This document shows, piece after piece, positions 1 to 64,000 of a stretch of DNA of 64,000 nt. The DNA comes from Myxococcota bacterium. Its GTDB lineage: Bacteria > Myxococcota_A > UBA796 > CAJQPC01. The position numbers and the translations under genes are program-made. The number at the start of each line of letters is the position of its first letter. Position 1 is the first letter of the stretch. The notes below the pieces were generated by a model that saw only the letters and a program-made list of their open reading frames with translations, did not search any database and had not been told where the DNA came from. Where the stretch lies: assembly GCA_023150845.1 (NCBI GenBank), contig JAKLKD010000003.1, positions 6,847 to 70,846 on the forward strand, in the 5' to 3' direction.

Positions 1-1
1 G

Positions 2-973
2 CCCCGGCTGGCGAAGGCGCTCAAGGACGCCGGGATGAAGGCCGTGGGCGTCTCCGTGGACGGCCCGGAGGAGATCCACGACGTGCTCCGGGACAGCGTC
101 GGGAGCTGGCGCTCGGCGATGCGCGCCTTGGAGGTGTGTAAAGAGGTCGGCCTCGTCACCAGCTCCAACACCCAGGTGAACAACCTCAACGCGCACATGC
201 TCCGCGAGATCGGGGCGATGATCAAGAAGACGGGCGTGCGCGTCTGGCGCGTGCAGCTCACCGTGCCCATGGGTCGGGCGGCGGATCGCCCCGAGTGGAT
301 CCTCGATCCCCCGAAGATCCTCGACGTGATCGACACGCTGGCGGCGATGCAGCTCGAAGAGGTCGCCATGGTGCGGGCCAAGGGCCTGCCGCCGGAGCGC
401 GCCTTCAACATCATGTCGTCGAACAACGTCGGCTACTACGGCCCCCACGAGCAGGTGCTGCGCAGCCGCCCCGGCGGCGACGAGGCCTACTGGCGTGGCT
501 GCCAGGCCGGGGTGTACACCATCGGCATCGAGTCCGACGGCACGGTGAAGGGCTGCCCCAGCCTGCCCACCGCGCCGTACACCGGCGGCAAGGTGCGCGA
601 TCTGGGCCTGGAGCAGATCTGGCGGAACGCTGAGGAGCTCAACTTTGTGCGGGAGCGCACGACGGAGGAGCTCTGGGGCTTCTGTAAGACCTGCTACTAC
701 GCCGACATCTGCCGGGCGGGCTGCTCGTTCACCACGCACTGCACCTTAGGCAAACGCGGCAACAACCCCTTCTGTTACCACCGCGCGGCGACGCTCAAGC
801 GCCAGGGCCGCCGTGAGCGCCTGGTGCTCAAGGAGGCCGCCGCGGGCATCCCCTACGACTTCGGGCGCTTCGAGCTCATCGAGGAGGACTGGGACGCGGC
901 GGGCGCTCAGGAGTCCTCGCCGTCGCAGTTGGAGTCGACGCCGTCGCCGTCCACCTCGGGGGCGCCGGGGTAG
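2..973 (+). CDS. radical SAM / SPASM-domain maturase-like protein (5' end cut off by the window edge)
   Basis: The frame-2 ORF stays open to the window edge, with no stop upstream of the Met at 35. The C-terminal half carries a SPASM-type Cys pattern (GCQAGVYTIGIESDGTVKGC ... CKTCYYADICRAGC ... C) as in PqqE/MftC/anSME-type enzymes. The CxxxCxxC core would lie upstream of the window. The last 67 nt overlap array gene P1 convergently. Confidence 0.8.
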   Translation, partial: PRLAKALKDAGMKAVGVSVDGPEEIHDVLRDSVGSWRSAMRALEVCKEVGLVTSSNTQVNNLNAHMLREIGAMIKKTGVRVWRVQLTVPMGRAADRPEWILDPPKILDVIDTLAAMQLEEVAMVRAKGLPPERAFNIMSSNNVGYYGPHEQVLRSRPGGDEAYWRGCQAGVYTIGIESDGTVKGCPSLPTAPYTGGKVRDLGLEQIWRNAEELNFVRERTTEELWGFCKTCYYADICRAGCSFTTHCTLGKRGNNPFCYHRAATLKRQGRRERLVLKEAAAGIPYDFGRFELIEEDWDAAGAQESSPSQLESTPSPSTSGAPG

Positions 974-1233
974 ACGCTGGCGTTGTCATCGTCGCAGTCG
1001 CCGTCGTCGGCGCTGTAGCCGTCGCCGTCTTCGTCGACGTAGCCGCTCTCGGCGACGCCGTAGTCGGTCTCGGGCGCGATCTTGTCGCAGCCCACGAGGC
1101 TGAGGCCCATGAGCGCGGCGGCGGCGGTGGAGCGCAGGCCACACTCGCGGAGCTTGGCGCCGCAGTGAACGCAGACGCAGGACGAGCCCAAGACGTGCTC
1201 GCCACAAGAGGCGCAGGGGATCAGCGCGGGCAT
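907..1233 (-). CDS. array member P1: zinc-ribbon / lipobox / single MopE-like Asp-Cys motif mini-protein (108 aa)
   Basis: MPALIPCASCGEHVLGSSCVCVHCGAKLRECG (6 Cys), then AAAALMGLSLVGC (lipobox-like), then DEDGDGY..GDCDDDNASVYPGA..DGVDSNCDGEDS-stop. GAGG lies upstream of the ATG. Strong paralogy to 11 neighbours. Confidence 0.8.
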   Translation of the reverse strand: MPALIPCASCGEHVLGSSCVCVHCGAKLRECGLRSTAAAALMGLSLVGCDKIAPETDYGVAESGYVDEDGDGYSADDGDCDDDNASVYPGAPEVDGDGVDSNCDGEDS

Positions 1234-1248
1234 GGTTCGCCTCGGGGG

Positions 1249-1689
1249 CTAGGTGTTGTCGTCGCCGTCGCAGTTGGAGTCCACGCCGTCGCCGGGGGTC
1301 TCCGTCGCGCCGGGGAAGACCGCGCCGTCGGTGTCGTCGCAGTCGCCGCCCTCGGCGCTCACGCCGTCGCCGTCTTGGTCCCCGGTGTCGGCGACGCCGT
1401 AGTCCGGGGTGACGGGGCTCGTGTCCTCCTCCTCGACCTCGCTGTCCGCGGCGGAGTCGGCGGAGTCGGCGGTGTCGGCGGTGTCCGCCGTGTCCGGCAC
1501 GCCGTACTTGGGCTGGGGCGCGATGATGTCACAGCCGGGCATGCTCAGACCCATGAGCGCGGCGGCGGCGGTGGCGGCCAAGGTGTGGCGCAGGCCGCAG
1601 TCGCGGAGCTTGGCGCCGCAGTGGACGCAGGCGCAAGAGGCCTCAAGGACGTGCTGGCCGCAGGACGAGCAGGCGATGAGCTGGGGCAT
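1249..1689 (-). CDS. array member P2 (146 aa), with an inserted acidic DTA/DSA repeat linker
   Basis: MPQLIACSSCGQHVLEASCACVHCGAKLRDCG, AAAALMGLSMPGC, DQDGDGV..GDCDDTDGAVFPGA..DGVDSNCDGDDNT-stop. The stop lies 15 nt from the P1 start. Confidence 0.8.
   Translation of the reverse strand: MPQLIACSSCGQHVLEASCACVHCGAKLRDCGLRHTLAATAAAALMGLSMPGCDIIAPQPKYGVPDTADTADTADSADSAADSEVEEEDTSPVTPDYGVADTGDQDGDGVSAEGGDCDDTDGAVFPGATETPGDGVDSNCDGDDNT
1451..1495 (-). repeat. five imperfect 9-nt tandem units inside P2
   Basis: Plus strand reads gcggagtcg gcggagtcg gcggtgtcg gcggtgtcc gccgtgtcc. On the minus strand this encodes the DTADTADTADSADSA stretch. Confidence 0.8.
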
Positions 1690-1698
1690 GGCGTTGAC

Positions 1699-2052
1699 TC
1701 AGGTGTTGGGGTTGCCGTCGCAGTTGGAGTCGATGCCGTCGTCCGCGGCCTCGGCGGCGCCGGGGTACACGCTCGAGTTGTTGTCGTCACAGTCGCCGTC
1801 GGCCACGGTGTAGCCGTCGCCGTCGAGATCCTCAGAGTACCCCGAGTCCGCGAAGCCGTAGTCGGTCTGGATCGGCGCGTCGGTGTCGCTGCCCTCCTTG
1901 TCGCCGCAGGCCGCCAAGGCGAGGCCCATGAGCGCGGCGGCGGCGGTGGAGCGCAGGCCGCAGTCCTTGAGCTTGGCGCCGCAGTGGGCGCAGGCGCAGG
2001 CCGAGGAGAGGACGTGCTGGCCGCAAGCGGCGCAGGCGATGAGCGGGGGCAT
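1699..2052 (-). CDS. array member P3 (117 aa)
   Basis: MPPLIACAACGQHVLSSACACAHCGAKLKDCG, AAAALMGLALAAC, DLDGDGY..GDCDDNNSSVYPGA..DGIDSNCDGNPNT-stop. The stop lies 9 nt from the P2 start. Confidence 0.8.
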   Translation of the reverse strand: MPPLIACAACGQHVLSSACACAHCGAKLKDCGLRSTAAAALMGLALAACGDKEGSDTDAPIQTDYGFADSGYSEDLDGDGYTVADGDCDDNNSSVYPGAAEAADDGIDSNCDGNPNT

Positions 2053-2069
2053 GAGGCGCTCCGAGGAGG

Positions 2070-2393
2070 TCAGGTGTTGTCGTCGCCGTCGCAGTTGGAG
2101 TCGATGCCGTCGTCTACGGTGTCGATGGCGCCGGGGTTGATGGTAGCGTCGTTGTCGTCGCAGTCGTCGGTCTGGGCGTAGTAGCCGTCGCCGTCCTCGT
2201 CATCGTAGCTCACGACGACGCCATACTCAGGCTCAACCTGCAGCACGCAGCCGCCCAGGCTGAGGCCCATGAGCGCGGCCGCGGCGGTGGCGCGCAGCGT
2301 GCAGTCCTTGAGCTTGGCGCCGCAGTGGGCGCAGGCGCAGGCTGAGGCGAGGACGTGCTGGCCGCAGGCGCCGCAGGCGATGAGCGGGGGCAT
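2070..2393 (-). CDS. array member P4 (107 aa from the internal Met)
   Basis: The tracked ORF is 2070..2432. I start it at MPPLIACGACGQHV (cat at 2391-2393) because that aligns with the P1-P3 N-termini. Ends in DEDGDGYYAQTDDCDDNDATINPGAIDTVDDGIDSNCDGDDNT-stop. Confidence 0.75.
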   Translation of the reverse strand: MPPLIACGACGQHVLASACACAHCGAKLKDCTLRATAAAALMGLSLGGCVLQVEPEYGVVVSYDDEDGDGYYAQTDDCDDNDATINPGAIDTVDDGIDSNCDGDDNT

Positions 2394-2409
2394 GACGCGC
2401 TCCGGGGGC

Positions 2410-2718
2410 TCAGGTGTTGTCGTCGCCGTCACAGTTGGAGTCGATGCCGTCGTCTACGGTGTCGATGGCGCCGGGGTTGACGCTGGCGTCGGAGTCGTCG
2501 CAGTCGTCGGCCTGCGCGGCGTAGCCGTCGCCGTCCTCGTCGGTGTAGGCGATGCCGTAGAGGTCTTGGGCGCAGGCGCTCGCGGAGAGCGCGAGGCCCA
2601 TAAACAAGGCCGTCGGGCCGAGCCCACCCCGGCGCACGGCGCCGCCGCAGAAGGCGCAGCGGGCGTTCGGGTCGACGTTGAGCTGCCCGCAGGCGGCGCA
2701 GGAGTAAAGCGTAGGCAT
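2410..2718 (-). CDS. array member P5 (102 aa), 4-Cys ribbon subtype
   Basis: This is the C-terminal part of the 232-aa tracked ORF 2410..3108. The start is set at MPTLYSCAACGQLNVDPNARCAFCGG (cat at 2716-2718). The upstream 130 aa are Ala/Pro/Thr/Arg-rich out-of-family sequence overlapping P6. Ends in DEDGDGYAAQADDCDDSDASVNPGAIDTVDDGIDSNCDGDDNT-stop. Confidence 0.75.
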   Translation of the reverse strand: MPTLYSCAACGQLNVDPNARCAFCGGAVRRGGLGPTALFMGLALSASACAQDLYGIAYTDEDGDGYAAQADDCDDSDASVNPGAIDTVDDGIDSNCDGDDNT

Positions 2719-2734
2719 CGGCGCTCCAGAGCGA

Positions 2735-3070
2735 TCAGGTGTCGTCGCCGCCGTCGCAGTTGGAGTCGATGGTGTCGCCCGCCGTCTCGGTGGCGCCGGG
2801 GAAAACCGTGGCGTCGTCGTCGTTGCAGTCGCCGTCGCGCACGGCGACGCCGTCACCGTCGTTGTCGACGTAGCCCGTGTCCGGCACGCCGTAGAGCGCG
2901 ACGGGGCCGGAGTCGCTGCCGTCTTTGTCGCCGCAGGCCACGAGCGCGAGGCCCATGAGCGCGGCGGCGGCGGTGAAGCGTGTGGCGTTCGGCGCGGCGC
3001 CGCAGCTCGGGCAGGTGTCGGCGTCGGAGAGCACGTGGGCGCCGCAGCGGGCGCAAGAGAGCAGGGGCAT
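2735..3070 (-). CDS. array member P6 (111 aa), 4-Cys ribbon subtype
   Basis: MPLLSCARCGAHVLSDADTCPSCGAAP, AAAALMGLALVAC, DNDGDGV..GDCNDDDATVFPGATETAGDTIDSNCDGGDDT-stop. Confidence 0.8.
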   Translation of the reverse strand: MPLLSCARCGAHVLSDADTCPSCGAAPNATRFTAAAALMGLALVACGDKDGSDSGPVALYGVPDTGYVDNDGDGVAVRDGDCNDDDATVFPGATETAGDTIDSNCDGGDDT

Positions 3071-3171
3071 GGAGACCTCAGGGCTGGGACTAGGGCGACA
3101 AGGCGCACTATACCGCGATCTGAGGCCGTGCCGCGCCTGAGATCGTGATCCGCCGCAGGCCCAGGCCGGGC

Positions 3172-3507
3172 TCAGGTGTTGTCGTCGCCGTCACAGTTGG
3201 AGTCGAGGCCGTCGTCGGTGGTCTCTAAGGCCCCGGGGTTGACCGCGGCGTTGTTGTCGTCGCAGTCGCCGTCACGCACGGCGTAGCCGTCGCCGTCATC
3301 ATCGACGTAGCCCGTGTCGACCACGCCGTAGAGGTCCGAGACGACGGAGTCGCCGCCGTCTTTGTCGCCGCAGGCCACGAGCGCGAGGCCCATGAGCGCC
3401 GCGGCCGCGGTGAGGCGCGTGGGGCTCGGCGCGGCGCCGCAGCTCGGGCAGTGGGCGTCACCGTCGAAGACGTGGGCGCCGCAGCGGGCGCAGGGGCGGA
3501 GGGACAT
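3172..3507 (-). CDS. array member P7 (111 aa from the internal Met), 4-Cys ribbon subtype
   Basis: The tracked ORF is 3172..3615. The start is set at MSLRPCARCGAHVFDGDAHCPSCGAAP (cat at 3505-3507), by alignment with P6 and P8. Ends in DDDGDGY..GDCDDNNAAVNPGALETTDDGLDSNCDGDDNT-stop. Confidence 0.75.
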   Translation of the reverse strand: MSLRPCARCGAHVFDGDAHCPSCGAAPSPTRLTAAAALMGLALVACGDKDGGDSVVSDLYGVVDTGYVDDDGDGYAVRDGDCDDNNAAVNPGALETTDDGLDSNCDGDDNT

Positions 3508-3616
3508 GGCGGGGGACCTCTTGGAGTGGGGGGCGCTCCTTTTTACCATGAGCCGCGGCCAGGTCGTGGCGGGGGCTATCCCCGTGGAAGAATAGTCCCG
3601 ATGTCGGGCGCTCATC

Positions 3617-4012
3617 GTGCTTGTCGTCGGGCGGATGGGCTCTTACCCCGACCTGTGCTCGTCCGCCGGAGTCCATCTGTATCGGGTGGTCCTCTCCGAA
3701 CAGAGCGCGCTCGCTGGACCACATGTCGCCGGTCTCGCGACACGGTTCGGTCCCTCGCTCCCACGCGGCGTGCTCATCGAGGTGAAGCTCAGCGACGACC
3801 CGGGCCACATCAAGCAGGGCTTCGCCGAGGCCATCGTCTACCGCGACGAGCACCGCGCGCTGTTCACCGACGAGCGGGACTGGCCGAAGACGATCCTGGT
3901 CACCTCACGCCCGCTCCTGAGCGAGCCGCGGCGTGGGGATGACGTCATCGCCGTGGACTGGGCGCGCTGGACGCCGGAGGCCGTGCTCGAGGGCATCGTC
4001 TCCGGCTTGTGA
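3617..4012 (+). CDS. hypothetical protein (about 125-131 aa) on the opposite strand, splitting the array
   Basis: Balanced amino-acid composition and clear GC3 bias in its own frame, unlike the Arg/Pro-rich shadow ORFs nearby. No family recognised. The start is uncertain (GTG at 3617 or ATG at 3635). Confidence 0.55.
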   Translation: MLVVGRMGSYPDLCSSAGVHLYRVVLSEQSALAGPHVAGLATRFGPSLPRGVLIEVKLSDDPGHIKQGFAEAIVYRDEHRALFTDERDWPKTILVTSRPLLSEPRRGDDVIAVDWARWTPEAVLEGIVSGL

Positions 4013-4018
4013 GGGGGC

Positions 4019-4357
4019 TCAGGTGTTGTCTTCGCCGTCGCAGTTGGAGTCGATCCCGTCGTCGGGCGTCTCCGTGGCGCCGGGGTTCACGTTCGGATCG
4101 CCGTCATCGCAGTCGTCGCTCTCGGCGTTGTAGCCGTCGCCGTCCTCGTCGATGAACGCCGAGGAGTCGGGCACCCCGTAGGCGGGCTGGATGTCTTTGT
4201 CGCCGCAGGCCACGAGGCCGAGGCCCATCGCCAGGGCCGCCGCCGTCGCGTGCAGCGCGCCGCCGCCGCAGTCGCGGAGCTTGGCGCCGCAGCTCGGGCA
4301 GGCGCAGGAGGTGTCGAGCACATGAACGCCGCAGCGGGCGCAGGGGTGAAGGGACAT
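4019..4357 (-). CDS. array member P8 (112 aa)
   Basis: MSLHPCARCGVHVLDTSCACPSCGAKLRDCG, AAALAMGLGLVAC, DEDGDGYNAESDDCDDGDPNVNPGATETPDDGIDSNCDGEDNT-stop. Confidence 0.8.
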   Translation of the reverse strand: MSLHPCARCGVHVLDTSCACPSCGAKLRDCGGGALHATAAALAMGLGLVACGDKDIQPAYGVPDSSAFIDEDGDGYNAESDDCDDGDPNVNPGATETPDDGIDSNCDGEDNT

Positions 4358-4371
4358 CGGAGGCTCCGGGG

Positions 4372-4788
4372 TCAGCGGTTGTTCTTGCCGTCGCAGTCGG
4401 AGTCTACCCCATCAAACCACCGCTCACGCGCGCCGGGGAAGACGTCGGGCGCGCTGTCGTCGCAGTCGCCTTGGGAGACGAGCACCCCGTCGCCGTCGCC
4501 GTCGAGCTCGGGCGGAGGCTCGACGACGAGCTCCTCGGGCGGAGTGACCTCAGGTGGCGGCATGAGCACGTCCCCGGGCCCGACGCGGTCCATCGGCGGC
4601 ACCCCGTAGGCGGCCTGGAGCTGGTTTGAGCGGTCGGGCTCGTCCGCGCCGACCAAGGTGAGCCCCATGAGCACCGCCGCAGCGCCTCGGGTGAGTTTGC
4701 CCGTCGTGGAGAGGGCGCCACAGCTTGGGCAGGCGCCGGGGCTGGGGGTCAAGAGCGCGCCGCAGCGACCGCAGGGGTGGAGGTGCAT
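4372..4788 (-). CDS. array member P9 (138 aa), variant without the lipobox Cys, Pro-rich linker
   Basis: MHLHPCGRCGALLTPSPGACPSCGA, AAAVLMGLTLVGAD (no Cys), a Pro/Glu linker, then LDGDGDGV..GDCDDSAPDVFPGARERWFDGVDSDCDGKNNR-stop. Confidence 0.8.
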   Translation of the reverse strand: MHLHPCGRCGALLTPSPGACPSCGALSTTGKLTRGAAAVLMGLTLVGADEPDRSNQLQAAYGVPPMDRVGPGDVLMPPPEVTPPEELVVEPPPELDGDGDGVLVSQGDCDDSAPDVFPGARERWFDGVDSDCDGKNNR

Positions 4789-4803
4789 CGTCGGGGCCTC
4801 GGG

Positions 4804-5247
4804 TCAGCGGTTGTTCTTGCCGTCGCAGTCGGAGTCAACACCGTCAAACCAGCGCTCCTTGGCGCCGGGGAGGACGTTGGGGTCGGCGTCGTCACAGTCT
4901 CCGGCCTGGGCGGGAACACCGTCAGCGTCGGCGTCTTGAGCGACGACCACGGGCGGCGGGAGAGGCGTGGCGACGACGCCGTACAGCGGCTCGTCGATCG
5001 GCGGCGGGGGCGGCGGCGGCGGCTCGGGTGGCGGCGGCTCGGGCTCGGGCGGCTCAGGATCGAACACCACACCATACTCTGGCTCAGGGGCCTGACCGGG
5101 ATCATCGGCGCCGAGCAGCGCGAGGCCCATGACAACGGCGGCGGCGGTGCGGGTGAAGGCGCCGCTGAGCTGCCGCCCGCAGTGGGGGCAGACCAAGGCG
5201 GCGCGCTGGACGTGCTGACCGCAGGCAGGGCAGGGGTGGAGCAGCAT
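4804..5247 (-). CDS. array member P10 (147 aa from the internal Met), variant without the lipobox Cys, Pro-rich linker
   Basis: The tracked ORF is 4804..5394. The start is set at MLLHPCPACGQHVQRAALVCPHCG (cat at 5245-5247). Tail is DADADGV..GDCDDADPNVLPGAKERWFDGVDSDCDGKNNR-stop. Confidence 0.75.
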   Translation of the reverse strand: MLLHPCPACGQHVQRAALVCPHCGRQLSGAFTRTAAAVVMGLALLGADDPGQAPEPEYGVVFDPEPPEPEPPPPEPPPPPPPPIDEPLYGVVATPLPPPVVVAQDADADGVPAQAGDCDDADPNVLPGAKERWFDGVDSDCDGKNNR

Positions 5248-5263
5248 CGGCGGGGCCTCGGGC

Positions 5264-5764
5264 TTAGCGGTCTTGTTTGCTGTCGTCGGCGGGCTCGGCG
5301 TCGTCTGGGGCGGAGGCCTCTGGGGTGGGGCCGTCGGTGACGGCCGGCCCCGGCGCCGGGACGGGCGTGACGACGATGCCGTACAGCGGCTCAACGCGGA
5401 TCGGCTCGGGCTCGGGCGGCGGCTCGGGCGGCGGCGTGGGCTCAGGCGGTGGCTCGGGCTCCGGCGGTGGCTCGGGCGGCGGCGGTGGCTCGGGCGGCGG
5501 CGGCTCAGGAGGGGGCTTGGGCCGCTTGGGCCGCTTCTTCTCGGGCACAGGCGGTGGAGGCTCCGGCGCGGGCTGCTCCACCTTGCCGTAGAGGGGCTCG
5601 GGCCGGGGTTCCTCGCCGTGGTCCGCGCCCATCAAGGTGAGGCCCATGACCACGGCCGCCGCGGTGCGGGTGAGCTTGCCGCCGGGGCTCGCCCCGCAGT
5701 GGGGGCAGGCGAGGGCGGTGAGCTGGACGTGCTGCCCGCAGGCGCCGCAGGCGCGGAGGGTCAT
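5264..5764 (-). CDS. array member P11 (166 aa), degenerate: ribbon and hydrophobic segment kept, C-terminal Asp-Cys motif lost
   Basis: MTLRACGACGQHVQLTALACPHCGA, AAAVVMGLTLMGAD, then a very long PEPPPP linker. It ends in ..AEPADDSKQDR with no DCDD/CDG motif. Confidence 0.7.
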   Translation of the reverse strand: MTLRACGACGQHVQLTALACPHCGASPGGKLTRTAAAVVMGLTLMGADHGEEPRPEPLYGKVEQPAPEPPPPVPEKKRPKRPKPPPEPPPPEPPPPPEPPPEPEPPPEPTPPPEPPPEPEPIRVEPLYGIVVTPVPAPGPAVTDGPTPEASAPDDAEPADDSKQDR

Positions 5765-5778
5765 GGGCGCTCCAAGGA

Positions 5779-6123
5779 TCAGGTGTCGTCGCCGCCGTCG
5801 CAGTTGGAGTCGATGCTGTCCCCGGCGGTCTCGGTGGCGCCCGGGAAGACGTTCGCGTCGTCGTCGTTGCAGTCGCCATCCCCGACGGTCACGCCGTCAC
5901 CATCGGCGTCCGCGAGGTACGAGGTGTCGGCCACGCCGTACTCGGGGGCGAAGCCGCTGTCCGAGGGCTCCTTGTCGCCGCAGCCGACCAGCGCGAGGCC
6001 CATGAGCGCGGCGGTCGCGGTGTGGCGCAGCCCGCAGTCGCGGAGCTTGGTGCCGCAGTGGGGGCAAGAGCAGCTGCTCTCAAACACGTGGGTGCCGCAG
6101 TGGGCGCAGCTCGTCATCGGCAT
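5779..6123 (-). CDS. array member P12 (114 aa from the internal Met); promoter-proximal gene of the upstream sub-array
   Basis: The tracked ORF is 5779..6150. The start is set at MPMTSCAHCGTHVFESSCSCPHCGTKLRDCG (cat at 6121-6123), preceded by GAGGAG. Ends in DADGDGV..GDCNDDDANVFPGATETAGDSIDSNCDGGDDT-stop. Confidence 0.75.
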   Translation of the reverse strand: MPMTSCAHCGTHVFESSCSCPHCGTKLRDCGLRHTATAALMGLALVGCGDKEPSDSGFAPEYGVADTSYLADADGDGVTVGDGDCNDDDANVFPGATETAGDSIDSNCDGGDDT

Positions 6124-6163
6124 GGTCGTCTCCTCAGGCTGGATGGTCACGGTGGACGATGGG

Positions 6164-6169
6164 ATTGTA
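6164..6169 (-). promoter_or_regulatory. candidate -10 box (TACAAT on the minus strand) for the P12-P8 sub-array
   Basis: Minus strand reads ttttGGGACTACAATccc about 41 nt upstream of the P12 ATG. The -35 is poor (ccgacc). A related GGGACTATTCT lies upstream of P7 (plus 3589-3599). Confidence 0.35.
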
Positions 6170-6389
6170 GTCCCAAAATCTTGGGGTCGGCGTGGCGACG
6201 GTCCGAGGTTGTGCTACGCTGTTCCCGATGTCGCCCATGAACGCCAACACCCAGACTACGACTACCCTGCCTCTCGGCGGGCTCGTGGTCGTGTCGGCGC
6301 GTTAGCGACGTCCTCACCACCCAGCGCCTCGCCGACGAACGGCGAGGCCCTCGCGGTGTCGTCGCTCGTCGGTCCAACAGGAGACCGAC

Positions 6390-7595
6390 ATGAACAAGCT
6401 CCCTGAAGATCATCGTGTCATCGCTCGCCGCCTCGACCTGCTGCACTTCCAAGAGGAGGCGCCAGGCATGGTGTTCTGGCATCCCCCTGGCTTCACGCTC
6501 CTCCGGGTGCTGGAGGAGGCCTCCCGCGCCGCCTCCGCCCGGGAGGGCTACGTCGAGGTCCGTACACCTCAGGTGCTTCGCGCGCCGATCTGGGCGCAGA
6601 GCGGCCACTGGGAGCACTTCCAGGACGCCATGTTCCGGGTGGGGGACGCCGACGTCCCCGCCGCGCTCAAGCCCGTGAGCTGCCCAGCGCACATCAGCAT
6701 CGTGAACCGACGATCCTTGTCGTGGCGGGAGCTGCCGCTCCGGATCGCGGAGCTCGGCCTCGTGCACCGTGACGAGCAGCAGGGCGCGCTCTGCGGGCTC
6801 CTCCGCCTGCGCCAGTTCACACAAGACGACGGCCACATCTTCTGTGAGCCACACCAGCTCGTCGAGGAGATACGCCGGTTCTGCGCGTCGATCGGGCCGT
6901 TCTACGCGGCCTTCGGCTTTGACCGGGTCGAGGTCGGGCTCTCGACGAGGCCCCCGGCGCGGCTCGGCGACGACGCGGGCTGGGACTTCGCCGAGGCGGC
7001 CTTGGCCGAGGGCGCGGCGCTGGCGGGGCTCCACCCCATGATTCAGCCCGGTGAAGGCGCGTTTTATGGGCCGAAGCTGGAGTTTGTGCTCATCGACGAC
7101 GCCGGACGGCGCTGGCAGTGCGGGACGATGCAGGTGGACCTCGTGATGCCTGAGCGGTTTGACGTGGAGTACGTCGGCCGCGACGGCGCGCGGCGTCGGC
7201 CGGTGATGCTGCACCGGGCCCGGTATGGCAGCCTGGAGCGCTTCATGGGCCTGCTCTTGGAGCATCACCAGGGTCGCCTGCCAGGCTGGCTGGCGCCGGT
7301 CCAGTGCTGGGTGCTGCCGATCAGCGCGGAGCATGAGCCTTGGGCGGAGCACGTCCGGGCGACGCTCGCCGCCGCTGGGCGACGGGTGGAGCTGCGGCCC
7401 TCGGACCAGTCCTTGGGGCGTCGTGTCGCCGAGGCCCACCAGCAGGGCATCCCCGCGGTGCTCGTCGTCGGCGGGCGCGAGGTCGCCGCGCGCTCGGTCG
7501 CCTGGCGTCAGGCCGCCGGGGGCTCGTCGCCGACGCCGCTGGAGGAGGCCGTGGCGCGCCTGAACGCGCTCTGTCGTTGCCCCCTGGAGCCGTGA
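6390..7595 (+). CDS. thrS: threonyl-tRNA synthetase paralog: catalytic core + anticodon-binding domain only (no TGS/editing region)
   Basis: Collinear from residue 1 with the E. coli ThrRS catalytic domain as I recall it. Matches: [25 protein letters not shown] vs [33 protein letters not shown] vs [18 protein letters not shown] vs [22 protein letters not shown] vs [18 protein letters not shown]. The Cys/His/His zinc-ligand positions are kept. 401 aa equals the length of E. coli ThrRS minus its N-terminal ~240 aa. AGGAGA lies 6 nt upstream of the ATG. Confidence 0.88.
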   Translation: [401 protein letters not shown]

Positions 7596-7637
7596 GCGGC
7601 CAGGGTGCTATGCTGGGGCTCCCCGGAGCCCCAGCCT

Positions 7638-8312
7638 ATGCGCGCCAGCAGCCCCCGTCGTAAAGCCCTCACCGCCCTCGGCGTCTGGTTCGCCGTCAAC
7701 ATCGTGCTCGCCGCGCTCTTCGTGGGCCTGAACCTCGCCTATCGGTCCGGCGTCGACGCGGTCGAGTTTAAGGGTGGGGTCGCCAGCTTCGACCGAGAGT
7801 TTGACGGGGCGCTCTTCGGCATCGACGACGAGCGGGCCTACCGGGTGAGCGCCTCCGGCGACATCGCCGTGGTGAAGATCAAGCCGGGCACGCCGCCGTT
7901 TCGGCCGGTCTGCGGCACGACGAGCCTCGACGGCAGCCTCATCAACCTCGCGATGTACCAGCGGGGCGACTGGGTCTACAGCGGCTACCCCGAGTTCGAC
8001 GGCGTCGACGCCTACAACGTGCGAACGGGGGAGACGCTCTCGGTGAGCGCCCCGACCCCGGCGCCGGGCAAGATGACCGATCCGGCGACCATCGCCGAGT
8101 ACCGCAGCCGAGGGCTCACCTTCGCGGCGGCCAACAAGCTCACGGTGGAGCGCGTCGTGCGTGGCCACCGGCAGCTCGCCTCCATCGAGGAGAGCTGCGT
8201 GGTGTTTAACGCCGCGTTCTTTCTGCTCTTCGGCGCCTCGGCCGTCGCCGGGCTGTGGCTGACGGCGCGGGCGCTTATGGCGAAGAGTGAGCCTACTGCT
8301 CCATCAGCTTGA
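7638..8312 (+). CDS. hypothetical membrane protein (TM helices at the N- and C-terminus)
   Basis: ALTALGVWFAVNIVLAALFVGLNLAY and FNAAFFLLFGASAVAGLWLTA hydrophobic helices. No family recognised. The start is placed at the ATG at 7638 rather than the tracked 7605. Confidence 0.55.
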   Translation: MRASSPRRKALTALGVWFAVNIVLAALFVGLNLAYRSGVDAVEFKGGVASFDREFDGALFGIDDERAYRVSASGDIAVVKIKPGTPPFRPVCGTTSLDGSLINLAMYQRGDWVYSGYPEFDGVDAYNVRTGETLSVSAPTPAPGKMTDPATIAEYRSRGLTFAAANKLTVERVVRGHRQLASIEESCVVFNAAFFLLFGASAVAGLWLTARALMAKSEPTAPSA

Positions 8313-8832
8313 CGACGAGCTGGTAGCCGCTCTCGATCTCCGAGGCGCTCATCTTGCCCTTCTTGACGTACTGAACCGTGGCGGTCTTGTCCAAGATGAC
8401 GACGACGGACTGCTCGTTGCAGTCGCCGAGGCCCCAGGCCGTGGCGAGGATCCGGTCGGGGTCGGTGAGGATGGTGGCGCCGTACTTCTCGATCTTCTTG
8501 CGCACGACGGAGCGGATGACCTCATCGGGGAGCCAGGTCTCCTTGAGGTTCGCGACGCCGACGCCGCGGTACTTCGTCTTGTCGAGGTTCGCGGCCTTGA
8601 GCTTGTCGGCGAAGGCGTCGTTCATGTCGGAGACGTCGGGGTCGGAGTAGAACACCGCGACGACCTTCGAGCCGATGTCGGGGATCTTCGCGGGCTTGTC
8701 GTTCGCGTCACGAAGCTCAGGGTTCGAGACCTTCTGGCCGACGGTGGCGGCGATGGCGTCCAGGCCGCTGACGAGCAGGCCGAAGAAGGAGACGGCGAGG
8801 AGGCCTTGGGCGAGGGCGCGACGGGTGAACAT
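8293..8832 (-). CDS. secreted YtfJ-like / thioredoxin-fold protein
   Basis: Signal-like N-terminus (LLAVSFFGLLVSG). The overall pattern resembles the YtfJ/HI0045 family, from memory only. No redox CxxC. Confidence 0.5.
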   Translation of the reverse strand: MFTRRALAQGLLAVSFFGLLVSGLDAIAATVGQKVSNPELRDANDKPAKIPDIGSKVVAVFYSDPDVSDMNDAFADKLKAANLDKTKYRGVGVANLKETWLPDEVIRSVVRKKIEKYGATILTDPDRILATAWGLGDCNEQSVVVILDKTATVQYVKKGKMSASEIESGYQLVVKLMEQ

Positions 8833-8996
8833 GTGCAGAACTCCGGTTGAACGGGAACAGGCAGCTTAGCATACCCACGAGCGAAAGATTGCATTCCCTG
8901 TGGGGTTTGGTCCGCGCTTGGCGGCGAAGGATCACCGATGGGACCTGTCCTGGCGCAGGTCGTTGGGCGAGAGGGCCCGGTTCACTTCTTCTTGTC

Positions 8997-9025
8997 TTGA
9001 CGTGGCGCCGCTTCTCTGGTAATAG
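8997..9025 (+). promoter_or_regulatory. candidate sigma70-type promoter (TTGACG - 17 nt - TAATAG) for the thioredoxin-cytochrome gene
   Basis: TTGACG at 8997-9002, a 17-nt spacer, TAATAG at 9020-9025. The Fur-box-like palindrome follows immediately downstream and overlaps it. Confidence 0.35.
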
Positions 9026-9043
9026 ATAATGAAAGTCATTATC
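9025..9043. promoter_or_regulatory. Fur-box-like palindrome
   Basis: GATAATGAAAGTCATTATC matches the classical 19-bp Fur consensus GATAATGATAATCATTATC at 17 of 19 positions. It sits in an AT-rich patch of the divergent intergenic region 8833-9202. Confidence 0.6.
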
Positions 9044-9202
9044 AATAACGCGCCTCCTCCTCCCCGTCGATGGGTGTCTCCGTCCCAAGCTGTGTGGTGT
9101 GGTCTTCTGGGCAGCTCGGGTGAACTTTACGGTGGCCTGTACGGCGGGGAGGTGGAGGGCTCTCTTGGGCGAAGGCCCGCGGGGGAGGTTAGGCTCTAGG
9201 GG

Positions 9203-10603
9203 ATGACGCTCCCCTCGTGGCTCACCCCTCGTTGGCTCCTGCTGCCTCTCGCCGCGCTCCTCGTCGCGGGCGGGAAGGCCGCCGTTGACGCTCGCGGCTG
9301 GAAGCTCGGCACCCCGGCGCAGAACACCGCGGCGGTCTTCGCGCCGACGGAGGACACGCCCCTCACGCTGCCCGCGCGCTTCAACGCCATGATCACGCGG
9401 CCGACGTACTTCTTCTACTACTCGCCCACCTGCGGCCACTGCCAGAAGGCGATCCCCGAGGTGGTGGAGCTCCACGCCCGCCTCAAGGATCGGCTCGACT
9501 TCGTCGCCGTCGCGTCCTCGATGGCCACGGCCCAGCAGATCGCGGCGTTCAACGAGGTCTATGGCGTGACCTTCCCGACGGTTCACGACCACGACGGGGA
9601 GTTCGCCCGGGCCATCGCCGCGCGCTCGACGCCGACGGCCTTGGTCGCCGCCCCCGGCGCTGAAGACGGCGCCATCGTGCGCCGCCTGGGCTTTTACCCC
9701 TGGTTCCCCGGGGCCTCGGCGCTGTTGATCCTCAAGCTCTGGCCCGAGGAGGGCTTCGCGCTGGCCTTCCCGAAGGACGTCTACCAGGGCGGCACGGCCT
9801 GCGCGATCTGCCACACCGAGGAGGCTCGGGCCTGGTCGGTGAGCCACCACGCCATCGCGTACCGCACGCTCTACGCCCGGGACAAGGCCGAGGATCCCGC
9901 CTGCGTCGGCTGCCACGTCACCGGGATGGGGGAGCCCTCGGGCTTCACCCTGGGAGATCACGGCTCGGCGCTCACGAACGTCACCTGTGAGGCCTGTCAC
10001 GGCGCTGGCGGGCCCCACGACGGCGAGCGCGACGACGCCAGCGCCTCCTGCGTGGGCTGCCACGACGCCGAGCACTCCATCGCCTTCACGTTGCAGAAGG
10101 GCCTGCCCCACATCGACCACTACGCGGCGATGGGCCTCAGCGACCGGGAGCTCGACGAGCGCTGGACGGCGCTGACCTCGGGGGAGGCGCCGAAGCCGCT
10201 CCTCGCCTTCCCCGACGGCGCCTCTCAGGGGGCCAAGGCCTGCCAGAGCTGCCACCCCGACGAGGTGAAGGCCTGGCAGAGCTCAGGGCACGGCGAGGCC
10301 CGGGCGCTGCTCAAGGGCAAGGAGCAGCGGAACCCGGAGTGCCTCAGCTGCCACGCGACGCCGACGAGCTACAGCGCGGGCGTCGCGCCGGAGACCTTCC
10401 TCAGCGAGGGCGTCGGCTGCGAGACCTGCCACGGCCCCGGCGAGAAGCACGTCCAGGCGCCGAGCGCGTCGAACATCCTCGGCCTCGGCGAGAGCTGCCC
10501 GGAGTGTGTCATCGAGTCGGTGTGCACGAGCTGCCACACCCCTCAACAAGACGCGGACTGGGCGCTCCAGTCCCACCTCACGGCGATTCAGGGTCACCGC
10601 TGA
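9203..10603 (+). CDS. secreted thioredoxin-like (CGHC) domain fused to an octaheme c-type cytochrome domain
   Basis: Signal peptide, then YYSPTCGHCQKAIPE (TlpA/ResA-like). Eight CxxCH motifs follow: CAICH, CVGCH, CEACH, CVGCH, CQSCH, CLSCH, CETCH, CTSCH. Confidence 0.85.
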   Translation: MTLPSWLTPRWLLLPLAALLVAGGKAAVDARGWKLGTPAQNTAAVFAPTEDTPLTLPARFNAMITRPTYFFYYSPTCGHCQKAIPEVVELHARLKDRLDFVAVASSMATAQQIAAFNEVYGVTFPTVHDHDGEFARAIAARSTPTALVAAPGAEDGAIVRRLGFYPWFPGASALLILKLWPEEGFALAFPKDVYQGGTACAICHTEEARAWSVSHHAIAYRTLYARDKAEDPACVGCHVTGMGEPSGFTLGDHGSALTNVTCEACHGAGGPHDGERDDASASCVGCHDAEHSIAFTLQKGLPHIDHYAAMGLSDRELDERWTALTSGEAPKPLLAFPDGASQGAKACQSCHPDEVKAWQSSGHGEARALLKGKEQRNPECLSCHATPTSYSAGVAPETFLSEGVGCETCHGPGEKHVQAPSASNILGLGESCPECVIESVCTSCHTPQQDADWALQSHLTAIQGHR

Positions 10604-11618
10604 CGACGGCGGTGGCCGTCGAGGCGCCGCTCTGGGCGCGGATCCACTCGTCCAGGGCGCCCCAGCGGGTGAGCAGCCAACGGTAGCGGGCGGCGGGGTC
10701 CGTGGGGATCTCCGCGGCGGGCACCCGCTCAAACCGCACCTTCACGACCTTATCGACGAGCTCACCCCGGGCGAGGTCGGCCAAGGTGCGCGCGCCCTCC
10801 AGGCCGGTGTGGGCGCAGAAGACGACGTCGAGGGAGGGGTTGGCGTCGAGGATCGCCAGCACGCCGCCGGGCTTCGGGGCCAAGGTCACCTGAAGGGCTC
10901 GGGCGAGGGCCTGGACGTCCTCGGGCTGGTTGGCGAGCTCGGAGAGGCGGGCGGCCTGTCGGGAGGGCGAGAAGCGGGTGCCTTCGGGGTAGAGCACGAG
11001 GGCCTCGTCTACGCCCATGCCGACGGAGAGCGCGCGCACCCGCTCAACCTCCCCGGCGTCCCCGCGGCGCACAAAGACGTTCGGCACCCGCTGGCCGATG
11101 ACGTCGATGCAGGGGTCCCAGAGCAGCTCGGACTTGAGCACATAGCGCAGGTTCATCCCCAGCCCCGCCGAGAGCAGGGCCACGGGGAGGATGGTGTCCG
11201 CGGTGCTCGCGTGGCGCACGAGGAGCAGGGTCGGGCCCGGGCGGCACTCGTCGAGGCCCTGGACGTCCCAGGTGAGGTTGAACAGGGCGCTCAAGGCCCC
11301 GCAGAGGGCGGAGTTCCAGCGGCGCTGCAAGGTGTAGCTGGCCTCAACCAGGGCGGGGCCCGAGGTCACGAGCGCGATCCACCCCGCGCCGAGGAGCCCC
11401 AGGAGCTCGCAGGCGAGGTAAGCCCCGAACATCAAGAGCGCGCGGGTGACGGCGAGCTTGCGGGGCCGCACCAGCTCCGCGAGGAGCGAGACGAGGAGCA
11501 GCGGCAGCGCGGCGGCGGCGAGGGCCCAGGAGGCGAGCACGAGCGCCGAGATGGAGATTCCGCGGCGGCGCCAGCGGTCAGGATCGTCCGCCACTGGGGC
11601 CACGAGGGGCTCGGCCAT
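10578..11618 (-). CDS. lysophospholipid (PlsC-type) acyltransferase family membrane protein
   Basis: HxxxxD block (VRHASTAD) and YPEGTR block; N-terminal TM helices. The start is set at MAEPLV (cat at 11616-11618). Confidence 0.7.
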   Translation of the reverse strand: MAEPLVAPVADDPDRWRRRGISISALVLASWALAAAALPLLLVSLLAELVRPRKLAVTRALLMFGAYLACELLGLLGAGWIALVTSGPALVEASYTLQRRWNSALCGALSALFNLTWDVQGLDECRPGPTLLLVRHASTADTILPVALLSAGLGMNLRYVLKSELLWDPCIDVIGQRVPNVFVRRGDAGEVERVRALSVGMGVDEALVLYPEGTRFSPSRQAARLSELANQPEDVQALARALQVTLAPKPGGVLAILDANPSLDVVFCAHTGLEGARTLADLARGELVDKVVKVRFERVPAAEIPTDPAARYRWLLTRWGALDEWIRAQSGASTATAVVSGDPESP

Positions 11619-11685
11619 ATACGCTCCGAGGTTGAGCACTCAGTGTACAACAGGCGCGCGGCGCGCAGAGAGGATAGCCGTGGGC

Positions 11686-12564
11686 ATGGCCCATGACCCC
11701 GGCGCCCGCGCCAACCTCGTCGGACTGCTCACCAACGTCGGCTTGACCGTGCTCAAGCTCGTCGTGGGGGTCGGCGCGGGCAGCGACGCGCTCTTGGCGG
11801 ACGCCTTCAACAGCGCCGGGGACATCCTCGCCACGGCCATCGGCGCCGTGGGGTACCGCCTCGCCCAGAGCCCCGCTGACGAGGATCATCATTATGGCCA
11901 CGGCAACGCGGAGTCCGTCGCGGGGCTGATCATCGGGGCGATGCTCTTCGGGACCGGCGTGTTCATCGCGCTCGACGGCGGCGTGGCGCTCCTCCGGGCC
12001 GAGGCCAAGGTGCCCGCGGTGTCCGCGGCCTGGGCGGCGCTCGGCACGGTGATCGTGAAGGAGGCGCTCTACCGCTACACCCGCCGGGTAGGGGAGGCGC
12101 TCAACGCCCCGTCGCTCTTGGCCAGCGCCCGGGACCACCGCGGCGACGTCTTGGCGAGCAGCGCCGTGCTCCTCGGTGTGCTCGGCGCGCGCTCGGGCCT
12201 GCCGTGGCTCGACCCCTTGGCGGCGGTGCTCATCGGCGTGACCATCATGGGCCTCGCGGTGAAGCCCCTGCGGGAGAACTTCGGCGTGCTGATGGACGAG
12301 TCGTCCCCGGAGCTCGCCGCGGCCATCGCCGAGGTCGCCCGCAAAGATCCCGACGTGCGCGGCGTCGATAAAGTCGGCGTGCACACCTTGGGCGCCTACC
12401 ACGTCATCGACCTGGAGATCTCCGTGGACGGGGCCCTGCGCCTCACCGACGCCCACACCATCGCCCATCGCGTCGCCGACCGGGTTCGAGACGAGGTGGA
12501 CCACGTCCGGGAGGTCAAGGTGCACGTCAACCCGAGCGAGGCCCCCGCCGCCGAAGGGCGCTGA
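11686..12564 (+). CDS. cation diffusion facilitator (CDF) family metal efflux transporter
   Basis: LADAFNSAGD, DEDHHYGHGNAE and SARDHRGDVLAS motifs, six hydrophobic segments and a C-terminal cytoplasmic domain (HVIDLEI..H.IAHRV). The start is set at MAHDPG; the upstream part of the tracked ORF overlaps the divergent gene. Confidence 0.85.
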   Translation: MAHDPGARANLVGLLTNVGLTVLKLVVGVGAGSDALLADAFNSAGDILATAIGAVGYRLAQSPADEDHHYGHGNAESVAGLIIGAMLFGTGVFIALDGGVALLRAEAKVPAVSAAWAALGTVIVKEALYRYTRRVGEALNAPSLLASARDHRGDVLASSAVLLGVLGARSGLPWLDPLAAVLIGVTIMGLAVKPLRENFGVLMDESSPELAAAIAEVARKDPDVRGVDKVGVHTLGAYHVIDLEISVDGALRLTDAHTIAHRVADRVRDEVDHVREVKVHVNPSEAPAAEGR

Positions 12565-13588
12565 ACACCAAGGTCAGCCAGGCGATGGGGAGCAGCGGCG
12601 AGGCCGCGCAGGTGACGCCGCCGCAGTCGACACCGCCGCTGCACGAGGCCCCGCTCGACGAGGAGCCGCCGTCGCAGCCGCCGCCTGAGCTGGATCCGCC
12701 GTCGCAGCCGCCGCCCGACGAGGAGCCGCCGCCCGACGAGGAGCCGCCGCCCGAGCTGGATCCGCCGTCGCAGCCGCCTCCGTCGTCCGTCTCGCCCCCT
12801 CCGCTGGGCGCGCCGGGGGTCTCGGGGTCGTCTCCGTCGGCGAGCCCGTCGTTGTCATCGTCTTCGTCGTCGAGGTCAAGGAGGCCGTCGTTGTCGTCGT
12901 CGTCATCCTCGGGGTCGGGGATCCCGTCGAGGTCGGCGTCGGGCAGGTCTGCGCCGCCGCCGCCGCTGCAGCCGCCCGTGGTGACGGTGAGGCTCGCCGA
13001 GCCGCCGTCGAAGGTGACGTCGGGGAAGGGCCAGAGGTCGATGTAGACGACGTCCCGGGCGTCGATGACGCGGCCGAGCCAGAGCGCGTCGGGCAAGGCG
13101 ACGGTGAGGGTGTCGGCGAGGGGGTCACCTGGGGAGACGGCCACACCTTCGGGGCTGTCCGGCAGGCGCCCGGCGAGGAGCGAGTGGCCCTCCAGGACGA
13201 GCACCCAGTCGTCACCGTCTACGACGAGCTCCTGGGGGATCACGACGACGGAGGGGTTGAGCCCGATGGAGAACGGGGTGTTCCCGGCGAGCCCCTCAAG
13301 CACCAGCGAGCCCGCCACAGGGTCGTCCTCAAACCAAAGGCTCAGCCCGCACCAGCCCCCGGCGGGCAGCGGCAGCGGCAGCGGGGCGTCGGTCAAGAGC
13401 GTGAGGGGCCCGGGCACCTCAAGCTGCACGGCGCCGCCCGCGCAGTCATCGAGCCAGATCGCCGAGATCCGGGCCGTGGCCGAGGCGAGGGTGACCTCCG
13501 CGTCATCCAAGGCGACGACGTGCAGGTCGCCTGGCGCGGCGCAGCTCCCGAGGGTCAAGAGCGCGGCGTAGAAGAGGAGCCGGGGCAT
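12527..13588 (-). CDS. lipoprotein with acidic/Gly-Ser-Cys low-complexity region and a MYXO-CTERM-like sorting tail
   Basis: LLTLGSC lipobox; a DDDDDNDG acidic run; CDGGSSSGGG repeats. The C-terminus is ..CGGVTCAASPLLPIAWLTLVFSALRRRG (Cys region + TM + Arg cluster). Confidence 0.7.
   Translation of the reverse strand: MPRLLFYAALLTLGSCAAPGDLHVVALDDAEVTLASATARISAIWLDDCAGGAVQLEVPGPLTLLTDAPLPLPLPAGGWCGLSLWFEDDPVAGSLVLEGLAGNTPFSIGLNPSVVVIPQELVVDGDDWVLVLEGHSLLAGRLPDSPEGVAVSPGDPLADTLTVALPDALWLGRVIDARDVVYIDLWPFPDVTFDGGSASLTVTTGGCSGGGGADLPDADLDGIPDPEDDDDDNDGLLDLDDEDDDNDGLADGDDPETPGAPSGGGETDDGGGCDGGSSSGGGSSSGGGSSSGGGCDGGSSSGGGCDGGSSSSGASCSGGVDCGGVTCAASPLLPIAWLTLVFSALRRRGPRSG
12655..12778 (-). repeat. 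imperfect tandem coding repeats (CDGGSSSGGG units)
   Basis: Units such as gagctggatccgccgtcgcagccgcc and cgacgaggagccgccgcc are repeated on the plus strand. Confidence 0.6.
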
Positions 13589-13651
13589 GACCGCACCTCC
13601 GCGGACAGGAGCCCCGATCTTGCCACGCCGAAGCGTCGTTTTGGCGGAGGG

Positions 13652-14569
13652 TCAGGGGGGAGTCATTGGAGGGTGTTCGTGGACGGCCCAGGGACCGCCG
13701 GGCGGCCAGCGGCTCACCTGGGCGCCGGTCCAGGTCGGGGAGAAGAGCGCACGGAGCGCGCTCACAAGCTGGTCAAGCGGCGGCGCGGGCTCGATGCCAG
13801 CCTTTCGCACGTAGGCGCCCCACTGGGAGGCCTTCGTGGGGTCGTTGGGCATGGCGTCGCTGAGCCCGATGGGCGTCTCGGTTGGGCGGGGGATCCCTCG
13901 GCGGGTGAGGGTGTTCTCGACGGCGCGCAGCAGGTTGCCATCAAGCTCAAACCGCTGACCGAGCAGCCAGAGGTCGTAGTAGTCCTTCATTCGGCTGTTC
14001 TCAAGGCCAAGAGCGAGGATGGTGCTGTACTTCTCGGCCATGCTCGTCTCTTTGGGGTAGACCAAGAGCTCAGGCGCGGGGAGGTCGAGCAGGCTGGGGT
14101 AACGTTCACGGCGCGGGGCGGGGGTGATCGAGTCGCCGAAGCCAACGTCGATGTGCACGCGCACCTGCTCCTTGCCGAAGCGCGCGCTGAGGTCGGCGGA
14201 GAGGCCAGGGTAGGCGCGGTTGCGGGTGGCGACGCCCACTTGTAGGCTCGTGAGGTCAAAGCTCACGCCGTCGTCGTCCACCTCACCGCCGAGCACCTCA
14301 CCCAAGATCCGGGCAAACTCCTCGGGAGAGGGATCGCCGCTCCCCAAGAGGTCGATGTCTTGGGTGGGGCGCTTGACGTCGCGCAGCCAGATCCCGAACA
14401 TCATCGCGCCTTTGAGCACGAACTTGTCGCCGTAAGGGGAGCGGGCGAGGCGGTAGAGCAGGCGCTCGTTGACGTATTGATCGACGAGCAGGTGGTAAGG
14501 CAGCGCTCCGGGGAGCTTACTCCGCATCTTCAGCCGGTCTCGCACACTCGCGGCGATGTTTCGGGTCAC
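13652..14569 (-). CDS. AbiEii/AbiGii-family nucleotidyltransferase toxin (type IV TA)
   Basis: N-terminal pattern IAASVRDRLK..., FVLKGAMMF..RPTQDIDLLG and ..DVGFGD are typical of DUF1814/AbiEii. There is a 4-nt overlap with the upstream AbiEi-like gene. Confidence 0.8.
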   Translation of the reverse strand: MTRNIAASVRDRLKMRSKLPGALPYHLLVDQYVNERLLYRLARSPYGDKFVLKGAMMFGIWLRDVKRPTQDIDLLGSGDPSPEEFARILGEVLGGEVDDDGVSFDLTSLQVGVATRNRAYPGLSADLSARFGKEQVRVHIDVGFGDSITPAPRRERYPSLLDLPAPELLVYPKETSMAEKYSTILALGLENSRMKDYYDLWLLGQRFELDGNLLRAVENTLTRRGIPRPTETPIGLSDAMPNDPTKASQWGAYVRKAGIEPAPPLDQLVSALRALFSPTWTGAQVSRWPPGGPWAVHEHPPMTPP

Positions 14570-15159
14570 AGCAGCGCCTCCACATAGGGTCGCATCTTGT
14601 TGTAGGCCCGCCGCCGCCGGGCGATGGCCATGAGCGGCTGCACCTCGTTAGGGAATCGGCCTAGGTAGTCCTTGAGGGCGTCAAGGGCGGGCTCAAGGCC
14701 CACCTGCCGGGTGAAGTGGAAGGCCTCGACGACCGCGCGGGCGGGGGAGAACACCTTCACCATCACGCCATCGATCTCGTGGTGCTCGACGTCGAGGCCA
14801 AGCTCAGCCTCGTCGAGCCAAGACACCCGCAGCTTCAGGCTCGTGAGCCGCGGCGCCCAGCTCCCCCGGGGGAGCGCGATCCACTCCTGCCAGGGGCGCT
14901 CTAGTCCAAGCCGGTGAAAGTGCAGGGCCGAGAGCAGGGTGACGACGGCCTTGGGCGCCTTCGCCGAGACGACGGCGAGGCTGTTGTGGATGGAGATCTC
15001 GGCGTCAGCGCCTTGGTAGAGGCCACGCTCCACCCGGACGAGGGTGCCGCCGCGGGTGAGGCGGCTCGCCGTCGCTTGGGAGCCGCCGCGGGCGTTGAGC
15101 AGCCCGGCGCGAATGAGCCCGTCTTGGGGGCTGGGCCGCTGGCCCTGCGCACGTTTCAT
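14566..15159 (-). CDS. AbiEi-family antitoxin / transcriptional regulator
   Basis: LTRGGTLVRVERGLYQ winged-helix signature and an AbiEi_4-like C-terminal domain; coupled to the AbiEii gene. The start is set at MKRAQGQ (cat at 15157-15159); the tracked ORF extends to 15213. Confidence 0.7.
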   Translation of the reverse strand: MKRAQGQRPSPQDGLIRAGLLNARGGSQATASRLTRGGTLVRVERGLYQGADAEISIHNSLAVVSAKAPKAVVTLLSALHFHRLGLERPWQEWIALPRGSWAPRLTSLKLRVSWLDEAELGLDVEHHEIDGVMVKVFSPARAVVEAFHFTRQVGLEPALDALKDYLGRFPNEVQPLMAIARRRRAYNKMRPYVEALL

Positions 15160-15189
15160 GGGTGAGATCCTCACATCATTGGAAGAAAG

Positions 15190-15399
15190 GTAGAGGTTTT
15201 CTACCATGTTCATGTTGTGCGAAGCAACCGCGTCCCCCTCGTTCCGTTGCGCAGTCGCCTAACTCGGCGTTCATGTGGCCTGCCAGAAGGCGAGTGAAAA
15301 CCTATCAAAACTAATGTCAGAGCAAAGGTTTTCACTCCATCCAACGCTGATATGATTGAGAAGCGCTCATAATCCATAAAAAATTAGAGGTTTTCACTC
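15190..15399. promoter_or_regulatory. AT-rich region with repeated AGGTTTTCACTC motif (candidate AbiEi operators/promoter)
   Basis: gagtgaaaacct (15292-15303) and aggttttcactc (15326-15337) form a 12-bp inverted repeat with a 22-nt spacer. A third exact copy, aggttttcactc, lies at 15388-15399. A related gtagaggttttctac lies at 15190-15204. Confidence 0.45.
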
Positions 15400-15449
15400 A
15401 ACCCTATGCACCTTCCTCTACGGCTAGGAGCGCGCTGGCGCGTAGTGGT

Positions 15450-17111
15450 TTAGCCCCTCCGCGCCGCCACCAACGCCATGAGCCCGAAGACCCCGGCCAT
15501 GACGAAGAGCACGAGGCTCAGGGCGGGCAGGCCGAAGAGGCGCAGGTCGGTGTAGTCCAGGCTCAGGGCCGCGCAGAGGGCGGCGGTCACGGCGAAGGCG
15601 CCGAGGAGCTGGGCGCGCAGGCGCTGGTCGAGGCGGCGGGAGGTCTGGGGATCCTCCCGGTTCACGACGTTCACCCGCAGGCGCTGGTCGTCGATGTCGT
15701 CGAGGAGCTGGCTGAGGCTCATCGGCAGGCGTCGGGCGAGGGTGCTCAGGGTGACCAGGTTGTAGAACAGGTCCTCCTGGGTGCGCTGGGACGAGAAGCG
15801 CTCGGAGACGAGGCGCTGCACATAGGGCTTCGCCGCGCCCAAGGGGTCTACCTCGGGGATCAGCGACTTCGCCAAACCTTCGGTCGTGAGCAGGGCCTTA
15901 AAGAAGGTCGTGTAGGTCGGCGGCGCCCGGACGCGGTGCTTGAGCGCGCCTTCAGTGATGTCGAGCAAGAACCGCCCGATCTGCATCTCCTGGACGCTTA
16001 CGCCCTCCCAGTTTCGCTCGACGACGAGGGTGGTGTCCCGCTCGAAGGCGTCGTAGTCCACCCGCTCGCTCTTGATCGCGATGTCGAAGAAGATGCGGGA
16101 GATGGTGCGGTAGTCCCCACGCTCTAAGGCGAAGAGCAGAGAGACGATGCTGTCCTTCATGTCCCGGGTGAGGCGGCCCACCATGCCGAAGTCGAGCAGG
16201 CCGATGACGTGGCCCGGCAGGATGAGCACGTTGCCGGGGTGCAGGTCGCCGTGGAAGAAGCCGTGGTCAAACAGCATCGTGTAGGCGGCCTCGAGGTAGC
16301 GGCGGCCCACCTCGTCCATGTCGTAGCCGTGCTCCCGGGCCTGGCGGATCTTCACGCCGTCGAGGTGCTCGATGCACAGCACCCGGGAGGTGGTCAAGGC
16401 GTCGAAGACCGTCGGGATCTTCACCCGGGGGTTCCCGGCGAAGTTCGCGGCGAAGCGGCGCATGTTTGTCGCCTCGGCCATGAAGTCGAGCTCGGCGGTG
16501 ATGCTGCGCTCAAACTCGCTGAGCACCCCTTGGGGGTCGAGGAGCTCGGCCTCGGGGAACTCGGCGCAGAGGCGGTTCACGAGCAGGTGCAGGATGCTCA
16601 GGTCCGCCCGGATCATCGCCGCGATGCCAGGCCGCTGCACCTTAAACACGACTTCAGCGCCAGACTGCAGCGCCGCCCGGTGCACCTGGGCGATGGAGGC
16701 CGTGGCCAGGGGCGCCTCGTCGAAGCGGCTAAGGCCCACACGCCAGCCGGAGCCGAGCTCCGCCGCGATGGTGCGCTCAATCTCGGCGAAGGGCAGGGGG
16801 CCGACGTCGTCTTGTAGGGACTGGAACGCCGCGAGGTACGCCGGGGGCACCACGTCGGGCCGGGTCGAGAGCACCTGGCCGAGCTTGATGAAGGTGGGGC
16901 CAAGGTCTTTGAGGGCGGCGACGGCGCGCTCGGGGGTGGACTCGGAGGAGTCCCGGCTCGCCCGGTCGAGGCCCGGCAGCTCCAGGGTGTGCACCAGCCA
17001 GCCGAAGCCGTGGCGCACGAGGATCGCGGCGACCTCACGCAGGCGGTTGATGTCGCGCACGGTGTGCGTGAGGCCGCCGACGGTGCGCACGACGGGACGG
17101 ACGATTCTCAC
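15450..17111 (-). CDS. ABC1/UbiB-family atypical kinase
   Basis: LGPTFIKLGQVLSTRPDVVP, ASIAQVHRA and HGDLHPGNVL motifs; C-terminal TM helices. Confidence 0.85.
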   Translation of the reverse strand: MRIVRPVVRTVGGLTHTVRDINRLREVAAILVRHGFGWLVHTLELPGLDRASRDSSESTPERAVAALKDLGPTFIKLGQVLSTRPDVVPPAYLAAFQSLQDDVGPLPFAEIERTIAAELGSGWRVGLSRFDEAPLATASIAQVHRAALQSGAEVVFKVQRPGIAAMIRADLSILHLLVNRLCAEFPEAELLDPQGVLSEFERSITAELDFMAEATNMRRFAANFAGNPRVKIPTVFDALTTSRVLCIEHLDGVKIRQAREHGYDMDEVGRRYLEAAYTMLFDHGFFHGDLHPGNVLILPGHVIGLLDFGMVGRLTRDMKDSIVSLLFALERGDYRTISRIFFDIAIKSERVDYDAFERDTTLVVERNWEGVSVQEMQIGRFLLDITEGALKHRVRAPPTYTTFFKALLTTEGLAKSLIPEVDPLGAAKPYVQRLVSERFSSQRTQEDLFYNLVTLSTLARRLPMSLSQLLDDIDDQRLRVNVVNREDPQTSRRLDQRLRAQLLGAFAVTAALCAALSLDYTDLRLFGLPALSLVLFVMAGVFGLMALVAARRG

Positions 17112-17135
17112 GAGGGGCTCCTGGTTCCGCCCTGA

Positions 17136-17570
17136 TCAGCTCCCCGAGAGGATCAGCCCCGCGGCCACCGCGAGCAAAGCCACCACCGCGACGACGAGGG
17201 GCCACATCGGACGAGGGGGCGCCGGGGGCGGCATGAGCGAGGAGAGATCGACGGTGTGCTCCTCGTCTTCGGCCTCGACGAGCTCGACGGTGAAGACGTG
17301 GGCGCCGATGGTCACCCGGTCGCCGGGCCCGATGGACTTGCTGGAGGTGACCCGGCGGTCGTTCACGAAGACGCCGTTGCGGCTGCCGGTGTCTTGCACC
17401 CAGAGGCCGTTCTCGCGCAGCGTGACCTCGGCGTGGAAGCGGCTCGCCTCGGGATCGCTGATCTGGACGGTGTTTGTGGGGTCTCGGCCGATGCGCACAC
17501 CCTCAGCGCCGATGAGGAATCGTTTGCCTTGGGGGCCGCCGGAGACGCAGAGGAGATGGGGGACGCTCAT
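17136..17570 (-). CDS. FHA-domain protein with a C-terminal membrane anchor
   Basis: IGRDPTNTVQISDPEASRFHAEV...GSRNGVFVND FHA signature; C-terminal WPLVVAVVALLAVAAGLIL. Confidence 0.8.
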   Translation of the reverse strand: MSVPHLLCVSGGPQGKRFLIGAEGVRIGRDPTNTVQISDPEASRFHAEVTLRENGLWVQDTGSRNGVFVNDRRVTSSKSIGPGDRVTIGAHVFTVELVEAEDEEHTVDLSSLMPPPAPPRPMWPLVVAVVALLAVAAGLILSGS

Positions 17571-17649
17571 GGGGATGACGATCCATCGCTTGATCCCTCG
17601 CCTATAACCACTCGCCCGCGCGCCGCCACTGGGAGCCGTGACAAGGGCG

Positions 17650-18570
17650 TCACCCGCGGCTCCAGAGCAGCCAGAGCCCGAAGGAGAGGCCGAGCACGGA
17701 GGACGTCATCAGCACCCCGGCGACGATGAGCCAGAAGCGCAGATCGAGCTGGAGCGGGACCTCCTCGTTGAGCGAAGGGGGCGCCGCGGGCGGGCTCGGC
17801 GGCTTGGGGGCGCGCTTGGGCTTCGCCTCAGGGGCCGGGGCCTCGTTCAACGCGGCGACCTTGCGGCCGGGCGGCGTGGGCTTGGGGGCCTCGGCCTTTG
17901 GGGCGGCGGGCTTGGGGGCCTCGGCTTTGGGGGCGGCGGGCTTCGGCGAGGTGGGCTTCGGGGCCTCGGCCTTGGGCGCCTCGGCTTTGGGGGCCTCAGC
18001 CTTGGGCGGGGCGGCGCGGGCGCTCGCCTCGGCGGCGCGCATGGCCTCGGGCGGGAGCTCGTCCGCGCCCTCAATCGTCACGCTCGGCGCCGTCGTCTCG
18101 CCCTCCTCAAGGTTGGTCTCTTCGTCGCCGCCGCGGAAGAGCTGGCTCATCGACATGCTGCGCAGGGCGAGGATCTCCCGGGGCGCCGGGGCAACGGTGG
18201 TGGGCTTGAGGTCGGGATCGTCGGGGTCGAAGGACTCGCGCTCCTCCAGCACCCGCGACTCCATCGGGGGCTGGGGCTCCTCCGGGGGCGGGCCGTCAAA
18301 GCGCAGGAGCACGTCGCCGATCTGCACGTAGGTCCCGTCGAGGAGCTCACACATCGGCATCGGGTGGCCGTTGATGAGCACGCCGTTGCTGCTGTCGAGG
18401 TCTTGAACGACGCAGCGGCGGCCCTGCACCAAGAACGCGCAGTGGCGGCGGCTCACCCGGGTGCTGGGGACGCGGACGGCGCAGGACATCTCGCGCCCGG
18501 CGACCTGGCGGCCGGGCTGGAGCGCGAACACCAGGCCCTCTCCAGGGCCCCGCACCACCGTCAGCTTCAC
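17650..18570 (-). CDS. FHA-domain protein with a KAEAP repeat linker and a C-terminal membrane anchor
   Basis: VSRRHCAF...DLDSSNGVLING FHA signature; (KAEAP/KPAAP)n repeats; C-terminal FWLIVAGVLMTSSVLGLSFGLWLLW. Confidence 0.8.
   Translation of the reverse strand: MKLTVVRGPGEGLVFALQPGRQVAGREMSCAVRVPSTRVSRRHCAFLVQGRRCVVQDLDSSNGVLINGHPMPMCELLDGTYVQIGDVLLRFDGPPPEEPQPPMESRVLEERESFDPDDPDLKPTTVAPAPREILALRSMSMSQLFRGGDEETNLEEGETTAPSVTIEGADELPPEAMRAAEASARAAPPKAEAPKAEAPKAEAPKPTSPKPAAPKAEAPKPAAPKAEAPKPTPPGRKVAALNEAPAPEAKPKRAPKPPSPPAAPPSLNEEVPLQLDLRFWLIVAGVLMTSSVLGLSFGLWLLWSRG
17881..18003 (-). repeat. 15/30-nt tandem coding repeats (KAEAP units)
   Basis: cttgggggcctcggcctttggggcggcggg (17881-17910) is followed by a nearly identical 30-mer (17911-17940) and further ggcctcggccttggg-type units. 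Confidence 0.7.
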
Positions 18571-19415
18571 CGCTTCGCCTCCAGGGTGTCGCGCAGCTCG
18601 CTCGCCGCGATGGGGTAGCCCGTGAACAGCTCAAATGAGAGCGCGCCTTGGTGGACCAACATCCCCAAGCCGCCAGACGTGCGCAGGCCCCGGGCCGCGC
18701 AGGCCGAGAGCCTCGGGGGGGCGCTCATCCAATAGTTGATGTCACACCAGATGGCCGTCGATGGCAAGGGGTCGATCGGCAAGGACTCGACGAGGGCCTC
18801 GGTCCCGCCGCCCAAGCAGTTCACCACGAGGTCGGCGCGCTCAGCGATCTCGCCGAACCAGCCGGGGTGCAAGGGCGCCCCGTGGAGCGCGCAGCCGGGG
18901 TTTCGGGCGCCGAGCTGGGCGGCGGCGCGCTCGGCCCGGCCCACGTCCCGGTTGAGCAGCGCGACCTCTTGGGCCCCCGCGGCGGCCAAGGCCGAGGCTA
19001 CGGCCCGACCCGCGCCCCCGGCGCCCAAGACGACGCAGCGCTGGCCCTTCGCGCTGAAGCTGTGCTCCTCGGCCAAGGCGCCAAGCAGCCCCTCACCGTC
19101 GGTGTTGTAGCCCGTGAGCCAGCCATCGACGTTGATCACGACGTTCACCGCCCCGGCCTCCTCGGCGGCGATGGTGACGTGGTCGAGGAGCGGCAGCACC
19201 CGCTCTTTGAACGGCACGGTGAGGTTCACGCCGACGAGGTCCAGGGTGCGGATCGCGTCGGTCACGCCCTCGGCGCGGCGCGGGTCCACGTCGAAGGCGA
19301 GGTACACGGCGTCGAGGCCCAGGCGGGCGAAGAGCGCGTTGTGCATCGCCGGAGACAGGCTGTGCCGCACCGGGTGACCGACGAGGCCGTAGATCCGGGT
19401 GCGGCCGCTGATCAA
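18567..19415 (-). CDS. aroE: shikimate dehydrogenase
   Basis: YGLVGHPVRHSLSPAMHNA, NLTVPFK, NTDG and GAGGAGRA motifs. Confidence 0.85.
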   Translation of the reverse strand: MISGRTRIYGLVGHPVRHSLSPAMHNALFARLGLDAVYLAFDVDPRRAEGVTDAIRTLDLVGVNLTVPFKERVLPLLDHVTIAAEEAGAVNVVINVDGWLTGYNTDGEGLLGALAEEHSFSAKGQRCVVLGAGGAGRAVASALAAAGAQEVALLNRDVGRAERAAAQLGARNPGCALHGAPLHPGWFGEIAERADLVVNCLGGGTEALVESLPIDPLPSTAIWCDINYWMSAPPRLSACAARGLRTSGGLGMLVHQGALSFELFTGYPIAASELRDTLEAKR

Positions 19416-20344
19416 GGCGACGGGATCGCGCGGGCGGCGGCCACGTCGCGGTGAATCTGGGCGACCAGGGCCTCGACGCCGGAGAAGCGCTCCTCGCCGC
19501 GCAGCCGCTGGAGCAGGCGGGTGGAGAGGCGCCGCCCGTAGAGGTCGCCGCTGAACTGAACGAGGTGGACCTCCACGGCGAAGCCGAGCTTGCCGAAGGT
19601 GGGCCGCACGCCGAGGTTCGCGACGCCCCGGAGGCCCTGGGGCCCGCCCTCGACGTCTACATCGACGGCGTAGACCCCCGGCGCGGGCAGCAGCTCGGCG
19701 TCACACTGGAGGTTCGCCGTGGGGAAGCCGATGGTCCGGCCCCGGGCGTCGCCATGGATGACCACACCCTCCACCGCGTAAGGCCGACCCAGGAGCGCGG
19801 CGGCGCGGGTGACGTCCCCTTGGGCCACGGCCTCACGCACCGCCGAGGACGACACGACGCGGTCCTCGCCGGGCAACAGGTAGGGGCGCACGGCCTCGAT
19901 GGAGAGCTCGGGCATCCACCCGGCCAAGGCTTCGGCGTCTCCTTGGCGACCCCGGCCGAAGCGGAAGTCGTAGCCGACGACGAGCGCTGAGGGCCGGATA
20001 CGCGCGCCGAGGATCTCCCGGGCGAACCACTCCGCCGGGCGGGAGGAGAGCTCGATGGTGAAGTCCTCGACGATGACGAGGTCCACACCTTGGCCGTGCA
20101 GCAGGTCGATCTTCTGCCGGAGCGTCGTCATGCGCGGCGGGCACCGGTCGGGCTGGAGCACGCGCCGCGGCGGCGGCTCGAAGGTGTACACACAGGACGG
20201 CACACCTAAGGCCCGCGCCCGCTCCGTCAGCCGCGCCAAGAGCGCCTGATGCCCCCGGTGAACCCCATCGAAGTTGCCGATGGTGAGCGCCGGGTGGGCG
20301 TCTTGTGGGAAACTCAGGGATCCTTGGAAGGTCCGTGCGGGCAT
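19412..20344 (-). CDS. ribF: bifunctional riboflavin kinase / FAD synthetase
   Basis: LTIGNFDGVHRGHQAL and GFPTANL motifs. The start is set at MPARTF (cat at 20342-20344). Confidence 0.85.
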   Translation of the reverse strand: MPARTFQGSLSFPQDAHPALTIGNFDGVHRGHQALLARLTERARALGVPSCVYTFEPPPRRVLQPDRCPPRMTTLRQKIDLLHGQGVDLVIVEDFTIELSSRPAEWFAREILGARIRPSALVVGYDFRFGRGRQGDAEALAGWMPELSIEAVRPYLLPGEDRVVSSSAVREAVAQGDVTRAAALLGRPYAVEGVVIHGDARGRTIGFPTANLQCDAELLPAPGVYAVDVDVEGGPQGLRGVANLGVRPTFGKLGFAVEVHLVQFSGDLYGRRLSTRLLQRLRGEERFSGVEALVAQIHRDVAAARAIPSP

Positions 20345-20406
20345 GGCGCGGAAGCTATCCCAGCCGGACAGCCTGGGCACGTCGCCGCACGCACTGGAGA
20401 CCCCCG

Positions 20407-21993
20407 ATGATCCTCACCGCCCCCCTCGTCACCGTCGCGCTGATCCTCTCCCAAGCGGGCTGTGGCGGCGAGGGCGCGGTCGTCAACGACGCCTTGGTCC
20501 TGGCGATCCCCTTTGATCCGGGCAGCCTCAACCCCGTCGCTTTGCCCTACGCGCTCTCCCAGCAGCTCGTCGATCAGACCCAGCTCCCCTTGGCGCGGCG
20601 CTACGCCGGCCCCGACGGCCTCACCTTCACCCCGGGCCTCGCGACGGAGTGGCGCTGGAGCGAGGACCACCTCTCCTTGACCTTCACCCTCAACCCCGCC
20701 GCCCGCTGGGACGACGGCAGCCCGGTGACCTCGGCGGACGTGGCCTTCACCTACGCGCTCATCGACGACCCCGCCGTGGCCTCCAACTGGCTCGCCGACG
20801 GTGAGCTCATCCGCGAGGTGCTCACCCCCGACGCCGCCACGGTCACCTTTGTCTTCGCCGAGCCCGCCTCGGAGCTCCTCCTGATGTGCGCGGCGAGCCA
20901 CAACATCCTCCAGGCGAGCCGGGTCAAAGACGCCGACCGCGCGAGCCTCCGGGGCCACGCGTATAGCCGCGCGCCGTCCTCCAGCGGCCCCTACCGGGTG
21001 GCGACCTGGGCCCCCGACGATCACCTCGTCCTGGTCCCGAACCCCCACGCCCTCACCCCGCCGAAGATTCAGCGGGTGATCGCCCGGATCGTCCCCGAGT
21101 ACAGCACCCGCATCCTGGAGCTGGAGCGGGGCGCCGTGGACCTGCTCATGGACGTCGAGCTCGGCGACGTGGCCCGCCTCGCCGCCGACCGCCCGGACCT
21201 CCGGCTGATCCGGACCCCCGACGCCGCCGTGAGCTACATCGGCTGGAACCTGCGCGACCCCCGCCTCGCCGAGCCCAAGCTGCGTGAGGCCCTGGACCTC
21301 ACCATCGACCGAGAGGTGCTCATCCGCGAGATGTACACCGTCGGCGGCGAGCCCTACGCCCGGGTCGCCACCGGCAGCGTGGCCCCGAGCCTCGGGCCCT
21401 GGCACAACGCCGCGCTGGCGCCGAGCCCCCACGACCCCGCCCGCGCCCGGGCGCTCCTCGCGGAGCTGGGCTACGCCGACGCCGACGGCGACGGGGTGCT
21501 CGACCGCGACGGCGCGCCCCTGCGCATCGAGCTCCTCCTCCAGAGCGGCATCCCCGAGAGCGAGCGCCTCGCCGTGCGGGCCCAGGCCATGCTCAAGGAG
21601 ATCGGCGTCGCTTTGGTCCTCGTCGCCGTGGAGCCCAACCGCTTCTCCGCGACGGCCCGGGAGGGCAAGTTTGAGGCGATCCTCTGGGGCTTCGGCAACA
21701 ACCCCAAGGTCGATCTCGCGGTGCAGTGGCGTAGCGACGGCGCCTACAACTGGATGGCCTACAGCGACCCCGAGACCGACCGCCTCATCGACGCCGCCCG
21801 CCGCGCGACCAACCCCGCCGAGGCCCAGGCCTTCACCCGCGAGGCCCAAGCCCGGGTGTACGCCGCCCGCCCGGCCTCGTTCTTGGTCTGGTCCGACCAG
21901 GTGAGCGCCGTGAGCCCCCGGGTGGTCGGCGCCCAGATGACCGTGCTCAGCGCGCTGGAGGGCTTAGAGACCTGGACCTTGGTCGGTAAATGA
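20407..21993 (+). CDS. ABC transporter substrate-binding lipoprotein, family 5 (peptide/nickel type)
   Basis: LILSQAGC lipobox; family-5 SBP pattern throughout (..WSDG.PVTA.DV.F.., ..P.NP.. etc.). The start is set at MILTAPL (ATG at 20407). Confidence 0.8.
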   Translation: MILTAPLVTVALILSQAGCGGEGAVVNDALVLAIPFDPGSLNPVALPYALSQQLVDQTQLPLARRYAGPDGLTFTPGLATEWRWSEDHLSLTFTLNPAARWDDGSPVTSADVAFTYALIDDPAVASNWLADGELIREVLTPDAATVTFVFAEPASELLLMCAASHNILQASRVKDADRASLRGHAYSRAPSSSGPYRVATWAPDDHLVLVPNPHALTPPKIQRVIARIVPEYSTRILELERGAVDLLMDVELGDVARLAADRPDLRLIRTPDAAVSYIGWNLRDPRLAEPKLREALDLTIDREVLIREMYTVGGEPYARVATGSVAPSLGPWHNAALAPSPHDPARARALLAELGYADADGDGVLDRDGAPLRIELLLQSGIPESERLAVRAQAMLKEIGVALVLVAVEPNRFSATAREGKFEAILWGFGNNPKVDLAVQWRSDGAYNWMAYSDPETDRLIDAARRATNPAEAQAFTREAQARVYAARPASFLVWSDQVSAVSPRVVGAQMTVLSALEGLETWTLVGK

Positions 21994-22006
21994 CCGATGG
22001 TCATTT
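21988..22006. terminator. small AT-rich hairpin between convergent stop codons (possible bidirectional terminator)
   Basis: aaatgacc-gat-ggtcattt: 8-bp stem, 3-nt loop. It includes the TGA of the plus-strand gene and ends 5 nt before the minus-strand stop. The stem is weak. Confidence 0.3.
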
Positions 22007-22010
22007 ATGG

Positions 22011-22739
22011 TCAGCGCAGATAAGCCCTGAGCCCAAGCACGAGGACCAAGGCCGAGAACACCGCGCAGAGCCCGCCCCAGATCCAGTAGGGCAGCCACAG
22101 GGCCTCGGCGATGCGGGCCACGTCTGAAGGCATCACCCCGGCGCTCGTGTGGGCGACGGGGGTGAAGAGGTAGTCGGCCCGGGAGAACACCGAGAGGCCG
22201 AGCTGGGTGGCCAAGAACACGAGCATGTGCTGGTTGGCCCTGGCGGAGGCCCGCAGGGCGAAGACGAGGCTCAGCACGGCCACGGCGCCGACGAAGACGA
22301 AGCCGAAGAGGTTCCGCACCACCCACACATCGGCGATGAGCAGGGTGAGGCCGCCCACGGTCATCGCCACCTTCGCCGTCTGGGGGCGGCGGCCCATCAA
22401 GAAGCCGAAGGCGGCGACGATAGACGGCCCGACGAGGCCCCCGGCGCTCACCAAGGCCGTGCGGATGGCCTCGTCTGGCCAGCTCGACGAGGCGACCCCG
22501 GAGCCGTTGGCGTAGATCTCGAACTGGTGGAAGGTGCCGCCGACGAGGATCGCCGTCACCCCGTGCCCGAGCTCATGGGCGAGGGTCGAGAGCAAGAGGA
22601 GCGGCCAGACGAGGATGGCGCCGCCGGGGATCGCGTAGAGCGCGGCGGTGACGGCCAAGCTGCCGAGCAAGATCCACCGCGCCCGGCTGGAGACGGTCAG
22701 CGCGGCGCTCGACGCGGGGGCTCGCTCCGGGCTAGGCAT
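22011..22739 (-). CDS. M50B-like integral membrane metallopeptidase
   Basis: STLAHELGHGVTAILVGG (HExxH) within a polytopic membrane protein. Confidence 0.7.
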   Translation of the reverse strand: MPSPERAPASSAALTVSSRARWILLGSLAVTAALYAIPGGAILVWPLLLLSTLAHELGHGVTAILVGGTFHQFEIYANGSGVASSSWPDEAIRTALVSAGGLVGPSIVAAFGFLMGRRPQTAKVAMTVGGLTLLIADVWVVRNLFGFVFVGAVAVLSLVFALRASARANQHMLVFLATQLGLSVFSRADYLFTPVAHTSAGVMPSDVARIAEALWLPYWIWGGLCAVFSALVLVLGLRAYLR

Positions 22740-22745
22740 AGGCGC

Positions 22746-24308
22746 TCACTCCTGGCAGGCCAGGGCCTCAAGGTAGCTGATCTCCAGGGGCTCCCCGACG
22801 GTGAGGCCCTCCGCCGCCCCGTTCACCCACACGGCGCGGGCGGCGGCGTCGTAGGTCCAGGCCGAGAGCGTCCGGCCCTCGGCGCGCACGGTGAGCGTGG
22901 CGGCGACGGGCTCCTGGGCCAAGGTGTAGGTCATCACGCCGCTCCCGGCGGCGGCGGAGACCCCGGCGACCTCGGCCCAGAGGGTCTCCCACGGGGTGTT
23001 GGCGCAGACGTCGAGGGTCTCCCCTTCGGTGAGGTTCGCGGCCTCGATGGCCTTGCCGCCGCCGACGCAGCCGCCACGATCTTGGCCGGTGATCGCGGAG
23101 ATCACGAGGTCCACCTCGGCGGGCAGGCGGGCCTCGATGGCGCTGACGTAGCTGTCCGTGGGGTCTGGGGAGGCCTCGGCGCCGCGGGTCAAGAGCACGA
23201 TGTGGAGCTGGGCGCCGTCGCGCACGAAGCCCTCTAGGCAGTCCCCGACGTCGGTGCGCTCCAGGGTCGCCACGGCGAGGGACAAGAGCGCCCGGGTGGA
23301 CTGGCTCTGGGGCACGAGGCCGTACGCGAGCAGGGGCGCGATGGCCTCGGGGCTGTAGTCGCGCACCTGGTCCGCCCGCAAGAAGGGGTCCACGGTGGCG
23401 GTGCAGCTCGACACGCCGTTCACGACGGCGACCTGCCAATCGACGCCGCCCTCGTCCAAGGCCGCGAACAAGGCGCTGGCCGCGGACTGCGCGGCGTAGA
23501 GCGTCGTCCACATGTCGGAGCCGGCGTCGATGACGAGCAGCACGTCGGCGCGGGCGCCGGGCACATACGGCGGCGTCTCGACCACGCCGCTGCCGGGCAC
23601 GCCGAGGCCGGTGAGGGTGAGCGCCGAGACCGGCGACGCGGGGTCGTTCGTGAACACCTGCACCGTCGCCGACTGCGCCCCGGCGCCGGTCGGGGCAAAA
23701 CGTACGCTCAGCTCGACAAGATCCCCAGGGCCGAGGGTGCCCGTCGGCGCCTCACCCAAGGTGAAGTCTTCAGAGCCCAGGCGCTCGGCGCCGTAGACGT
23801 CGAGGGGCTCCGAGCCCTCGTTGGAGAGCCGCAGGGTGGACTCCACCGCGCAGCCGACATACGGCGCGCCGACCTGGGCGTCGGACACACGCAGCGAGGC
23901 CACGGGGGCGGTGGCCGCGCCGATGAGCTCGACGGGGGCGATGGCCAGGGGCGGGATCACCGTGCCGAGCCAGCGGCCTTCAGTGCCGGGCACAAACCGC
24001 ACGGGGATCATGGCGCTCGCCCGGGGCTCAAGCTGCACCACCGCCGGGGCATCGACGATGAAGACGTCCTCGTCGATGCCCCAGACGTGGGTGAGGCCCT
24101 CAACGAGCAGGCTCTCGTCGGTCTGGTTGGTGAGCGTGATCTCCCGGGTCGCCTCCGGGGTGTCGAGCACGGACAGCTCACCGAAGTCGAGCACGGACGG
24201 GCTCACCGCCAAGGCGTCATCCGGCAGCTCCGGCGGGCGCGGATCGGGCTTCGCCGGGCCGAGGGGCGTGCAGGCGGCGAGGCAGAGGAGGGCGAGGTGG
24301 CGGCTCAC
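22746..24308 (-). CDS. lipoprotein with Ig-like (choice-of-anchor-D/ASH-type) repeats and a VWA-like C-terminal region
   Basis: LLCLAAC lipobox. LDFGELSV...ITLTNQTDESLLVEGL-type beta-sandwich repeats, then VLLVIDAGSDMW... resembling a VWA fold. The domain calls are tentative. Confidence 0.6.
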   Translation of the reverse strand: MSRHLALLCLAACTPLGPAKPDPRPPELPDDALAVSPSVLDFGELSVLDTPEATREITLTNQTDESLLVEGLTHVWGIDEDVFIVDAPAVVQLEPRASAMIPVRFVPGTEGRWLGTVIPPLAIAPVELIGAATAPVASLRVSDAQVGAPYVGCAVESTLRLSNEGSEPLDVYGAERLGSEDFTLGEAPTGTLGPGDLVELSVRFAPTGAGAQSATVQVFTNDPASPVSALTLTGLGVPGSGVVETPPYVPGARADVLLVIDAGSDMWTTLYAAQSAASALFAALDEGGVDWQVAVVNGVSSCTATVDPFLRADQVRDYSPEAIAPLLAYGLVPQSQSTRALLSLAVATLERTDVGDCLEGFVRDGAQLHIVLLTRGAEASPDPTDSYVSAIEARLPAEVDLVISAITGQDRGGCVGGGKAIEAANLTEGETLDVCANTPWETLWAEVAGVSAAAGSGVMTYTLAQEPVAATLTVRAEGRTLSAWTYDAAARAVWVNGAAEGLTVGEPLEISYLEALACQE

Positions 24309-24341
24309 CTCTCCACGATACCGCGTCGTGGGCGGACCCGC

Positions 24342-25985
24342 TCAGCGGCCGCCAAAGGACAGACCCAGCGCGAGGCCCTGCTCGATGAGGAAGCTCGGCT
24401 CCTCGGCCGTGGTGAAGGGCAAGGCGCGCACCTCGTACCGCACGACGAGCTGGCCGGGGCCACCTTGGCCAAGCTGGGGCGCGTCGAGGCGTAAGGTCGC
24501 GCGGGCGCCGGGGATCACCGTAGGGCCGCCCTGCAGCTCGGGGCCGGAGTAGCCGGTGAAGCTTCGCCAGAGCAGGCCCGCGTCGAGGCTCGGGCCGAGG
24601 GAGAGCGGCACCCGGCGGAGCTCGAAGGCCGCCACGCCGCCGACGCTCAGCTCGCCGCCGAGCACGATGGCGGGCTCGGTGAGGTTCTCGACGGGCAGGG
24701 TCGCCGTTCCCGCCGCGCCGCGCAGGTGCAGCTCAGGGCGGAGCCGCGCCGCGGGCTGGGTCTCTAATCGGCGGCCCAGCTCAACCCCGCCCACCCACGG
24801 CGAGAAGGTCGAGAGGCCCGGGCCTTGGCGTAAGGCGGCGGTGGTGGAGAGCTCCCAGCGGGGGGCGCCGGTCGGGAAGAGATCGGTCAACATCACCGTC
24901 TCCCCGGCCTCTACGCGCAGGCTGCGGGAGAGCAGGATCTCGCCGGAGTCGCTCTCTAAGACGAGCTGGTGGCGGCCGGGCTCGACGGCGATGAGCGAGG
25001 GCAAGGCCCCGCGGGAGGTGCCGTCGATGAGCACTCGGGTGTTGTTGAGCACGGCGTCGGTGGCGGCCAAGAGCGCGCGCTCAGCGGCGGAGCGGGTGGC
25101 GTCGCTGCCCGCGAGGTAGATCTCCTCGCGGCCGACGATGCGGTACTCCGCCCGGGGCACCTGCATGCCCCCGGTGAAGTGGATCGTGCGGTCCCGGGCG
25201 TACTCGTGGGCCTCGGTCACGTCGACCAGGCCGTCGCGGTCGAGGTCGGACTTGCTCGCGCCCAGGGTGAGCGCCTCGATCAAGAAGTGGGTGTACACGC
25301 CGTTCTGGAGGTTCTTGTCCTCCATGGCGGGCTGGTAATACTGCGCGGCGTAGAGCCGGGCCTCGGACTCCGAGACCTCCCGCAGCGAGCGCGGCGCCGG
25401 GGGCTCCCCACGCATCGACTCCAGGAGCGAGGCCGTCGTGGGGTCCAGCGACGACTTGTCCCGGCCGTTGTGGCAGGTGTCGAGGATGAGCACCCGCCGC
25501 CGGGCCTCGACCTCACTCACCCGCGCCTCCAGCCACTCCACGCTGAGCCCGGTGCGCGCGGCGTCGCCGAGGCGGCCGTCCGTGGGCAAGAACCACAGGC
25601 GGGTGCCCAAGGCGGGGTCGACGGTGAGGGTGCCGTGGCCGGAGAGGTAGAGCACGAAGGTGTCGTCGCGCTGGAGGTCGGCCGTGGCGTTGTCGATCGC
25701 CCGCTGGATGGCCGCCCGAGACGTGGCCTCGGGGCCGGTGACGACGTACACCCGGTCAAAGGCGCCGCCCTCCTCGGACTGCAGCACACGGCCGAGGTCA
25801 CGGGCGTCTTTTGCGGCGAAGCGCAGGTCGGGCAGGGCCGGGTCGGAGTAGCTGTCGACGCCGATGAGCACCGCGACGCGCTGGGGGGCGTACACGGCGT
25901 CGAGGCCGCCGCCGCTCGTCGGCTTGAGCTCTCCGGCCCAGGCCGTCGTGAGGCCGAGGCCCAGAGTGAGGAGCGTGCTCATCAT
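24342..25985 (-). CDS. secreted caspase-family (peptidase C14) protein with a PEGA-like domain and a beta-rich C-terminal region
   Basis: Signal peptide; RVAVLIGVDSY; catalytic-dyad context YLSGHG and LILDTCHNG; later TRVLIDGTSRGALPSLIAVEPGRHQLVL (PEGA-like). Confidence 0.8.
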   Translation of the reverse strand: MMSTLLTLGLGLTTAWAGELKPTSGGGLDAVYAPQRVAVLIGVDSYSDPALPDLRFAAKDARDLGRVLQSEEGGAFDRVYVVTGPEATSRAAIQRAIDNATADLQRDDTFVLYLSGHGTLTVDPALGTRLWFLPTDGRLGDAARTGLSVEWLEARVSEVEARRRVLILDTCHNGRDKSSLDPTTASLLESMRGEPPAPRSLREVSESEARLYAAQYYQPAMEDKNLQNGVYTHFLIEALTLGASKSDLDRDGLVDVTEAHEYARDRTIHFTGGMQVPRAEYRIVGREEIYLAGSDATRSAAERALLAATDAVLNNTRVLIDGTSRGALPSLIAVEPGRHQLVLESDSGEILLSRSLRVEAGETVMLTDLFPTGAPRWELSTTAALRQGPGLSTFSPWVGGVELGRRLETQPAARLRPELHLRGAAGTATLPVENLTEPAIVLGGELSVGGVAAFELRRVPLSLGPSLDAGLLWRSFTGYSGPELQGGPTVIPGARATLRLDAPQLGQGGPGQLVVRYEVRALPFTTAEEPSFLIEQGLALGLSFGGR

Positions 25986-26695
25986 GGGCGCACCTCGACG
26001 TAGGCGGCGTCACAAGGGTAACCCAAGGCCAAGGCGCCGCGGCAGAGCGCCGTCGGTGAGCTCGGGTCGAGGTCCGCGAGGGCCTCGTTGAGGGTCTCGG
26101 CGCCGAGAGGCTCCGACGCGCTGAGCACGGCGAAGACCCCGCTCTGGTCGCCCGGGTCAACGCTCCAGGCGAGGGGCGCCGCGCCCAGCCGGAGATCCTC
26201 TTCGCCCGCGCCTTGGGCGGCGACGTGGAGCACCTTCACCCCGGCGGCATCAGCGCGGACCAGGGCCACCCAGCCATCCGCGGCGAGCTGCACCCGGAAC
26301 ATGAGCTCGTCTCCCGGCGCGAGGGGCGCGCCGTCTCGCAGGCGCTCAAGCTGACCTCCGCGGCGGGCGGCGAGCTTGAGGTGGACCATCGGGGCGCTCT
26401 CGGCGTCGCCGCGGGCGACCTGGGCGGCGGGATCACCGACCGGGGCCTCGCCGCGCACGGCCAAGAGCGCCCCGGCGGCCAGCCCAGCGAGGGCGACCAC
26501 ACCGCCGACTCGCCAGGGCTGGTTCGCCGGGGCGGAAGAGGGGAGGAGGGCTTGGTCTTCAGCCCGGGCGCGGCGCACGGCGTCGAGGGTGCGCGCGGCG
26601 AGCTCGGCGGGGACCGGGGCCTCCCCCAAGGCGGCGCGGGCGTCGTCGTCGATGGCCGGGCCGTCGTCGTAGAGCCAAGGAGGCAGGCCGCTCAC
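25982..26695 (-). CDS. putative anti-sigma factor (single-pass membrane protein)
   Basis: Overlaps the ECF sigma gene by 4 nt; central TM segment (WRVGGVVALAGLAAGALLAV). Assigned by position only; no zinc-finger anti-sigma motif seen. Confidence 0.5.
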   Translation of the reverse strand: MSGLPPWLYDDGPAIDDDARAALGEAPVPAELAARTLDAVRRARAEDQALLPSSAPANQPWRVGGVVALAGLAAGALLAVRGEAPVGDPAAQVARGDAESAPMVHLKLAARRGGQLERLRDGAPLAPGDELMFRVQLAADGWVALVRADAAGVKVLHVAAQGAGEEDLRLGAAPLAWSVDPGDQSGVFAVLSASEPLGAETLNEALADLDPSSPTALCRGALALGYPCDAAYVEVRP

Positions 26696-27219
26696 GGCTC
26701 ACCTCCGAGCTTCACCCGCAGGGCGGCGCGGGCGCGTGACACCCGGGCCCGGGCGTTGTCGGGGCTCACGCCGAGCTGGGTGGCGAGCTCGTTGTGGTCA
26801 AAACCGTAGACCACGCCGAGCAAGAAGGCCTCCCGCAAGGACTCCGGCAGAGACTCGATGGCGGCGTCGAGGGTGAGCTTGAGATCCGGCGTGGACCGCG
26901 CGCTCGGGAGGTTGACGTCCTCCTCGGACTCGCGGATCGAGCGCCCCGCCCGGCGGGCGGCGTCGCGGCGGGTGTTCAGCGCGATCCCGAACAGCCAAGA
27001 GCGAAAGCGCTGCCCGGGCTGGTAGGTGGCGCGGCCCCGGTACACCTTGAGCCAGGTGTCTTGAAACAGCTCGGCGGCGCGCTCCGGAGGCTCGCCGCTC
27101 CGGCGTAAGAGCCCAAGCACGGCGCGGGAGTGGCGCTCAAAGAGCACCTCATAGCTCCGCTCGTCACCGGCTTGCGCGCGCAACATGAGCTCCTCGTCGC
27201 TTGTCTCGGCCTGGCCCAT
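26692..27219 (-). CDS. ECF-type RNA polymerase sigma-70 factor
   Basis: Region 2 (FQDTWLKVYR..FRSWLFGIALN) and region 4 (LPESLREAFLL..GFDHNELATQLGVSPDNARARVSRAR). Confidence 0.9.
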   Translation of the reverse strand: MGQAETSDEELMLRAQAGDERSYEVLFERHSRAVLGLLRRSGEPPERAAELFQDTWLKVYRGRATYQPGQRFRSWLFGIALNTRRDAARRAGRSIRESEEDVNLPSARSTPDLKLTLDAAIESLPESLREAFLLGVVYGFDHNELATQLGVSPDNARARVSRARAALRVKLGGEP

Positions 27220-27240
27220 AGGTGGGGTCCTGTCCGAGCC

Positions 27241-28800
27241 TTACGACGAGGCGGCGGGGGGTGTGACAGGCACCGCCGCGCGACGGCGGATGCGCAGAGC
27301 CACGGCGATCACCGCGGCGAGGTTCAGCCAGGCGTAGGCGTCGCCGATCTTGGAGTACACCGTCGGCACGCGACCCACCGGGGTCTCGATCACCCGCAGC
27401 ACGTCGGTGAACGGCTCGGTCTCGTCCTCGATCTTGCCCGTCGGCGAGATGCGCATCGACACGCCGGTGTAGGCGATTCGTACAATCGGCACGCCCAGCT
27501 CCACGGCGCGCACGGCGGAGAGCATGGCGTGCTGGTGCGGGGCCGAGGTGTCGCCGAACCAGCCGTCGTTGGTGACGTTCACCATGAGCTGGCCGTCGGA
27601 GAGCTCGGTGCGCACGAGGCGCGAGAGGATCGCCTCGTAGCAGATCGGCGTCGTGAAGGTGATCTCCGGCCGGTCGGGCAAGGAGAACACCACGGGCACC
27701 TCCCCGGCCTTAAAGTTGCCGGGTCCGCGGATCCACTCCCGCAAGATGGGGAAGGTCTCCGCGCCGGGGATGTACTCGCCGAAGGGCAGGGGCACCATCT
27801 TGTCGTAGCGGGTGACGAGCTCCCCTTGGCGGCTCATGAGGTAGATCGAGTTCCGCTGCTCGTAGTAGGGCTCGCCGGAGATGGGGCTCGTCTTCTCTTC
27901 GACGTAGCCGCCGCCGAAGACGATGGGCGCGTCGATGTAGCGGGCGAGGTAGGTCATGCGCTGGCCGACCTTCGCGATGCGCGGGTCATACGGCGTGGCG
28001 CCTTCAGGCCAGATCACGAGGTCGACCTTCTCGCCGCGGAGCTGCTCCGTGCTCTTCACCCAGGACATCATCGCCTCACCGGGGGAGCTCTGCATCCGCT
28101 CCTCCATGGTGATGCCCTGCTGGATCTGGCTGACCCGGATGCGCGGCATGGCCGCCACGGCGGCCTCCACTTCAGCGGTGCGCCAGAGCCCGAAGCCGAT
28201 GTTGCCCAAGAACAGGCCCGCCACGACGCCGAGGGCCCGCAGGTTCGGGCGCTCCCCGGCGCGGGTGGCGAGGATCAGCTCGGCCACGGCGCAGTTCGTG
28301 AGCATGACGAGGTAGGTGACGCCGTAGACGCCGGTCACCGACGCGAGCTGCCAGGTGGCGGCGACGCGGTACTGGCTCACGCCCTGAAAGTAGGGGAACA
28401 GGGCCGGGGTCACGAACTCGACGGCCACCTGCACCGCGGGCAGAAAGAACACCCAGCCTACGCCCATCACCCGGCGCAGGCGCGGGGCGAGGGGGAACAC
28501 GATCGCGTAGGGCAAGCCCACGGCGAAGGCGAAGAGGTGCACGACCTGGAGGCTCAAGAACGCCGGGATGTTCGAGAAGCGGATGATCGACTCGGCGAGC
28601 CAGAAGAAGAGCGTGCTCACCGCGGCGTAGCCCGAGAGCCAGCCGAGCATGAAGTTCCCCCGGGGGTCGTCCTCCCGCATCACCAGCAGCAGGGGCACGA
28701 AGGAGACCCAGTGCAAGAAGTGCAGGTTGATCGGGGGCGAGATGACGTAGAGCAAGAGCCCCGAGGTGAGCGCGGCGAGCAGGCGGGGGAGGGTGATCAC
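27241..28800 (-). CDS. lnt: apolipoprotein N-acyltransferase
   Basis: Eight N-terminal hydrophobic segments plus a CN-hydrolase domain (WPEGATP, ICYEA). Confidence 0.85.
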   Translation of the reverse strand: MITLPRLLAALTSGLLLYVISPPINLHFLHWVSFVPLLLVMREDDPRGNFMLGWLSGYAAVSTLFFWLAESIIRFSNIPAFLSLQVVHLFAFAVGLPYAIVFPLAPRLRRVMGVGWVFFLPAVQVAVEFVTPALFPYFQGVSQYRVAATWQLASVTGVYGVTYLVMLTNCAVAELILATRAGERPNLRALGVVAGLFLGNIGFGLWRTAEVEAAVAAMPRIRVSQIQQGITMEERMQSSPGEAMMSWVKSTEQLRGEKVDLVIWPEGATPYDPRIAKVGQRMTYLARYIDAPIVFGGGYVEEKTSPISGEPYYEQRNSIYLMSRQGELVTRYDKMVPLPFGEYIPGAETFPILREWIRGPGNFKAGEVPVVFSLPDRPEITFTTPICYEAILSRLVRTELSDGQLMVNVTNDGWFGDTSAPHQHAMLSAVRAVELGVPIVRIAYTGVSMRISPTGKIEDETEPFTDVLRVIETPVGRVPTVYSKIGDAYAWLNLAAVIAVALRIRRRAAVPVTPPAASS

Positions 28801-29777
28801 GGGGTCAGCTCCACGGCGGGGGTCAGCGCGGGCGGGTTCAGCGCAGCGGGGGCGAACTCAGGCGGCGTTGGCGCGGGGCGCTCAGGCAAGGTCGGCGGCG
28901 GCGGCGCGAGGGGGGCGAGGCTCCGCACGACGTCGTCGCGCAGGCCGCGGTTGTGGCGGATCGCCGCGTCCGCCGCCCCGTAGATGTTCCCGAAGTAGAA
29001 GCCGACCCCGAAGAAGCCCGCCACGCCCAAGGCCGCCCACTGGCGCTCCCGGGCCGCGAGGATCATGCCCGTGGCGAAGAGCGCGTTCACCGTGAAGGCC
29101 GAGAGCGCCTCTTGGGGCTGGCGGGCGTAGAGCTGGCCCGCGCCGGGCAGGCCGCCAGAGAGCGCCGCGGCGACGAGGGGGCGCTTGAACCGCCCGGGGT
29201 CGCTCAGCATGAGGCTCGCCTCGGGGCTCAGCGTGATCCCGTTGGACTCGGCCTGGGTGAGCGCCATGGAGAAGTAGCCGTCTTGGGCCAGCCCCACCGT
29301 GGCCTGGTACGCGGCCCAGTCGCGGTAGAGCCCGTCGGGGCGCCCGGCGAGGTAACCCTGGTACATGCCGACGCCTTGGCGGGGCAAGATGCCCACCCAG
29401 GCCTCAGCGATGGCCAGCTCCGCGAGCTCACCGACGGGGCCCGGCGTGCCGCGCAGGCGCTCCAGCTCGGCGAGGCTCCGCTGGGGGTCGCCCAGCTCCC
29501 GGATCGCCAAGGCGTCGAGGTAGTCCACCTCGGCCAAGGTCGCCGGGGTCAGGCCGCCGTGAAAACGGACCCGAATCGCCTCGGTGTGTAGGCCCTGCCA
29601 GTCCTCACGCCGCGCCAGCTCGTTGAGCAGGGGCACAGGATCAACGGCGCCGGGCGCCGTGGTGGGCTCAGAGGCAGAGGTCGGCGCCGTCGGCTCGGCT
29701 GCGTCGGCAGACCCCCCCAGAGAGGAGCTCACCAGCAGGGTAATGGCCGCGCAGCGGATCGTGGAAATGAAGCCCAT
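28797..29777 (-). CDS. hypothetical secreted/membrane protein
   Basis: Signal-like MGFISTIRCAAITLLVSSSLGG; C-terminal hydrophobic helices (FTVNALFATGMILAA, ALGVAGFFGVGFYFGNIYGAA). The start is uncertain; as placed it overlaps the upstream yidD-like gene by 110 nt. Confidence 0.5.
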   Translation of the reverse strand: MGFISTIRCAAITLLVSSSLGGSADAAEPTAPTSASEPTTAPGAVDPVPLLNELARREDWQGLHTEAIRVRFHGGLTPATLAEVDYLDALAIRELGDPQRSLAELERLRGTPGPVGELAELAIAEAWVGILPRQGVGMYQGYLAGRPDGLYRDWAAYQATVGLAQDGYFSMALTQAESNGITLSPEASLMLSDPGRFKRPLVAAALSGGLPGAGQLYARQPQEALSAFTVNALFATGMILAARERQWAALGVAGFFGVGFYFGNIYGAADAAIRHNRGLRDDVVRSLAPLAPPPPTLPERPAPTPPEFAPAALNPPALTPAVELTP

Positions 29778-30072
29778 CAGGCGCCAACGGGTAAACGGAG
29801 GGGTTGGAGTCGCGGAGGAGGCGATCGAAGGTGAGCACAATACCCCCGATCAGGCCGTCGCGCCCCACGGCCTGCCGAGAGTAGCCCGAGCACGACGGGC
29901 GCAGCGGGCAGCGGGCGCCATCGCCGGGGGACACGAGCTCCTGCCACACGACGAGGCCGAGCTGCGCGGTGGCGTCCACCGGCCCCGTCGTCACCGTGCG
30001 GTCGTCACGCAGCATCCGGGCGGGGTCGGGCTCAGCCCAGGCGGTCGTGGTGAGGAGGGCGAGGCTCAGCAT
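29668..30072 (-). CDS. YidD-like membrane protein insertion efficiency factor homolog (extended C-terminus)
   Basis: WQELVSPGDGARCPLRPSCSGYSRQAV...RLLR matches the YidD core (YQ..ISP....C.F.PSCS.Y). The canonical RC.P tail is not conserved. Confidence 0.55.
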   Translation of the reverse strand: MLSLALLTTTAWAEPDPARMLRDDRTVTTGPVDATAQLGLVVWQELVSPGDGARCPLRPSCSGYSRQAVGRDGLIGGIVLTFDRLLRDSNPSVYPLAPDGLHFHDPLRGHYPAGELLSGGVCRRSRADGADLCL

Positions 30073-30105
30073 TCGCCCAGCATAACCGACGCGCTCTGAA
30101 GACGA

Positions 30106-30140
30106 AGACCCCCGACCGGCGCGAGGCCGATCGGGGGTCT
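30106..30140 (-). terminator. putative groESL terminator hairpin
   Basis: agacccccga / tcgggggtct: 10-bp arms, 15-nt loop, 32 nt downstream of the groEL stop. Only a weak T tract (tcgtcttc) follows on the minus strand. Confidence 0.4.
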
Positions 30141-30171
30141 GTTGGGGCGCTCGGGGGAGGCGCGGAGAGGA

Positions 30172-31893
<1,722 letters not shown>

Positions 31894-31904
31894 TCAGCGG
31901 CTCA

Positions 31905-32192
31905 TCAGTTGATGATCGCGAGGATGTCCTCTTCCTTGATGACGATGTGGTCCTCACCGTCGAGCTTGATCTCGTTCTCCACCCACTTGCCCAGGAGCAC
32001 GGTGTCGCCGACCTTGACGCTCAAGGCGCGCACGCTGCCGTCGGACTGGCGGCGGCCGGGGCCCACGGCGACGACGGTCGCCTGCTGGGGCTTCTCCTTG
32101 GCGGACTCGGGGATGTAGAGGCCGCCGGAGGAGCGGACCTCGGCGCTCACGCGCTTGAGGAGCACACGGTCATGAAGGGGGGTGAAGGCCAT
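31905..32192 (-). CDS. groS: co-chaperonin GroES
   Basis: FTPLHDRVLLKR...GGLYIPESAKEKPQQATVVAVGPG; GGAGG RBS. Confidence 0.95.
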   Translation of the reverse strand: MAFTPLHDRVLLKRVSAEVRSSGGLYIPESAKEKPQQATVVAVGPGRRQSDGSVRALSVKVGDTVLLGKWVENEIKLDGEDHIVIKEEDILAIIN

Positions 32193-32365
32193 GGGAGTTC
32201 CTCCAGATGCGATGATTGACTTGTTGCGTTGACGCGAGCCCGAGGCTCACGAGGGGTCTGTTTTCGGAGGCAACGGGTAGGCACGAGCCCAGAGGGCGGC
32301 AAGCCCTCGGGACAAAAAACCGTGCGCGTCCTGGTCAACCCCCCTCGGGCCGCCGTGGCCCAAGG

Positions 32366-32397
32366 AACAAAAACGCCGCGCGACGAAGCGCGCGGCG
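32366..32397 (-). terminator. intrinsic (rho-independent) terminator, minus strand, inside the groES-dnaK intergenic region
   Basis: Perfect 9-bp GC stem (32374-32382 pairs with 32389-32397) and a 6-nt loop. On the minus strand it is followed by TTTTTGTT (plus-strand aacaaaaa at 32366-32373). Confidence 0.6.
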
Positions 32398-32497
32398 GAT
32401 CTTGTGAGAGACGACGTGTGGCCAGCTCCAGCACGCGCCTCCGGACCCCGTCGGAGCAGGTCAGGGCAGGGTGTTTGTCAGCCCCGCCGGGGTCACG
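32366..32497 (-). ncRNA. candidate ~130-nt sigma54-dependent small RNA, or an attenuated groESL leader
   Basis: Bounded by the sigma54 promoter (predicted start near 32497) and the intrinsic terminator. No ATG-initiated ORF, and no family recognised. Confidence 0.3.
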
Positions 32498-32506
32498 CCC
32501 CGGGAA

Positions 32507-32523
32507 ATGCAAGCGCCGTGCCA
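32507..32523 (-). promoter_or_regulatory. sigma54 (RpoN) -24/-12 promoter
   Basis: Minus strand reads TGGCACGGCGCTTGCAT. Both elements and the spacing match the consensus TGGCACG-N4-TTGCW exactly. Confidence 0.65.
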
Positions 32524-32837
32524 CCCCAAGGAACGCCCTCCTGAGGCGGATCCGCGGGCTGCGGGATCGCCATGTCGTGACATTTGGGTCGTGGTAGGCG
32601 CGACACGACGCGCCGCCGTGGAATGGGCCATTGACGCCCAGGACCCTGGGATTACCTTGCCGGCGCTCCGCTCCCCTGGCGGATCAAGCCGCAAAACGCG
32701 ACGCTTGACGGGCAGGGGGTCGCGATTAGCTCATGCGTCGTGAGGCCGGCTCCCCCCAACGAAGCCAGGCCAGCTTCCAGAAAAACTCCAGCCGAGCCAG
32801 GGACTAAGCGCCCGGGCCACCAAGAGGACGCTGATTT

Positions 32838-34742
<1,905 letters not shown>

Positions 34743-34822
34743 GCAAACCCCCAGTGAGCGCAGCGGCCTCGGCGTGAGCCGGGGCCTCCTGCATTCTGGG
34801 CGTGACGATTCGGAGGCAGCCC

Positions 34823-35941
34823 GTGGACAGCAAGCGTGACTACTACGAGGTGCTCGGTGTGCCTCGGGACGCCGACGCGGCGACGCTCAAGAAGGCGTTC
34901 CGTAAGCTGGCGATGCAGTACCACCCCGACCGCAACCCGGACAACCCCGAGGCCGAGGCGAAGTTCAAGGAGCTCTCCGAGGCCTACGAGGTGCTCTCCG
35001 ACGACCAGAAGCGCTCTACCTACGACCGCCACGGCTTCGATGGCCTGCGCGGCCAGGGCTACAACCCTGGCGCCCAGGACATGAACGACATCTTCTCCCA
35101 CTTCGGCGACATCTTCGGCGACCTCTTCGGGGGCGGCGGCGGGCGTCGGGGCGGGCGCGGCGCGGCGCGGCAGGGCCAAGACCTCGAGCTCGGGATGCGG
35201 CTTGAGTTCATGGAGGCCGTGAAGGGCTGCCAGAAGGAGGTGGAGATCACCCGGAACGCGCTCTGCGGCACCTGCGACGGCAGCGGCGCCAAGCCGGGCT
35301 CCAAGCCGGTGACCTGCACGACCTGTGGCGGCGTCGGCGAGGTGCTCCAGCAGCAGATGTTTCTGCGTATCCGCACGGTCTGCCCGGCCTGCCGTGGCCA
35401 AGGCAAGACGATCAGCGACCCCTGCCGCGACTGCTCGGGGCGGGGCCGGGTGCGGGCCGCGGAGAAGCTCACGGTGACGATCCCCGCCGGGGTCGACACC
35501 GGCAACCAGCTCCGCCTGGGCGGCAAGGGCGACTTCGGCGATCGTGGGGCGCCCCCGGGCGATCTCTACGTCAGCATCCAGGTGAAGGAGCACGAGCTCT
35601 TTAAGCGGGAGGGCCTCAACGTCTTCTGCCAGGTGCCCGTGAGCTACCCCCAGGCCTGCCTGGGCGCGGAGATCAAGGTGCCGACGGTCAACGGCGAAGA
35701 GACCCTGGAGGTCCCCCGCGCCACGCCGTCGGGCAAGGTCTTCACGCTCAAGGGCAAAGGCATCACCGGGGTGAACGGGCGCGGCCAAGGCAATCAACTC
35801 GTGCAGGTCGTCGTAGAGGTGCCCAAGAAGCTCACTCCTCGGGAAGAGGAGCTGATCCGTGAGCTGGCCGAGCTCCAGTCGGGCAAGGTCGGCGGCGAGA
35901 AGGGCTTCTGGCGAGACTTCTTCGACCGGCTGAGCAGCTAA
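34823..35941 (+). CDS. dnaJ: molecular chaperone DnaJ
   Basis: J domain ([15 protein letters not shown]), a G-rich linker and four CxxCxGxG zinc-finger repeats. The start is placed at the GTG at 34823, downstream of GGAGG; the tracked ORF starts at 34802. Confidence 0.92.
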
Positions 35942-35954
35942 GGAGCGATCCCCC

Positions 35955-36956
35955 ATGAGCACGTCCCAGCTCGCCCAAGAGCGCATCGCCGCGCTTCAAG
36001 AGCGGGTGAGCCAGCTCAAACCTCGCCTCGACGTCATCCGGGCCGAGCTCGACAAGGTCGTCGTCGGCCAGCGGTACATGATCGACCGCCTGCTCATCGG
36101 GCTCCTGGCCGACGGGCACCTGCTCCTGGAGGGGGTGCCCGGCCTCGCCAAGACGACGGCGGTGAAGACCCTCGCCCAGGCCCTGCACACCACCTTCTCC
36201 CGGGTGCAGTTCACCCCGGACCTGCTCCCCGCCGACGTCATCGGCACCCAGATCTACGACCCCCGGGCGGGCAGCTTCTCGACCCGGCGGGGGCCGGTCT
36301 TCGCGAACCTGGTCTTGGCCGATGAGATCAACCGCGCCCCGGCGAAGGTGCAGTCGGCCTTGCTGGAGGCGATGCAGGAGCGCCAGGTCACCATCGGCGA
36401 GTCCACCTACGCCTTGCCCCGGCCCTTCTTTGTGCTCGCCACCCAGAACCCCATCGAGCAGGAGGGCACCTACCCCCTGCCTGAAGCCCAGGTGGACCGC
36501 TTCTTGATGAAGCTCCGCGTGGGCTACCCCAGCCGGGAGGAGGAGCGGGAGATCCTGCGCCGCGCCACCCAGGTCGAGCGGGTGGTGGAGGCCGTCTGGA
36601 GCGCCGAGGAGCTCATCGCCGCCCAGCAGCTCACCAAGGAGCTGTGGATGGAGGATGTAGTCGCTGACTACATCGTCGATCTGGTGATGGCGACCCGTCA
36701 CCCCGAGCGCCTGAGCCCTGAGCTCGCCCGGGCGATCCAGTTCGGCGCCTCTCCCCGCGCGACCTTGGCGCTCTCGTCCTGCGCCCGGGCCCACGCGCTG
36801 ATCAACGGCCGCGCCTTCGTCACCCCGGACAACGTGAAGGCCATCGGGCCCGACGTGCTCCGCCACCGCGTGCTCTTGACCTACGAGGCCGAGGCCGATG
36901 ATCTCGACGCGGATCGGGTCATCAAGCAGGTCTTCGAGCGCGTGAAGACCCCCTGA
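35955..36956 (+). CDS. MoxR-family AAA+ ATPase
   Basis: LLEGVPGLAKT (Walker A), LADEINRAP (Walker B) and the typical MoxR length. Confidence 0.9.
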   Translation: MSTSQLAQERIAALQERVSQLKPRLDVIRAELDKVVVGQRYMIDRLLIGLLADGHLLLEGVPGLAKTTAVKTLAQALHTTFSRVQFTPDLLPADVIGTQIYDPRAGSFSTRRGPVFANLVLADEINRAPAKVQSALLEAMQERQVTIGESTYALPRPFFVLATQNPIEQEGTYPLPEAQVDRFLMKLRVGYPSREEEREILRRATQVERVVEAVWSAEELIAAQQLTKELWMEDVVADYIVDLVMATRHPERLSPELARAIQFGASPRATLALSSCARAHALINGRAFVTPDNVKAIGPDVLRHRVLLTYEAEADDLDADRVIKQVFERVKTP

Positions 36957-36977
36957 CGGCGACCCCACGGAGCGACG

Positions 36978-37844
36978 ATGCTCACCCCGGAGGAGCTGCG
37001 CCAGATTCGCCGCGTCTCGCTGCAGGCGGGCCGTAAGGTCGACTCGTTGTTCGCGGGCGGCTACCGCTCGGCGTTTAAGGGCCGAGGCATGGAGTTTGAG
37101 GAGGTCCGTGGCTACGTCCCCGGCGACGACGTGCGCCACATCGACTGGAACGTCACCGCCCGCTCCCAGGAGCCCCACGTCAAGGAGTTCCGCGAGGAGC
37201 GGGAGCTGACCCTGATGTTGGGCCTTGATGTGTCAGGCTCGGTGCGTTTCGGCTCGGGCGGGCGCGACGGGCGCACCGACAAGCGGCTGCAGCAGGCCCG
37301 GCTCGCGGCGGCCTTGGCCTACGCGGCCATCCGCAACAACGACAAGGTGGGGCTCTTGGCCTTCACCGACCACGTCGAGCACCTCGTGCCGCCCCGGAAG
37401 ACCCGCGGCCACGTCTGGCAGGTGATCCGCTCGGCGTTTGAGCCCCTGGGCCAGCGCCGGGGCACGGATCTGGGCGGCGCGCTCGTCACGATGGGCCGGG
37501 CCCTGAGCCGCCGCGCCGTGGTCTGCCTCATCTCCGACTTTATGGTGCTGGGTGACCTCCGCGCCGCCGTCGCGCCGCTGGCCGCGCGCCACCGGGTTCA
37601 CGCCTTCGTGCTCACCGACCCCGTCGAGGAGCAGCGGCCGCCCGTGGGCCTCGTGGAGCTGGAGGACGCCGAGACCGGCGAGCTGCGCCTCGTCGACGCC
37701 GCGGCCTTGGGCGCGGCCTGGACTGTCGGCGCCCGGGTGGAGGCCCTGCGCCGGGCCGGGGCGCACACCTCCGTCGTCTCGACGGTGGATGACCCGTTCC
37801 GGGTGTTGCAGCTCCACTTTCAGCGCGTCGGGGCCCAGCGATGA
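36978..37844 (+). CDS. DUF58 domain protein (MoxR partner)
   Basis: YVPGDDVRHIDWNVTAR signature; VWA-like fold. Confidence 0.85.
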   Translation: MLTPEELRQIRRVSLQAGRKVDSLFAGGYRSAFKGRGMEFEEVRGYVPGDDVRHIDWNVTARSQEPHVKEFREERELTLMLGLDVSGSVRFGSGGRDGRTDKRLQQARLAAALAYAAIRNNDKVGLLAFTDHVEHLVPPRKTRGHVWQVIRSAFEPLGQRRGTDLGGALVTMGRALSRRAVVCLISDFMVLGDLRAAVAPLAARHRVHAFVLTDPVEEQRPPVGLVELEDAETGELRLVDAAALGAAWTVGARVEALRRAGAHTSVVSTVDDPFRVLQLHFQRVGAQR

Positions 37845-38767
37845 GCCTCGCCTCACCGCGCATCGTCGGGGCGCTCTTGGCGCTCTCGGCCTGCGGGGAG
37901 CGCCTCGCCGAGGCCCCCGCGCCGGAGTCCCTCGCGCTCCACGTCGAGCTCAGCGACCGCGCCGTCACCGAAGGGGAGCCGCCGCCGACCCTCGCCGTGC
38001 GCCTGGAGCTGCCCGAGGGCTGGACGGGCACCTTGGGCCTGCCCGCCGTAGAGGGGCTCAGCTTCACCCCCGCCGAAGGAGCCGCCGCGCCGGGCGCCGG
38101 GGGCGAGACCCGCTTCACCTTGGAGGGTGAGCCGGGGAGCTACGTCATCCCGCCGGTCACCGTCGATGCCAAGGGCCCGGCGGGGGAGGTGGAGACGCGG
38201 TCCGTGGGGCCCTTCTACCTGGACCTCGGCGTCGTCGGCCCCAGCTCGACCTTGGAGGACTTGGCCTTGGCGCCGCCGCCACCTCCGTCGCCTTGGCCCT
38301 GGATCCTCGGCGGCGCCTTGGTGACGGCCCTCGTCGCGGGCCTCGTGGTGCTCGGCAGCCGCCGGACCGTCGCGGCGCGGGTGGCGCCGCCGCCGCCGCC
38401 GCTCTCGCCCGAGGACGAGGCGCTCCTCGCCTGGGAGGCGCTGCGCGCTCGGGGCGACCTCGACGACCACGCCTTGGCCCTTGGCCTCTCGTCGATCTTC
38501 CGGCGTTATCTGGAGCGGGTGGGCGGCTTCCCGGCGACGGCCCTGACCACCTACGAGGTGCTCGACCGGCTCTCCTTGGACCATCGGGTGAACGCCGCCG
38601 AGCACGACCGGGCCCAGCGGCTCCTCGACGCGACGGATCTCATCAAGTTCGCCCGGAGCGGCGGCGGCGCCGCGCTGTTTGACGCCTTAGACGCCGATCT
38701 CCGGGCGGTGATCGCCGCGATCCGGTCAGGGCCCCGATCGGGCCCGGCGGGGTCCGCCGATGTTTGA
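37841..38767 (+). CDS. hypothetical lipoprotein/membrane protein of the Bat-type operon (DUF4381-like C-terminal half)
   Basis: LLALSAC lipobox; central TM segment (WPWILGGALVTALVAGLVVLG); translationally coupled on both sides. Confidence 0.5.
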   Translation: MSLASPRIVGALLALSACGERLAEAPAPESLALHVELSDRAVTEGEPPPTLAVRLELPEGWTGTLGLPAVEGLSFTPAEGAAAPGAGGETRFTLEGEPGSYVIPPVTVDAKGPAGEVETRSVGPFYLDLGVVGPSSTLEDLALAPPPPPSPWPWILGGALVTALVAGLVVLGSRRTVAARVAPPPPPLSPEDEALLAWEALRARGDLDDHALALGLSSIFRRYLERVGGFPATALTTYEVLDRLSLDHRVNAAEHDRAQRLLDATDLIKFARSGGGAALFDALDADLRAVIAAIRSGPRSGPAGSADV

Positions 38768-39746
38768 GCTGCAGCACCCGCTCTGGCTCTTGGCCTGGCT
38801 CATCCTGCCCGTGGTCGCGCTGCGCCCGCGCTGGGCGGGGGGCCGGGCCCGGCTCTCCTGGTCGGCGCTGCCCCGGAGCGGCGGCGCGAGCTGGCGGACG
38901 CGGCTCGCGTGGCTGCCCGAGGCCCTGGGCCTCTTGGGCATGGCGCTCCTCATCTTCGCCTTGGCTCGGCCCCAGCTCACCCGCCGGGAGACGGTGGTGC
39001 AGAGCGAAGGCATCGACATCATGCTCGCCATCGACACCTCGGGGTCCATGGACGCCATGGACTTTGAGGTGAACGGCCGGGAGATGAACCGCCTGGAGGT
39101 GGCGAAGCTCGTCGTCGGCGAGTTCATCCGGCAGCGTGACCACGACCGGGTCGGGCTCGTGGTCTTCGGCGAGGAGGCCTTCACCCAGGCGCCGCTCACC
39201 CTCGACCACGAGGGGCTCCTGCGCTTCTTGAGCAACGTCGAGATCGGCGTCGCTGGGCGCTCGGCGACGGCGGTGGGGGAGGCCATCGCCGTGAGCGCCG
39301 CGCGGCTCTCTCGCCTCGCCGCCCCGACGAAGGTGGCCATCGTGCTCACCGACGGGCGCAGCAACGCCGGGCAGGTCGGCCCTCTGGAGGCCGCCCAGGC
39401 CGCCGCCGCCTTGGGGGTGCGGGTGTACACCATCGGGGTCGGCGCGCACAGCGGGAGCAACCAGGGCGGCCTCTTCGGCTTCTTCCGGGGCGGCGGCCGG
39501 GACGAGATCGACGAGGAGACCCTCACCGCCGTCGCCGAGGCCACGGGCGCCAAGTACTTCCGCGCTACGGACACCCAGTCCTTGTTGAAGATCTACGAGA
39601 CCATCGACACCTTGGAGCGCACGACCGCCGAGGTTGAGGAGCACATTCACCGGGACGAGCTCTTCCATCGGGCGCTCCTGCCCGGCCTCGGCCTGCTCGT
39701 CGCCCAGCTCATCCTCGCCAGCACGGTGTTTCGGAGGATCCCGTGA
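38760..39746 (+). CDS. VWA-domain membrane protein (BatA-like)
   Basis: N-terminal TM helices, DIMLAIDTSGSM (MIDAS) and a C-terminal TM helix. Confidence 0.85.
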   Translation: MFELQHPLWLLAWLILPVVALRPRWAGGRARLSWSALPRSGGASWRTRLAWLPEALGLLGMALLIFALARPQLTRRETVVQSEGIDIMLAIDTSGSMDAMDFEVNGREMNRLEVAKLVVGEFIRQRDHDRVGLVVFGEEAFTQAPLTLDHEGLLRFLSNVEIGVAGRSATAVGEAIAVSAARLSRLAAPTKVAIVLTDGRSNAGQVGPLEAAQAAAALGVRVYTIGVGAHSGSNQGGLFGFFRGGGRDEIDEETLTAVAEATGAKYFRATDTQSLLKIYETIDTLERTTAEVEEHIHRDELFHRALLPGLGLLVAQLILASTVFRRIP

Positions 39747-41563
39747 CCTTTGGCGCCCCCGCCCTCTTCCACCTGCTGTGGATGATCCCGGCGCTCGTGG
39801 TCCTCTTGGCCTGGGCCGCGCGCCGCCGCCGCCAAGACGCCGAGCGCCTCATCGCCGCCCGGCTCCTCGACCGAGGCCTGCCGCCCCGGCTGGAGCGCCG
39901 CCGGGCCTGGCGCGCGACGCTGACGCTTCTGGGCCTCGCCTTGGCCTGCGTCGCCGCCGCCCAGCCGCGCTGGGGCTTCACGACCATCGAGCGCAAGCTG
40001 CGCGGCGTCGAGATCATCGTCGCTCTTGACGTGTCAAACTCGATGCGGGCTGAAGACGTCAAGCCCTCCCGCATGGAGCGCGCCCGGCGTGAGGTGATCG
40101 ACCTCCTCGACGCCTTGCAGTCCGACCGCGTCGGCGTCGTGATCTTCGCCGCCGGGGCCTACCCCCGGGTGCCGCTCACGACGGACTATGTCGCCCTGCG
40201 CCGCATCCTGGAGGACACCTCTCCGTCGATGCTCCGCGCCCAAGGGAGCGACCTCGCCGCGGCGATGACCGAGAGCCTCAAGCTCTTCGGCGAGGACCGC
40301 GGCGCCGACCGCGCCATCGTCGTCATCTCCGACGGCGAGTCCCACGGCGAGGCCCTCGACCCCGTCGGCGCGGCGCTCAAGGCGGCGGGGGTGCGGGTCT
40401 ACGCCTTGGGCGTCGGCACCCCGGAGGGCGCCCCGATCCCCGAGCCCAACGGCGGCTTTAAGCTCGACCGCGCCGGGCAGATGGTGATGAGCCGCCTCGA
40501 CGAGTCCGCGCTCAACCAGCTCGCCGCCGCCACGGGCGGGGCGACGATCCGCTCCGTCGCCAGCGCGTCGGACACCGCCCAGATCGTCGGTGAGCTGCGG
40601 GCCTCTCTGCAGCGCCAGTCCGAAGAGAGCCGCCGCAAGCGGGTGTGGAACGAACGTTTCCAGTGGCCCCTCGCCGCCGGGCTCGGCCTGATGGTGCTCT
40701 CCGCGCTCTTGGGTGACGGGCGGGTCCGGGCGGTGGCCTTGGCGCTCTTGGTCGTCGGCGTGGCCCGGGCCGGGACCCTCGACGACGCCCGCTCGCTCTC
40801 GGCCCAAGGGCGGCACGACGAGGCCCTGCGCAGCTACACCGAGCTCCTCGCCGAGTCCCCCGACGACCCCGCCGTGCGCTGGGGCATGGCCGAGGCGCTC
40901 TACCGGGCGGGCCGCTACGAGGACGCCGCCCGCGGCTTCCAGGAGCTCGCCGCCCGCGCCCCGGAGCGTTACCGCGCCGACGCCTACTACAACGCCGGGA
41001 ACGCCCAGTACCGCGCCGGTCGCCTCGACGACGCCGTGGCGAGCTGGGAGCAGGCCCTCGCCGCCCGCCCGGACCACCCCGGCGCCCAGCGCAACGCCGA
41101 GCAGGTCCGCGAGGAGATCGCCGCCCGCCAGGCCCCGCCGCAGGAGCAGCAACAGCCCGGCGAGCCCCAGGACGGTCAGCCCCAAGACGGGGAGCCCCAA
41201 GACGGTCAGCCCCAGCCCGGTCAGCCCCAAGGCGGCCCGCCCCAGCCCGGTCAGCCCCAGCCGGGGCAGGGCAGCCCCCAAGACCAGGCGCCTCGGGACG
41301 GCGGCGAGCGCAGCCCCCAGGACGGCGAGCGCTCCCAGACCCAGCCCGGCGAGGGCCCGCCCCCGGGCGGCGAGCGCGCCCCAGGCGAAGGGGAGCCCCA
41401 GCCCGGTGAGGGCGGCGAGCCCAGCCAGCCCGGCGAGGGGGAGGGCGCGACGGCCCCCGCCAGCGGCATGTCCCCCGCCGAGGCCCAGCGCCTCCTCGAC
41501 GCCGTCGAGGAGGGCAGCCCACGGGTGTACATCGACGGTTACCCCAAAGAGAAGGACTGGTGA
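39743..41563 (+). CDS. VWA + TPR protein (BatB/BatC-like fusion) with a Gln/Pro/Gly/Glu-rich tail
   Basis: IIVALDVSNSM MIDAS; TPR repeats (YYNAGNAQYRAGRLDDAVASWEQAL); (QPGEPQDG)n low complexity. Confidence 0.8.
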   Translation: MTFGAPALFHLLWMIPALVVLLAWAARRRRQDAERLIAARLLDRGLPPRLERRRAWRATLTLLGLALACVAAAQPRWGFTTIERKLRGVEIIVALDVSNSMRAEDVKPSRMERARREVIDLLDALQSDRVGVVIFAAGAYPRVPLTTDYVALRRILEDTSPSMLRAQGSDLAAAMTESLKLFGEDRGADRAIVVISDGESHGEALDPVGAALKAAGVRVYALGVGTPEGAPIPEPNGGFKLDRAGQMVMSRLDESALNQLAAATGGATIRSVASASDTAQIVGELRASLQRQSEESRRKRVWNERFQWPLAAGLGLMVLSALLGDGRVRAVALALLVVGVARAGTLDDARSLSAQGRHDEALRSYTELLAESPDDPAVRWGMAEALYRAGRYEDAARGFQELAARAPERYRADAYYNAGNAQYRAGRLDDAVASWEQALAARPDHPGAQRNAEQVREEIAARQAPPQEQQQPGEPQDGQPQDGEPQDGQPQPGQPQGGPPQPGQPQPGQGSPQDQAPRDGGERSPQDGERSQTQPGEGPPPGGERAPGEGEPQPGEGGEPSQPGEGEGATAPASGMSPAEAQRLLDAVEEGSPRVYIDGYPKEKDW

Positions 41564-43209
41564 TGGTCAGCGCCTCTCTGCTCTTCGCCGCGCTGCCCGC
41601 GCTCTACGCCGCGGAGCTCGTGCTCGACGCCGACACCCAGAGCCTCCAGGTCGGGCAGACCATCGGCCTGCGCCTCACGGTGATCGACGCGGCCCTGCCC
41701 GGCGCCCCCTCCTGGCCGACGGTGCCCGGCGCGAAGATCGCCTACCAGGGCGTGCAGCAGTCCGTCGCCCGCATCTACGGCAAGACCTCACGCACGGTCA
41801 CCTACACCTACGCCTTGACCGCGCTGGACGACGGCGAGATCAAGATCCCGGCGATGGAGCTGAGCGTCGCCGGGGAGTCCTTACGCACCGAGCCCCTGGT
41901 GCTCAAGGTGAGCCCCCGGGCGGCGACCCCGGGCGGCGCCAAGGCCGAGGCGAGCCTGCGCGCCGGGGGCCAGCCCGTGACCTCGGCCTACGTCGGCCAG
42001 GTGCTCGTCTACACGATGAGCTTTCGCACCCCGGAGCAGGTCCTCGACCGCCGCTTCACCGCGCCGACCTTTGACGGCCTCGTCGCCGAGCAGACCCGCG
42101 ACGGGGAGCTGCGGGAGCACCGCACGGTGATCGACGGGCAAGATTGGTCAGTCGTCCAAGTTGACCTGCCCCTCGTGGCGTCCGCCGCCGGGGAGCGCAC
42201 GATCACCCCGGGCGTCATGGCGGTGCAGGTCCCCGAGCTCGGCCGCACCGGGCGCGGCGCCGCCCGCGCCTTCGCGAACGTGCGAAACGAGGTCTACTCC
42301 TCGGAGAGCCTCAAGCTCAACGTGCGCCCCTTGCCCGCCGAGGGCCGCCGGGACGACTTCTCCGGCCTCGTCGGTGAGTTCGCGCTGAGCGCCCGGCTGC
42401 TCAGCGACCGCGTCGCGACCGGGGACAGCGTCACCATGGAGATCACGCTCTCTGGTGACGGCACCTTGGCCGGCTTCAGCCTGCCGCCGGTCCCCGCCGA
42501 CGCCGGCTACCGCGCCTACGACGACACCCCCACCGTCGAGGCCCGGGTGCGTGAGGGCGTGTTCACCTCCGCCGCGGCCTTCCGGCGGGCCATCGTGCCC
42601 GAGCGCCCCGGCGCGCTCACCATCCCCGCGGTGACGCTCCAGGTCTTCAACCCCCGCACGGGCCAGTACGAGCTCATCCAGAGCGAGCCCCTGACCCTCA
42701 CCGTGACCCCCGGCGAAGGGGAGGCGACCCTCTCCACCTTCGCGGCGGACGACCAGCGCCGGGACGTCGAGGCCCAGGCCGACGACATCGCCCCGCTGCG
42801 CCCCCGGGCGCGGCCCGACCGGGCGCTGTTCAGCCCCCGAGATCCCCTGGCCCTCGGCCTCGTCGGCCTGCCCTGGCTCGGCTTCTTCGGCCTGCTCGCC
42901 CGTGAGCTGGCCCAGCGCGCCCGCCCCAGGGTGGATCCCCGCCGCGCCTTGGCCCGCCGCCTTCAGGGCGCCGAACAGGCGGAGATCGGCGAGCTCCTCG
43001 GCCTCTTCCGGGAGGCCTCGGGCCTCGCCTTGGGCCGCCCGGCCCCGTCGCTCGATGTGGAGGCCCTGGGTGCTTTGCCCGACAAGCACCGCGACGAGGC
43101 CCTGCGCCTCTACGCCGATCTGGAGGCCGCCCGCTACGGCGGCGGCGCCGACGCGGGCCTCCGCGAGCGCACCCTGCGCCTCTGCCGCGCGCTTCTGGAG
43201 CAAGGCTGA
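41560..43209 (+). CDS. BatD-like (oxygen-tolerance family) protein
   Basis: Signal peptide, repeated beta-rich modules and a C-terminal TM segment. The position after BatA/B matches the Bat operon order. Confidence 0.65.
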   Translation: MMVSASLLFAALPALYAAELVLDADTQSLQVGQTIGLRLTVIDAALPGAPSWPTVPGAKIAYQGVQQSVARIYGKTSRTVTYTYALTALDDGEIKIPAMELSVAGESLRTEPLVLKVSPRAATPGGAKAEASLRAGGQPVTSAYVGQVLVYTMSFRTPEQVLDRRFTAPTFDGLVAEQTRDGELREHRTVIDGQDWSVVQVDLPLVASAAGERTITPGVMAVQVPELGRTGRGAARAFANVRNEVYSSESLKLNVRPLPAEGRRDDFSGLVGEFALSARLLSDRVATGDSVTMEITLSGDGTLAGFSLPPVPADAGYRAYDDTPTVEARVREGVFTSAAAFRRAIVPERPGALTIPAVTLQVFNPRTGQYELIQSEPLTLTVTPGEGEATLSTFAADDQRRDVEAQADDIAPLRPRARPDRALFSPRDPLALGLVGLPWLGFFGLLARELAQRARPRVDPRRALARRLQGAEQAEIGELLGLFREASGLALGRPAPSLDVEALGALPDKHRDEALRLYADLEAARYGGGADAGLRERTLRLCRALLEQG

Positions 43210-43970
43210 TGCCCCCTCTCGGACCCTCGACGATCCTGCTCGGCCTAGGCCTCGCGATGGCCGGGGAGCCCGCCGACGACGCCTTGGCCGCGCTCGTGGC
43301 CGGGGACTACGCCGAGTCCAGCCGCCTGCACGTCGAGGCGGTGAACGGCGGCGCGGTGAGCGGCGACATCTACTACAACCTCGGCGTCTCCTTGTACCGC
43401 CAGGACGCCATCCCCGAGGCCATCTTGGCCTGGCGCCGCGCCGCCGTGCTCGCCCCCCGGGACGGCGACATCGTGATGAACCTCTCCTACGCCCGGCGCC
43501 GCACCCAAGACCGCATCGAGGCCCCGGCCTTGGACTCCTGGATGTTCTGGCGGTCGAGCTTCTCCTTCTCGGAGCAGGGCTGGGCCGCGGCGCTCTTCCT
43601 CTCGGCCTTGGGGGCGCTCGGCGTGGTCTGGCGCCTGCGCCCCGAGGCGCCCGTGGGCATCCCGGCCTTGCTCGTCGGCGTTCCGGCCCTGGCGCTCTGC
43701 GTCTCGACGGCGGCGGAGCTCTCGGCGCTAGACGACCGGCCCGGCGCCGTGGTGCTCGCCGCGGAGCTCCCCGCGCGCTCCGAGGGCGCGGGCGGCGTGG
43801 TCCTCTTCACCCTCCACGCCGGGGCGGAGGTCACGGTGCGTGAGCGCGTCGGCGGCCAGGCCCTCATCGCCCTGCCCGACGACCGTGTAGGCTGGGTGCC
43901 GTTGGACGCCTTGGGGCTCGTCGATCCCCGGCTCCCGTTCCCGACTCCGCCCGCGTCTGAAGCGGGTTAA
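43209..43970 (+). CDS. TPR + SH3-like membrane protein (BatE-like)
   Basis: TPR motif (IYYNLGVSLYRQDAIPEAILAWRRA), TM helices and a C-terminal SH3_3-like segment (..ALIALPDDRVGWVPLDAL). Confidence 0.6.
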   Translation: MPPLGPSTILLGLGLAMAGEPADDALAALVAGDYAESSRLHVEAVNGGAVSGDIYYNLGVSLYRQDAIPEAILAWRRAAVLAPRDGDIVMNLSYARRRTQDRIEAPALDSWMFWRSSFSFSEQGWAAALFLSALGALGVVWRLRPEAPVGIPALLVGVPALALCVSTAAELSALDDRPGAVVLAAELPARSEGAGGVVLFTLHAGAEVTVRERVGGQALIALPDDRVGWVPLDALGLVDPRLPFPTPPASEAG

Positions 43971-44000
43971 GCGTCTCACCTCTCCCCTCTGGAGGCTCTC

Positions 44001-44510
44001 ATGCGCGCGCTCCTCACCCTCTCTGTCCTCGCCCTCACCCTCAGCGGCTGCTGGGAGAAGAAGGTCAAGAACCTCAGCGACGCTGAGTTTGACCACTACT
44101 ACGTGCTCAAGCCGTTCATGACGGACGAGACCCGCAAGGCCTACCTCAAGCTCAAGACCGAGGAGGAGCGCAACCAGTTCCTCAAGGACCAGGGCCTCTG
44201 GGACCGCTTCTACAAGTACAGCGAGGCGGAGCGCGCGGAGATCGTCTCCGGCGCCGTCGCGGTCGGCTGGACGAAGGACAAGGTGCTCATGGCCTGGGGC
44301 CCGCCCCACGACAAGCAGAAGCTCGTCGGCCGTGAGGCCCAGCGCAGCGAGCGCCTCGTCTACCGCTTCGAGGAGCAGCCCGACGGCACCGTGCTCGTCT
44401 GGGCCCCGAACTCCAAGACCGAGTACAAGGCCGTTCGGCTCTACCAGGTCGATGTTGTTCTGGACGATGACAAGGTGACGGAGATCATCGAAAAGCCCCG
44501 CTGGGACTGA
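44001..44510 (+). CDS. hypothetical lipoprotein
   Basis: LALTLSGC lipobox; no family recognised. Confidence 0.6.
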   Translation: MRALLTLSVLALTLSGCWEKKVKNLSDAEFDHYYVLKPFMTDETRKAYLKLKTEEERNQFLKDQGLWDRFYKYSEAERAEIVSGAVAVGWTKDKVLMAWGPPHDKQKLVGREAQRSERLVYRFEEQPDGTVLVWAPNSKTEYKAVRLYQVDVVLDDDKVTEIIEKPRWD

Positions 44511-44558
44511 TGCGCGGCGATCGCGGGTCTGGGGCGACGACAGATGTGCGAGAAGGCC

Positions 44559-44588
44559 CAACCCGTGGTTGACACCCCGGCCTCGGGC
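44559..44588 (+). promoter_or_regulatory. candidate sigma70-type promoter (TTGACA - 18 nt - TACGCT)
   Basis: TTGACA at 44559-44564 and TACGCT at 44583-44588, 55 nt upstream of the B12-radical-SAM ATG. Confidence 0.3.
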
Positions 44589-44642
44589 CGACTACGCTGA
44601 TTCATCCCCGGCACCTGAGAGGGTGCAGGATCGAGGTACGAC

Positions 44643-46250
44643 ATGAAGGTCACCCTGGTCAGCCCCTACCCGGACATCACGAACTACGGCCTGCGTACGC
44701 TCAGCGCCGTGCTCAAGCGCGCCGGGCACAAGGTGCAGTTCATCAGCCTGCCCGACTTCGCGGGCGACGGTGAGTTCACCCACGTCCGGATGAGTGAGGA
44801 GCGGTACCCCGCCGAGGTGATCAACCAGTACCTCGAGCTGACCGCCGACTCCGACCTCGTCGGTGTCACGCTCATGACGCACTACTTCGACACCGCGAAG
44901 CAGCTCACCCGCGCGGTGCAGCAGGCCCACGGCACGAAGGTGATCTGGGGCGGCTTCCACCCCTCGGTGCGCCCGGATGAGTGCGCGCGCTGGGCCGACT
45001 ACGTCGCCATCGGCGACGCCGACGACCTCCTCCTGCAGCTCTGCGACCGCCTCGACGCGGGCAAAGGCGACGACCTCTACGACATCAAGGGCCTCGTCTG
45101 GCGGAAGGGTGACAAGGTCATCCGCAACCAGCCCGGCAGCCTTGAGCAGGATCTCGACTCCTACCCGCACCCCGACTTCGGCCTGGACGACCACCACATC
45201 CTCTTTGAGGGCAAGGTCCTCCCGCTCACGAAGGATCTCCTGCGGCGCTACCTGCACAACGGCACGATCTCCCGCATGTTCGGCAAGGTCGGCTACCAGA
45301 CGATGACCGGCCGTGGCTGCCCCCACGCCTGCACCTACTGCGGCAACAGCTTCTACCGCGACCTCTACAAGCGCCAGCGCTATGTGCGTTATCGCAGCGT
45401 CGAGAACGTCATGGAGGAGCTGGAGAACGTCAAGCGTGAGTACCCGTTCATCAACTTCATCTGGTTCTCCGACGACTCCTTCTTCGGCCGCCCCCTGCCC
45501 GACATGCTCAAGTTCGCCGAGCAGTACAAGCGCCGCGTCGGCGACCCGTTCTACCTCCTCGGCTCCCCCGGCACGATCTCCGAGGAGAAGTACGAGGCCC
45601 TGGTGGACGCCGGTCTGCACTGCATCCAGATGGGCGTCGAGCACGGCTCGAAGCGTATCCAGAAGATGATGAAGCGCTCGACGATGGGCAACGACAAGAT
45701 CATCAAGTCCGCCGAGGTCATCGTCAAGTACGCCGACCGCACGGCGCCGCCCCAGTACGACATCATCTACGACCTGCCCTACGAGACCATCGAGGACAAG
45801 CTCGACACCCTGCGGCTCATCGCCGACATGCCCAAGCCGTACCGGCTCCAGGCCTTCTCGGTCATCTTCTACCCGGGCACCTCGTTGCACACCCTCGCCA
45901 TGCGCGACGGGCTGGTGAACGACGAGAAGTCCGAGATCTACGACAAGATGTACTTCGAGAAGAACGACACCTACACCAACGTGCTGCTCTACCTCTCGAA
46001 GTCGGGCCGGATGCCCTCGACCTTACTCAAGGCCGCCATCCACCCCGACGTCGTGAAGGTCATGACGTCCGACTACATGCGGCCCGTGGGTGAGCTGGCG
46101 AAGGCGGGCGTAGGCCGGGTGCGGGCGCTGATGCGGAACCCCGCCCTGGAGCGCGCGAAGGCGCTCGGCACCTTCGAGGCGCGGCTCACCGGCATGACCG
46201 GGGCCGACGCGGGCGCCGTGGCGCCTTGGCTCAACGCCGCCGCGAAGTAA
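44643..46250 (+). CDS. B12-binding-domain radical SAM protein (class B type)
   Basis: N-terminal B12-binding-like Rossmann segment (KVTLVSPY..), then GRGCPHACTYCGNSF (CxxxCxxC). Confidence 0.85.
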   Translation: MKVTLVSPYPDITNYGLRTLSAVLKRAGHKVQFISLPDFAGDGEFTHVRMSEERYPAEVINQYLELTADSDLVGVTLMTHYFDTAKQLTRAVQQAHGTKVIWGGFHPSVRPDECARWADYVAIGDADDLLLQLCDRLDAGKGDDLYDIKGLVWRKGDKVIRNQPGSLEQDLDSYPHPDFGLDDHHILFEGKVLPLTKDLLRRYLHNGTISRMFGKVGYQTMTGRGCPHACTYCGNSFYRDLYKRQRYVRYRSVENVMEELENVKREYPFINFIWFSDDSFFGRPLPDMLKFAEQYKRRVGDPFYLLGSPGTISEEKYEALVDAGLHCIQMGVEHGSKRIQKMMKRSTMGNDKIIKSAEVIVKYADRTAPPQYDIIYDLPYETIEDKLDTLRLIADMPKPYRLQAFSVIFYPGTSLHTLAMRDGLVNDEKSEIYDKMYFEKNDTYTNVLLYLSKSGRMPSTLLKAAIHPDVVKVMTSDYMRPVGELAKAGVGRVRALMRNPALERAKALGTFEARLTGMTGADAGAVAPWLNAAAK

Positions 46251-46261
46251 GCGGCGGGGCC

Positions 46262-46864
46262 ATGTTCAGCTTTGGGCGCGGCGGGCGCCGCTGGCGCGCG
46301 GACACCGGGCTCGGCCGGGTGATCGTCGAGGACGCGCGACCAGACGACGCCGCGGCCTTGCTCGGCGTTCACTCCGAGGTGCTGGAGGAGGGCCTCTACT
46401 TCATCACCGAGCCCGACGAGCTCACGGAGTCCGTCGCGTCGAAGGCCGCGCTCATCCGCGACCTGAACCGCCGTCCCAACGCCCGCTTCTTCGTGGCGCG
46501 GCTGGAGGGTGAGGCCGTCGGCATGTTGTTGGTGCAGGGCGGCAACCTGCGGCGCCTGCACCACAACGCCCGCATCGAGATCTACGTCGCGGCCCGGGCC
46601 CGGGGCGCCGGGGTGGGCTCGGCGCTCATGTCGTCCTGCGTGGAGTGGGCGACGGAGAACCCGATCATCACGAAGCTCAGCCTGAACGTGTTCGCCCACA
46701 ACGTCCGGGCGATCAAGCTCTACGAGCGCTTCGGCTTCACCCGGGAGGGTTACCGCGCCCGGGAGTACCGCCTCGCGGACGGGCGGTACCTCGACGACGT
46801 GCTCATGTCCAGAGCCGTCGAGGGCGACGGCGCGGCGGGCGAGGGCGGGGCGTTCAGCGCTTGA
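46262..46864 (+). CDS. GNAT-family N-acetyltransferase
   Basis: ARARGAGVGSALM (acetyl-CoA motif A) and KLYERFGF. The start is set at the ATG at 46262, after the upstream stop. Confidence 0.8.
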   Translation: MFSFGRGGRRWRADTGLGRVIVEDARPDDAAALLGVHSEVLEEGLYFITEPDELTESVASKAALIRDLNRRPNARFFVARLEGEAVGMLLVQGGNLRRLHHNARIEIYVAARARGAGVGSALMSSCVEWATENPIITKLSLNVFAHNVRAIKLYERFGFTREGYRAREYRLADGRYLDDVLMSRAVEGDGAAGEGGAFSA

Positions 46865-47582
46865 GCTGGCGCAGCAGGCGCTCCCGCAGGGCGGGGGAGG
46901 ACCAGCTCGGCACGACCTCGGACTCAAAGACCTCAAGCGCCGAGGCGGGCAGGTCCAAGGTGGCGGCGCGCAGGGCCTCCTTCGTCCGGGCGTAGGGCTC
47001 GCGGGGGTAAGCGGCCAAGGCGGCGAGCTTCGCCCGGGCGGCGGTGAGCGGGTCGTCGCTCAGCTCGTCGAGCAGGCCCAGGCGCAGGGCCTCGGCGGGG
47101 CTGTGCAGCTCGGCGGCCAAGAGCAGGCGATCGACGTGCTGGGCGGGCAGACGGGCGCGCAGCATGGCCAGGGCCGCCGGGGGGAAACGCACGCCGATGG
47201 CCAGCTCGTTGAGGCCGATGCGGGCGCGCTCGTCGGTGGTGCCGATCCGCAGGTCGAAGGTGCAGGCGATGACGCTGCCCCCGGCGATGGCGTGGCCGTT
47301 CACGGCGACGACGGTCGGCGCGGGCCAGAGGAAGAGCCGACGCACGACCTGGTCGAGCAGGCTCAAGAAGTGCGAGATGCCCTCGGGGGGCAAGGTCGCG
47401 ATCTCCTTGAGGTTCACGCCCGCGGAGAGCGCGTCGCCCGCGCCGGTGAGCAGGAGCGGCTGCCCCTCGGCGGCGTCCAGCTGGGCGAGCAGGCGCTCCA
47501 GGACGGCGGTGCTCAGCGCGTTCTTGCCGGGGCCCTCAAGGATCAGCTCGACCATCGGTGTCTCCAGAGTGGATAGGTCCAC
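46854..47582 (-). CDS. enoyl-CoA hydratase/isomerase (crotonase) family protein
   Basis: NALS..LLLTGAGDALSAGVNLKE and VVAVNGHAIAGG oxyanion-hole pattern. Confidence 0.8.
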   Translation of the reverse strand: MDLSTLETPMVELILEGPGKNALSTAVLERLLAQLDAAEGQPLLLTGAGDALSAGVNLKEIATLPPEGISHFLSLLDQVVRRLFLWPAPTVVAVNGHAIAGGSVIACTFDLRIGTTDERARIGLNELAIGVRFPPAALAMLRARLPAQHVDRLLLAAELHSPAEALRLGLLDELSDDPLTAARAKLAALAAYPREPYARTKEALRAATLDLPASALEVFESEVVPSWSSPALRERLLRQLKR

Positions 47583-47621
47583 CGGAGATCGCCTGTTTTG
47601 GGCCCGGCGGCAAGGGGCGGG

Positions 47622-48254
47622 CTACTCGGTCTCGTCGGAGTAGTCGGGCATACAGAGGTCTACCTCGCCGGTCACGACGCGGAACCGGAAGCCCGAGTCC
47701 AAGGCCGAGCGGCTGGCGTAGCGGATCTCCAGCGGGAACTGACCGGCGTTCATCTCAAGGGTGAGGGTCTCGGAGCTCATCTCCCCCGCGCTGGAGCGCG
47801 CCGCGATGACCTCGTTGTCGAGGACCACCCAGGCGTCTCCGGCGCTCGCCAGCAGGATCTCCAGGGTGCCCCGGTCGTACACCCGCAGCCAGGCGTTCCA
47901 GCGAACGGCGAAGTAGGCCGGGTCTCCGGCGAGGCCCTCATCGACGGGCCACCAGGACTGGCCTAGCTCCAGGCTGGGGTCGAAGCGGGCGAAGACCTCG
48001 TCGTCCCACCAGTCGAGGGTGGTGTAGTCGTCCGGGGCGGGATCTTCAGGGTCGGGCTCCACGTCGGGGTGCTGGGCGCTGAGGTTTGAGTACCGGCCCC
48101 AGAGGCCCGTGGAGCAGCTCGCCCAGTCCGGGGGCTGGCCCTGCTCGTCGAGGTCACGGCCCGGGGGCTCGGCGACGGGCACCGGGTCGGCCTCGCGGAC
48201 GTGGTACTCCGAGCAGCCGAAGGCGAAGGACAGCGCCAGGGCGGAGATCATCAT
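47622..48254 (-). CDS. lipoprotein with a PA14-like domain
   Basis: LSFAFGC lipobox; FAVRWNAWLRV...LLASAGDAWVVLDNEVI...AGQFPLEIRY resembles the PA14 pattern (tentative). Confidence 0.5.
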   Translation of the reverse strand: MMISALALSFAFGCSEYHVREADPVPVAEPPGRDLDEQGQPPDWASCSTGLWGRYSNLSAQHPDVEPDPEDPAPDDYTTLDWWDDEVFARFDPSLELGQSWWPVDEGLAGDPAYFAVRWNAWLRVYDRGTLEILLASAGDAWVVLDNEVIAARSSAGEMSSETLTLEMNAGQFPLEIRYASRSALDSGFRFRVVTGEVDLCMPDYSDETE

Positions 48255-48643
48255 GGGGAGCCCTCCTCACGCCAGGCCGCGGCGGCGGGCAGAAGGTCAC
48301 ACTGGAGCCACTCGTCGAGCAGGATGAGCTCATCGGCGCTGGGGCCGCCGCCGGGGGGCATCGTCGGCACCTCGGTGTCGAGCACCCGGGCCTGAATCCG
48401 TTCGGCCCACATCAAGGCGTCGCGGTACGAGTTGAGATCGACGCCGACGGGCGCGTCGTTTCGCTGCTCGGCGCGCAGGAGCGAGCTGTGGCAGCCCGTA
48501 CACTGCTTCTCCAAGAAGCCGCGCCCGAAGTTGTCGTAGGTGAGCGGCGGGTCACGGTCGCAGACGCCGGAGTCCGCCGCGTCGCCGCCGTCACAGGCGA
48601 CGAGGGCGCCCAAGGCGGCGACGGCGAGGAGCAGACGACGCAT
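48251..48643 (-). CDS. small lipoprotein with a single c-type heme motif
   Basis: LGALVAC lipobox and CTGCH; resembles the cytochrome modules fused to DUF1549/DUF1553-type proteins in Planctomycetes. Confidence 0.6.
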   Translation of the reverse strand: MRRLLLAVAALGALVACDGGDAADSGVCDRDPPLTYDNFGRGFLEKQCTGCHSSLLRAEQRNDAPVGVDLNSYRDALMWAERIQARVLDTEVPTMPPGGGPSADELILLDEWLQCDLLPAAAAWREEGSP

Positions 48644-48648
48644 CCGGC

Positions 48649-49944
48649 TCAGCTCTGGCGGAGCAGCCCGTCCAGGGGGCGAACCCCCGGGAGGTGCCGC
48701 TCGGGGTCGAGGCCGCCCAGCTTCAAGAGCGCCGTGCCGACGTTCTCGGTGCCGACGACCTCGCCGTTGTCGTCCTGGGCGCCGCTCTCGTAGTTCACGG
48801 GCAAGGCGATGAAGGCCTCGTCCGTCGCGCCGAACACGCGGTTGCCCTTCACCCCGGCGCCGCCGACGAGCATCGAGGTGTAGGGCCAGTGGTCGCGGCC
48901 CATGGCGCCGTTGAACTTGGGCGTGCGGCCCAGCTCGGAGGCGAGCACGATGACCACCTCGTCGCTGAGCCAGGGGGCGTCCCGGCCCGGCGTCGTGGCG
49001 AGCACCTCAAAGAGCTGGGAGAGCGCCCCGAAGAGGTCGTTCATCTGCATGCCGACGTTCTGGTTGCCGCCGTGGGTGTCCCAGCCGCCGGGGATGCCGA
49101 TCATCGCGCAGCGGGAGAGCCCGAGGCGGAACAGCTCACAGGCCATGACGGCCTGGTCGAGCATGCCCGAGCCGGTGTCGCCGAGGCCCGCCTCAAAGCG
49201 GCGGCCCTCTAGCTCCATCGCCCGCTCCAGGTTGCCCAGGAGGTCTTCAGCGCGGGTCTTGCCCAGGCCCTCGCGGGTAGAGGCGAAGGCCGCGGCCTGC
49301 TCGTAGACGAAGGCGTCCATCATGCTGTCCGCCGGGGTGGGGAACACCCGCCCGGGCAGGTCAGACATGCCGACGATGCTGCCGTCGATGAGGTTCAACA
49401 GCGTGCCGCCGCCGCCGCGCACGAGCGCCGCGCCCTGGTTGCCGGGGTAGGCCGGGCCGCCGAAGACGATGTGGGGCATGGGGTAGTCCCCGCTGCCGAA
49501 GGCCGCCAGCGTCGTGGGCCAGTCGGGGTACTGGCTCGCCGAGGTGCCCGTCATCATCCACTGCATGCCGGTCTCGTGACCGGCGGAGTGTACGTTGACG
49601 CCGCGGATGAGGGAGACCTTGTCACCCCAGCGGGTGAAGAAGCGGTCCATCTCTGGCCGATCGGCGCCGCTGGACCAGCTCAGGTTGCCCACGGAGCCGA
49701 GCACGGTGTCCGGGTCCATGTCGGTGCCGCTCACCGGGCTCACGCCGTCGGCGGCGAACTTGGGGTCGAGCGGGGTGGCGTCCCAGCCGCCGCCCGCGAA
49801 GAAGAACAAGAACTTACGCTCGCCCTTCACCGTGGCCGCATGGGCCTTGTGGTTGGAGCTGTTGAGGCCAAACTGGGCGGCGCCAAACAGCGCGGCGGCC
49901 CCAGAGAGCAGGCGACGACGGTTGGTCTTCATCATGGCGCTCAC
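48649..49944 (-). CDS. DUF1501-family protein (Tat signal, sulfatase-like fold)
   Basis: NRRRLLSGAAALFGAA twin-arginine signal; GGWDTHGGNQN and GRDHWP motifs typical of DUF1501. Confidence 0.8.
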   Translation of the reverse strand: MSAMMKTNRRRLLSGAAALFGAAQFGLNSSNHKAHAATVKGERKFLFFFAGGGWDATPLDPKFAADGVSPVSGTDMDPDTVLGSVGNLSWSSGADRPEMDRFFTRWGDKVSLIRGVNVHSAGHETGMQWMMTGTSASQYPDWPTTLAAFGSGDYPMPHIVFGGPAYPGNQGAALVRGGGGTLLNLIDGSIVGMSDLPGRVFPTPADSMMDAFVYEQAAAFASTREGLGKTRAEDLLGNLERAMELEGRRFEAGLGDTGSGMLDQAVMACELFRLGLSRCAMIGIPGGWDTHGGNQNVGMQMNDLFGALSQLFEVLATTPGRDAPWLSDEVVIVLASELGRTPKFNGAMGRDHWPYTSMLVGGAGVKGNRVFGATDEAFIALPVNYESGAQDDNGEVVGTENVGTALLKLGGLDPERHLPGVRPLDGLLRQS

Positions 49945-49950
49945 CTCGGC

Positions 49951-51597
49951 CTAGTAAAAGAGGATGCGGGGATCGCGGAGCGCGACGGACACGATGCCAG
50001 CCCAGGCGCGCTCGGCGGAGCCTTCAGCGCTGTAGAGCTGCTTCCAGAGGGCCATGAGCCGCTCGGGCTCCGTGGCGTCCTCCGTGAGGGGCACGCCGCG
50101 GACCCGCAAGAACAGGTCGCGGATCTGGGCCTCAAAGGCCGCCGGGTTGGACTCCGGGGTGTCCAGCGCGGTGACGTACTGCAGCATGAGCGCGTCGCCC
50201 TCGCGGTTGGGGTCGAGGTCGTGCTCGGCGACGTAGCGGCCCGCGGACTGGGCGAGGCGCTCCTGGATGAACACGAGGCCCACGGAGGGGTCGTGGTTGG
50301 GCGTGGTGACGTAGCGGCTGTCGATGCCGCCCGCGAGCACCGGGAGCCCCGTGGCCTGGTCGCTGAGGCCCTCGCGGCCGTCGAAGGTCCAGGCGTAGCC
50401 GGTGATGTCTTCGATGATGGATCCGAGCTGGGTGGGGGAGACCTGCTTCACCGTCGGCAGGCGCGTGGCGAGGTCGGCGTCGGAGGTGGCGGCGGCGCGG
50501 TACTCCTCGGAGAGCACGATGCTCTTCGCCAAGGCCCGCAGGGTGAGCCCGCCGTCCTCAAAGGCCGCGCGGTGCGCACTCAGCTCGGCCCAGTCGGCCT
50601 GGGAGGTGGCGCGCTGGGTGACGCCCTCAAAGACCGTCTTCACCGCGCAGTCCACGAGGCGGGTGTCCTCAGCGAGCAACATGCCGAGCTCGGCGAGGTT
50701 CGCCGTGGGTTTGCCGAAGTAGCCGGGCTCGCGGCCGTGGTGGTCCTTCCACATCTCCTCGTCTTCGGGGCGGTAGAGCGTCTGCTCCCGCAGGTCGCCC
50801 TCAATCTCCCACCAGAAGCCGAAGAAGTGTGAGGCGAGGGGATCGAGGGAGGAGTGGCAGGACTGGCAGGTGGGGGTGTCGCGGATGACGTCTTCGGGGT
50901 CGCCCGAGGTCAAGGCGTCGATCTGCGAGCGGGAGAAGCTCACCGGGCGGGCGAGGTAGTCGTCGCAGAGCAGCACCCGGGTGACGGTGTTCGCCCGGTG
51001 GCGGTTCGCGTTGACCCCGGCCGAGGGGTAACGCAGCCAGAGCGAGGTCATGCTGAGCACCCCGGCGTGCTCGCGGCCGTCGCGGTAACGGGCGCGCTGC
51101 CAGCCATCGGCGTCGGGGTCTTGCAGCTCAAGGTCCCACAAGGTCGCCAGGGTGGGGTCGGCGACGGTGTAGTCGGCGGTGACCAGCTCGGTGTAGGGCA
51201 GGTCGTGCTCGGTGATGTAGCGGATGAGCTTGAGGGGCTCGTCGCCGATGGAGCGCGCGGCGCGCTCGTCGCCGAGGTAGGCGAGGCCGACCTCCTCCAG
51301 GTCGAAGTAGACGTCGCCGGTGCGGGTGCGGAAGCTGTGGTTGAACAGCTCCTCGACCCGGCCCAAGAAGCGGGGATCGTAGAGGTAACGGTCGGCGAAG
51401 AGCTCGTAGGTCTCGTCGAAGGCCGCGGGATCTTCAGAGGCGGCGGCGGCCTCGATGGCGAGGAGCTCCTCCTCGGAGGGGTGCACGCCGCGCAGGTCCA
51501 CGGAGAGCCGCATGAGCTGCTCACGGGCGCTGAGCGGGGTGATGGGGTTCACGGTCTGGTCGAGACCGCAGGCCCACAAGGACAAGAACATGAGCAT
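49951..51597 (-). CDS. DUF1592/DUF1588-like protein (partner of DUF1501-type proteins)
   Basis: HAGVLSMTSLWLRYPSAG..NRHRANTVTRVLLC and CQSCHSSLDPLA motifs. The family assignment is from memory. Confidence 0.6.
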   Translation of the reverse strand: MLMFLSLWACGLDQTVNPITPLSAREQLMRLSVDLRGVHPSEEELLAIEAAAASEDPAAFDETYELFADRYLYDPRFLGRVEELFNHSFRTRTGDVYFDLEEVGLAYLGDERAARSIGDEPLKLIRYITEHDLPYTELVTADYTVADPTLATLWDLELQDPDADGWQRARYRDGREHAGVLSMTSLWLRYPSAGVNANRHRANTVTRVLLCDDYLARPVSFSRSQIDALTSGDPEDVIRDTPTCQSCHSSLDPLASHFFGFWWEIEGDLREQTLYRPEDEEMWKDHHGREPGYFGKPTANLAELGMLLAEDTRLVDCAVKTVFEGVTQRATSQADWAELSAHRAAFEDGGLTLRALAKSIVLSEEYRAAATSDADLATRLPTVKQVSPTQLGSIIEDITGYAWTFDGREGLSDQATGLPVLAGGIDSRYVTTPNHDPSVGLVFIQERLAQSAGRYVAEHDLDPNREGDALMLQYVTALDTPESNPAAFEAQIRDLFLRVRGVPLTEDATEPERLMALWKQLYSAEGSAERAWAGIVSVALRDPRILFY

Positions 51598-52629
51598 TTA
51601 GCCCTCCAGTCCTAGGCCACGAAGGCCCAAGGCGTAGTCCGCCGCGGCAGGCGGGGTCAGCGCGCCGCTCCACACCCAGCTCAGGTCGAGGCACACCGGC
51701 GCCTCTTGTTTGACGCCCCGGATGTACAGCGTGCCGCAGCCGTCGCAGCCCGCGTAGGGGTCGTTGTCGTACTCGCCGTCGCTCTCCAGCGGGTCAAAGA
51801 CGAGGTCGTACCAGAAGGCGTCGGGGTCGCGCAGGCTGATGAAGCCGATGGGCTCGGCGGTGCAGGACTCCGGGGAGGCGCCCGTGGGGCCCTGCAGCGT
51901 GAGGTCCATGTTCACCGAGTCGAAGCGCCCCGCGATGAGGTGATCGAAGAAGTAGACGTTGCCGTTGGCGGCCAAGGTGTCCTGGTCGCCGCTCGTCCAG
52001 CTCAGGTTGAGGTCGGTGCGCCAGCCGCCCGCGGGGCCGTCGGGGAAGGGCAGGGTGCCCGTGACCGTGGCGTCCATGACGCTGGAGTAGACGACGCGGC
52101 GGTAGTCGCCATCGACGACCTGGAGCAAGGAGTCTTCGCCGTCGCCGTCGAGCTCAAAGAGCACGGTGTCGCCTTGGGAGACGACGGCGTCGCCCTCGAC
52201 GCGGCGGGTGGCCTGGGTGGTCTCGCCCGAGGCCTCGTCCTCAGTGACCGAGACGGCGCTCTCCCAGTAGAAGGTGCCGCCGAAGCCGTCGCCTTTGGAG
52301 GTGGTGCAGAGGTCGTACCAGGAGAGGCCGTCGCCCTCATCCGCCATCTCGGGATCGGCAAACCCCGCGTAGAAGCTGGGGCATCCGGGCTCGGCGAGGG
52401 ACAAGGTCTGGGCGTGGCCGAGCCAGGCGGAGCGCGCGTTCACCGAGAGCGCGAGGCCCATGGCCTCGGACATCGCCGCGGGGAAGTCGACGTCGCTCAC
52501 GTCAGGGGGGTCGAGGGGTTTAGGCGTCGGGCCCGGGTCGATGCCCTCCTCGTCTTCAGCGCAGGACGGCGCGAAGCTGAGCAGGCCCAAGAGGCCGATC
52601 CAGGCGGCGCGCGGCAGGCGGGGGCTCAT
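51598..52629 (-). CDS. hypothetical lipoprotein
   Basis: LSFAPSC lipobox; acidic; no family recognised; translationally coupled on both sides. Confidence 0.55.
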   Translation of the reverse strand: MSPRLPRAAWIGLLGLLSFAPSCAEDEEGIDPGPTPKPLDPPDVSDVDFPAAMSEAMGLALSVNARSAWLGHAQTLSLAEPGCPSFYAGFADPEMADEGDGLSWYDLCTTSKGDGFGGTFYWESAVSVTEDEASGETTQATRRVEGDAVVSQGDTVLFELDGDGEDSLLQVVDGDYRRVVYSSVMDATVTGTLPFPDGPAGGWRTDLNLSWTSGDQDTLAANGNVYFFDHLIAGRFDSVNMDLTLQGPTGASPESCTAEPIGFISLRDPDAFWYDLVFDPLESDGEYDNDPYAGCDGCGTLYIRGVKQEAPVCLDLSWVWSGALTPPAAADYALGLRGLGLEG

Positions 52630-53273
52630 TCGTCCTCCTCCTCTTCGATGCCCACGCCGATGGTGAGCAGCCAGCTAAACGTGATGATGTCGCCGCTGCG
52701 CTCGGCCACGAACCAGGGCAGCCAGACCCCCGTGCCGCCGTAGTCGTGCCAGATCACGCCGTCGGCGTCGTAGCCGTAGCGGCGGACCTCACCCTCCTCA
52801 GGCATGTCCGGGTCGCGGCAGGTGGAGGGGTCACCCTCGACCAAGAAGAACTCCACGTCAAAGGCGAAGAGGCAGTCGTCGCAGGCGACCTCGGCCACGT
52901 CACCGATGAGGGACCAGGTGAGGTCGCAGAGCAGCGCCTCCTCTTCGCTGAGCCCGGTGTCGAGCCCCGTCTCAAGCCCCGTGTCGGGGCGCACGCCGTC
53001 GAGGTACTCCCAGACGCGCTGCTCCCCGACGAGGCGCTCGTAAGGCCCGCCGAAGGGGCTCAGCTCCCAGCGCCCCCACTGCTCCAAGGTGAGCGTGTGC
53101 TCCGGCGTGATGTCGAGGCCGGAGTCGGGGCTCGTGTCGATCGGGAAGCTGGAGCTGCCGGTGTCCTCCCAGTCCTCGCTGTCTTGAACAGGGATCGGCA
53201 CCACGCCGTCATCATCGGCGCCCTTGCAGGCCACCGTGAGGAGAATCAGCGAGAGAAGAAGAATTTTCGACAC
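52626..53273 (-). CDS. hypothetical lipoprotein (GTG start)
   Basis: LLTVAC lipobox; acidic; first gene of the six-gene minus-strand run. Confidence 0.55.
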   Translation of the reverse strand: MSKILLLSLILLTVACKGADDDGVVPIPVQDSEDWEDTGSSSFPIDTSPDSGLDITPEHTLTLEQWGRWELSPFGGPYERLVGEQRVWEYLDGVRPDTGLETGLDTGLSEEEALLCDLTWSLIGDVAEVACDDCLFAFDVEFFLVEGDPSTCRDPDMPEEGEVRRYGYDADGVIWHDYGGTGVWLPWFVAERSGDIITFSWLLTIGVGIEEEEDE

Positions 53274-53462
53274 GCGGACCCATCGGTCGTGGGGTGTGCC
53301 GCGGCATCTTGCGGGCGCTCACCGCTCGTCGTGAGCGGTGTTGAAGTTATGAGGGCAGTCTACCACAGCGGCGTCCTTCCGAGTATTTTAAGCTCGTCGG
53401 AAAAAATTCTTCGCGACCCGCTGAAGCGCCCTCCTGCTCAACGCCGTCGCGGCGGAGTCCCC

Positions 53463-55562
53463 ATGAAGCCCCTGCTCCCCTGGCTCACCCTCCTCCTCGT
53501 CGCCTGCAAAGGTGAGGCCGAGGCGCCCCCGACGCTCACGATCACGCCCAGCGCGCTCGACTTTGGCACGGCGCCCGTCGGCGGGGAGTCGGCCCTGGAG
53601 CTCGTCTTGGAGAACTCCGGCGGCGGTCAGATCGACGTGCTCTCCGTGCAGCTCACCGACGGGGACCCCGACGTCTTTGATCTCGACCGCGACGGCAGCT
53701 TGGCGCTCGGCGACGGCCTCTCGCTCACGGTCACCGTCACCTTCACCCCGGAGAAGGAGCAGGTCTACCTGGGGCTCGTGCAGGTGCGCTACGACGACGT
53801 GGACGGCGGGGGCAGCGCGACGGTGAGCCTCACCGGCGAAGGCAGCGCGTCCGAGGCTGACAACGACGCCGACGGTTACCGCGTCGTGGACGGCGACTGC
53901 GACGACAACAACGCCACGATCAACCCCGGCGCGGAAGAGATCTGCGACGGCCGCGACAATGACTGCTCCGGCTCCCCGGGCGGCGACGAGACCGACGCCG
54001 ACGGCGACTCCTGGCTCGTGTGTGAGGGGGACTGCGACGACGGCGACAAGAGCGTCTACCCCGACGCCAAGGAGATCTGCGACGACAAGGACTCCGACTG
54101 CGACGGCAATGAGGCCGACCGCGACGACAGCGACGAGGACGGCTGGAGCATCTGCGACGGCGACTGCGACGACGACGACGACCGCGCCCGGCCCGGCGGG
54201 GTGGAGGTCTGCGACGGCGCCGACAACGACTGCGACGGCGGCGAGGACAACATCGACGCCGACAACGACGGCCACAGCGTGTGCAGCGGCGCGGGGGACT
54301 GCGACGACAACGACCGCCGGGCTTACCCCGTCGTGGTGGACGCCAGCGCCTCCGGCGAAGAGGACGGCACCGACAACAAGCCCTACAACACCATCGACGA
54401 GGGCCTCGCGAACCTCGACGCGGTCTGCCGCACGGTCTGGCTCGCCGCGGGCAGCTACGCCGTGGGGCTCACCTTGGACGGCGAGGAGCTCAACGTCGTC
54501 GGCGAAGGGGTCGATGAGGTCACGCTCACCACGTCCGCGGGCAGCCGCCACTTCGACGTGACCGGCGGCGGGGTCTTGGGCCTCACGACGCTCACGCTCA
54601 GCGGGGCGAGCGCGAGCACCGACGGCGGCTCCATCCGCCTCGTGGACAGCCACGCGATCCTCGACGGCGTGCGCCTGACCGGCAACAGCTCCGCGACGGA
54701 CGGCGGCGCGATCTCCGCCACCTCGTCTACGCTCACGCTCTACGCCGTGGAGCTGCTCGACAACACCGCCGCCGACGACGGCGGCGCGGTCTCGGCGCTC
54801 TCCGCGGAGGTGACCGACAGCGGCTCCTTGTTCTCCGGCAACACCGGGGTGCGCGGCGGCGCCTTGGTCGCCGACTCCTCGACGCTGACGCTCTCCGACT
54901 CCGTGTTCACCGAGAACGCCGCGACGGACAAGGGCGGCGCCGTGGCCGTCATCGCCAGCGGCGGCTTCGTGATCGAGCGCGGGGAGTTCACCCTGAACAC
55001 CGCGGTCAACGGCGGCGGCGGGCTCTCGTTCACCAACGTCTCCGCCGCGGGCTCGACCCTGCGGAACTCCGTCGTGCAGGACAACAACGGCGGCGCCGTC
55101 GGCGGCGGCCTCTCCGTCGAGGGCACCGTCGGGCGCTTCACCGTCGAGAACAACACCCTCGTCGCGAACCAGGCGACCGGCCAGGGCGCCGGGCTCTACG
55201 TCGGCGTCGGCGCGGGCGGGGAGCTCACGATCCTCTCGAACCTCATCTTCCGCGCCCAGGGCTCAAGCGGGCTCTACGTGGACAACGCCGCCGCCCACGC
55301 CGTGAGCTACAACACGGTCTACGCGACGAGCGCAGGGGACAGCGCCAACTTCTCCGGCCCCTTCGCGGCGGGGACGAACGAGAATCGCGCCGAGGATCCC
55401 CTCTTCGTGAGCTTCTCCAACGACCGCGACCCCTCCAACGACGACCTCGATCTCAAGAGCAGCTCCCCCGCCAAAGACAGCGGGCCGCCGGACGCGGCCT
55501 ACAATGACGTGGACAAGACGCGGAACGACCGTGGCCACACCGGCGGCCCCAACAGCAAGTAA
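53463..55562 (+). CDS. large lipoprotein: Ig-like domain + about five MopE-like Cys/Asp metal-binding repeats + right-handed beta-helix
   Basis: LLLVAC lipobox at the internal Met; the upstream 239 codons of the tracked ORF overlap the divergent gene. DADGYRVVDGDCDDNNATINPGAEEICDGRDNDCSG-type repeats, then GGAxxxxxSxLTL beta-helix repeats. Confidence 0.75.
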   Translation: MKPLLPWLTLLLVACKGEAEAPPTLTITPSALDFGTAPVGGESALELVLENSGGGQIDVLSVQLTDGDPDVFDLDRDGSLALGDGLSLTVTVTFTPEKEQVYLGLVQVRYDDVDGGGSATVSLTGEGSASEADNDADGYRVVDGDCDDNNATINPGAEEICDGRDNDCSGSPGGDETDADGDSWLVCEGDCDDGDKSVYPDAKEICDDKDSDCDGNEADRDDSDEDGWSICDGDCDDDDDRARPGGVEVCDGADNDCDGGEDNIDADNDGHSVCSGAGDCDDNDRRAYPVVVDASASGEEDGTDNKPYNTIDEGLANLDAVCRTVWLAAGSYAVGLTLDGEELNVVGEGVDEVTLTTSAGSRHFDVTGGGVLGLTTLTLSGASASTDGGSIRLVDSHAILDGVRLTGNSSATDGGAISATSSTLTLYAVELLDNTAADDGGAVSALSAEVTDSGSLFSGNTGVRGGALVADSSTLTLSDSVFTENAATDKGGAVAVIASGGFVIERGEFTLNTAVNGGGGLSFTNVSAAGSTLRNSVVQDNNGGAVGGGLSVEGTVGRFTVENNTLVANQATGQGAGLYVGVGAGGELTILSNLIFRAQGSSGLYVDNAAAHAVSYNTVYATSAGDSANFSGPFAAGTNENRAEDPLFVSFSNDRDPSNDDLDLKSSSPAKDSGPPDAAYNDVDKTRNDRGHTGGPNSK

Positions 55563-55572
55563 GGAGTGACCC

Positions 55573-56997
55573 GTGCCCGCTCTCCTGCTCCTCCTCTCCT
55601 TTGGCCTCAACGACGCGGCGATGGCCGCGAGCGTCACCCTCAAGCCCACCGACGACGTCAAGACCCTCACCTCCTCCTTGGCTCCGGGCGACGTGATCAC
55701 GTTCAGCGCGGGCACCTACGAGATCACCGAGCGCCTAGACTGGTCGGGGTTCGGCACCGCGGACCAGCCCATCGTGCTCAAGGCCGCCGAGGGCGCCGAG
55801 GTGATCCTCGTCAGCTCGGTGAACGACCAGGCCATCCGCATCTACGAGTCCAGCTACCTCACCGTGCAGGGCCTCACCATCGTCGGCGCTGAGGGCTGGG
55901 AGGAGGGCACGATCAGCCCCGGCGGGCTGCGCATCGAGAACTCGACGAACATCACCGTGACCGACATGGGCTTCACCGAGCTGTGGCGCACGGCGATCTA
56001 CTTCTACGGCGACAACTCCGCGATCACGTTCACGAACAACGAGATCGGCGACATCGTGGACGGCTACGGCATCTACGTCGGCTGCGGCGACGCCTCCTGC
56101 TGGACGCAAGACAGCCTCATCGCCGAGAACCTCATCCACGACCTGCGCGACGACGGCGGCTACGGCATCTACCTGGAGCACGGCTGCCAGAACAACGTCG
56201 TGCGCGACAACGTGATGTACAACCTCAGCTACCGCGGCCTCTTGGTCGCCTCCACAGAGTACGGCCCGCCGAACGTCATCGAGGGCAACGCCATGTGGGG
56301 CGTCACCGACCTCGGCATGTACATCGCCGGGACGTCCACGGTGCGGAACAACCTCGTGTTCAACACCGGCAGCTACGGCATCTACACCAAACAGAACAGC
56401 CGGGGCACCCTCGCCGACGCGGTGATCAGCCACAACACCATCTCCAACACCACCCGGGAGGGGGTCTACGTCGAGGGCTGGGCCACGCTCACGGGCATGG
56501 TGCTGGCGAACAACGTCGTCTCGAACCCCGTCGGCGACGCCTTCTACGCCGGGGCGGGCCAGATCGACGAGGGCAACTACATCTCCGGCAACGTGATGAC
56601 CGGCAAGGTGGACGGCCTCGACCCGCTCTTGGGCCACTTCATCCCCGGCCACGGCGACGCGGACTTCGTCGACGCGACGGGCTGGGACTTCTACCCGTCC
56701 AGCACCTCGGTGCTCGTCGGCGCGGCGGACCCGGCGGGGGAGGCCTACGTCCCGGCGACGGACTTTAACGGCGCCGAGCGTGACGGCGCGTCCCCCGACG
56801 CCGGGGCCTACGAGCGCCGGGAGACCACCAACCCCGGCTGGCAGATCCAGGAGGGCTTCAAGGTGCTCGGCGTGCAGAGCGGCGGCGGCGGGGAGGCCGT
56901 GGGCGGCTGCTGCTCCGACAAGCAGAGCAAGGGGGAGCAGGCGGCGTTTGTGGTCCCCCTGCTCGCCTTCGCGCTGCGCCGCCGTCGTAAAAACTGA
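55573..56997 (+). CDS. right-handed beta-helix (NosD/pectate-lyase-fold) protein with a MYXO-CTERM-like tail
   Basis: Signal peptide and repeated NN.I/GI.. beta-helix turns. The C-terminus is GGCCSDKQSKGEQAAFVVPLLAFALRRRRKN. Confidence 0.75.
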   Translation: MPALLLLLSFGLNDAAMAASVTLKPTDDVKTLTSSLAPGDVITFSAGTYEITERLDWSGFGTADQPIVLKAAEGAEVILVSSVNDQAIRIYESSYLTVQGLTIVGAEGWEEGTISPGGLRIENSTNITVTDMGFTELWRTAIYFYGDNSAITFTNNEIGDIVDGYGIYVGCGDASCWTQDSLIAENLIHDLRDDGGYGIYLEHGCQNNVVRDNVMYNLSYRGLLVASTEYGPPNVIEGNAMWGVTDLGMYIAGTSTVRNNLVFNTGSYGIYTKQNSRGTLADAVISHNTISNTTREGVYVEGWATLTGMVLANNVVSNPVGDAFYAGAGQIDEGNYISGNVMTGKVDGLDPLLGHFIPGHGDADFVDATGWDFYPSSTSVLVGAADPAGEAYVPATDFNGAERDGASPDAGAYERRETTNPGWQIQEGFKVLGVQSGGGGEAVGGCCSDKQSKGEQAAFVVPLLAFALRRRRKN

Positions 56998-57093
56998 GGC
57001 GCATGACAAAAAAACACCCTGCGCCGCCGTGAGACGGGCAGGGTGCCCAAGGGAGGCGTGGGCTTGGCCCACGCTCACCCGCTCAGAGACCGC

Positions 57094-58035
57094 TCAGGGG
57101 CAGATCGAGGAGCAGGTCGCCGCGGAGAGCGCCGACTCGCAGGAGTCCACGAGGCTCGACGAGTCGAAGCAGCGGTCGATGCCCGCGCCGGCCGTGCCGA
57201 CCTCGGAGCCGCTGGACGTGCCGCAGACGTCATCGCTGCCGTCCATGCCGTCGAAGGAGTCGGCCAGGAGGCTGTAGCCGCCGCCGCAGAGCACGTCGTT
57301 GCCGATGCCGCCGACCATGTTGTCGGTGTCCTCGTCACCGTTGAGCGTGTCGTGGCCGGAGCCGCCGTTGATGGTGTCGCCGCCGGGGCCGCCGAGGATG
57401 ATGTCGTTGCCACCCTCGCCGATCATCTCGTCGTTGCCCTCGAGACCCCAGAGGGTGTCGCCGCCGGGCCCGCCGAGGATGATGTCGTTGCCCGGGCTGC
57501 CGTAGATGGTGTCGTTGCCCTCTTCGCCCGCGAGGATGACCTTGAGCAAGGCGTTGCTGACGTCGGGGCCGTAGATCTCGTCGTCACCGCCGCCGCCGAA
57601 GATGCGAGCCGAGACGAGGGAGGTGCCGTAGGCGTTGGCGGAGTAGCCGGTGCTGGCGTCATTGAACGACAGCGAGGTGTCGCCCTTGGTGGTGCCCGAG
57701 AGGATGAGCTCGGCGAGGTCCGTCGTGTTGCTCAGGGTGCAGCAGAAGTTGTTGCCGTCACCATCGACGCCGTAGGCGCTGTACTCGCTGTTGGCCGAGT
57801 CCCAGACTAGGTAGCCGGTGCCCGAGGCGTTGCTGGCGTTCTGCGCGAGGTTGCAGTTGAAGGAGGTGCCGATACGCGCGCAGATGTTGGCCGCGCCCCC
57901 CGCCTTGCAGCTCGCCGTCGCGTAGCTCGCCGGACAGGCCGCCTCAGCGCTGCCGATCGAAGAGAGGATGATCACGCCCACAGCAAAGAGCTGTCCCGCC
58001 ACTCCACGAAGCCCAGAAGAACTGTCGTTTGTCAT
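57094..58035 (-). CDS. RTX-type calcium-binding repeat protein
   Basis: A run of GGxGxDxux nonapeptides (GNDTIYGSPGNDIILGGPGGDTLWGLEGNDEMIGEGGNDIILGGPGGDTINGGSGHDTL). The start is set at MTNDSS (cat at 58033-58035). Confidence 0.8.
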   Translation of the reverse strand: MTNDSSSGLRGVAGQLFAVGVIILSSIGSAEAACPASYATASCKAGGAANICARIGTSFNCNLAQNASNASGTGYLVWDSANSEYSAYGVDGDGNNFCCTLSNTTDLAELILSGTTKGDTSLSFNDASTGYSANAYGTSLVSARIFGGGGDDEIYGPDVSNALLKVILAGEEGNDTIYGSPGNDIILGGPGGDTLWGLEGNDEMIGEGGNDIILGGPGGDTINGGSGHDTLNGDEDTDNMVGGIGNDVLCGGGYSLLADSFDGMDGSDDVCGTSSGSEVGTAGAGIDRCFDSSSLVDSCESALSAATCSSICP

Positions 58036-58167
58036 CACACACCTCCGTGATCGCAAACTCGGCAGAAGACTTCCCGTCTTGGGAGAGCGCCCCTGCGTAC
58101 GTGGTCCCGACTCTTTCTCTCCACATTCTTAAAGTACCATAAGCGAATGTAATGTTAAGTCTATTTT

Positions 58168-58182
58168 TTCAATGCCATTGAA
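58168..58182. promoter_or_regulatory. 15-bp perfect palindrome in an AT-rich intergenic region
   Basis: TTCAATG-C-CATTGAA; located 133 nt upstream of the RTX gene start and 93 nt downstream of the response-regulator stop. Confidence 0.3.
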
Positions 58183-58274
58183 AGTTCTTGAACCTGAGCA
58201 CTGGAGCGGCTTTACAGGTGCAATAGTCGTAAAATTTGTTTATTAATGTCACAGTTTCGGCATTCTTAAAATAC

Positions 58275-59690
58275 TCAGATCGAATCGTCATTCTGAGCGA
58301 TTTCTCCCTCCGAAGATGGCTCCCCCCGATCGCTCGCGGCCCACTCCGCCTCCCGTCGATAGAGGGTTCGGGCCGTGATCCCCAAGAGGTTCCCGGCGAG
58401 CACCTTGTCGCCCCCCGCGTGGCGCAACGTCTCTTCGATCATCCGACGCTCCACGACCTTGAGCGGTGTGCCGACGGCGAAGGACAAGGTGGCGCGGCCC
58501 CCGGCGAGGTGGCGAACTGCGCCAGGGAGGTCGTCCACGCTGATCAGCTCGCCTCGGGCGAGGACCACGGCGCGCTCGATGGCGTTCTCCAGCTCACGGA
58601 CGTTCCCTGGCCAGGTGTGCGCCATGAGCGCGTCGAGCGCTTCAGCGGTGAACGCGCGAACCGCCTTGTTGTTCTTCGTAGCGAAGCGCTCCAAGAAGGT
58701 CGCCGCGAGCAGGGGGATGTCCTCGGGGCGCTCCCGCAGGGGCGGCACCCGGAGGCGGATGACGTCGAGGCGGTAGTAGAGGTCCTCCCGGAGCCGCCCG
58801 GAGCGAACGGCGGCCTCGATGTCCCGGTTCGTCGCGGCGATGATGCGGGCGTCGGCCCGGTGGGTGACCGTGCCGCCCACACGCTCGTACTCACCCTCCT
58901 GCAGCACCCGCAGGAGCTTCACCTGGATGAGCGGGGAGACCTCGGTGATCTCGTCCAAGAAGAGGGTGCCGCCCCGGGCGAGGTCAAAGCGGCCCTCTTT
59001 GCGGGCCACGGCCCCGGTAAAGGCCCCGGCCTCGTGGCCAAAGAGCTCGGACTCCAGGAGCGCCTCGGGGATCGCCGCGCAGTTCACGGTGATGAGGCGA
59101 CCGGCGGCGCGGCGGCTGCGCTGGTGGATGAGCCGGGCGACCCGGCTCTTGCCGGTGCCCGACTCCCCGGTGAGCAGCACGCTGGCGTCGGTCGGGGCGA
59201 TCTGCTGCAGCTCCTCCAGCACGGCGCGCATCGCAAACGACGAGCCGATGAGCTCCTCGCCCCGGGCCCCACGCTCCTGGGCCAAGGCGTCGCGCAGGCG
59301 CTGGTTCTCCAGGATGAGCCCCCGCTTCTCGAAGGCCTTCCGTAAGGAGCCGACGAGCTCTTGGCGGCGCAGGGGCTTGGTCACGTAGTCGTAGGCGCCC
59401 TCCTTCATGGCCTCCACCGCCGTCTCCACGGTGCCGAAGGCGGTCATCACGATGACCTCGACGTCCGGCGCCAAAGACTTCACCGCGCGCAGCAGCTCCA
59501 GGCCCGACATGCCCGGCATCTTGAGGTCGGTGAGCACCACATCCACGGGCTCTCGGCGCAGGCGGTCCATCCCGGCGCGGCCGTCCGGGGCGTGCACGAC
59601 CTCCCAGCCCTCACGCTGGATGATGCGCTCTAAGGTGACGCGGTTGGCCTCTTCATCATCGACGACGAGCACTTTGGGCATGATGGACAC
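58275..59690 (-). CDS. sigma54-dependent response regulator (NtrC family)
   Basis: Receiver domain (VLVVDDE..DLKMPGM), AAA+ module with GESGTGKS and GAFTGA, and a C-terminal Fis-type HTH. Confidence 0.92.
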   Translation of the reverse strand: MSIMPKVLVVDDEEANRVTLERIIQREGWEVVHAPDGRAGMDRLRREPVDVVLTDLKMPGMSGLELLRAVKSLAPDVEVIVMTAFGTVETAVEAMKEGAYDYVTKPLRRQELVGSLRKAFEKRGLILENQRLRDALAQERGARGEELIGSSFAMRAVLEELQQIAPTDASVLLTGESGTGKSRVARLIHQRSRRAAGRLITVNCAAIPEALLESELFGHEAGAFTGAVARKEGRFDLARGGTLFLDEITEVSPLIQVKLLRVLQEGEYERVGGTVTHRADARIIAATNRDIEAAVRSGRLREDLYYRLDVIRLRVPPLRERPEDIPLLAATFLERFATKNNKAVRAFTAEALDALMAHTWPGNVRELENAIERAVVLARGELISVDDLPGAVRHLAGGRATLSFAVGTPLKVVERRMIEETLRHAGGDKVLAGNLLGITARTLYRREAEWAASDRGEPSSEGEIAQNDDSI

Positions 59691-59725
59691 TCTGTCAGTT
59701 GAAACGACAGAATGTCAGATCGGTG

Positions 59726-61531
59726 TCACTCTGTCAATCTCGCCGCCGGGAGCTCCAGGACGATGCGGGCCCCGGCGGAGCGCCGCTCGGCGCGCACCAC
59801 GCCGCCGTGGTCCTCTAGGATCTGCCGTGTGATGGCGAGGCCTAGCCCCGTGCCCGAGGCCTTCGTCGAGAAGAAGGGGTCGAAGGCGCGCTCGGCCTCT
59901 TCAGCGGTGAACCCGGAGCCGTCGTCATCGATGGTGAAACGCACCGTGGCCTCGTCGCGCTCGACCCGCACGGTGAGCTGCTTCGCCCCGGCCTCGACGG
60001 CGTTCCGGGCGACGTTGAGCAGGGCGCGGCGGAGCTGGTGGCCGTCGAGGTCCACAGGCGGGCCCTCGGCGGCCTCGACGGTGAGGCTGACCCCGGCGCG
60101 GCGCAGCTCCTCGTCGAGCAGGCTGACCACGGAGCCGACCAGCGCCGCGGGGTCTTCAGGGCTGAGGTTCGGCGCCGGGCGCCGGGCCAAGGTGAGGTAG
60201 TGCTCGGTGACCCGCTCCAGGTGGCGGATCTCGGCGGTGATGGTGCCGAGGATGGCCCGGGCCTCGTCGCGGCGCTCGGCGGGCAGGTCCTCCAGGTCGT
60301 CGCTCAGGAGCTCGGCGTTCAGCGACAGGGCGTTCAGGGGGTTTCGCACCTCGTGGGTGATCTGGGCGAGCATCTGGCCGACCAAGGCGAGGCGCTCGGA
60401 GCGGGCGAGGCGCGCCTGGTGGTGCACACGCTCGGTGACGTCTTCGCCGACGAGGATGCTCCCGCCCCGGAACGGCACCCGCCTCAGATCGACGAGGCGC
60501 CCGGCCAAGGGGGCGGCCTCGACGCCGTCCCCTTCGCCGCTGAGCCGCAAGGACTCGGGGAGGGGATCGCCCTCACGCACACCAAAGAGCAGCTCCGCGG
60601 CGGGGTTGGAGAGGGTGACCCGGCCATCGCTCTCGACGATGAGCGCGAGGCGGATGGAGTCGAGCACCGAGCGCAGCTCCGCCCGGGCGCGCTGCAGGGC
60701 GCCCTCCCGCTCCTCGATGGCCCCGGCCATGATGTTGATCTCCTCAGCGAGCACGCCGAGCTCGTCCTTTCGCTGCAGCTCCACCCGGGCGCCGACGTCC
60801 CCTCCGGCGATGCGCCGCACCTGCTGGGTGAGGCGCCCGATGGGCCGCAGCGCGAGCACGGCCAGCGCCAACATCACGAGCCCGGCGAGGAGCGCGGTGA
60901 GGCCCAGGGCCCCGGCGACGACCAGGGCCTCCCGCTGGGCGACGGCGGTGCGCTCAGACACGCGGCGGATGCGGGTCTCGACGCGGGTGGAGAGCTTCTC
61001 TAGCTCCGAGCGCAGGGCCTGCCGGGACCGCGAGAGCTCCGGGGCCAAGGCGCGCACCCCAGCGGCGTCTTGTTTGTCGGCGAGGTCGAGGGCCTGGGTG
61101 CAGATCGTGAAGTAGGTCTGGTTGAGGCTCGCGAGGCTCTGGAGCTGGCTGTCTAAGGTGGCGAGGTTCGCCCGCTCCTGCTTGAGCCCGACCTTCGGCA
61201 GCACCCGGGCGACGATGGCCTGGCCCTCGACGGTCTGGTCCTCGATCAGCCGGGTGTAGAGGTAGAGGTTCGAGCGCTGGGCGGCGAGGCGCCGGGGCGG
61301 GTCGGTCAGGAGCCGCTCGGGGTCGATGTCCACCCGGACGAGGGCGCCGTCCATACGCGCGACGGTGCGGGAGAGCGGCACATAGCCGAGGTCCAAGGCC
61401 GTGAGGCCCTCGCCGAGGGCGCGGAGCTGCCAGATCCCGTAGCCGATGGCCAAGGTAAAGAAGGTGAAGGCGAGGAGGTAAGCGCCGAGGATTCGCGCCC
61501 GTAAGGAGGCCCGCTGGAGCAGACCTCTCAT
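59726..61531 (-). CDS. sensor histidine kinase (TM-HAMP-PAS-HisKA-HATPase)
   Basis: HAMP (LRPIGRLTQQVRRIAGGD), H-box (ITHEVRNPLNAL), and N/G boxes (NAVEA, DDGSG, GTGLGLAI). Confidence 0.88.
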   Translation of the reverse strand: MRGLLQRASLRARILGAYLLAFTFFTLAIGYGIWQLRALGEGLTALDLGYVPLSRTVARMDGALVRVDIDPERLLTDPPRRLAAQRSNLYLYTRLIEDQTVEGQAIVARVLPKVGLKQERANLATLDSQLQSLASLNQTYFTICTQALDLADKQDAAGVRALAPELSRSRQALRSELEKLSTRVETRIRRVSERTAVAQREALVVAGALGLTALLAGLVMLALAVLALRPIGRLTQQVRRIAGGDVGARVELQRKDELGVLAEEINIMAGAIEEREGALQRARAELRSVLDSIRLALIVESDGRVTLSNPAAELLFGVREGDPLPESLRLSGEGDGVEAAPLAGRLVDLRRVPFRGGSILVGEDVTERVHHQARLARSERLALVGQMLAQITHEVRNPLNALSLNAELLSDDLEDLPAERRDEARAILGTITAEIRHLERVTEHYLTLARRPAPNLSPEDPAALVGSVVSLLDEELRRAGVSLTVEAAEGPPVDLDGHQLRRALLNVARNAVEAGAKQLTVRVERDEATVRFTIDDDGSGFTAEEAERAFDPFFSTKASGTGLGLAITRQILEDHGGVVRAERRSAGARIVLELPAARLTE

Positions 61532-62121
61532 GGGGCCGTCGCCTCGGGGACCGCCGGGGCCTCGGCGCGACCGAAGACCCGCAGCGCGCGGCCCTCGGCG
61601 AGCACGACGACGAGGTGATCCTGGGGGCCCACGTCGAGCTCACCCCGGGACCAGATCACCGAGCGGTTCGCCGAGCGCACCTCCAGGGGGTAACGCCCCG
61701 GCGGGAGGTCCTTCACCAGCAAGGGCGCGTCCGGGGTCACCGTGTGCCAACGATCGCCGAGCTTCACCTCGGCGTTCACCGTGCCGCCGAGGCGCAGCTC
61801 AACCTCGCCGGGGCCCCGCCGGGTCTCGTCAGCGACGACGGCGGGGGCGTCGGTAAAGAACACCCCGACGGCGGAGACGATCAGCAAGGTCGCGCGATCG
61901 TCGTGAAGGGTGATGGTGGACTCGGCGATCTTGCCGTCGCCGTGGTCCACCCGCACGCGGGCCTCCCCGGCGGGCAGGCCCCGGAGCGTGAGCTCCCCGG
62001 CCCCGTAGAGCTTGGCCGCGGGGGCGCCGTTGAGGCTGAGCTGAAAGGGGATCTCCCCCTCCACCCGGAGGTCGGCGGCGCTGGCGGTGAGCGAGGCGCA
62101 GAGGGCGATGAGCGAGAGCAT
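61528..62121 (-). CDS. hypothetical secreted protein, translationally coupled to the histidine kinase
   Basis: Signal peptide MLSLIALCASLTASAADL at the internal Met (cat at 62119-62121); the upstream 125 codons of the tracked ORF are Arg/Ser/Pro-rich. Overlaps the kinase start by 4 nt. Confidence 0.5.
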   Translation of the reverse strand: MLSLIALCASLTASAADLRVEGEIPFQLSLNGAPAAKLYGAGELTLRGLPAGEARVRVDHGDGKIAESTITLHDDRATLLIVSAVGVFFTDAPAVVADETRRGPGEVELRLGGTVNAEVKLGDRWHTVTPDAPLLVKDLPPGRYPLEVRSANRSVIWSRGELDVGPQDHLVVVLAEGRALRVFGRAEAPAVPEATAP

Positions 62122-62248
62122 GAGGCGAGCATATCGCGAGGAAGGGCGCCGCACGCGGGAGAGGCGTTGAAGGTGCGTCAAGGCTGTGCTATGGGGTGCC
62201 CCCTGCGTCGAGGCTGAGCGTTCTCGGCGCCTACTCCCTGGAGATTCT

Positions 62249-63280
62249 ATGCGTCTTGTCACTCCTGTCCTGATGGTTCTGGCGCTCGCGGTCGGCTGCG
62301 GTAGTGATGGTGGCGGCGCGACCGGCCCCGCGACCGAGGGCGCGGCGCCGCAAGAGTCCATCGGCGAGGTCCTCGCGACGATCAACGGCACGCCCATCGG
62401 CTCCGAGGCGTTCCAGCAGGAGGCCTCTCGCAAGGCCCCGGCGAACAACGAGTCCCTGAGCCCCGCCGAGCGCGATGAGATCATGCAGAAGCTCATCGCC
62501 GATGAGCTGCTCTACCAGGAGTCCCTGCGCCGCGGCCTCGACAAGGACCCCAAGGTCAAGAAGGTGATGGTCAACACCCTCCTCCGCGACCAGGTCTACA
62601 CGAACGTCCGCAACACGGACTTCTCGGACGAGGAGCTCAAGAAGTACTACGACTCCCACAAGGACGAGTTCATCGTCCCCGAGAAGGTGCAGATCAAGCG
62701 CATCCTCATCCGGGTGACCGACGACCGCCCCGACGACAAGGCCAAGGCCGAGGCCGAGCGTATCCACGCCGAGCTGGTGAAGGATCCCGCGAAGTTTAAG
62801 GAGCTGGCCGCCCAGTTCTCCGAGGATCCCTACAAGCGCCGCGGCGGCGACGTCGGCTTCGTGGCCGCCGATGGCAAGCCCGGCCTCGACAAGGCCGTCG
62901 TGGACAAGGCCTTCACCCTCCAGGCCAACCAGCTCTCCGAGGTCTTCAAGACCGACGACGGCTACAACATCGTGCTCGTCGCCCAGCGCCGTGAGCGGGT
63001 GGAGCGCACCTTCGACCAGATGAAGGGCGCCGTCCTCCGCAAGGTCAAGAACGACCGCCTCAAGGACCTCTACGACCAGTACGTCAACGGCCTCAAGGCC
63101 GGCGCCAAGATCGAGGTGAACACCGAGAAGGTGAACGCGCTCGAGATCAAGGCCGCCCGCAAGGCGCCGAGCCTCGACGCTGGCCTCGCCGTGCCCTCGG
63201 GCATGGAGGGCGCTGAGGGGGAGATGATGGACGAGGGTGAGCCCGCCGTCGCCCCCGCCCCTGGCGAAGAGCCCCACTGA
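62249..63280 (+). CDS. parvulin-type peptidyl-prolyl isomerase lipoprotein (PrsA/SurA-like)
   Basis: LALAVGC lipobox at the ATG at 62249; a SurA-N-like region, then a PpiC domain (..FSEDPYKRRGGDVGFV..). Confidence 0.8.
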   Translation: MRLVTPVLMVLALAVGCGSDGGGATGPATEGAAPQESIGEVLATINGTPIGSEAFQQEASRKAPANNESLSPAERDEIMQKLIADELLYQESLRRGLDKDPKVKKVMVNTLLRDQVYTNVRNTDFSDEELKKYYDSHKDEFIVPEKVQIKRILIRVTDDRPDDKAKAEAERIHAELVKDPAKFKELAAQFSEDPYKRRGGDVGFVAADGKPGLDKAVVDKAFTLQANQLSEVFKTDDGYNIVLVAQRRERVERTFDQMKGAVLRKVKNDRLKDLYDQYVNGLKAGAKIEVNTEKVNALEIKAARKAPSLDAGLAVPSGMEGAEGEMMDEGEPAVAPAPGEEPH

Positions 63281-64000
63281 TGTTGGCCCGCCGCATCGGC
63301 CTCACGCTCCTCACGTTTGTCCTCGGGATCGCGCTCACCGCCGGTCCCGCGGGCGCCGTGGTGGTGGATCGGGTCGCGGCGGTGGTCAACAAAGAGGTGA
63401 TCACGCTCTCGGACGTCTATGAGCTCGGCGCGGACTTCATCACCGAGCGGGTGGACGCCGAGGGCGAGAGCGCGCGCCGGGAGGCCGAGCTTGAGGTGCT
63501 CGACTCCCTCATCCAGACCGAGCTCGTCTCTCAAGAGATGACCCGCCTCGGCCTCGACGTGACCCAAGACGACCTTGAGGCCACGATCGACGACATCGCC
63601 CGGCAGAACGGCCTCACCCGGGACCAGCTCCGCCGTGAGGTGGAGCGCTCGGGCCTCGCCTGGTCCGTGTACCGGGAGCAGCTCATGGAGCAGCTCCGGT
63701 CCATGCGGTTTGGGCAGTCCATCCTCGCCCCGCGGGTCTCCGTGAGTGAGCAGGATCTGCGTGACCTCTACGACCAAGAGGTCCGCGCGGGCTTCGTCGG
63801 CGCTGAGTCACGCACCCTGGAGGGCATCTTGGTGCCTTGGGGTGCGGACGCCACGCCCGAGGCGCGCGCCGCCCTCGCCCTCAAGCTCACTGAGGACAAG
63901 GCCCGGTACGACGCGGGCACGGTCACCTGGGCGGAGCTCCTCGCCGAGCACCCCGAGAGCCTGCTCGCGGGCGGTCGCGGCCAGCTCGGCGCGTTTAAGA
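63280..64000 (+). CDS. SurA-like periplasmic chaperone (3' end cut off by the window edge)
   Basis: Not in the ORF track because no stop lies inside the window. The ATG at 63280 overlaps the previous TGA. Signal peptide, then VDRVAAVVNKEVITLSDV (SurA N-terminal domain pattern). Confidence 0.7.
   Translation, partial: MLARRIGLTLLTFVLGIALTAGPAGAVVVDRVAAVVNKEVITLSDVYELGADFITERVDAEGESARREAELEVLDSLIQTELVSQEMTRLGLDVTQDDLEATIDDIARQNGLTRDQLRREVERSGLAWSVYREQLMEQLRSMRFGQSILAPRVSVSEQDLRDLYDQEVRAGFVGAESRTLEGILVPWGADATPEARAALALKLTEDKARYDAGTVTWAELLAEHPESLLAGGRGQLGAFK

What the first reader, a model, noticed from the sequence alone, without database searches (positions are those of the whole stretch)
907..6123. 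Twelve-gene tandem array of zinc-ribbon + lipobox + single Asp/Cys-motif mini-proteins
Seen directly in the sequence:
- Twelve minus-strand genes of 102-166 aa share one architecture. The N-terminus is a C-x2-C...C-x2-C zinc ribbon. It has six Cys in P1-P4, P8 and P12 (CxxC-x9-CxCxxC-x6-C) and four Cys in the others.
- Next comes a 13-15 residue Ala/Leu/Gly hydrophobic stretch, then a conserved YG dipeptide, then DxDGDG(Y/V).
- The protein ends in G-D-C-D-D-x4-(V/I)-x-P-G-A-x-E-x3-D-G-x-D-S-N-C-D-G-x-D-N-T immediately before the stop.
- Gaps between cistrons are only 9-17 nt, with GAGG/GGAG upstream of each ATG. This implies polycistronic, translationally coupled expression.

The C-terminal block looks like one copy of the myxobacterial 'putative metal-binding' (MopE-like) repeat, as found in the large protein at 53463-55562, but without its middle Cys.

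Inference: this is a locally amplified family of very acidic, Ca/Cu/Zn-binding surface mini-proteins, or a set of multi-copy precursor peptides. The array is bracketed by a radical SAM/SPASM gene and an editing-less ThrRS paralog. I cannot match this arrangement to any named system from memory.
Basis: partly seen in the sequence, partly recalled or inferred. Interest (0 to 1): 0.85.

Follow-up and report, generated by a model that had tools for sequence, protein, structure and literature searches.

The report
Radical-SAM-linked zinc-ribbon lipoprotein precursor array
Twelve tandem genes encode small acidic proteins with an N-terminal zinc ribbon, an export/lipid-anchor signal and a Tyr-Gly motif, and related bacteria keep such genes beside the same radical-SAM enzyme, which suggests an undescribed family of enzyme-modified lipoproteins.

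Summary
The array is real. Twelve minus-strand paralogues lie at 907-6123, with GC3 of 0.84-0.97 and dN/dS of 0.14-0.8 against orthologues.

Each has:
- a 4- or 6-Cys zinc ribbon;
- a 14-15-residue hydrophobic signal region, with a lipobox Cys in 9 of 12;
- an invariant Tyr-Gly motif.

Eleven of twelve end in one PF11617 (MopE-type) motif.

The main new result is comparative. The convergent radical SAM/SPASM gene (2-973) has orthologues down to 47% identity. In 37 of 46 assessable loci, a zinc-ribbon + signal + YG gene lies within 1 kb of it, in any orientation and in 1-12 copies. None occurs in 1.15 Mb of control DNA. The MopE tail is optional, and the ThrRS paralogue is lineage-specific.

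The enzyme has a full 7-Cys SPASM domain and no signal peptide. Its nearest models are peptide maturases (TIGR04103, TIGR03913), below their cut-offs.

Best reading (inferred): these are precursors modified in the cytoplasm by the rSAM enzyme, probably at the YG motif. They would then be exported and lipidated, losing the zinc-ribbon/signal leader. This is a radical-SAM counterpart of the MNIO "DAG-RiPPs" reported in 2026.

The chemistry, lipidation and metal binding are untested. No family model or paper describing the system was found.

The parts
2..973 (+). Radical SAM/SPASM enzyme gene, 3' part (about 120 N-terminal codons lie outside the window). It is convergent with the array and overlaps P1 by 67 nt.
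   Evidence: PF13186 SPASM. Best NCBIfam models are TIGR04103 and TIGR03913, both below cut-off. Orthologues score 444-697 bits in L088, L086 and L007. The full-length alignment shows CxxxCxxC plus 7 conserved SPASM Cys.
907..1233 (-). P1 (108 aa): 6-Cys zinc ribbon, signal with lipobox LVGC, YG, one MopE motif.
   Evidence: AF2 gives confident zinc-ribbon and C-terminal modules and a low-confidence hydrophobic/linker region.
1249..1689 (-). P2 (146 aa): 6-Cys ribbon, lipobox-like MPGC, two YG motifs, acidic TAD repeat, MopE motif.
1699..2052 (-). P3 (117 aa): 6-Cys ribbon, lipobox LAAC, YG, MopE motif.
   Evidence: dN/dS 0.17-0.18.
2070..2393 (-). P4 (107 aa from ATG): 6-Cys ribbon, LGGC, YG, MopE motif.
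2410..2718 (-). P5 (102 aa from ATG): 4-Cys ribbon, SASAC, YG, MopE motif.
2735..3070 (-). P6 (111 aa): 4-Cys ribbon, lipobox LVAC, YG, MopE motif.
3172..3507 (-). P7 (111 aa from ATG): 4-Cys ribbon, lipobox LVAC, YG, MopE motif.
3508..4018 (.). Interruption of the array. It is a remnant of a foreign insertion, not a family member.
   Evidence: 79% nucleotide identity to L088 1465-1718, the edge of a 5-gene AAA_5 island inserted at the same place in L088. The + strand ORF 3617-4012 has no Pfam or NCBIfam hit.
4019..4357 (-). P8 (112 aa): 6-Cys ribbon, lipobox LVAC, YG, MopE motif.
4372..4788 (-). P9 (138 aa): 4-Cys ribbon, signal ending LVGA-D (no lipobox Cys), YG, Pro-rich linker, variant MopE motif ending GKNNR.
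4804..5247 (-). P10 (147 aa from ATG): same layout as P9, with two YG motifs.
5264..5764 (-). P11 (166 aa): 4-Cys ribbon, LMGA-D, two YG motifs, long Pro/Glu-rich linker, no MopE motif.
   Evidence: The orthologue in L002 has the same layout, so this is not a frameshift artefact.
5779..6123 (-). P12 (114 aa from ATG): 6-Cys ribbon, lipobox LVGC, YG, MopE motif. First gene of the array.
   Evidence: GAGGAG lies 6 nt upstream of the ATG.
6124..6389 (.). Divergent intergenic region between the array and the ThrRS paralogue. It presumably holds the array's promoter.
   Evidence: Sequence. No sigma-70 consensus was found. An AT-rich quasi-palindrome lies at about 6160-6185.
6390..7595 (+). Context only: ThrRS paralogue lacking the N-terminal TGS/editing domains. 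It is not a conserved partner of the system.
   Evidence: TIGR00418 scores 411 bits against a cut-off of 384. It aligns to E. coli ThrRS residues 242-615 with the Cys/His/His zinc ligands kept. It is found only in L002-L004.

Best explanation
The twelve genes are an expanded set of precursor proteins for the neighbouring radical SAM/SPASM enzyme.

**Proposed precursor layout (inferred).**
1. An N-terminal zinc ribbon stays in the cytoplasm. It is proposed to act as the recognition or holding module for the enzyme, which has no RiPP-recognition (RRE) domain.
2. A positively charged stretch follows, then a 14-15-residue hydrophobic region. This is a Sec signal peptide: lipoprotein type (lipobox Cys) in 9 members and signal-peptidase-I type in P9-P11.
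3. An exported acidic part carries 1-2 copies of the motif [E/Q]-[P/A]-x-Y-G-[V/I/A]-[P/A]-[D/E]-T.
4. In this lineage, one Ca-binding-type MopE (PF11617) motif with a single Cys pair follows.

**Proposed order of events (inferred).**
1. The cytoplasmic enzyme modifies the unfolded precursor. The conserved YG motif is the most likely site, for example through a radical cross-link involving the Tyr.
2. The precursor is exported.
3. Lgt and LspA lipidate the Cys and cut off the zinc-ribbon/signal leader.
4. Small, very acidic, modified lipopeptides of roughly 50-95 residues remain on the envelope.

**Shown:** the gene family, its domains and its conserved pairing with the enzyme.
**Inferred:** substrate status, site and chemistry of modification, lipidation, and metal binding.
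For: **1. Conserved pairing with the enzyme.**
- Orthologous rSAM genes abut family members in independent genomic backgrounds whose other neighbours all differ: window/L002/L088, L086, L007, L089, L090, L091 and L172.
- In an unbiased set of 80 metagenome loci fetched with the enzyme alone, together with those above, 37 of 46 loci with at least 1 kb of flank on both sides have a zinc-ribbon + hydrophobic + YG ORF within 1 kb.
- The nearest copy is convergent in 16 loci, same-strand downstream in 9, divergent in 7 and same-strand upstream in 5.
- None occurs in 1.15 Mb of rSAM-less loci or in window 7-64 kb.
- Several upstream copies overlap the enzyme's start by 3-22 nt, which is an operon arrangement.

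**2. The enzyme looks like a peptide maturase.**
- It has CxxxCxxC at residues 29-36, so there is no N-terminal RRE and no signal peptide.
- It has seven conserved SPASM Cys.
- Its nearest models are the nif11-class maturase TIGR04103 and the GDL-peptide maturase TIGR03913.
- Its nearest solved relatives are SkfB and PqqE.

**3. Only part of the partner protein is conserved.**
- Across the partner family only the four ribbon Cys, the signal region, the lipobox Cys (over 90%) and Y-G are conserved.
- 56% of all Tyr in the exported tails are followed by Gly, with a clear flanking logo.
- The MopE tail is dispensable.

**4. Link between the zinc ribbon and the enzyme family.** Of 18,950 NCBIfam models, the one hit by most family members (17 of 64, best E 4e-4) is TIGR03913. 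In the individually listed hits the match falls in that model's C-terminal zinc-ribbon region, positions 426-470 of 477. A similar ribbon is therefore fused to the sister enzyme family.

**5. Precedent.** RiPP-lipoprotein hybrids (DAG-RiPPs) are modified in the cytoplasm and then processed by the lipoprotein pathway. Their authors predict that examples made by enzymes other than MNIOs may exist (PMC13056109).

**6. The genes are real and constrained**.
Against: - No modification, lipidation or transcript has been observed. Everything beyond gene context is inference.
- The enzyme family is unusually conserved (60-67% identity among the top 120 hits) and very large (over 7,800 hits at E<1e-30). 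The partner family found so far is smaller (428 clusters; 640 representatives at E<=1e-10).
- 8-9 of 46 assessable enzyme loci show no partner, so the enzyme may have other substrates or roles.
- One 8-copy array (L001) has no rSAM gene within 10 kb.
- In the window the enzyme is convergent with the array, not co-transcribed.
- The lipobox Cys lies at residues 45-53, outside the range standard lipoprotein rules expect. No signal-peptide predictor was available.
- Some YG motifs are followed by Gly (YGG). This argues against a simple Tyr-to-residue+2 side-chain cross-link as a universal chemistry.
- In L086 the enzyme follows a sulfatase gene on the same strand. However, it scores only about 50-58 bits on the sulfatase-maturase model.
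Confidence: 0.55

Rival explanations
1. The twelve proteins are ordinary small acidic Ca2+- or metal-binding envelope lipoproteins, amplified locally, and are not modified. Their adjacency to the rSAM gene reflects some indirect link, such as shared regulation or a shared envelope process.
For: PF11617 is a widespread extracytoplasmic motif in Myxococcota. The window itself has a canonical multi-repeat lipoprotein at 53463-55562. The enzyme family is far larger than the mini-protein family, and some enzyme loci lack a partner. The enzyme is convergent with the array here and so not co-transcribed.
Against: The pairing survives complete turnover of all other neighbours, changes of orientation, and loss of the MopE motif. 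That is hard to explain without a direct functional link. The enzyme's nearest relatives are peptide maturases.
Confidence: 0.2
2. The target of the rSAM enzyme is the Cys-rich N-terminal region itself, through thioether or other cross-links as in sactipeptides, ranthipeptides or SCIFF. In that case the region is not a zinc ribbon in vivo. The functional product would be the N-terminal peptide released by signal peptidase, or the crosslinked N-terminus would stay attached.
For: Only the N-terminal part is expected to remain in the cytoplasm with the enzyme. There are four invariant Cys, plus two extra in six members. SPASM enzymes such as SkfB are the closest solved relatives.
Against: AF2 folds residues 1-30 confidently as a classic two-knuckle ribbon, and sub-threshold zinc-ribbon Pfam models match it. 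A similar ribbon is fused to the sister enzyme family, where it cannot be a substrate core. The invariant YG in the exported part would be left unexplained.
Confidence: 0.12
3. The proteins are uncleaved bitopic membrane proteins, with a cytoplasmic zinc ribbon, a membrane anchor and a periplasmic sensor or binding domain. They would act in signalling or regulation, like the common zinc-ribbon-TM proteins or zinc-binding anti-sigma factors.
For: Zinc ribbon + TM + ectodomain is a common bacterial layout. There are weak N-terminal matches to TcaA.
Against: The hydrophobic stretch is only 14-15 residues and ends in a lipobox Cys in over 90% of the wider family, which is typical of cleaved signal peptides. 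No sigma factor or regulator is conserved nearby. Copy numbers of up to 12 do not suit regulators.
Confidence: 0.08
4. The ThrRS paralogue is part of the system, for example through tRNA-dependent peptide modification or as a resistance copy against a product of the cluster.
For: It lies divergently next to the array and lacks the editing domain. A class IIb aaRS gene lies just upstream of the enzyme in L172.
Against: The ThrRS paralogue is absent from every other lineage carrying the pair. It keeps all catalytic zinc ligands and scores above the ThrRS equivalog cut-off.
Confidence: 0.03

Closest known systems
DAG-RiPPs: RiPP-lipoprotein hybrids modified by MNIO enzymes (DybA/DybH, NedA/NedBC; PMC13056109)
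   Same: Small precursors carry a lipoprotein signal peptide with an invariant lipobox Cys. A cytoplasmic enzyme without a signal peptide is encoded next door. The signal peptide doubles as the removable leader, the modification motifs are repeated, and no dedicated protease or exporter is needed.
   Different: The enzyme here is a radical SAM/SPASM protein, not an MNIO. The signal peptide is preceded by a folded zinc ribbon. The conserved motif is YG rather than CPxCGxG or EGKCG. There are up to 12 tandem precursors. Nothing has been shown biochemically.
Radical SAM/SPASM peptide maturases with multi-copy precursors (TIGR04103 nif11-class maturase 3; TIGR03913 GDL-motif maturase)
   Same: These are the best-scoring models for the enzyme over its full length (392-437 and 376-392 bits). 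They have the same SPASM architecture. Precursor families encoded in several copies nearby are, from my own knowledge, typical of the nif11 class.
   Different: The scores are well below the curated cut-offs (725 and 592). The precursors have no Nif11 domain or GDL motif. TIGR03913 carries its zinc ribbon on the enzyme, whereas here it is on the precursor.
Repeat-motif rSAM/SPASM substrates (three-residue cyclophane 'triceptide' precursors such as Xye/Grr/Fxs; PqqA/PqqE Glu-Tyr cross-link). This comparison rests on established knowledge, not on a test here.
   Same: A short aromatic-centred motif is repeated 1-5 times per precursor. There is a Glu/Gln three residues before the Tyr, comparable with E-x-x-x-Y in PqqA. 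The enzyme is of the SPASM type.
   Different: No sequence membership: the GRRM, FxsB and PqqE models score far lower than TIGR04103. The precursors are exported lipoproteins. The chemistry is unknown.
PF11617 'Cu-binding_MopE' putative metal-binding motif proteins of Myxococcota
   Same: The C-terminal 30 residues of 11 of 12 members match above the gathering score.
   Different: There is a single copy lacking the middle Cys of the canonical E-x-C-D-G-x-D-N-D-C repeat. The motif is absent from many rSAM-linked relatives, so it does not define the system.

Membership tests
PF11617 Cu-binding_MopE motif | Match to the Pfam model above the gathering score (27 bits) | tested here: met
   31.9-37.9 bits in the six MopE-bearing members scanned. 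P11 has no hit.
Zinc ribbon (PF13248/PF13240 type) | Two CxxC knuckles forming a ribbon; match to the model above its cut-off | tested here: inconclusive
   The four Cys are invariant in 12 of 12 window members and 64 of 64 wider members. AF2 gives pLDDT 84-89 for residues 1-30 with two short strands. Only P10 reaches the PF13248 cut-off (27.6 against 27); the others fall below it. Foldseek hits are tiny ribbons at E>=1.
Bacterial lipoprotein (signal peptidase II substrate) | Positively charged n-region, short h-region, and lipobox [LVI][ASTVI][GAS]C | tested here: inconclusive
   The lipobox and h-region are present in 9 of 12 and in 100 of 136 wider members by regex. The Cys lies at residues 45-53, behind a 25-30-residue ribbon and outside the usual range. 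No predictor was available and there are no lipidation data.
RiPP / rSAM-modified precursor | Precursor gene conserved next to its modifying enzyme | tested here: met
   37 of 46 loci against 0 in 1.15 Mb of control DNA.
RiPP / rSAM-modified precursor | Demonstrated post-translational modification | not testable with these tools
   Needs co-expression and mass spectrometry.
RiPP / rSAM-modified precursor | RRE (PqqD-like) recognition domain on the enzyme or a partner | tested here: not met
   CxxxCxxC starts at residue 29, which leaves no room for an N-terminal RRE. No PqqD-like gene was seen nearby.
TIGR04103 nif11-class peptide rSAM maturase 3 (enzyme) | Score at or above the curated cut-off (725 bits) | tested here: not met
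   392-437 bits for full-length orthologues.
TIGR03913 GDL-motif peptide rSAM/SPASM maturase (enzyme) | Score at or above the curated cut-off (591.75 bits), with a C-terminal extension to position 477 | tested here: not met
   376-392 bits, and the alignment ends at model positions 389-399.
SPASM subfamily of radical SAM enzymes | CxxxCxxC plus a 7-Cys auxiliary-cluster motif | tested here: met
   C29/C33/C36 and C274, C292, C335, C338, C344, C348, C365 are invariant in six orthologues. PF13186 and TIGR04085 are hit.
Anaerobic sulfatase-maturing enzyme | Membership of TIGR03942; substrate motif C/S-x-P/A-x-R | tested here: not met
   50-58 bits against a cut-off of 349. The mini-proteins contain no CxPxR motif.
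DAG-RiPPs as defined in PMC13056109 | MNIO (DUF692) modifying enzyme | tested here: not met
   No MNIO gene lies next to the array. The neighbour is an rSAM/SPASM gene.
Threonine--tRNA ligase (flanking gene) | TIGR00418 above its cut-off; catalytic zinc ligands | tested here: met
   411.4 bits against 383.65. SCPAH, DDGH and MLHRA are conserved. The N-terminal ~240 residues (TGS + editing domains) are absent.

The most novel reading that the evidence does not exclude
A class of radical-SAM/SPASM-matured lipoproteins widespread in Myxococcota. A zinc ribbon placed in front of a lipoprotein signal peptide would serve as a detachable recognition module. It is similar to the ribbon fused to the sister enzyme family TIGR03913. 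The enzyme would install a new cross-link at repeated [E/Q]-P-x-Y-G motifs before Sec export and lipidation. This would be the first radical-SAM 'DAG-RiPP', and the first case of a folded metal-binding domain acting as part of a signal-peptide leader.
Probability: 0.35. Interest if true: 0.8.

Novelty: new variant of a known kind. Interest (0 to 1): 0.72.

Why it matters
- If the model holds, it extends the recently recognised RiPP-lipoprotein (DAG-RiPP) logic from MNIO enzymes to the radical SAM/SPASM superfamily.
- It defines a large uncharacterised enzyme-substrate family: hundreds of 50%-identity clusters of precursors and thousands of enzyme sequences, mainly in Myxococcota.
- It points to a possibly new radical modification at a Tyr-Gly motif.
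- It gives a function to an odd feature, a zinc ribbon in front of a signal peptide. That ribbon could be a new kind of leader or recognition element, or a timing device that holds the precursor in the cytoplasm until it is modified.
- The system is compact (one enzyme and one precursor, with no protease or exporter) and occurs in at least one cultured organism, Paraliomyxa miuraensis. It is therefore directly testable by co-expression and mass spectrometry.

Tried and rejected
- **ThrRS as a partner.** Rejected, because it is present only in the window's lineage.
- **MopE motif as the defining element.** Rejected, because many rSAM-linked relatives lack it.
- **rSAM as an anaerobic sulfatase maturase**, prompted by the sulfatase next to it in L086. 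Rejected on model scores and on the absence of a CxPxR motif.
- **Known-family search for the mini-proteins.** Pfam and NCBIfam gave only PF11617 and sub-threshold zinc ribbons, both for window members and for distant members.
- **The search for related loci with the 12-member alignment.** It failed because no conserved stretch was found. The single-protein genome scan mostly returned unrelated PF11617 proteins, with full-length relatives only in L006-L009.
- **Foldseek of the AF2 model.** It gave only insignificant tiny zinc-ribbon matches.
- **Promoter and terminator scan.** No promoter-like site was found, and three terminator-like sites did not exceed the shuffled expectation.
- **Literature searches.** None found a description of this system. 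The only relevant paper is the DAG-RiPP study.
- **rSAM-zinc-ribbon fusions among the fetched loci.** None found.
- **First, stricter regex.** It undercounted partners at 28 of 46. Manual inspection and a relaxed pattern gave 37 of 46.

Full report
**1. The observation**

The region 907-6123 holds twelve minus-strand ORFs. With ATG starts preceded by GGAG/GAGG they are:
- P1 907-1233
- P2 1249-1689
- P3 1699-2052
- P4 2070-2393
- P5 2410-2718
- P6 2735-3070
- P7 3172-3507
- P8 4019-4357
- P9 4372-4788
- P10 4804-5247
- P11 5264-5764
- P12 5779-6123

They align as paralogues, 38-71% identical to P1. Invariant positions are the four zinc-ribbon Cys, G11/G25, M-G-L in the hydrophobic stretch, and Y-G. 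GC3 in the claimed frame is 0.84-0.97. dN/dS against orthologues in a related MAG (L088/L002) is 0.14-0.8. These are therefore genuine protein-coding genes under purifying selection, loosest in the linkers.

- The lipobox Cys is present in 9 of 12. P9-P11 have L-x-G-A-D.
- P11 has no C-terminal motif, and P9/P10 carry a variant ending GKNNR.
- Two junctions are long: 101 nt between P7 and P6, and 511 nt between P8 and P7.
- P2 has no obvious Shine-Dalgarno sequence.

The 511-nt gap is a remnant (79% nucleotide identity) of the edge of a five-gene AAA_5 island that interrupts the array at the same place in L088.

**2. Domains**

- The C-terminal ~30 residues match PF11617 (Cu-binding_MopE, 'putative metal-binding motif') above the gathering score in all MopE-bearing members scanned.
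- Canonical copies of this repeat, as in the lipoprotein at 53463-55562, carry an extra Cys (E-I-C-D-G-x-D-N-D-C).
- The N-terminus gives mostly sub-threshold zinc-ribbon hits.
- AF2 folds residues 1-30 (pLDDT 84-89) and the C-terminal motif (84-90) confidently. The hydrophobic stretch and linker are at 48-55, so the protein looks like two small modules on a flexible tether. Foldseek finds only tiny zinc ribbons, none significant.
- The hydrophobic stretch is 14-15 residues, preceded by Arg/Lys and followed by the Cys. That is the size of a signal-peptide h-region and too short for a membrane anchor. This last point is read from the sequence.
- No NCBIfam or Pfam model covers the family as a whole.

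**3. Relatives and context**

- A profile search finds about 80 full-length relatives. All come from metagenomes or MAGs of Myxococcota, some mislabelled. They are named 'hypothetical' or 'putative metal-binding motif-containing protein', and several often share one contig.
- L002 and L088, from one MAG, are syntenic with the window: ThrRS, array, rSAM, lipid A acyltransferase.
- A marine contig (L086, about 48% identity) has an array of 10-11 copies, again ending convergent with an rSAM/SPASM gene.
- That enzyme is a strong orthologue of the window's: 466 bits over the 312 residues available. So is the one in L007, which abuts a single family member.
- Starting from the enzyme, further cases appeared: L089 (3-4 copies), L090 (5 copies), L172 (5 copies, on a 9.4-Mb contig), and the cultured Paraliomyxa miuraensis (L091).
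- In L091 the partner has the zinc ribbon, the lipobox and three [E/D]-Y-G-[V/T]-P-[D/E]-T motifs, but no MopE motif.
- The ThrRS paralogue is found only in the window's lineage.

**4. Test of the association**

I scanned JGI metagenome contigs with an alignment of six enzyme orthologues. This fetched 80 loci chosen by the enzyme alone, at 46-99% identity.

I then scanned all ORFs for the pattern CxxC...CxxC + hydrophobic run + YG. Of 46 enzyme loci with at least 1 kb of flank on each side, 37 have such an ORF within 1 kb, mostly within 100 nt. The nearest copy is:
- convergent in 16;
- same-strand downstream in 9;
- divergent in 7;
- same-strand upstream in 5, several of which overlap the enzyme's start codon.

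The same pattern occurs 0 times in 1.15 Mb of enzyme-less loci and 0 times in window 7-64 kb.

Copy number per locus is usually 1-2. The window's 12 is the maximum seen. One further locus (L126) has a lipobox/YG-repeat protein with a degenerate ribbon. About 8 loci have no partner, and one 8-copy array (L001) has no enzyme within 10 kb.

The flanking genes differ in every lineage, so the pairing is not inherited synteny.

**5. What is conserved in the partner**

- Across 64 diverse N-terminal modules only the four Cys and Y-G are invariant. One Gly of the h-region and the lipobox Cys are over 90% conserved.
- Around YG the logo is [E/Q](-3)-[P/A](-2)-x-Y-G-[V/I/A]-[P/A]-[D/E]-T.
- 56% of all Tyr in the exported tails are followed by Gly, although Gly makes up 14% of the residues. 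Proteins carry 1-5 such motifs.
- The tails are otherwise low-complexity (Asp/Thr/Gly/Pro), with or without a MopE motif.
- The wider family comprises 428 90%-identity clusters and 640 50%-identity representatives at E<=1e-10. None has a functional name.

**6. The enzyme**

- Full-length orthologues have CxxxCxxC at residues 29-36. That leaves no room for an N-terminal RRE, and there is no signal peptide.
- They have seven invariant Cys of a full SPASM domain and a highly conserved C-terminal tail.
- The best models are the peptide maturases TIGR04103 (392-437 bits, cut-off 725) and TIGR03913 (376-392 bits, cut-off 592). AhbD, NirJ, MftC, PqqE and sulfatase maturases score far lower.
- The closest solved structures are SkfB and PqqE.
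- The family is large and unusually conserved.
- Of 18,950 NCBIfam models, the one matched by most mini-protein N-termini (17 of 64, best E 4e-4) is TIGR03913. In the individually listed hits the match falls in its C-terminal positions 426-470. The sister enzyme family therefore carries a similar zinc ribbon fused to its C-terminus. The hits are individually weak, but this is a domain-fusion hint that the ribbon works with the enzyme.

**7. Mechanism proposed (inferred)**

1. The zinc ribbon plus signal peptide form a composite leader.
2. The cytoplasmic rSAM/SPASM enzyme recognises the precursor, possibly through the ribbon. It modifies the still-unfolded exported part, most likely at the YG motif(s).
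3. Sec export follows.
4. Lgt/LspA (or signal peptidase I for P9-P11) remove the leader.
5. Small, very acidic modified lipopeptides are left on the envelope. In this lineage each carries one Ca-binding-type motif with a single disulfide.

The logic is that of the DAG-RiPPs reported in 2026 for MNIO enzymes. Those authors state that RiPP-lipoproteins made by other enzyme classes may exist (PMC13056109).

The chemistry is open. Possibilities include a Tyr-centred C-C or C-O cross-link, or a Glu/Gln(-3)-Tyr link reminiscent of PqqE. Some motifs read YGG, which argues against a universal Tyr-to-(+2) side-chain link.

**8. Rivals**

- Unmodified lipoproteins with an indirect link to the enzyme.
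- Modification of the Cys-rich N-terminus itself.
- Uncleaved bitopic regulators.
- A ThrRS-dependent process.

The evidence for and against each is set out in the Rival explanations section. None explains the conserved pairing together with the invariant YG as well as the main model does. Only experiments can decide.

**9. Novelty**

No Pfam or NCBIfam model and no paper in the searchable library describes the pairing. I file it as a new variant of known kinds: an rSAM/SPASM-modified precursor system and a RiPP-lipoprotein hybrid. Its unusual features are the zinc ribbon in front of the signal peptide and the YG motif. The window shows the most expanded array found so far.

Noticed in passing
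window 3508-4018 (and L088 1350-5032): The only large gap in the array is a remnant (79% nucleotide identity) of the edge of a five-gene island on the opposite strand, which includes an AAA_5/McrB-like ATPase. The island interrupts the array at the same position in the related contig L088. The window keeps only a 131-codon ORF fragment (3617-4012, +).
   Followed up: partly
window 6390-7595 (+): A ThrRS paralogue with only the catalytic and anticodon-binding domains; it aligns to E. coli residues 242-615. The catalytic zinc ligands are conserved, and it scores above the ThrRS equivalog cut-off. It could be a second, editing-less ThrRS. Whether the genome also has a full-length thrS was not checked.
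   Followed up: partly
L172 2372-3745 (+): A class IIb aminoacyl-tRNA synthetase gene (tRNA_anti-codon + tRNA-synt_2) lies immediately upstream of the rSAM gene on a 9.4-Mb contig. This is a second aaRS gene next to the system, after the window's ThrRS paralogue, and may be coincidence.
   Followed up: no
window ~6160-6185 (between P12 and the ThrRS gene): An AT-rich quasi-palindrome in a ~70% GC genome, read on the minus strand as CCCAAGATTTTGGGACTACAATCCCA (CCCAA-N4-TTGGG overlapping TGGGA-N6-TCCCA). It is a possible operator or promoter element for the divergent genes.
   Followed up: no
NCBIfam TIGR03913 model positions 426-470; TIGR04104: The precursors' zinc ribbon is most similar, among all NCBIfam models, to the C-terminal end of the sister rSAM family TIGR03913 (17 of 64 members hit). 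One member also hits TIGR04104 (CXXC-20-CXXC zinc-finger protein), whose accession number follows that of TIGR04103. This suggests that zinc ribbons accompany this whole enzyme clade: fused to the enzyme, free-standing, or on the precursor.
   Followed up: partly
L086 13864-15309 and 587-2059, 16712-18405; L090 5285-7975: Sulfatase and FGE-sulfatase-domain genes lie close to the rSAM gene in two lineages. In L086 a sulfatase is directly upstream on the same strand. In L090 a NACHT + FGE-sulfatase fusion is directly upstream. This may only reflect the abundance of these domains in Myxococcota.
   Followed up: no
L091 9306-9850: In Paraliomyxa miuraensis a toxin-antitoxin pair (Unstab_antitox/ParE) is inserted between the rSAM gene and its zinc-ribbon/YG partner.
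   Followed up: no
L002 15803-17098: In one contig of MAG GCA_016706815.1 the rSAM gene is split into two ORFs (285 + 142 aa). A second contig of the same MAG (L088) has it intact, along with a near-duplicate array. This could be strain heterogeneity, a pseudogene or an assembly error.
   Followed up: no
window 53463-55562 (+): A lipoprotein (signal ...LLLVAC) with four canonical PF11617-type repeats, followed by a long Gly/Ala/Thr-rich repeat region that looks like a beta-helix. It served as the reference for the canonical motif with the middle Cys.
   Followed up: partly
L108 6126-7220 (+): One rSAM locus without a YG partner has, directly downstream, a different Cys-rich zinc-finger protein with membrane-spanning segments (CARCATPMCSEC...CCARC).
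   Followed up: no

What the first reader, a model, noticed from the sequence alone, without database searches (positions are those of the whole stretch)
907..6123. A folded zinc ribbon sits where the n-region of a lipoprotein signal peptide should be
In nine members (P1-P8, P12) the hydrophobic stretch ends in a lipobox-like L-(V/A/G)-(G/A)-C. Examples are LVGC, LVAC, LAAC and LGGC, with weaker MPGC and ASAC. This stretch is too short for a typical TM helix (about 15 residues between a charged R/T and D/G). Read alone, it is a signal peptidase II signal.

It is preceded by about 30-35 residues carrying 4-6 Cys in zinc-ribbon spacing, not by a short basic n-region. Two readings follow:
- The ribbon is cleaved off with the signal peptide, leaving a lipidated acidic peptide of about 50-60 aa.
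- The proteins are N-in/C-out signal-anchored, with a cytoplasmic Zn ribbon.

P9-P11 replace the Cys with Ala-Asp (LVGAD, LLGAD, LMGAD) and gain long Pro-rich spacers. That is what an uncleaved, anchored variant reaching across the periplasm would look like.
Basis: partly seen in the sequence, partly recalled or inferred. Interest (0 to 1): 0.6.

Follow-up and report, generated by a model that had tools for sequence, protein, structure and literature searches.

The report
Zinc-ribbon-led lipoprotein precursors of a radical-SAM enzyme
Twelve tandem small genes each encode a zinc ribbon, then a lipoprotein-type export signal, then a conserved Tyr-Gly motif, and they sit beside a radical-SAM enzyme related to tyramine "spliceases", so they look like enzyme-modified lipoprotein precursors whose ribbon is a cytoplasmic leader discarded with the signal peptide.

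Summary
Window 907-6123 (minus strand) holds 12 tandem paralogs. Each has an SD-preceded ATG, a CxxC...CxxC zinc ribbon (Pfam hits; AF2 pLDDT about 91), a basic residue and a 13-14-residue Ala/Leu stretch. Nine then carry a canonical lipobox Cys; P9-P11 have Gly-Ala-Asp instead.

Every member has an invariant x-Tyr-Gly motif 5-16 residues after the box. The convergent gene at 1-973 is a radical SAM/SPASM peptide maturase.

Orthologs of that enzyme (50-97% identity, 80 Myxococcota and Acidobacteriota loci) have a ribbon + h-region + YG protein within 2.5 kb in 57 of 80 loci, in all four orientations. No other neighbour is conserved.

Across 151 family representatives:
- 124 match a strict lipobox, at Cys position 39-68.
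- 143 carry [EQ]-P-x-Y-G-V-P-D-T, single or repeated.

The enzyme's best model is TIGR04103 (436 bits, below the cut-off of 725). From memory, that is the family of PlpX, which excises tyramine at X-Y-G.

Best reading: a binary splicease-like system whose substrates are lipoprotein precursors. The ribbon plus signal peptide would act as leader and be removed by signal peptidase II. The chemistry, the lipidation and the ribbon's role are inferred, not shown.

Novelty: a new variant of a known kind.

The parts
1..973 (+). C-terminal about 312 residues of a radical SAM/SPASM peptide-maturase-like enzyme. The gene runs off the left edge of the window. It is convergent with the array and overlaps the 3' end of P1 by 67 nt.
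   Evidence: PF13186 SPASM E 6e-7. Best NCBIfam models are TIGR04103 and TIGR03913. The full-length 430-aa ortholog, 97% identical, is L001:10261-11553; it has CNQACAHC at residues 28-35 and scores 436 bits on TIGR04103.
907..1233 (-). P1, 108 aa. Ribbon aa 7-24, box LVGC aa 46-49 (nt 1087-1098), D-Y-G at aa 57-59 (nt 1057-1065), MopE motif aa 79-104.
1249..1689 (-). P2, 146 aa. Ribbon aa 7-24, weak box MPGC aa 50-53, two sites KYG (Y at aa 62) and DYG (Y at aa 97), MopE motif.
1699..2052 (-). P3, 117 aa. Ribbon, box LAAC aa 46-49, DYG (Y at aa 65), MopE motif.
2070..2393 (-). P4, 107 aa. Ribbon, box LGGC aa 46-49, EYG (Y at aa 57), MopE motif.
2410..2718 (-). P5, 102 aa. Four-Cys ribbon, weak box ASAC aa 46-49, LYG (Y at aa 54), MopE motif.
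2735..3070 (-). P6, 111 aa. Ribbon aa 6-23, box LVAC aa 43-46, LYGVPDT (Y at aa 60), MopE motif.
3172..3507 (-). P7, 111 aa. Ribbon, box LVAC aa 43-46, LYG (Y at aa 60), MopE motif.
4019..4357 (-). P8, 112 aa. Six-Cys ribbon, box LVAC aa 48-51, AYGVPD (Y at aa 60), MopE motif.
4372..4788 (-). P9, 138 aa. Ribbon, LVGA-D in place of the box (no Cys), AYGVPP (Y at aa 61), Pro-rich spacer, MopE variant ending DSDCDGKNNR.
4804..5247 (-). P10, 147 aa. Ribbon, LLGA-D, two sites EYGVVF (Y at aa 58) and LYGVVA (Y at aa 89), Pro-rich spacer, MopE variant.
5264..5764 (-). P11, 166 aa. Ribbon, LMGA-D, two LYG sites (Y at aa 59 and 128), long Pro-rich spacer, no MopE motif.
5779..6123 (-). P12, 114 aa, first gene of the array. 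Six-Cys ribbon aa 6-23, box LVGC aa 45-48 (nt 5980-5991), EYG (Y at aa 62; nt 5935-5943), MopE motif aa 84-109. This is the protein modelled with AF2.
6124..6389 (.). 266-nt divergent intergenic region upstream of P12. It is the presumed promoter region of the array; this is an inference, no promoter scan was run.
   Evidence: Gene layout. The tight 9-17 nt spacing of most downstream genes suggests one transcription unit.

Best explanation
The array encodes substrates of the adjacent radical SAM/SPASM enzyme in a two-component, RiPP-like system.

Proposed course of events (all steps inferred from sequence and context):
1. Each precursor is made in the cytoplasm.
2. Its N-terminal 30 residues fold around zinc.
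3. The enzyme modifies the conserved x-Tyr-Gly-Val-(Pro/Val) site in the disordered stretch just after the signal peptide. [quoted passage not shown]
4. The short Ala/Leu h-region and lipobox send the protein through Sec.
5. Lgt lipidates the Cys. Signal peptidase II cuts before it, which discards the zinc ribbon together with the signal peptide.
6. The Lol system carries the 54-94-residue acidic lipoprotein onward. That protein consists of the ketoamide site plus one Ca/metal-binding MopE-type module.

On this view the ribbon occupies the n-region because it is a leader: a cytoplasmic docking, activation or retention module for the enzyme that never has to cross the membrane.

P9-P11 lack the Cys. 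They would be exported and cut by signal peptidase I, or stay anchored, without lipid.

The varied X residue across the 12 copies (D, K, E, L, A) would give a panel of envelope-tethered ketoamides, plausibly protease inhibitors.

Shown: the sequence features, their conservation, and the gene linkage. Inferred: the chemistry, the cleavage, the lipidation, the role of the ribbon and the biological function.
For: Linkage to the enzyme:
- Orthologs in L004 and L008 (64-65% identity) are also convergent with arrays of 12 and 2 members. The genes beyond the pair differ in each locus.
- Of 80 GTDB loci with an ortholog, 57 have a ribbon + h-region protein within 2.5 kb. Of the 57 loci with full flanks, 42 do.
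- The nearest member is convergent in 31 loci, co-directional downstream in 9, divergent in 8 and co-directional upstream in 7. The median gap is 71 nt.
- No other gene family recurs near the enzyme, so there is no Y protein, protease or transporter.

Enzyme type:
- Full-length hits to TIGR04103 (E 1e-130, 436 bits) and TIGR03913 (393 bits). The next family scores 172 bits.
- PlpX-type spliceases are rSAM/SPASM enzymes that excise tyramine at X-Y-G. Binary systems lack the Y protein, and their leader binds and activates the enzyme (PMC11414181; PMC11002830; PMC11626197; PMC10849128).

Substrate motif:
- Y-G is invariant in all 12 window members.
- Across 151 representatives there are 223 YG against 50 expected from shuffles, and 143 of 151 have at least one. 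The consensus is [PAGV][EQ][PA]-x-Y-G-V-P-[DE]-T.
- The validated PlpA3 site is AAM-YG-VVFP and the engineered tag is PIRPG-YG-LPI (PMC10533398 Table S3). Window P10 has EPE-YG-VVFDP.
- Acidobacteriota orthologs are preceded by a different small protein carrying a single PPYG.
- AF2 places the YG in a low-confidence linker (pLDDT 56-65) between two confident modules.

Lipoprotein signal:
- Lipobox statistics, h-region length and net charge of +1.4 before the h-region.
- 115 of 151 match the PROSITE PS51257 core pattern.
- The lipobox Cys lies a median of 25 residues after the last ribbon Cys, which is a normal signal-peptide length.
- Only 1 of 124 has Lys at +2, the M. xanthus inner-membrane retention signal (PMC3222651).

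Precedent, from established knowledge and not tested here: anaerobic sulfatase-maturing rSAM/SPASM enzymes modify Sec-exported sulfatases before export.
Against: - The enzyme scores below the curated cut-offs of both TIGR04103 (436 vs 725) and TIGR03913 (393 vs 592), so it is a sister clade. Its chemistry is not established.
- No characterised splicease sequence was available for a direct comparison. The equation of PlpX's InterPro family IPR026482 with TIGR04103 rests on my memory.
- In RcsA a DYG site was not spliced. Three window members have DYG as their only site (P1, P3) or as one of two (P2).
- 23 of 80 enzyme loci show no ribbon partner within 2.5 kb. One array (L003) has no rSAM within 10 kb.
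- No signal-peptide predictor could be run. The Cys position (39-68) violates the PROSITE 15-35 rule for every member.
- A crude Hessa-scale sum did not separate signal peptides from TM helices in my from-memory controls.
- Nothing tests whether the ribbon touches the enzyme.
- The hydrophobic helix could itself be the leader helix that binds the enzyme rather than, or as well as, an export signal.
Confidence: 0.55

Rival explanations
1. N-in/C-out signal-anchored proteins. The ribbon stays as a permanent cytoplasmic domain, the hydrophobic stretch is an uncleaved TM anchor, and the acidic part faces the periplasm. This is the common zinc-ribbon-TM-extracytoplasmic layout.
For: Cytoplasmic zinc ribbons joined by a TM segment to extracytoplasmic domains are a known architecture (PMC3924330). 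P9-P11 and about 15 of 151 representatives lack the Cys altogether yet keep the same helix. The crude hydrophobicity sum is inconclusive.
Against: The uncharged stretch has a median of 13.5 residues, too short to span a bilayer as a helix. A Cys preceded by G/A/S at -1 (124 of 124) and Leu at -3 (80 of 124) is conserved across the family without any other explanation. Homologs whose ribbon lacks one or more Cys keep the box. AF2 gives only an 8-residue helix there.
Confidence: 0.2
2. The proteins are radical-SAM substrates, but the chemistry is not tyramine splicing. Alternatives include a Tyr-centred cross-link (cyclophane-type Tyr-x-x), epimerisation or hydroxylation at the Y-G-V-P site.
For: The enzyme is below the TIGR04103 cut-off and scores almost as well on TIGR03913, an uncharacterised maturase family. 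A sub-clade has SDYS or SDYT instead of xYG. DYG was refractory to one splicease.
Against: Cyclophane-forming and other peptide rSAM families do not appear among the 25 best-scoring NCBIfam models listed, the lowest of which scores 58 bits, against 436 for the splicease-associated model. Both Y-G and the flanking V-(V/P) match validated splice sites.
Confidence: 0.25
3. Classical RiPP without Sec export. Ribbon plus hydrophobic helix is purely a leader peptide, with the helix being the enzyme-binding element. It is cut at the small-residue site (G-A or G-C) by a dedicated protease or exporter encoded elsewhere.
For: In binary splicease systems a leader alpha-helix binds and activates the enzyme. 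LVGA-D in P9-P11 resembles Gly-Ala type leader cleavage sites.
Against: No peptidase-containing ABC exporter or protease is conserved near the enzyme. The Cys at +1, Leu at -3 and the basic residue before the helix are lipoprotein-signal features, not double-glycine features. The two-Cys MopE module is typical of exported proteins (11 of 12 hit PF11617).
Confidence: 0.1
4. The adjacency to the radical SAM gene is inherited synteny without function. The array is simply a family of small metal-binding lipoproteins with an odd N-terminal extension.
For: The orientation in the window is convergent, so the genes are not co-transcribed. L003 has 8 members and no rSAM within 10 kb.
Against: The pair recurs at 50-65% enzyme identity with different flanking genes and in all four relative orientations, usually under 100 nt apart. 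The part of the partner that is conserved is the ribbon, signal and YG, not the MopE module.
Confidence: 0.05

Closest known systems
Spliceotide systems: PlpX, PcpX, RhaX and RasX radical SAM/SPASM spliceases with X-Y-G precursors (Morinaka 2018; Scott 2022; PMC11414181; PMC11626197)
   Same: An rSAM/SPASM enzyme whose best model is TIGR04103. Adjacent precursor(s) carry a conserved X-Y-G followed by V-(V/P). It is a two-gene ('binary') layout without a Y protein. Several precursor paralogs occur per enzyme. The N-terminal part is conserved and the C-terminal part is variable.
   Different: The enzyme is below the family cut-off. The leader is not Nif11 or NHLP but a zinc ribbon fused to a lipoprotein-type signal peptide. 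No dedicated protease or exporter is present, so leader removal and export would use the general Sec/Lgt/LspA route. The product would be a lipid-anchored protein rather than a free peptide. The genes are mostly convergent.
Bacterial lipoprotein (signal peptidase II) signal peptides, PROSITE PS51257
   Same: A basic residue, a 13-14-residue uncharged Ala/Leu h-region, then L-[AVTSG]-[GAS]-C.
   Different: The n-region is about 33 residues and contains a folded four- to six-Cys zinc ribbon. The Cys is at position 39-68 instead of 15-35, so rule-based annotation misses it.
Zinc-ribbon-TM-extracytoplasmic domain proteins (Pfam Zn_ribbon_3, DZR and Zn_Ribbon_1 at the N-terminus of single-pass membrane proteins)
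   Same: An N-terminal CxxC...CxxC ribbon followed directly by one hydrophobic segment and an exported C-terminal part.
   Different: The hydrophobic segment is signal-peptide length and ends in a conserved lipobox. The family is genetically tied to a radical SAM enzyme.
Anaerobic sulfatase-maturing enzymes (anSME/AtsB) acting on Sec-exported sulfatases; also the TIGR04133 'rSAM_w_lipo' family (from memory: the model name points to a lipoprotein partner)
   Same: A cytoplasmic rSAM/SPASM enzyme modifies a short motif in a protein that carries an export signal, before export.
   Different: The motif and chemistry differ. Those substrates have ordinary signal peptides without a folded N-terminal module. 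TIGR04133 scores only 140 bits here.
PF11617 Cu-binding_MopE 'putative metal-binding motif' proteins of Myxococcota
   Same: The C-terminal DGDG-x-DCDD-x-PGA-x-E-x-DG-x-D-x-NCDG module is present in 11 of 12 members. AF2 pLDDT is about 91.
   Different: Here there is a single copy on a very small protein. It is dispensable in most of the wider family, which has acidic Thr/Ser-rich linkers with repeated EPEYGVPDT instead.

Membership tests
Lipoprotein signal peptide (SPase II substrate) | Lipobox [LVI][ASTVI][GAS]-C at the end of the h-region | tested here: met
   Nine of 12 window members, with MPGC and ASAC weak. 124 of 151 representatives match a strict pattern; -1 is G/A/S in all 124 and -3 is Leu in 80. 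The PS51257 core pattern matches 115 of 151.
Lipoprotein signal peptide (SPase II substrate) | Positively charged n-region and a short uncharged h-region (about 7-22 residues) | tested here: met
   Net charge of the 8 residues before the h-region averages +1.36. The h-region has a median of 13.5 residues and is 13-14 in 9 window members.
Lipoprotein signal peptide (SPase II substrate) | Cys within residues 15-35 of the precursor (PROSITE PS51257 rule) | tested here: not met
   The Cys is at 39-68, median 48, with 0 of 115 inside 15-35. The excess is the ribbon. The lipobox Cys lies a median of 25 residues after the last ribbon Cys.
Lipoprotein signal peptide (SPase II substrate) | Cleavage by LspA and N-terminal lipidation (globomycin or myxovirescin sensitivity, lipid labelling) | not testable with these tools
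   Experimental. SignalP and LipoP were also unavailable.
Zinc ribbon (Pfam Zn_ribbon_3 / DZR / Zn_Ribbon_1) | Two CxxC knuckles with hairpin spacing and an HMM match | tested here: met
   C7, C10, C21 and C24 are invariant. Zn_ribbon_3 hits 9 of 12 (best E 1.9e-6), DZR 8 of 12, Zn_Ribbon_1 7 of 12.
Zinc ribbon (Pfam Zn_ribbon_3 / DZR / Zn_Ribbon_1) | Folded beta-hairpin knuckle structure | tested here: met
   AF2 gives pLDDT 89-92 over residues 1-30, with strands at 3-5 and 12-14. Most of the compact Foldseek PDB matches (about 25 residues, rmsd about 1 A) are zinc fingers or ribbons, but none reaches E 0.001.
Zinc ribbon (Pfam Zn_ribbon_3 / DZR / Zn_Ribbon_1) | Zinc actually bound | not testable with these tools
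   Needs metal analysis of the purified N-terminal peptide.
Splicease / spliceotide system | Radical SAM CxxxCxxC motif plus a SPASM domain | tested here: met
   The SPASM domain is in the window. CNQACAHC lies in the 97%-identical full-length ortholog from L001; that part lies outside the window.
Splicease / spliceotide system | Membership of the PlpX family model (TIGR04103; equated with IPR026482 from memory) | tested here: not met
   It is the best-scoring model and covers positions 5-384 of 412, but scores 436 bits against a cut-off of 725. TIGR03913 scores 393 against 592. The enzyme is a related clade, not a member.
Splicease / spliceotide system | Adjacent precursor(s) with a conserved X-Y-G site | tested here: met
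   12 of 12 window members, 143 of 151 representatives, and a 4.4-fold excess of YG over shuffles. The flanks resemble validated sites.
Splicease / spliceotide system | [quoted passage not shown] | not testable with these tools
   Needs co-expression and mass spectrometry.
Single-pass N-in membrane anchor with cytoplasmic zinc ribbon | A hydrophobic segment long enough to span the bilayer (about 18 or more residues), uncleaved | tested here: inconclusive
   The length argues against it (median 13.5; 13-14 in 9 of 12 window members). The rough Hessa-scale sum (median +5.2) did not separate my from-memory control TM helices from signal peptides.
PF11617 Cu-binding_MopE motif | HMM match above the gathering score | tested here: met
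   11 of 12 members, best E 5.1e-10. P1 scores 37.9 bits against a cut-off of 27. P11 lacks the motif.

The most novel reading that the evidence does not exclude
A zinc ribbon placed ahead of a lipoprotein signal peptide is a previously unrecognised kind of RiPP leader. It would dock or activate a cytoplasmic radical SAM splicease, or hold the precursor back from Sec until it is modified. It would then be thrown away by the housekeeping signal peptidase II. In that way ordinary lipoprotein biogenesis serves as the leader-removal and export machinery. The mature products would be outer-membrane or surface-tethered proteins carrying ketoamide warheads. The 12-gene array would be a diversified panel (X = D, K, E, L, A) of envelope-bound protease inhibitors in a predatory Myxococcota lineage.
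Probability: 0.3. Interest if true: 0.85.

Novelty: new variant of a known kind. Interest (0 to 1): 0.7.

Why it matters
Three reasons, if the reading holds.

1. It would show that a folded metal-binding domain can occupy the n-region of a Sec/SPase II signal. Such precursors escape rule-based lipoprotein annotation because the Cys lies beyond position 35.

2. It would join two fields. A radical-SAM, RiPP-style backbone modification would be delivered by the general lipoprotein pathway, with no dedicated protease or exporter. [quoted passage not shown] This family predicts where to look (the membrane lipoprotein fraction) and what the leader-removal step is.

3. Ketoamides are protease-inhibitor pharmacophores. 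A tandem set of lipid-anchored variants suggests a self-protection or prey-interaction function in Myxococcota.

Cultured carriers of the enzyme exist, so experiments are possible: Enhygromyxa salina, Plesiocystis pacifica SIR-1, Polyangium sp. and Paraliomyxa miuraensis.

Tried and rejected
- An exact look-up of P1 in the contig index found nothing. A 99% identical homolog (P0002) gave the context instead.
- NCBIfam has no model for the small proteins.
- I considered that the rSAM in L004 might be an anaerobic sulfatase maturase, because a sulfatase gene follows it. I rejected this: the enzyme is 65% identical to the window's enzyme and TIGR03942 scores only 58 bits.
- I looked for a conserved Y protein/RRE, protease or transporter near the enzyme in 80 loci. 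None was found. The second-largest cluster appears, judged from one example ORF spanning the enzyme on the opposite strand, to be antisense ORFs of the enzyme gene. A Ser/Thr kinase appears in only 19 loci.
- Large MopE-repeat lipoproteins next to some orthologs (L022, L041, L029) have YG only inside DGDGYG repeats, so I did not count them as substrates.
- The ThrRS-like gene and the 235-aa ORF flanking the array are confined to the window's own lineage and are not part of the system.
- A crude Hessa-scale TM estimate proved uninformative.
- A PDB sequence search found no close structure; the best hit was SkfB at E 1e-15.
- The Foldseek hits are not statistically significant.
- A homolog search with the enzyme returned only generic 'radical SAM protein' names.
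- Scott et al. 2022 (Chem 8:2659) is not held. No held supplement contains a splicease sequence. I therefore could not check whether this Myxococcota precursor type was already catalogued, nor compare directly with PlpX.
- Literature searches for a zinc ribbon together with a lipobox, or a splicease together with a lipoprotein, found nothing relevant.

Full report
**What is there**

Window 907-6123 carries 12 tandem genes on the minus strand. Eleven of the 12 start codons have a GGAG or GAGG at -9 to -13. Most genes are 9-17 nt apart, so the N-terminal Cys-rich part is translated and is not an annotation artefact.

The alignment (A1) shows invariant C7, C10, G11, C21, C24 and G25, which form the two CxxCG knuckles. 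It also shows invariant A39, M42, G43 and L44 in the hydrophobic stretch, invariant Y58 and G59, and the Asp/Cys skeleton of the C-terminal motif.

Pfam finds Zn_ribbon_3, DZR or Zn_Ribbon_1 at the N-terminus (9, 8 and 7 of 12). It finds PF11617 (Cu-binding_MopE, 'putative metal-binding motif') at the C-terminus in 11 of 12. NCBIfam has no model for these proteins.

An AlphaFold2 model of P12, built with a 48-sequence alignment, gives two confident small modules. The ribbon covers residues 1-30 at pLDDT about 91. The MopE module covers residues 71-114, also at about 91. They are joined by a low-confidence region (pLDDT 56-65) that holds an 8-residue helix (the h-region), the box and the Y-G site. 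Most compact Foldseek matches of the N-terminal about 26 residues are zinc fingers or ribbons at about 1 A rmsd. None of them reaches E 0.001.

The boxes are LVGC, MPGC, LAAC, LGGC, ASAC, LVAC (three times) and LVGC. P9-P11 have LVGA-D, LLGA-D and LMGA-D, plus Pro-rich spacers. The uncharged stretch is 13-14 residues in nine members.

The pattern is not a peculiarity of this window. A profile search found 95 relatives, all from Myxococcota-type metagenome bins. I pooled these with members found in fetched loci and reduced them to 151 representatives below 80% identity. Among these:

| Feature | Result |
|---|---|
| Strict lipobox at the end of the h-region | 124 of 151 |
| Residue at -1 | G/A/S in all 124 |
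| Residue at -3 | Leu in 80 of 124 |
| h-region length | median 13.5 residues |
| Net charge of the 8 preceding residues | mean +1.36 |
| Cys with a looser box | about 9 more |
| Gly-Ala-Asp clade (P9-P11 type) | about 15 |

The PROSITE PS51257 core pattern matches 115 of 151. The Cys sits at position 39-68, so none satisfies the 15-35 rule. Counted from the last ribbon Cys, the box Cys is a median of 25 residues away, which is an ordinary signal-peptide length.

Homologs whose ribbon lacks one or more Cys (P0062, P0066, P0065) keep the box. An exhaustive HMMER scan of 1.84 billion cluster representatives, using only the N-terminal 69 residues, returned many further 75-260-residue proteins. 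These have the same order of ribbon, 'MGLALAGC'-type box and EPEYGVPDT repeats.

First, every member carries x-Tyr-Gly 5-16 residues after the box. P2, P10 and P11 carry it twice.

Second, the gene at the left edge (1-973, plus strand) is the C-terminal three quarters of a radical SAM/SPASM enzyme. It is convergent with the array and overlaps P1 by 67 nt.

A near-identical contig (L001) supplies the full 430-residue protein, with CNQACAHC at residues 28-35 and no N-terminal RRE domain. Its best NCBIfam models are:
- TIGR04103, 'nif11-class peptide radical SAM maturase 3': E 1e-130, 436 bits, cut-off 725.
- TIGR03913, 'GDL motif peptide-associated maturase': 393 bits, cut-off 592.
- The next family scores 172 bits.

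**Is the adjacency functional?**

Two unrelated metagenome contigs with arrays of 12 and 2 members (L004, L008) also end in a convergent ortholog of the enzyme (64-65% identity). The genes beyond differ: an LpxL-like acyltransferase, a sulfatase and an alcohol dehydrogenase.

A scan of GTDB species genomes with the enzyme gave 80 loci at 48-97% identity. Most are Nannocystaceae, Polyangia and other Myxococcota, including Enhygromyxa salina, Plesiocystis pacifica SIR-1 and Polyangium. A few are Acidobacteriota.

- A ribbon + h-region ORF lies within 2.5 kb in 57 of 80 loci. With a YG-type site also required, it lies there in 42 of the 57 loci that have full flanks.
- The nearest member is convergent in 31 loci, co-directional downstream in 9, divergent in 8 and co-directional upstream in 7.
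- The median gap is 71 nt.
- There are usually one or two copies. The 12-15-copy arrays of the window's lineage are an expansion.
- No other gene family recurs near the enzyme.

Linkage that survives changes of orientation and of flanking genes is the signature of a functional pair.

In the more distant loci the MopE module is absent. What stays is the ribbon, the box and one to five copies of [PAGV][EQ][PA]-x-Y-G-V-P-[DE]-T. There are 223 YG against 50 expected from shuffles, and 143 of 151 proteins have at least one.

In two Acidobacteriota loci the enzyme is instead preceded by a 77-80-residue soluble protein with a single PPYG. This points to Y-G as the feature the enzyme clade follows.

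**Comparison with what is known**

Spliceases (PlpX and relatives) are rSAM/SPASM enzymes. [quoted passage not shown] Later work found hundreds to thousands of such clusters. Many are 'binary', without the Y protein, and in these a leader helix binds and activates the enzyme. Ketoamide products inhibit Ser and Cys proteases (PMC11414181; PMC11002830; PMC11626197; PMC10849128; PMC9811515).

The validated PlpA3 site reads AAM-YG-VVFP and the engineered tag reads PIRPG-YG-LPI (PMC10533398 Table S3). Window P10 reads EPE-YG-VVFDP, and the family consensus is x-YG-VP.

The system therefore works like a binary spliceotide system. Formal membership of the PlpX model fails the curated cut-off. I could not compare with a characterised splicease sequence, and the link between PlpX's InterPro family IPR026482 and TIGR04103 is from memory. 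The chemistry is therefore an inference, which I put at roughly 0.55-0.65.

**Why a ribbon in the n-region**

The n-region of a signal peptide stays on the cytoplasmic side, so a folded domain there does not obstruct translocation of what follows. A radical SAM enzyme must act in the cytoplasm, before export.

The conserved N-terminal part behaves like a RiPP leader: it is conserved, while the C-terminal part varies. I therefore propose that ribbon plus signal peptide is the leader. It would serve for docking or activation, or for delaying export. Signal peptidase II would remove it in one cut, which also explains the absence of a dedicated protease or exporter.

Pre-export modification of Sec substrates by rSAM/SPASM enzymes has a precedent in anaerobic sulfatase maturation. 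That is established knowledge and was not tested here.

Only 1 of 124 members has Lys at +2, the M. xanthus inner-membrane signal (PMC3222651). Onward transport to the outer membrane or beyond is therefore plausible but unproven.

**P9-P11**

These keep the ribbon, the same 13-residue h-region and the Y-G sites, but lack the Cys. V/L/M-G-A followed by Asp fits the -3/-1 rule for signal peptidase I. I leave both possibilities open.

**Rivals**

- A permanent N-in anchor (0.2).
- Radical-SAM chemistry other than splicing (0.25).
- A classical leader cut by an unlinked protease, without Sec export (0.1).
- Coincidental synteny (0.05).

**Limits**

- No signal-peptide predictor, no complex prediction and no experiment was available.
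- 23 of 80 enzyme loci lack a detectable ribbon partner nearby, and several of those contigs are truncated.
- One array (L003) has no enzyme within 10 kb.
- The key survey paper (Scott et al. 2022) could not be read. The enzyme-YG association in Myxococcota may therefore already be catalogued.
- I found no description of the zinc-ribbon-plus-lipobox precursor in the searchable literature.

**Verdict**

The thing itself is best described as a splicease-like two-gene system whose substrates are zinc-ribbon-led lipoprotein precursors. That makes it a new variant of a known kind and of fairly high interest.

Noticed in passing
window 907-6123 (e.g. P1 C19 and C31; P12 C18 and C30) and family-wide: Two extra Cys flank the second knuckle: a CxC at the third ribbon Cys, and a Cys about 7 residues after the fourth. 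They co-occur almost perfectly, with 32 representatives having both, 117 neither and 2 only one. This suggests they pair with each other or form an added ligand pair.
   Followed up: partly
window 3617-4012 (+), inside the 511-nt gap between P8 and P7: A 131-aa ORF on the opposite strand has no Pfam or NCBIfam hit. It is absent from every related locus, including the near-identical contig L001, where the corresponding genes are about 110 nt apart. It may be a lineage-specific insertion.
   Followed up: partly
window 6390-7595 (+): A 401-aa threonyl-tRNA-synthetase paralog lacks the N-terminal TGS and editing region (it matches TIGR00418 positions 170-562 only). It is divergent from the first array gene. 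It occurs only in the window's own lineage, at about 90-92% identity, so it is not part of the conserved pair.
   Followed up: partly
window 907-973, and loci L009-L088: The radical SAM gene and the last array gene overlap tail-to-tail by 67 nt. Convergent packing is the commonest arrangement (31 loci), and the gaps printed for convergent partners are mostly 0-34 nt. This is unusual for an enzyme-substrate pair and could mean antisense or terminator-level coupling.
   Followed up: no
L082:7632-7997 (+) and L083:7683-7976 (+): In two Acidobacteriota loci the enzyme ortholog (48-50% identity) is preceded by a 77-80-aa Lys/Ala-rich soluble protein with one PPYG motif and no ribbon or signal. This is a second precursor class for the same enzyme clade.
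   Followed up: no
L049:7134-7956 (+), P0054, P0058: A sub-clade of ribbon-lipobox-MopE proteins has SDYS or SDYT where the others have xYG.
   Followed up: no
window 4372-5764 compared with L001:5512-7339: The Cys-less Gly-Ala-Asp members number three in the window and four in the closely related contig L001, which has 13 members in all. This sub-group therefore varies in copy number. It was seen only in the window's lineage.
   Followed up: partly
window 52581-55559 (+): A stop-to-stop reading frame of about 990 codons contains four MopE-type motif repeats and is unrelated to the array's N-terminal architecture.
   Followed up: no

Follow-up and report, generated by a model that had tools for sequence, protein, structure and literature searches.

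An rSAM/SPASM gene overlaps an array of mini-protein genes

The left edge of the window (the whole stretch of 64,000 nucleotides that was analysed) cuts through a radical SAM (rSAM) gene that runs into an array of small genes on the opposite strand (Table 1). On the plus strand, frame 2 is open from base 2 to a TAG at 971–973, and its start lies beyond the window. The 323-residue fragment matched the Pfam SPASM domain (E 6.5e-7, residues 167–232), the NCBIfam SPASM model TIGR04085 (E 1.1e-11) and the C-terminal half of Radical_SAM, all far above chance level. The frame and these matches bear out the partial, SPASM-bearing rSAM gene proposed in a sequence-only reading of this DNA. An exact-sequence search with P1 gave no match that would extend the window upstream; for the DNA beyond the window edge we used the close relatives L001, L004, L005 and L085, and P0001, a protein 96% identical to the window enzyme, served as its full-length proxy. 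In close relatives (P0001; L085:10261-11553) the full-length gene encodes 430–432 residues. The CxxxCxxC motif is C29xxxC33xxC36 in P0001 and is kept throughout the aligned clade, and the SPASM cysteines of the fragment correspond to C274, C292, C335, C338, C344, C348, C354 and C365 of P0001, all invariant columns of the alignment. The enzyme thus combines CxxxCxxC (read from P0001) with SPASM and the C-terminal rSAM half (read in the window), as spliceotide enzymes do.

Table 1 Features of the enzyme gene and the mini-protein array
Feature	Position	Strand	Description
PlpX-like (splicease-like) rSAM/SPASM gene, 3' three-quarters	2..973	+	323 codons + stop; assigned from domains and relatives
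SPASM auxiliary Fe-S cluster domain	500..775	+	fragment residues 167-258; PF13186, TIGR04085
Enzyme C-terminal extension, non-conserved, ~22 residues	905..970	+	probable read-through in P1 antisense 'shadow' frame
Convergent overlap of enzyme gene and P1, 67 nt	907..973	both	
P1, 108 aa	907..1233	-	Zn ribbon CxxC..CxxC, lipoprotein-like signal LVGC, D-Y58-G (1057-1065), MopE motif
P2, 146 aa	1249..1689	-	K-Y-G (1501-1509), D-Y-G (1396-1404), MopE motif
P3, 117 aa	1699..2052	-	D-Y-G (1855-1863), MopE motif
P4, 107 aa	2070..2393	-	E-Y-G-V-V (2220-2228), MopE motif
P5, 102 aa	2410..2718	-	L-Y-G (2554-2562), MopE motif
P6, 111 aa	2735..3070	-	L-Y-G-V-P (2888-2896), MopE motif
P7, 111 aa	3172..3507	-	L-Y-G (3325-3333), MopE motif
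P8, 112 aa	4019..4357	-	A-Y-G-V-P (4175-4183), MopE motif
P9, 138 aa	4372..4788	-	no lipobox Cys (LVGA|D), A-Y-G-V-P (4603-4611), variant MopE tail ..DSDCDGKNNR
P10, 147 aa	4804..5247	-	no lipobox Cys, Pro-rich linker, E-Y-G-V-V-F (5071-5079), L-Y-G-V-V (4978-4986), variant MopE tail
P11, 166 aa	5264..5764	-	Zn ribbon, signal, Pro-rich linker, two L-Y-G (5585-5593, 5378-5386), no MopE motif
P12, 114 aa	5779..6123	-	E-Y-G (5935-5943), MopE motif

The TAG of the enzyme gene lies 67 nt inside P1, the stop of which (TGA) is read from 909 to 907 on the minus strand; both coordinates agree with the earlier reading. The enzyme's end (..QESSPSQLESTPSPSTSGAPG) is the antisense reading of the MopE-motif tail of P1. 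Homologues that are 58–76% identical terminate in the alignment at the conserved PYDFGRFE.xEE.W or at most ~20 variable residues beyond it, and the extension, with the identical 67-nt overlap, occurs only in the near-identical relatives L001, L004, L005 and L085 (at least 96% identical). Within the overlap the codon third positions of the enzyme gene and P1 coincide, and the frame stays open because such a shadow frame lacks stops in high-GC DNA. These comparisons support the view, already taken for the last ~20 residues in the sequence-only reading, that the enzyme's last ~22 residues are probably a non-functional extension, read through an antisense frame of P1 that has stayed open.

The 12 mini-protein genes fill positions 907–6123 of the minus strand (GC3 0.83–0.97), separated mostly by gaps of 9–17 nt that widen, by coordinates, at P6–P7 and P7–P8. 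Opposite other mini-gene copies, shadow ORFs of the SSPSQLES type are also seen. A scan of positions 1–6500 found no σ70-like promoter sites and no terminators above chance, a result that is uninformative on operons in a high-GC genome; because the enzyme gene and P1 are convergent and overlapping, co-regulation is not evident in the window.

No NCBIfam model exists for the mini-proteins, which gave merely weak zinc-ribbon matches. The Cys/Asp-rich MopE motif (PF11617) is found in 11 of the 12: P1, P2, P3 and P9 score 36–40 bits (gathering threshold 27), the others align with that motif and P11 gives no match. Lipoprotein signals were called by pattern matching alone (positive n-region, hydrophobic h-region, lipobox [LVI][ASTVI][GAS]C). 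By pattern, nine of the 12 proteins have R/K, a hydrophobic run of ~13 residues and then LVGC, LVAC, LAAC, LGGC, MPGC or ASAC; in P9–P11 the signal ends in GA|D in place of the lipobox. The n-region is preceded by a zinc ribbon of ~30 residues, which is atypical for lipoproteins. Searches of the window mini-proteins with Pfam and NCBIfam returned no Nif11 leader, the leader position being taken by the zinc ribbon and signal peptide. All 12 proteins, P11 included, contain Tyr-Gly, with 15 X-Tyr-Gly sites in which X is D, E, L, A or K. In an AlphaFold2 (AF2) monomer model of P1, the Tyr-Gly pair falls in a low-confidence linker (pLDDT ~50) between the zinc ribbon (~80–85) and signal on one side and a confident MopE module (~88–91) on the other; the hydrophobic segment forms only a four-residue, low-confidence helix (38–41), with no clear leader helix of the RhaA type.

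The closest characterised relative of the enzyme is PlpX

PlpX, encoded in the plp locus of Pleurocapsa PCC 7319 (L084:10754-12010), scores 824 bits on TIGR04103 (cut-off 725). This score and the neighbouring PlpA3 confirm its identity, and TIGR04103 is therefore the family to which the characterised splicease belongs. The same model is the best NCBIfam match of the window fragment (323 bits, E 1.5e-96). P0001 aligns with PlpX at 48% identity over 393 residues (E 2e-127), through SPASM and the C-terminal PYDFGRFE region. The tyramine splicease PlpX is the closest characterised relative of the enzyme, and the homology to a validated splicease by which spliceotide systems are recognized is present.

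On TIGR04103 (nif11-class peptide rSAM maturase 3), P0001, P0025 and the Sorangium orthologue score 435, 380 and 422 bits, all below 725. On TIGR03913 (GDL motif peptide-associated rSAM/SPASM maturase), P0001 scores 390 bits, below the cut-off of 591.75, and the true member P0299 scores 771. Because its scores fall below both cut-offs, the enzyme is assigned to neither modelled family; by sequence we place it in a Myxococcota clade beside them, 45–50% identical to both. The fragment reached 34 bits on the StsB and SkfB models and 50 bits on the anaerobic sulfatase maturase (anSME) model, all far under the cut-offs. The nearest solved structures by sequence in the PDB (SkfB 6efn, BlsE, PqqE 6c8v and anSME 4k37) matched at E 1e-15 or weaker. 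The sequence-only reading had noted a SPASM Cys pattern used by peptide-modifying enzymes and anaerobic sulfatase maturases; the best models here are TIGR04103 and TIGR03913, below cut-off, and the anSME and sactipeptide models score far lower.

Enzyme and mini-proteins are paired across Myxococcota

A scan of species-representative genomes identified 471 relatives of the enzyme, and we surveyed the best 80 loci, almost all labelled Myxococcota. At 58 of these 80 species loci, a mini-protein with a zinc ribbon and a lipoprotein-like signal is encoded within 2.5 kb of the orthologous enzyme: convergent downstream at 36, co-directional upstream at 16 and divergent upstream at 5. When co-directional, the mini-protein gene precedes the enzyme gene by 23–36 nt in Sorangium and several others. 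Apart from the mini-proteins the flanking genes vary between loci, and the enzymes of the clade are 58–76% identical. An adjacent partner is absent from 22 of the 80 loci, and of four partner homologues located on long contigs, two lack an rSAM gene within 5 kb. In one metagenome-assembled genome (L077) the enzyme has no adjacent partner, and a family member with AYG lies on another contig.

Because the pairing is kept across Myxococcota while the flanks change, these data support a functional link between the enzyme and the mini-protein array. The maturase–substrate link suggested by the sequence-only reading is upheld in this respect, and the objection that convergent genes are not co-transcribed falls away in view of the 16 co-directional loci. 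The observation that no peptidase or exporter gene adjoins the pair was repeated, in the window and in the relatives with full flanks. A further hint that the ribbon works with the enzyme is of the Rosetta-stone kind: a very similar ribbon is fused to the enzyme in at least 14 of 150 superfamily cluster representatives, including TIGR03913 members, at the C terminus in most and at the N terminus in P0300. None of the 120 listed members of the present clade has this fusion.

Partners share Tyr-Gly sites rather than the MopE tail

X-Tyr-Gly occurs in a partner at 56 of the 58 partnered loci, as in all 12 window proteins, giving the adjacent X-Tyr-Gly products expected of a spliceotide locus. Tyr-Gly is present in 80 of 84 unique partners. 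Composition would predict 35 occurrences, whereas 157 are seen, and Gly follows 65% of partner Tyr residues. The sites, up to five per protein, follow the consensus [E/Q]-P-[E/D/A/L]-Y-G-V-P-x-T, with D/E-Y-G the commonest form in this clade. When 29 MopE-type members are aligned, Y58 and G59 do not vary, and none of the 13 orthologues in L085 has lost its Tyr-Gly sites. Both partners at L075 have D-Y-S where others have D-Y-G. The window sites PEYGVVF, LYGVP and AYGVP resemble the validated PlpA3 core AAMYGVVFP and the splice tag PIRPGYGLPI; E-Y-G-V-V-F of P10 is comparable with ..AAMYGVVFPWD.. of the PlpA3 core.

By contrast, a MopE tail (counted by HMM) is found in partners at 19 of the 58 partnered loci and absent at 39. 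Partners in Nannocystis, Sorangium and Paraliomyxa lack it, and their enzymes are 59–63% identical. By pattern, 74 of 85 partners are lipobox-like. The Cys/Asp-rich C terminus, earlier proposed as the target, thus gives way as the likely target to X-Tyr-Gly, which P11 carries in the absence of a tail. Nor is the suggested thioether or sulfatase-maturase chemistry the likely reaction of an enzyme whose closest characterised relative is PlpX and that scores 34–50 bits on sactipeptide and anSME models against 323 on TIGR04103. A sulfatase-maturase role was rejected on the 50-bit anSME score and the lack of a C/S-x-P/A-x-R motif in the 12 mini-proteins.

A candidate splicease system for exported proteins

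To our knowledge, only spliceases are known to give rise to ribosomal α-keto-β-amino acids. They cut tyramine out at XYG motifs, and the Y protein is absent from two-component types (PMC11414181, PMC10533398, PMC11626197, PMC9811515). Homology, conserved synteny, and the conservation and enrichment of the motif lead us to think it likely, on balance, that the partial gene encodes a splicease-type rSAM/SPASM enzyme, that the 12 adjoining mini-proteins are its substrates and that the chemistry is of the spliceotide type. The best reading of these sequences is a two-component system that lacks a Y protein and works on proteins not yet exported by Sec; the splicease chemistry itself we infer from the 48% identity to PlpX and from the motif.

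In the proposed order of events, the enzyme would act in the cytoplasm on the conserved X-Tyr-Gly site or sites that each mini-protein has in its flexible linker, removing the equivalent of tyramine (C8H9NO, -135.06 Da) and rejoining the backbone, as characterised spliceases do, so that residue X would become an α-keto-β-amino acid (ketoamide). The N-terminal zinc ribbon and lipoprotein-type signal peptide would have the role of a leader, with a PlpY-like helper absent as in known two-component spliceases. The modified protein would then leave by the general Sec pathway, which would account for the absence of dedicated peptidase and exporter genes, and the nine lipobox proteins would be lipidated and cleaved by signal peptidase II. 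The MopE-type Cys/Asp motif would not be where modification takes place; in the mature product it would form an extracytoplasmic module specific to this lineage.

More tentatively, the system may make exported proteins, not released peptides, with the zinc ribbon and lipoprotein signal as leader and activator. The Sec/Lgt/LspA machinery would then replace a dedicated protease and exporter, and the cell would display arrays of lipid-anchored mini-proteins, each with an electrophilic α-ketoamide (β-amino acid) beside a Ca/metal-binding MopE module. In predatory Myxococcota, such surface-bound proteins could inhibit proteases or serve as reactive anchors. The ribbon–enzyme fusions of sister clades would be natural counterparts of the engineered splicease–leader fusion.

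Alternative explanations

Maturases of the rSAM/SPASM class switch chemistry over modest sequence distances, and we consider it unlikely, though worth weighing, that the link is real and Tyr-Gly the target of a different reaction, such as a cyclophane-type Tyr side-chain cross-link in Y-G-V, an epimerisation or another backbone rearrangement. The enzyme does fall under both equivalog cut-offs, in an unmodelled clade 45–50% identical to the two families, and X is often D/E here, whereas validated sites have M/L and the DYG site of RcsA is left unspliced by its cognate enzyme (PMC11626197). Against this stand the full-length identity to PlpX, the YG[V/L][V/P] context, which equals that of validated splice sites, and the lack of any cyclophane-type maturase model among the 16 NCBIfam families matched by P0001 at E <= 1e-20. 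In addition, according to a summary in PMC10849128, Scott et al. 2022 reportedly confirmed splicing for 27 enzyme–substrate pairs from diverse clades, chosen by a 'YG-rich neighbour' criterion as used here.

An installation of thioether or other cross-links in the MopE Cys/Asp C terminus, as in sacti- and ranthipeptide systems, is very improbable. Some rSAM/SPASM enzymes are known to make Cys–Asp thioethers, this enzyme has a SPASM domain, and the strongly conserved motif ends nearly every window mini-protein; as the main reading it fails because the tail is not conserved among partners, being limited to a minority of loci, missing from three genera and missing from P11. Many large multi-repeat proteins without such a partner (for example, in L008, L009 and L033) also contain PF11617, and the sactipeptide models score far below the splicease model, at 34 bits against 323. 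There is somewhat more room, albeit little, for mini-proteins that are not substrates at all: zinc-ribbon membrane anchors or regulators with the true substrate elsewhere, or functionless synteny that was simply inherited. The unpartnered enzymes and partner homologues described above agree with this, as does an identity of 58–76% across the clade, unusually high for a peptide maturase, and the ribbon borne by sister-clade enzymes could make it an accessory module, not a leader. The synteny nonetheless survives three gene orientations and changing flanks; besides ribbon and signal, XYG is the sole feature common to nearly all partners, and it is the known recognition site of PlpX.

Significance

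A 2022 review states that no mature spliceotide product had been seen in a native host and that the role of these products in nature is still unknown (PMC9811515). The native role of the modification could become testable with the present clade, which is large (471 relatives), strongly conserved and present in the cultivable genera Sorangium, Nannocystis and Paraliomyxa; with predicted substrates that are exported and probably lipid-anchored, genetics and envelope proteomics are applicable. If the proposal is true, splicease modification would extend from secreted peptides to cell-surface proteins, and the annotation of hundreds of mini-proteins now called 'hypothetical' or 'MopE-related' would change to splicease substrate.

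Comparison with known systems

The reference spliceotide pathways are type I PlpX/PlpY/PlpA of Pleurocapsa sp. PCC 7319 and type II RhaX/RhaA, RasX/RasA and RcsX/RcsA of Rheinheimera. With the plp pathway the present locus shares a related enzyme (48% identity to PlpX) and the best NCBIfam model, and with spliceotide pathways in general it shares neighbours bearing X-Tyr-Gly in a YG[V/L][V/P] context (as in the PlpA3 core and the splice tag) and several precursor paralogues beside one enzyme. Like the two-component types and unlike type I, this clade has no Y protein (PMC11414181): the genes have no small ORF between them or next to them, and a 57-residue ORF 1.4 kb off in L085 is unlike PlpY by eye. 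The type I combination of a PlpY-like protein with a Nif11/NHLP leader is thus not found here. In two-component types, an α-helix of the precursor leader docks on the splicease at the Y-protein site (RhaX/RhaA). The window partners differ from spliceotide precursors in having no Nif11/NHLP leader; a zinc ribbon comes first, then a lipoprotein-type signal and, in this lineage, a MopE end. Further differences are that the plp locus encodes a C39 peptidase/ABC exporter, that X is mostly D, E, L or A here, that the array reaches 12–13 copies and that the window-clade enzyme, unlike PlpX, falls below the TIGR04103 cut-off, with splicing proposed from sequence.

Kinship with TIGR03913 (rad_SAM_trio), the second-best model (390 bits for P0001; true member P0299 45% identical), is seen also in the GGDI-NV..AYGGGPSV repeats of the Sorangium partners, which recall the GD[L/I] motif. 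The score is nonetheless below 592, and the ribbon sits on the partner proteins, whereas in TIGR03913 and neighbouring clades it is C-terminal on the enzyme. With the sacti- and ranthipeptide maturases (SkfB, StsB) and anSME the enzyme shares an rSAM core and SPASM; the similarity is distant, there is no sulfatase motif and the Cys-rich tail is not conserved in partners. Finally, like PF11617 MopE-type proteins of Myxococcota, 11 of the 12 mini-proteins end in one copy of the motif, and family members are named 'MopE-related' or 'putative metal-binding motif-containing protein' in databases. Typical PF11617 proteins in the flanks are large and multi-repeat, with no rSAM link, whereas the mini-proteins combine a single motif with a zinc-ribbon-extended signal, XYG and a link to an rSAM enzyme.

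Enzyme family

The best NCBIfam matches of the enzyme fragment were TIGR04103 (323 bits) and TIGR03913 (275 bits). For comparison with a characterised tyramine splicease, PlpX, we located the Pleurocapsa PCC 7319 plp locus by way of PlpA3, its published precursor. PlpX scores 824 bits on TIGR04103 (cut-off 725) and is 48% identical over 393 aa (E = 2e-127) to P0001, a full-length protein 96% identical to the window enzyme; P0001 shares 45% identity with a true TIGR03913 member. Because P0001 resembles both proteins, yet falls under the curated cut-offs of TIGR04103 (435 bits) and TIGR03913 (390 bits), the window enzyme is placed in an unmodelled clade of the splicease-like superfamily. The nearest PDB sequences (SkfB, BlsE, PqqE and anSME) matched at E = 1e-15 or weaker, and we know of no solved splicease structure.

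Among 150 cluster representatives of the superfamily, at least 14, TIGR03913 members included, have a zinc ribbon much like the N-terminal ribbon of the mini-proteins fused to the enzyme. Most of these fusions lie at the C-terminus, that of P0300 at the N-terminus (an example of the ribbon is RLVLCPSCEQYIAAPETRCPHCG); the fused sister-clade enzymes include P0299, P0302, P0303, P0305 and P0311 (TIGR03913 profile positions 426–458). None of the 120 members listed for the window enzyme's own clade carries one. The occurrence of this module in the enzymes of one clade and in the partner proteins of another, an arrangement that recalls an engineered splicease–leader fusion (PMC11414181), argues that the two cooperate, although this is only a hint that they function together, since zinc ribbons are short and common.

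Enzyme gene end and mini-gene array

The sequence-only reading had described a partial radical SAM/SPASM gene running convergently into P1, the adjoining mini-gene, and each detail of that layout that we checked was correct (see the table). Domain hits in the 323-residue fragment are Pfam SPASM (E = 6.5e-7), NCBIfam TIGR04085 (E = 1.1e-11) and a Radical_SAM core of which the C-terminal half is present. The fragment ends in ~22 residues that result from reading the conserved P1 tail antisense, and their suspected lack of function was borne out by comparison. Homologues at 58–76% identity terminate at or soon after a conserved PYDFGRFE.xEE.W, and the extension is common only to relatives at least 96% identical; in the overlap, the third codon positions of both strands coincide, which keeps the antisense frame open opposite a high-GC gene. 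The extension is therefore best read as non-functional read-through. The other long shadow ORFs are artefacts of the same effect.

Positions of features in the window and in related loci
Locus	Feature	Position	Strand	Remarks
Window	Enzyme ORF, frame 2	2–973	+	Open from base 2; stop TAG 971–973
Window	12 mini-genes	907–6123	−	GC3 0.83–0.97; spacing 9–17 nt for most
Window	P1	907–1233	−	Stop 909–907; 67-nt overlap with enzyme gene
Window	Other long shadow ORFs opposite mini-genes	1253–1402, 2739–2873, 3933–4133, 5273–6406, others	+	Repeat the peptide SSPSQLES.PSP..S.APG
Window	P7–P8 gap	3508–4018		511 nt; breaks otherwise dense array
Window	131-aa ORF in P7–P8 gap	3617–4012	+	No match in NCBIfam search
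Window	P9–P11 paralogue sub-group	4372–5764	−	No lipobox Cys (..GA|D); Pro-rich PEPPP linkers; variant tail KERWFDGVDSDCDGKNNR
Window	Threonyl-tRNA synthetase	6390–7595	+	401 aa; lacks N-terminal ~170 residues
L085	Threonyl-tRNA synthetase	3680–4885		Follows mini-gene array
L002	Second radical SAM with N-terminal Zn_ribbon_HMPTM domain; Lgt	14163–15590, 16271–17008		Extra genes <7 kb from array
L075	Two partners	7134–7499, 7534–7956	+	Complete architecture, including MopE tail

An orthologous locus on a 509-kb contig (L085) has a 98%-identical P1, the identical 67-nt overlap, a 430-aa enzyme and a lipid-A-acyltransferase-like gene divergent upstream; we found no peptidase, exporter or PlpY-like gene there. 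It holds 13 mini-genes, against 12 in the window, and has a 28-nt spacer at the P7–P8 position. The P7–P8 gap arose by insertion or through decay of a copy, and may divide the array into two transcription units. The P9–P11 sub-group is also kept in L085. The truncated threonyl-tRNA synthetase covers TIGR00418 positions 170–562 (411 bits; cut-off 384), that is, the catalytic and anticodon-binding parts only, and may be a second or resistance-type copy.

Conserved pairing across genomes

Full-length homologues measure 400–430 aa, with CxxxCxxC at residues 29–36. In the first three contexts inspected (96%, 76% and 66% identity), mini-genes lie directly downstream and convergent, and the upstream neighbours vary. 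The 76%-identical locus (L002) carries two extra genes, absent from the remaining contexts inspected; its Lgt (prolipoprotein diacylglyceryl transferase) gene is of note in view of the lipobox-like signals of the mini-proteins.

Scanning species-representative genomes gave 471 enzyme relatives, and partner statistics were taken from the best 80 loci, all Myxococcota-type sequences (Sorangium, Nannocystis, Paraliomyxa and many MAGs). Several MAG records with this locus (L008, L009, L015, L018, L044 and L075) carry the labels Enterobacterales, Enterobacteriaceae or Bifidobacterium breve, probably through binning or labelling errors. With partners defined as ORFs that encode a zinc ribbon and, after it, a hydrophobic segment, 58 of these 80 loci had one within 2.5 kb of the enzyme, and 22 had no adjacent partner. 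The nearest partner lay downstream as a convergent gene in 36 loci and as a co-directional one in 1. Upstream, it was co-directional in 16, with a gap of 23–36 nt in Sorangium and several other cases, and divergent in 5; only a handful of partner-type ORFs lay farther out. The reverse test was mixed: of four partner homologues located on long contigs, two have a radical SAM/SPASM gene next to them and two are orphans. One orphan, P0263, shares its MAG with a partnerless enzyme locus (L077), so this genome has the pair unlinked.

Tyr-Gly sites in the partners

Partners, known in public databases only as 'hypothetical', 'MopE-related' or 'putative metal-binding motif-containing', run in the order zinc ribbon (CxxC..CPHCG), basic residue, ~13-residue hydrophobic run, low-complexity linker and Tyr-Gly (YG) repeats. 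A pattern-based call places a lipobox-like xx[GAS]C after the hydrophobic run in 74 of 85. The repeat, [E/Q]-P-[E/D/A/L]-Y-G-V-P-x-T, occurs in one to five copies, and YG is present in 80 of 84 unique partners (157 dipeptides observed, 35 expected from composition; Gly follows 65% of all Tyr). In the window, all 12 proteins have YG 5–16 residues past the signal segment (15 sites), including P11, which has lost the MopE motif entirely. Y58 and G59 are invariant in an alignment of 29 MopE-type members, and in an AF2 model of P1 the YG falls in a linker of low confidence, with a fairly confident zinc ribbon on one side and a confident MopE module on the other.

The Tyr-Gly motif is thus a near-universal partner feature, found at 56 of 58 partnered loci. 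The Cys/Asp-rich MopE tail, which had been proposed as the target of a maturase, occurs at only 19 of the 58 and is missing from P11. That proposal holds in outline, as an enzyme–substrate link suggested by the conserved pairing and PlpX homology, but neither its target nor its chemistry stands. The L075 partners have D-Y-S in place of the X-Y-G of all others, and are either natural site variants or inactive substrates. In Sorangium (L046, L048, L053, L058, L072 and L081), partners encoded co-directionally 23 nt upstream of the enzyme gene carry GGDI[N/A/S]V..AYGG[G/S][P/S]SV repeats in place of EPEYGVP, and their GDI element is reminiscent of the 'GDL motif' after which TIGR03913 partner peptides are named.

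Proposed mechanism and relation to known spliceases

Spliceases cut a tyramine equivalent out of X-Tyr-Gly (XYG) sites, leaving an α-keto-β-amino acid; they act on proteins as well as peptides, and types outside Cyanobacteria have no Y protein (PMC11414181, PMC10533398, PMC11626197, PMC9811515, PMC10849128). Validated sites (PlpA3 AAMYGVVFP; tag PIRPGYGLPI) resemble the window sites PEYGVVF, LYGVP and AYGVP. On the basis of this chemistry and these matching sites, we propose that the XYG sites of the mini-proteins would be spliced in the cytoplasm before export by the Sec route. In the nine proteins with a lipobox, the ribbon-plus-signal 'leader' would then be stripped off through lipidation and cleavage by signal peptidase II. 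Use of these routes would explain the lack of a peptidase and an exporter gene. D/E-Y-G is common in the partners, and a DYG site in RcsA was left unspliced (PMC11626197).

From homology and site likeness, we file the enzyme and mini-proteins provisionally as a spliceotide-type system, of which the unusual substrate architecture could be a real variant. The clade may already be in the splicease-type catalogue of Scott et al. (2022), which, as summarised in PMC10849128, searched reference proteomes for YG-rich neighbours in 189 genera.
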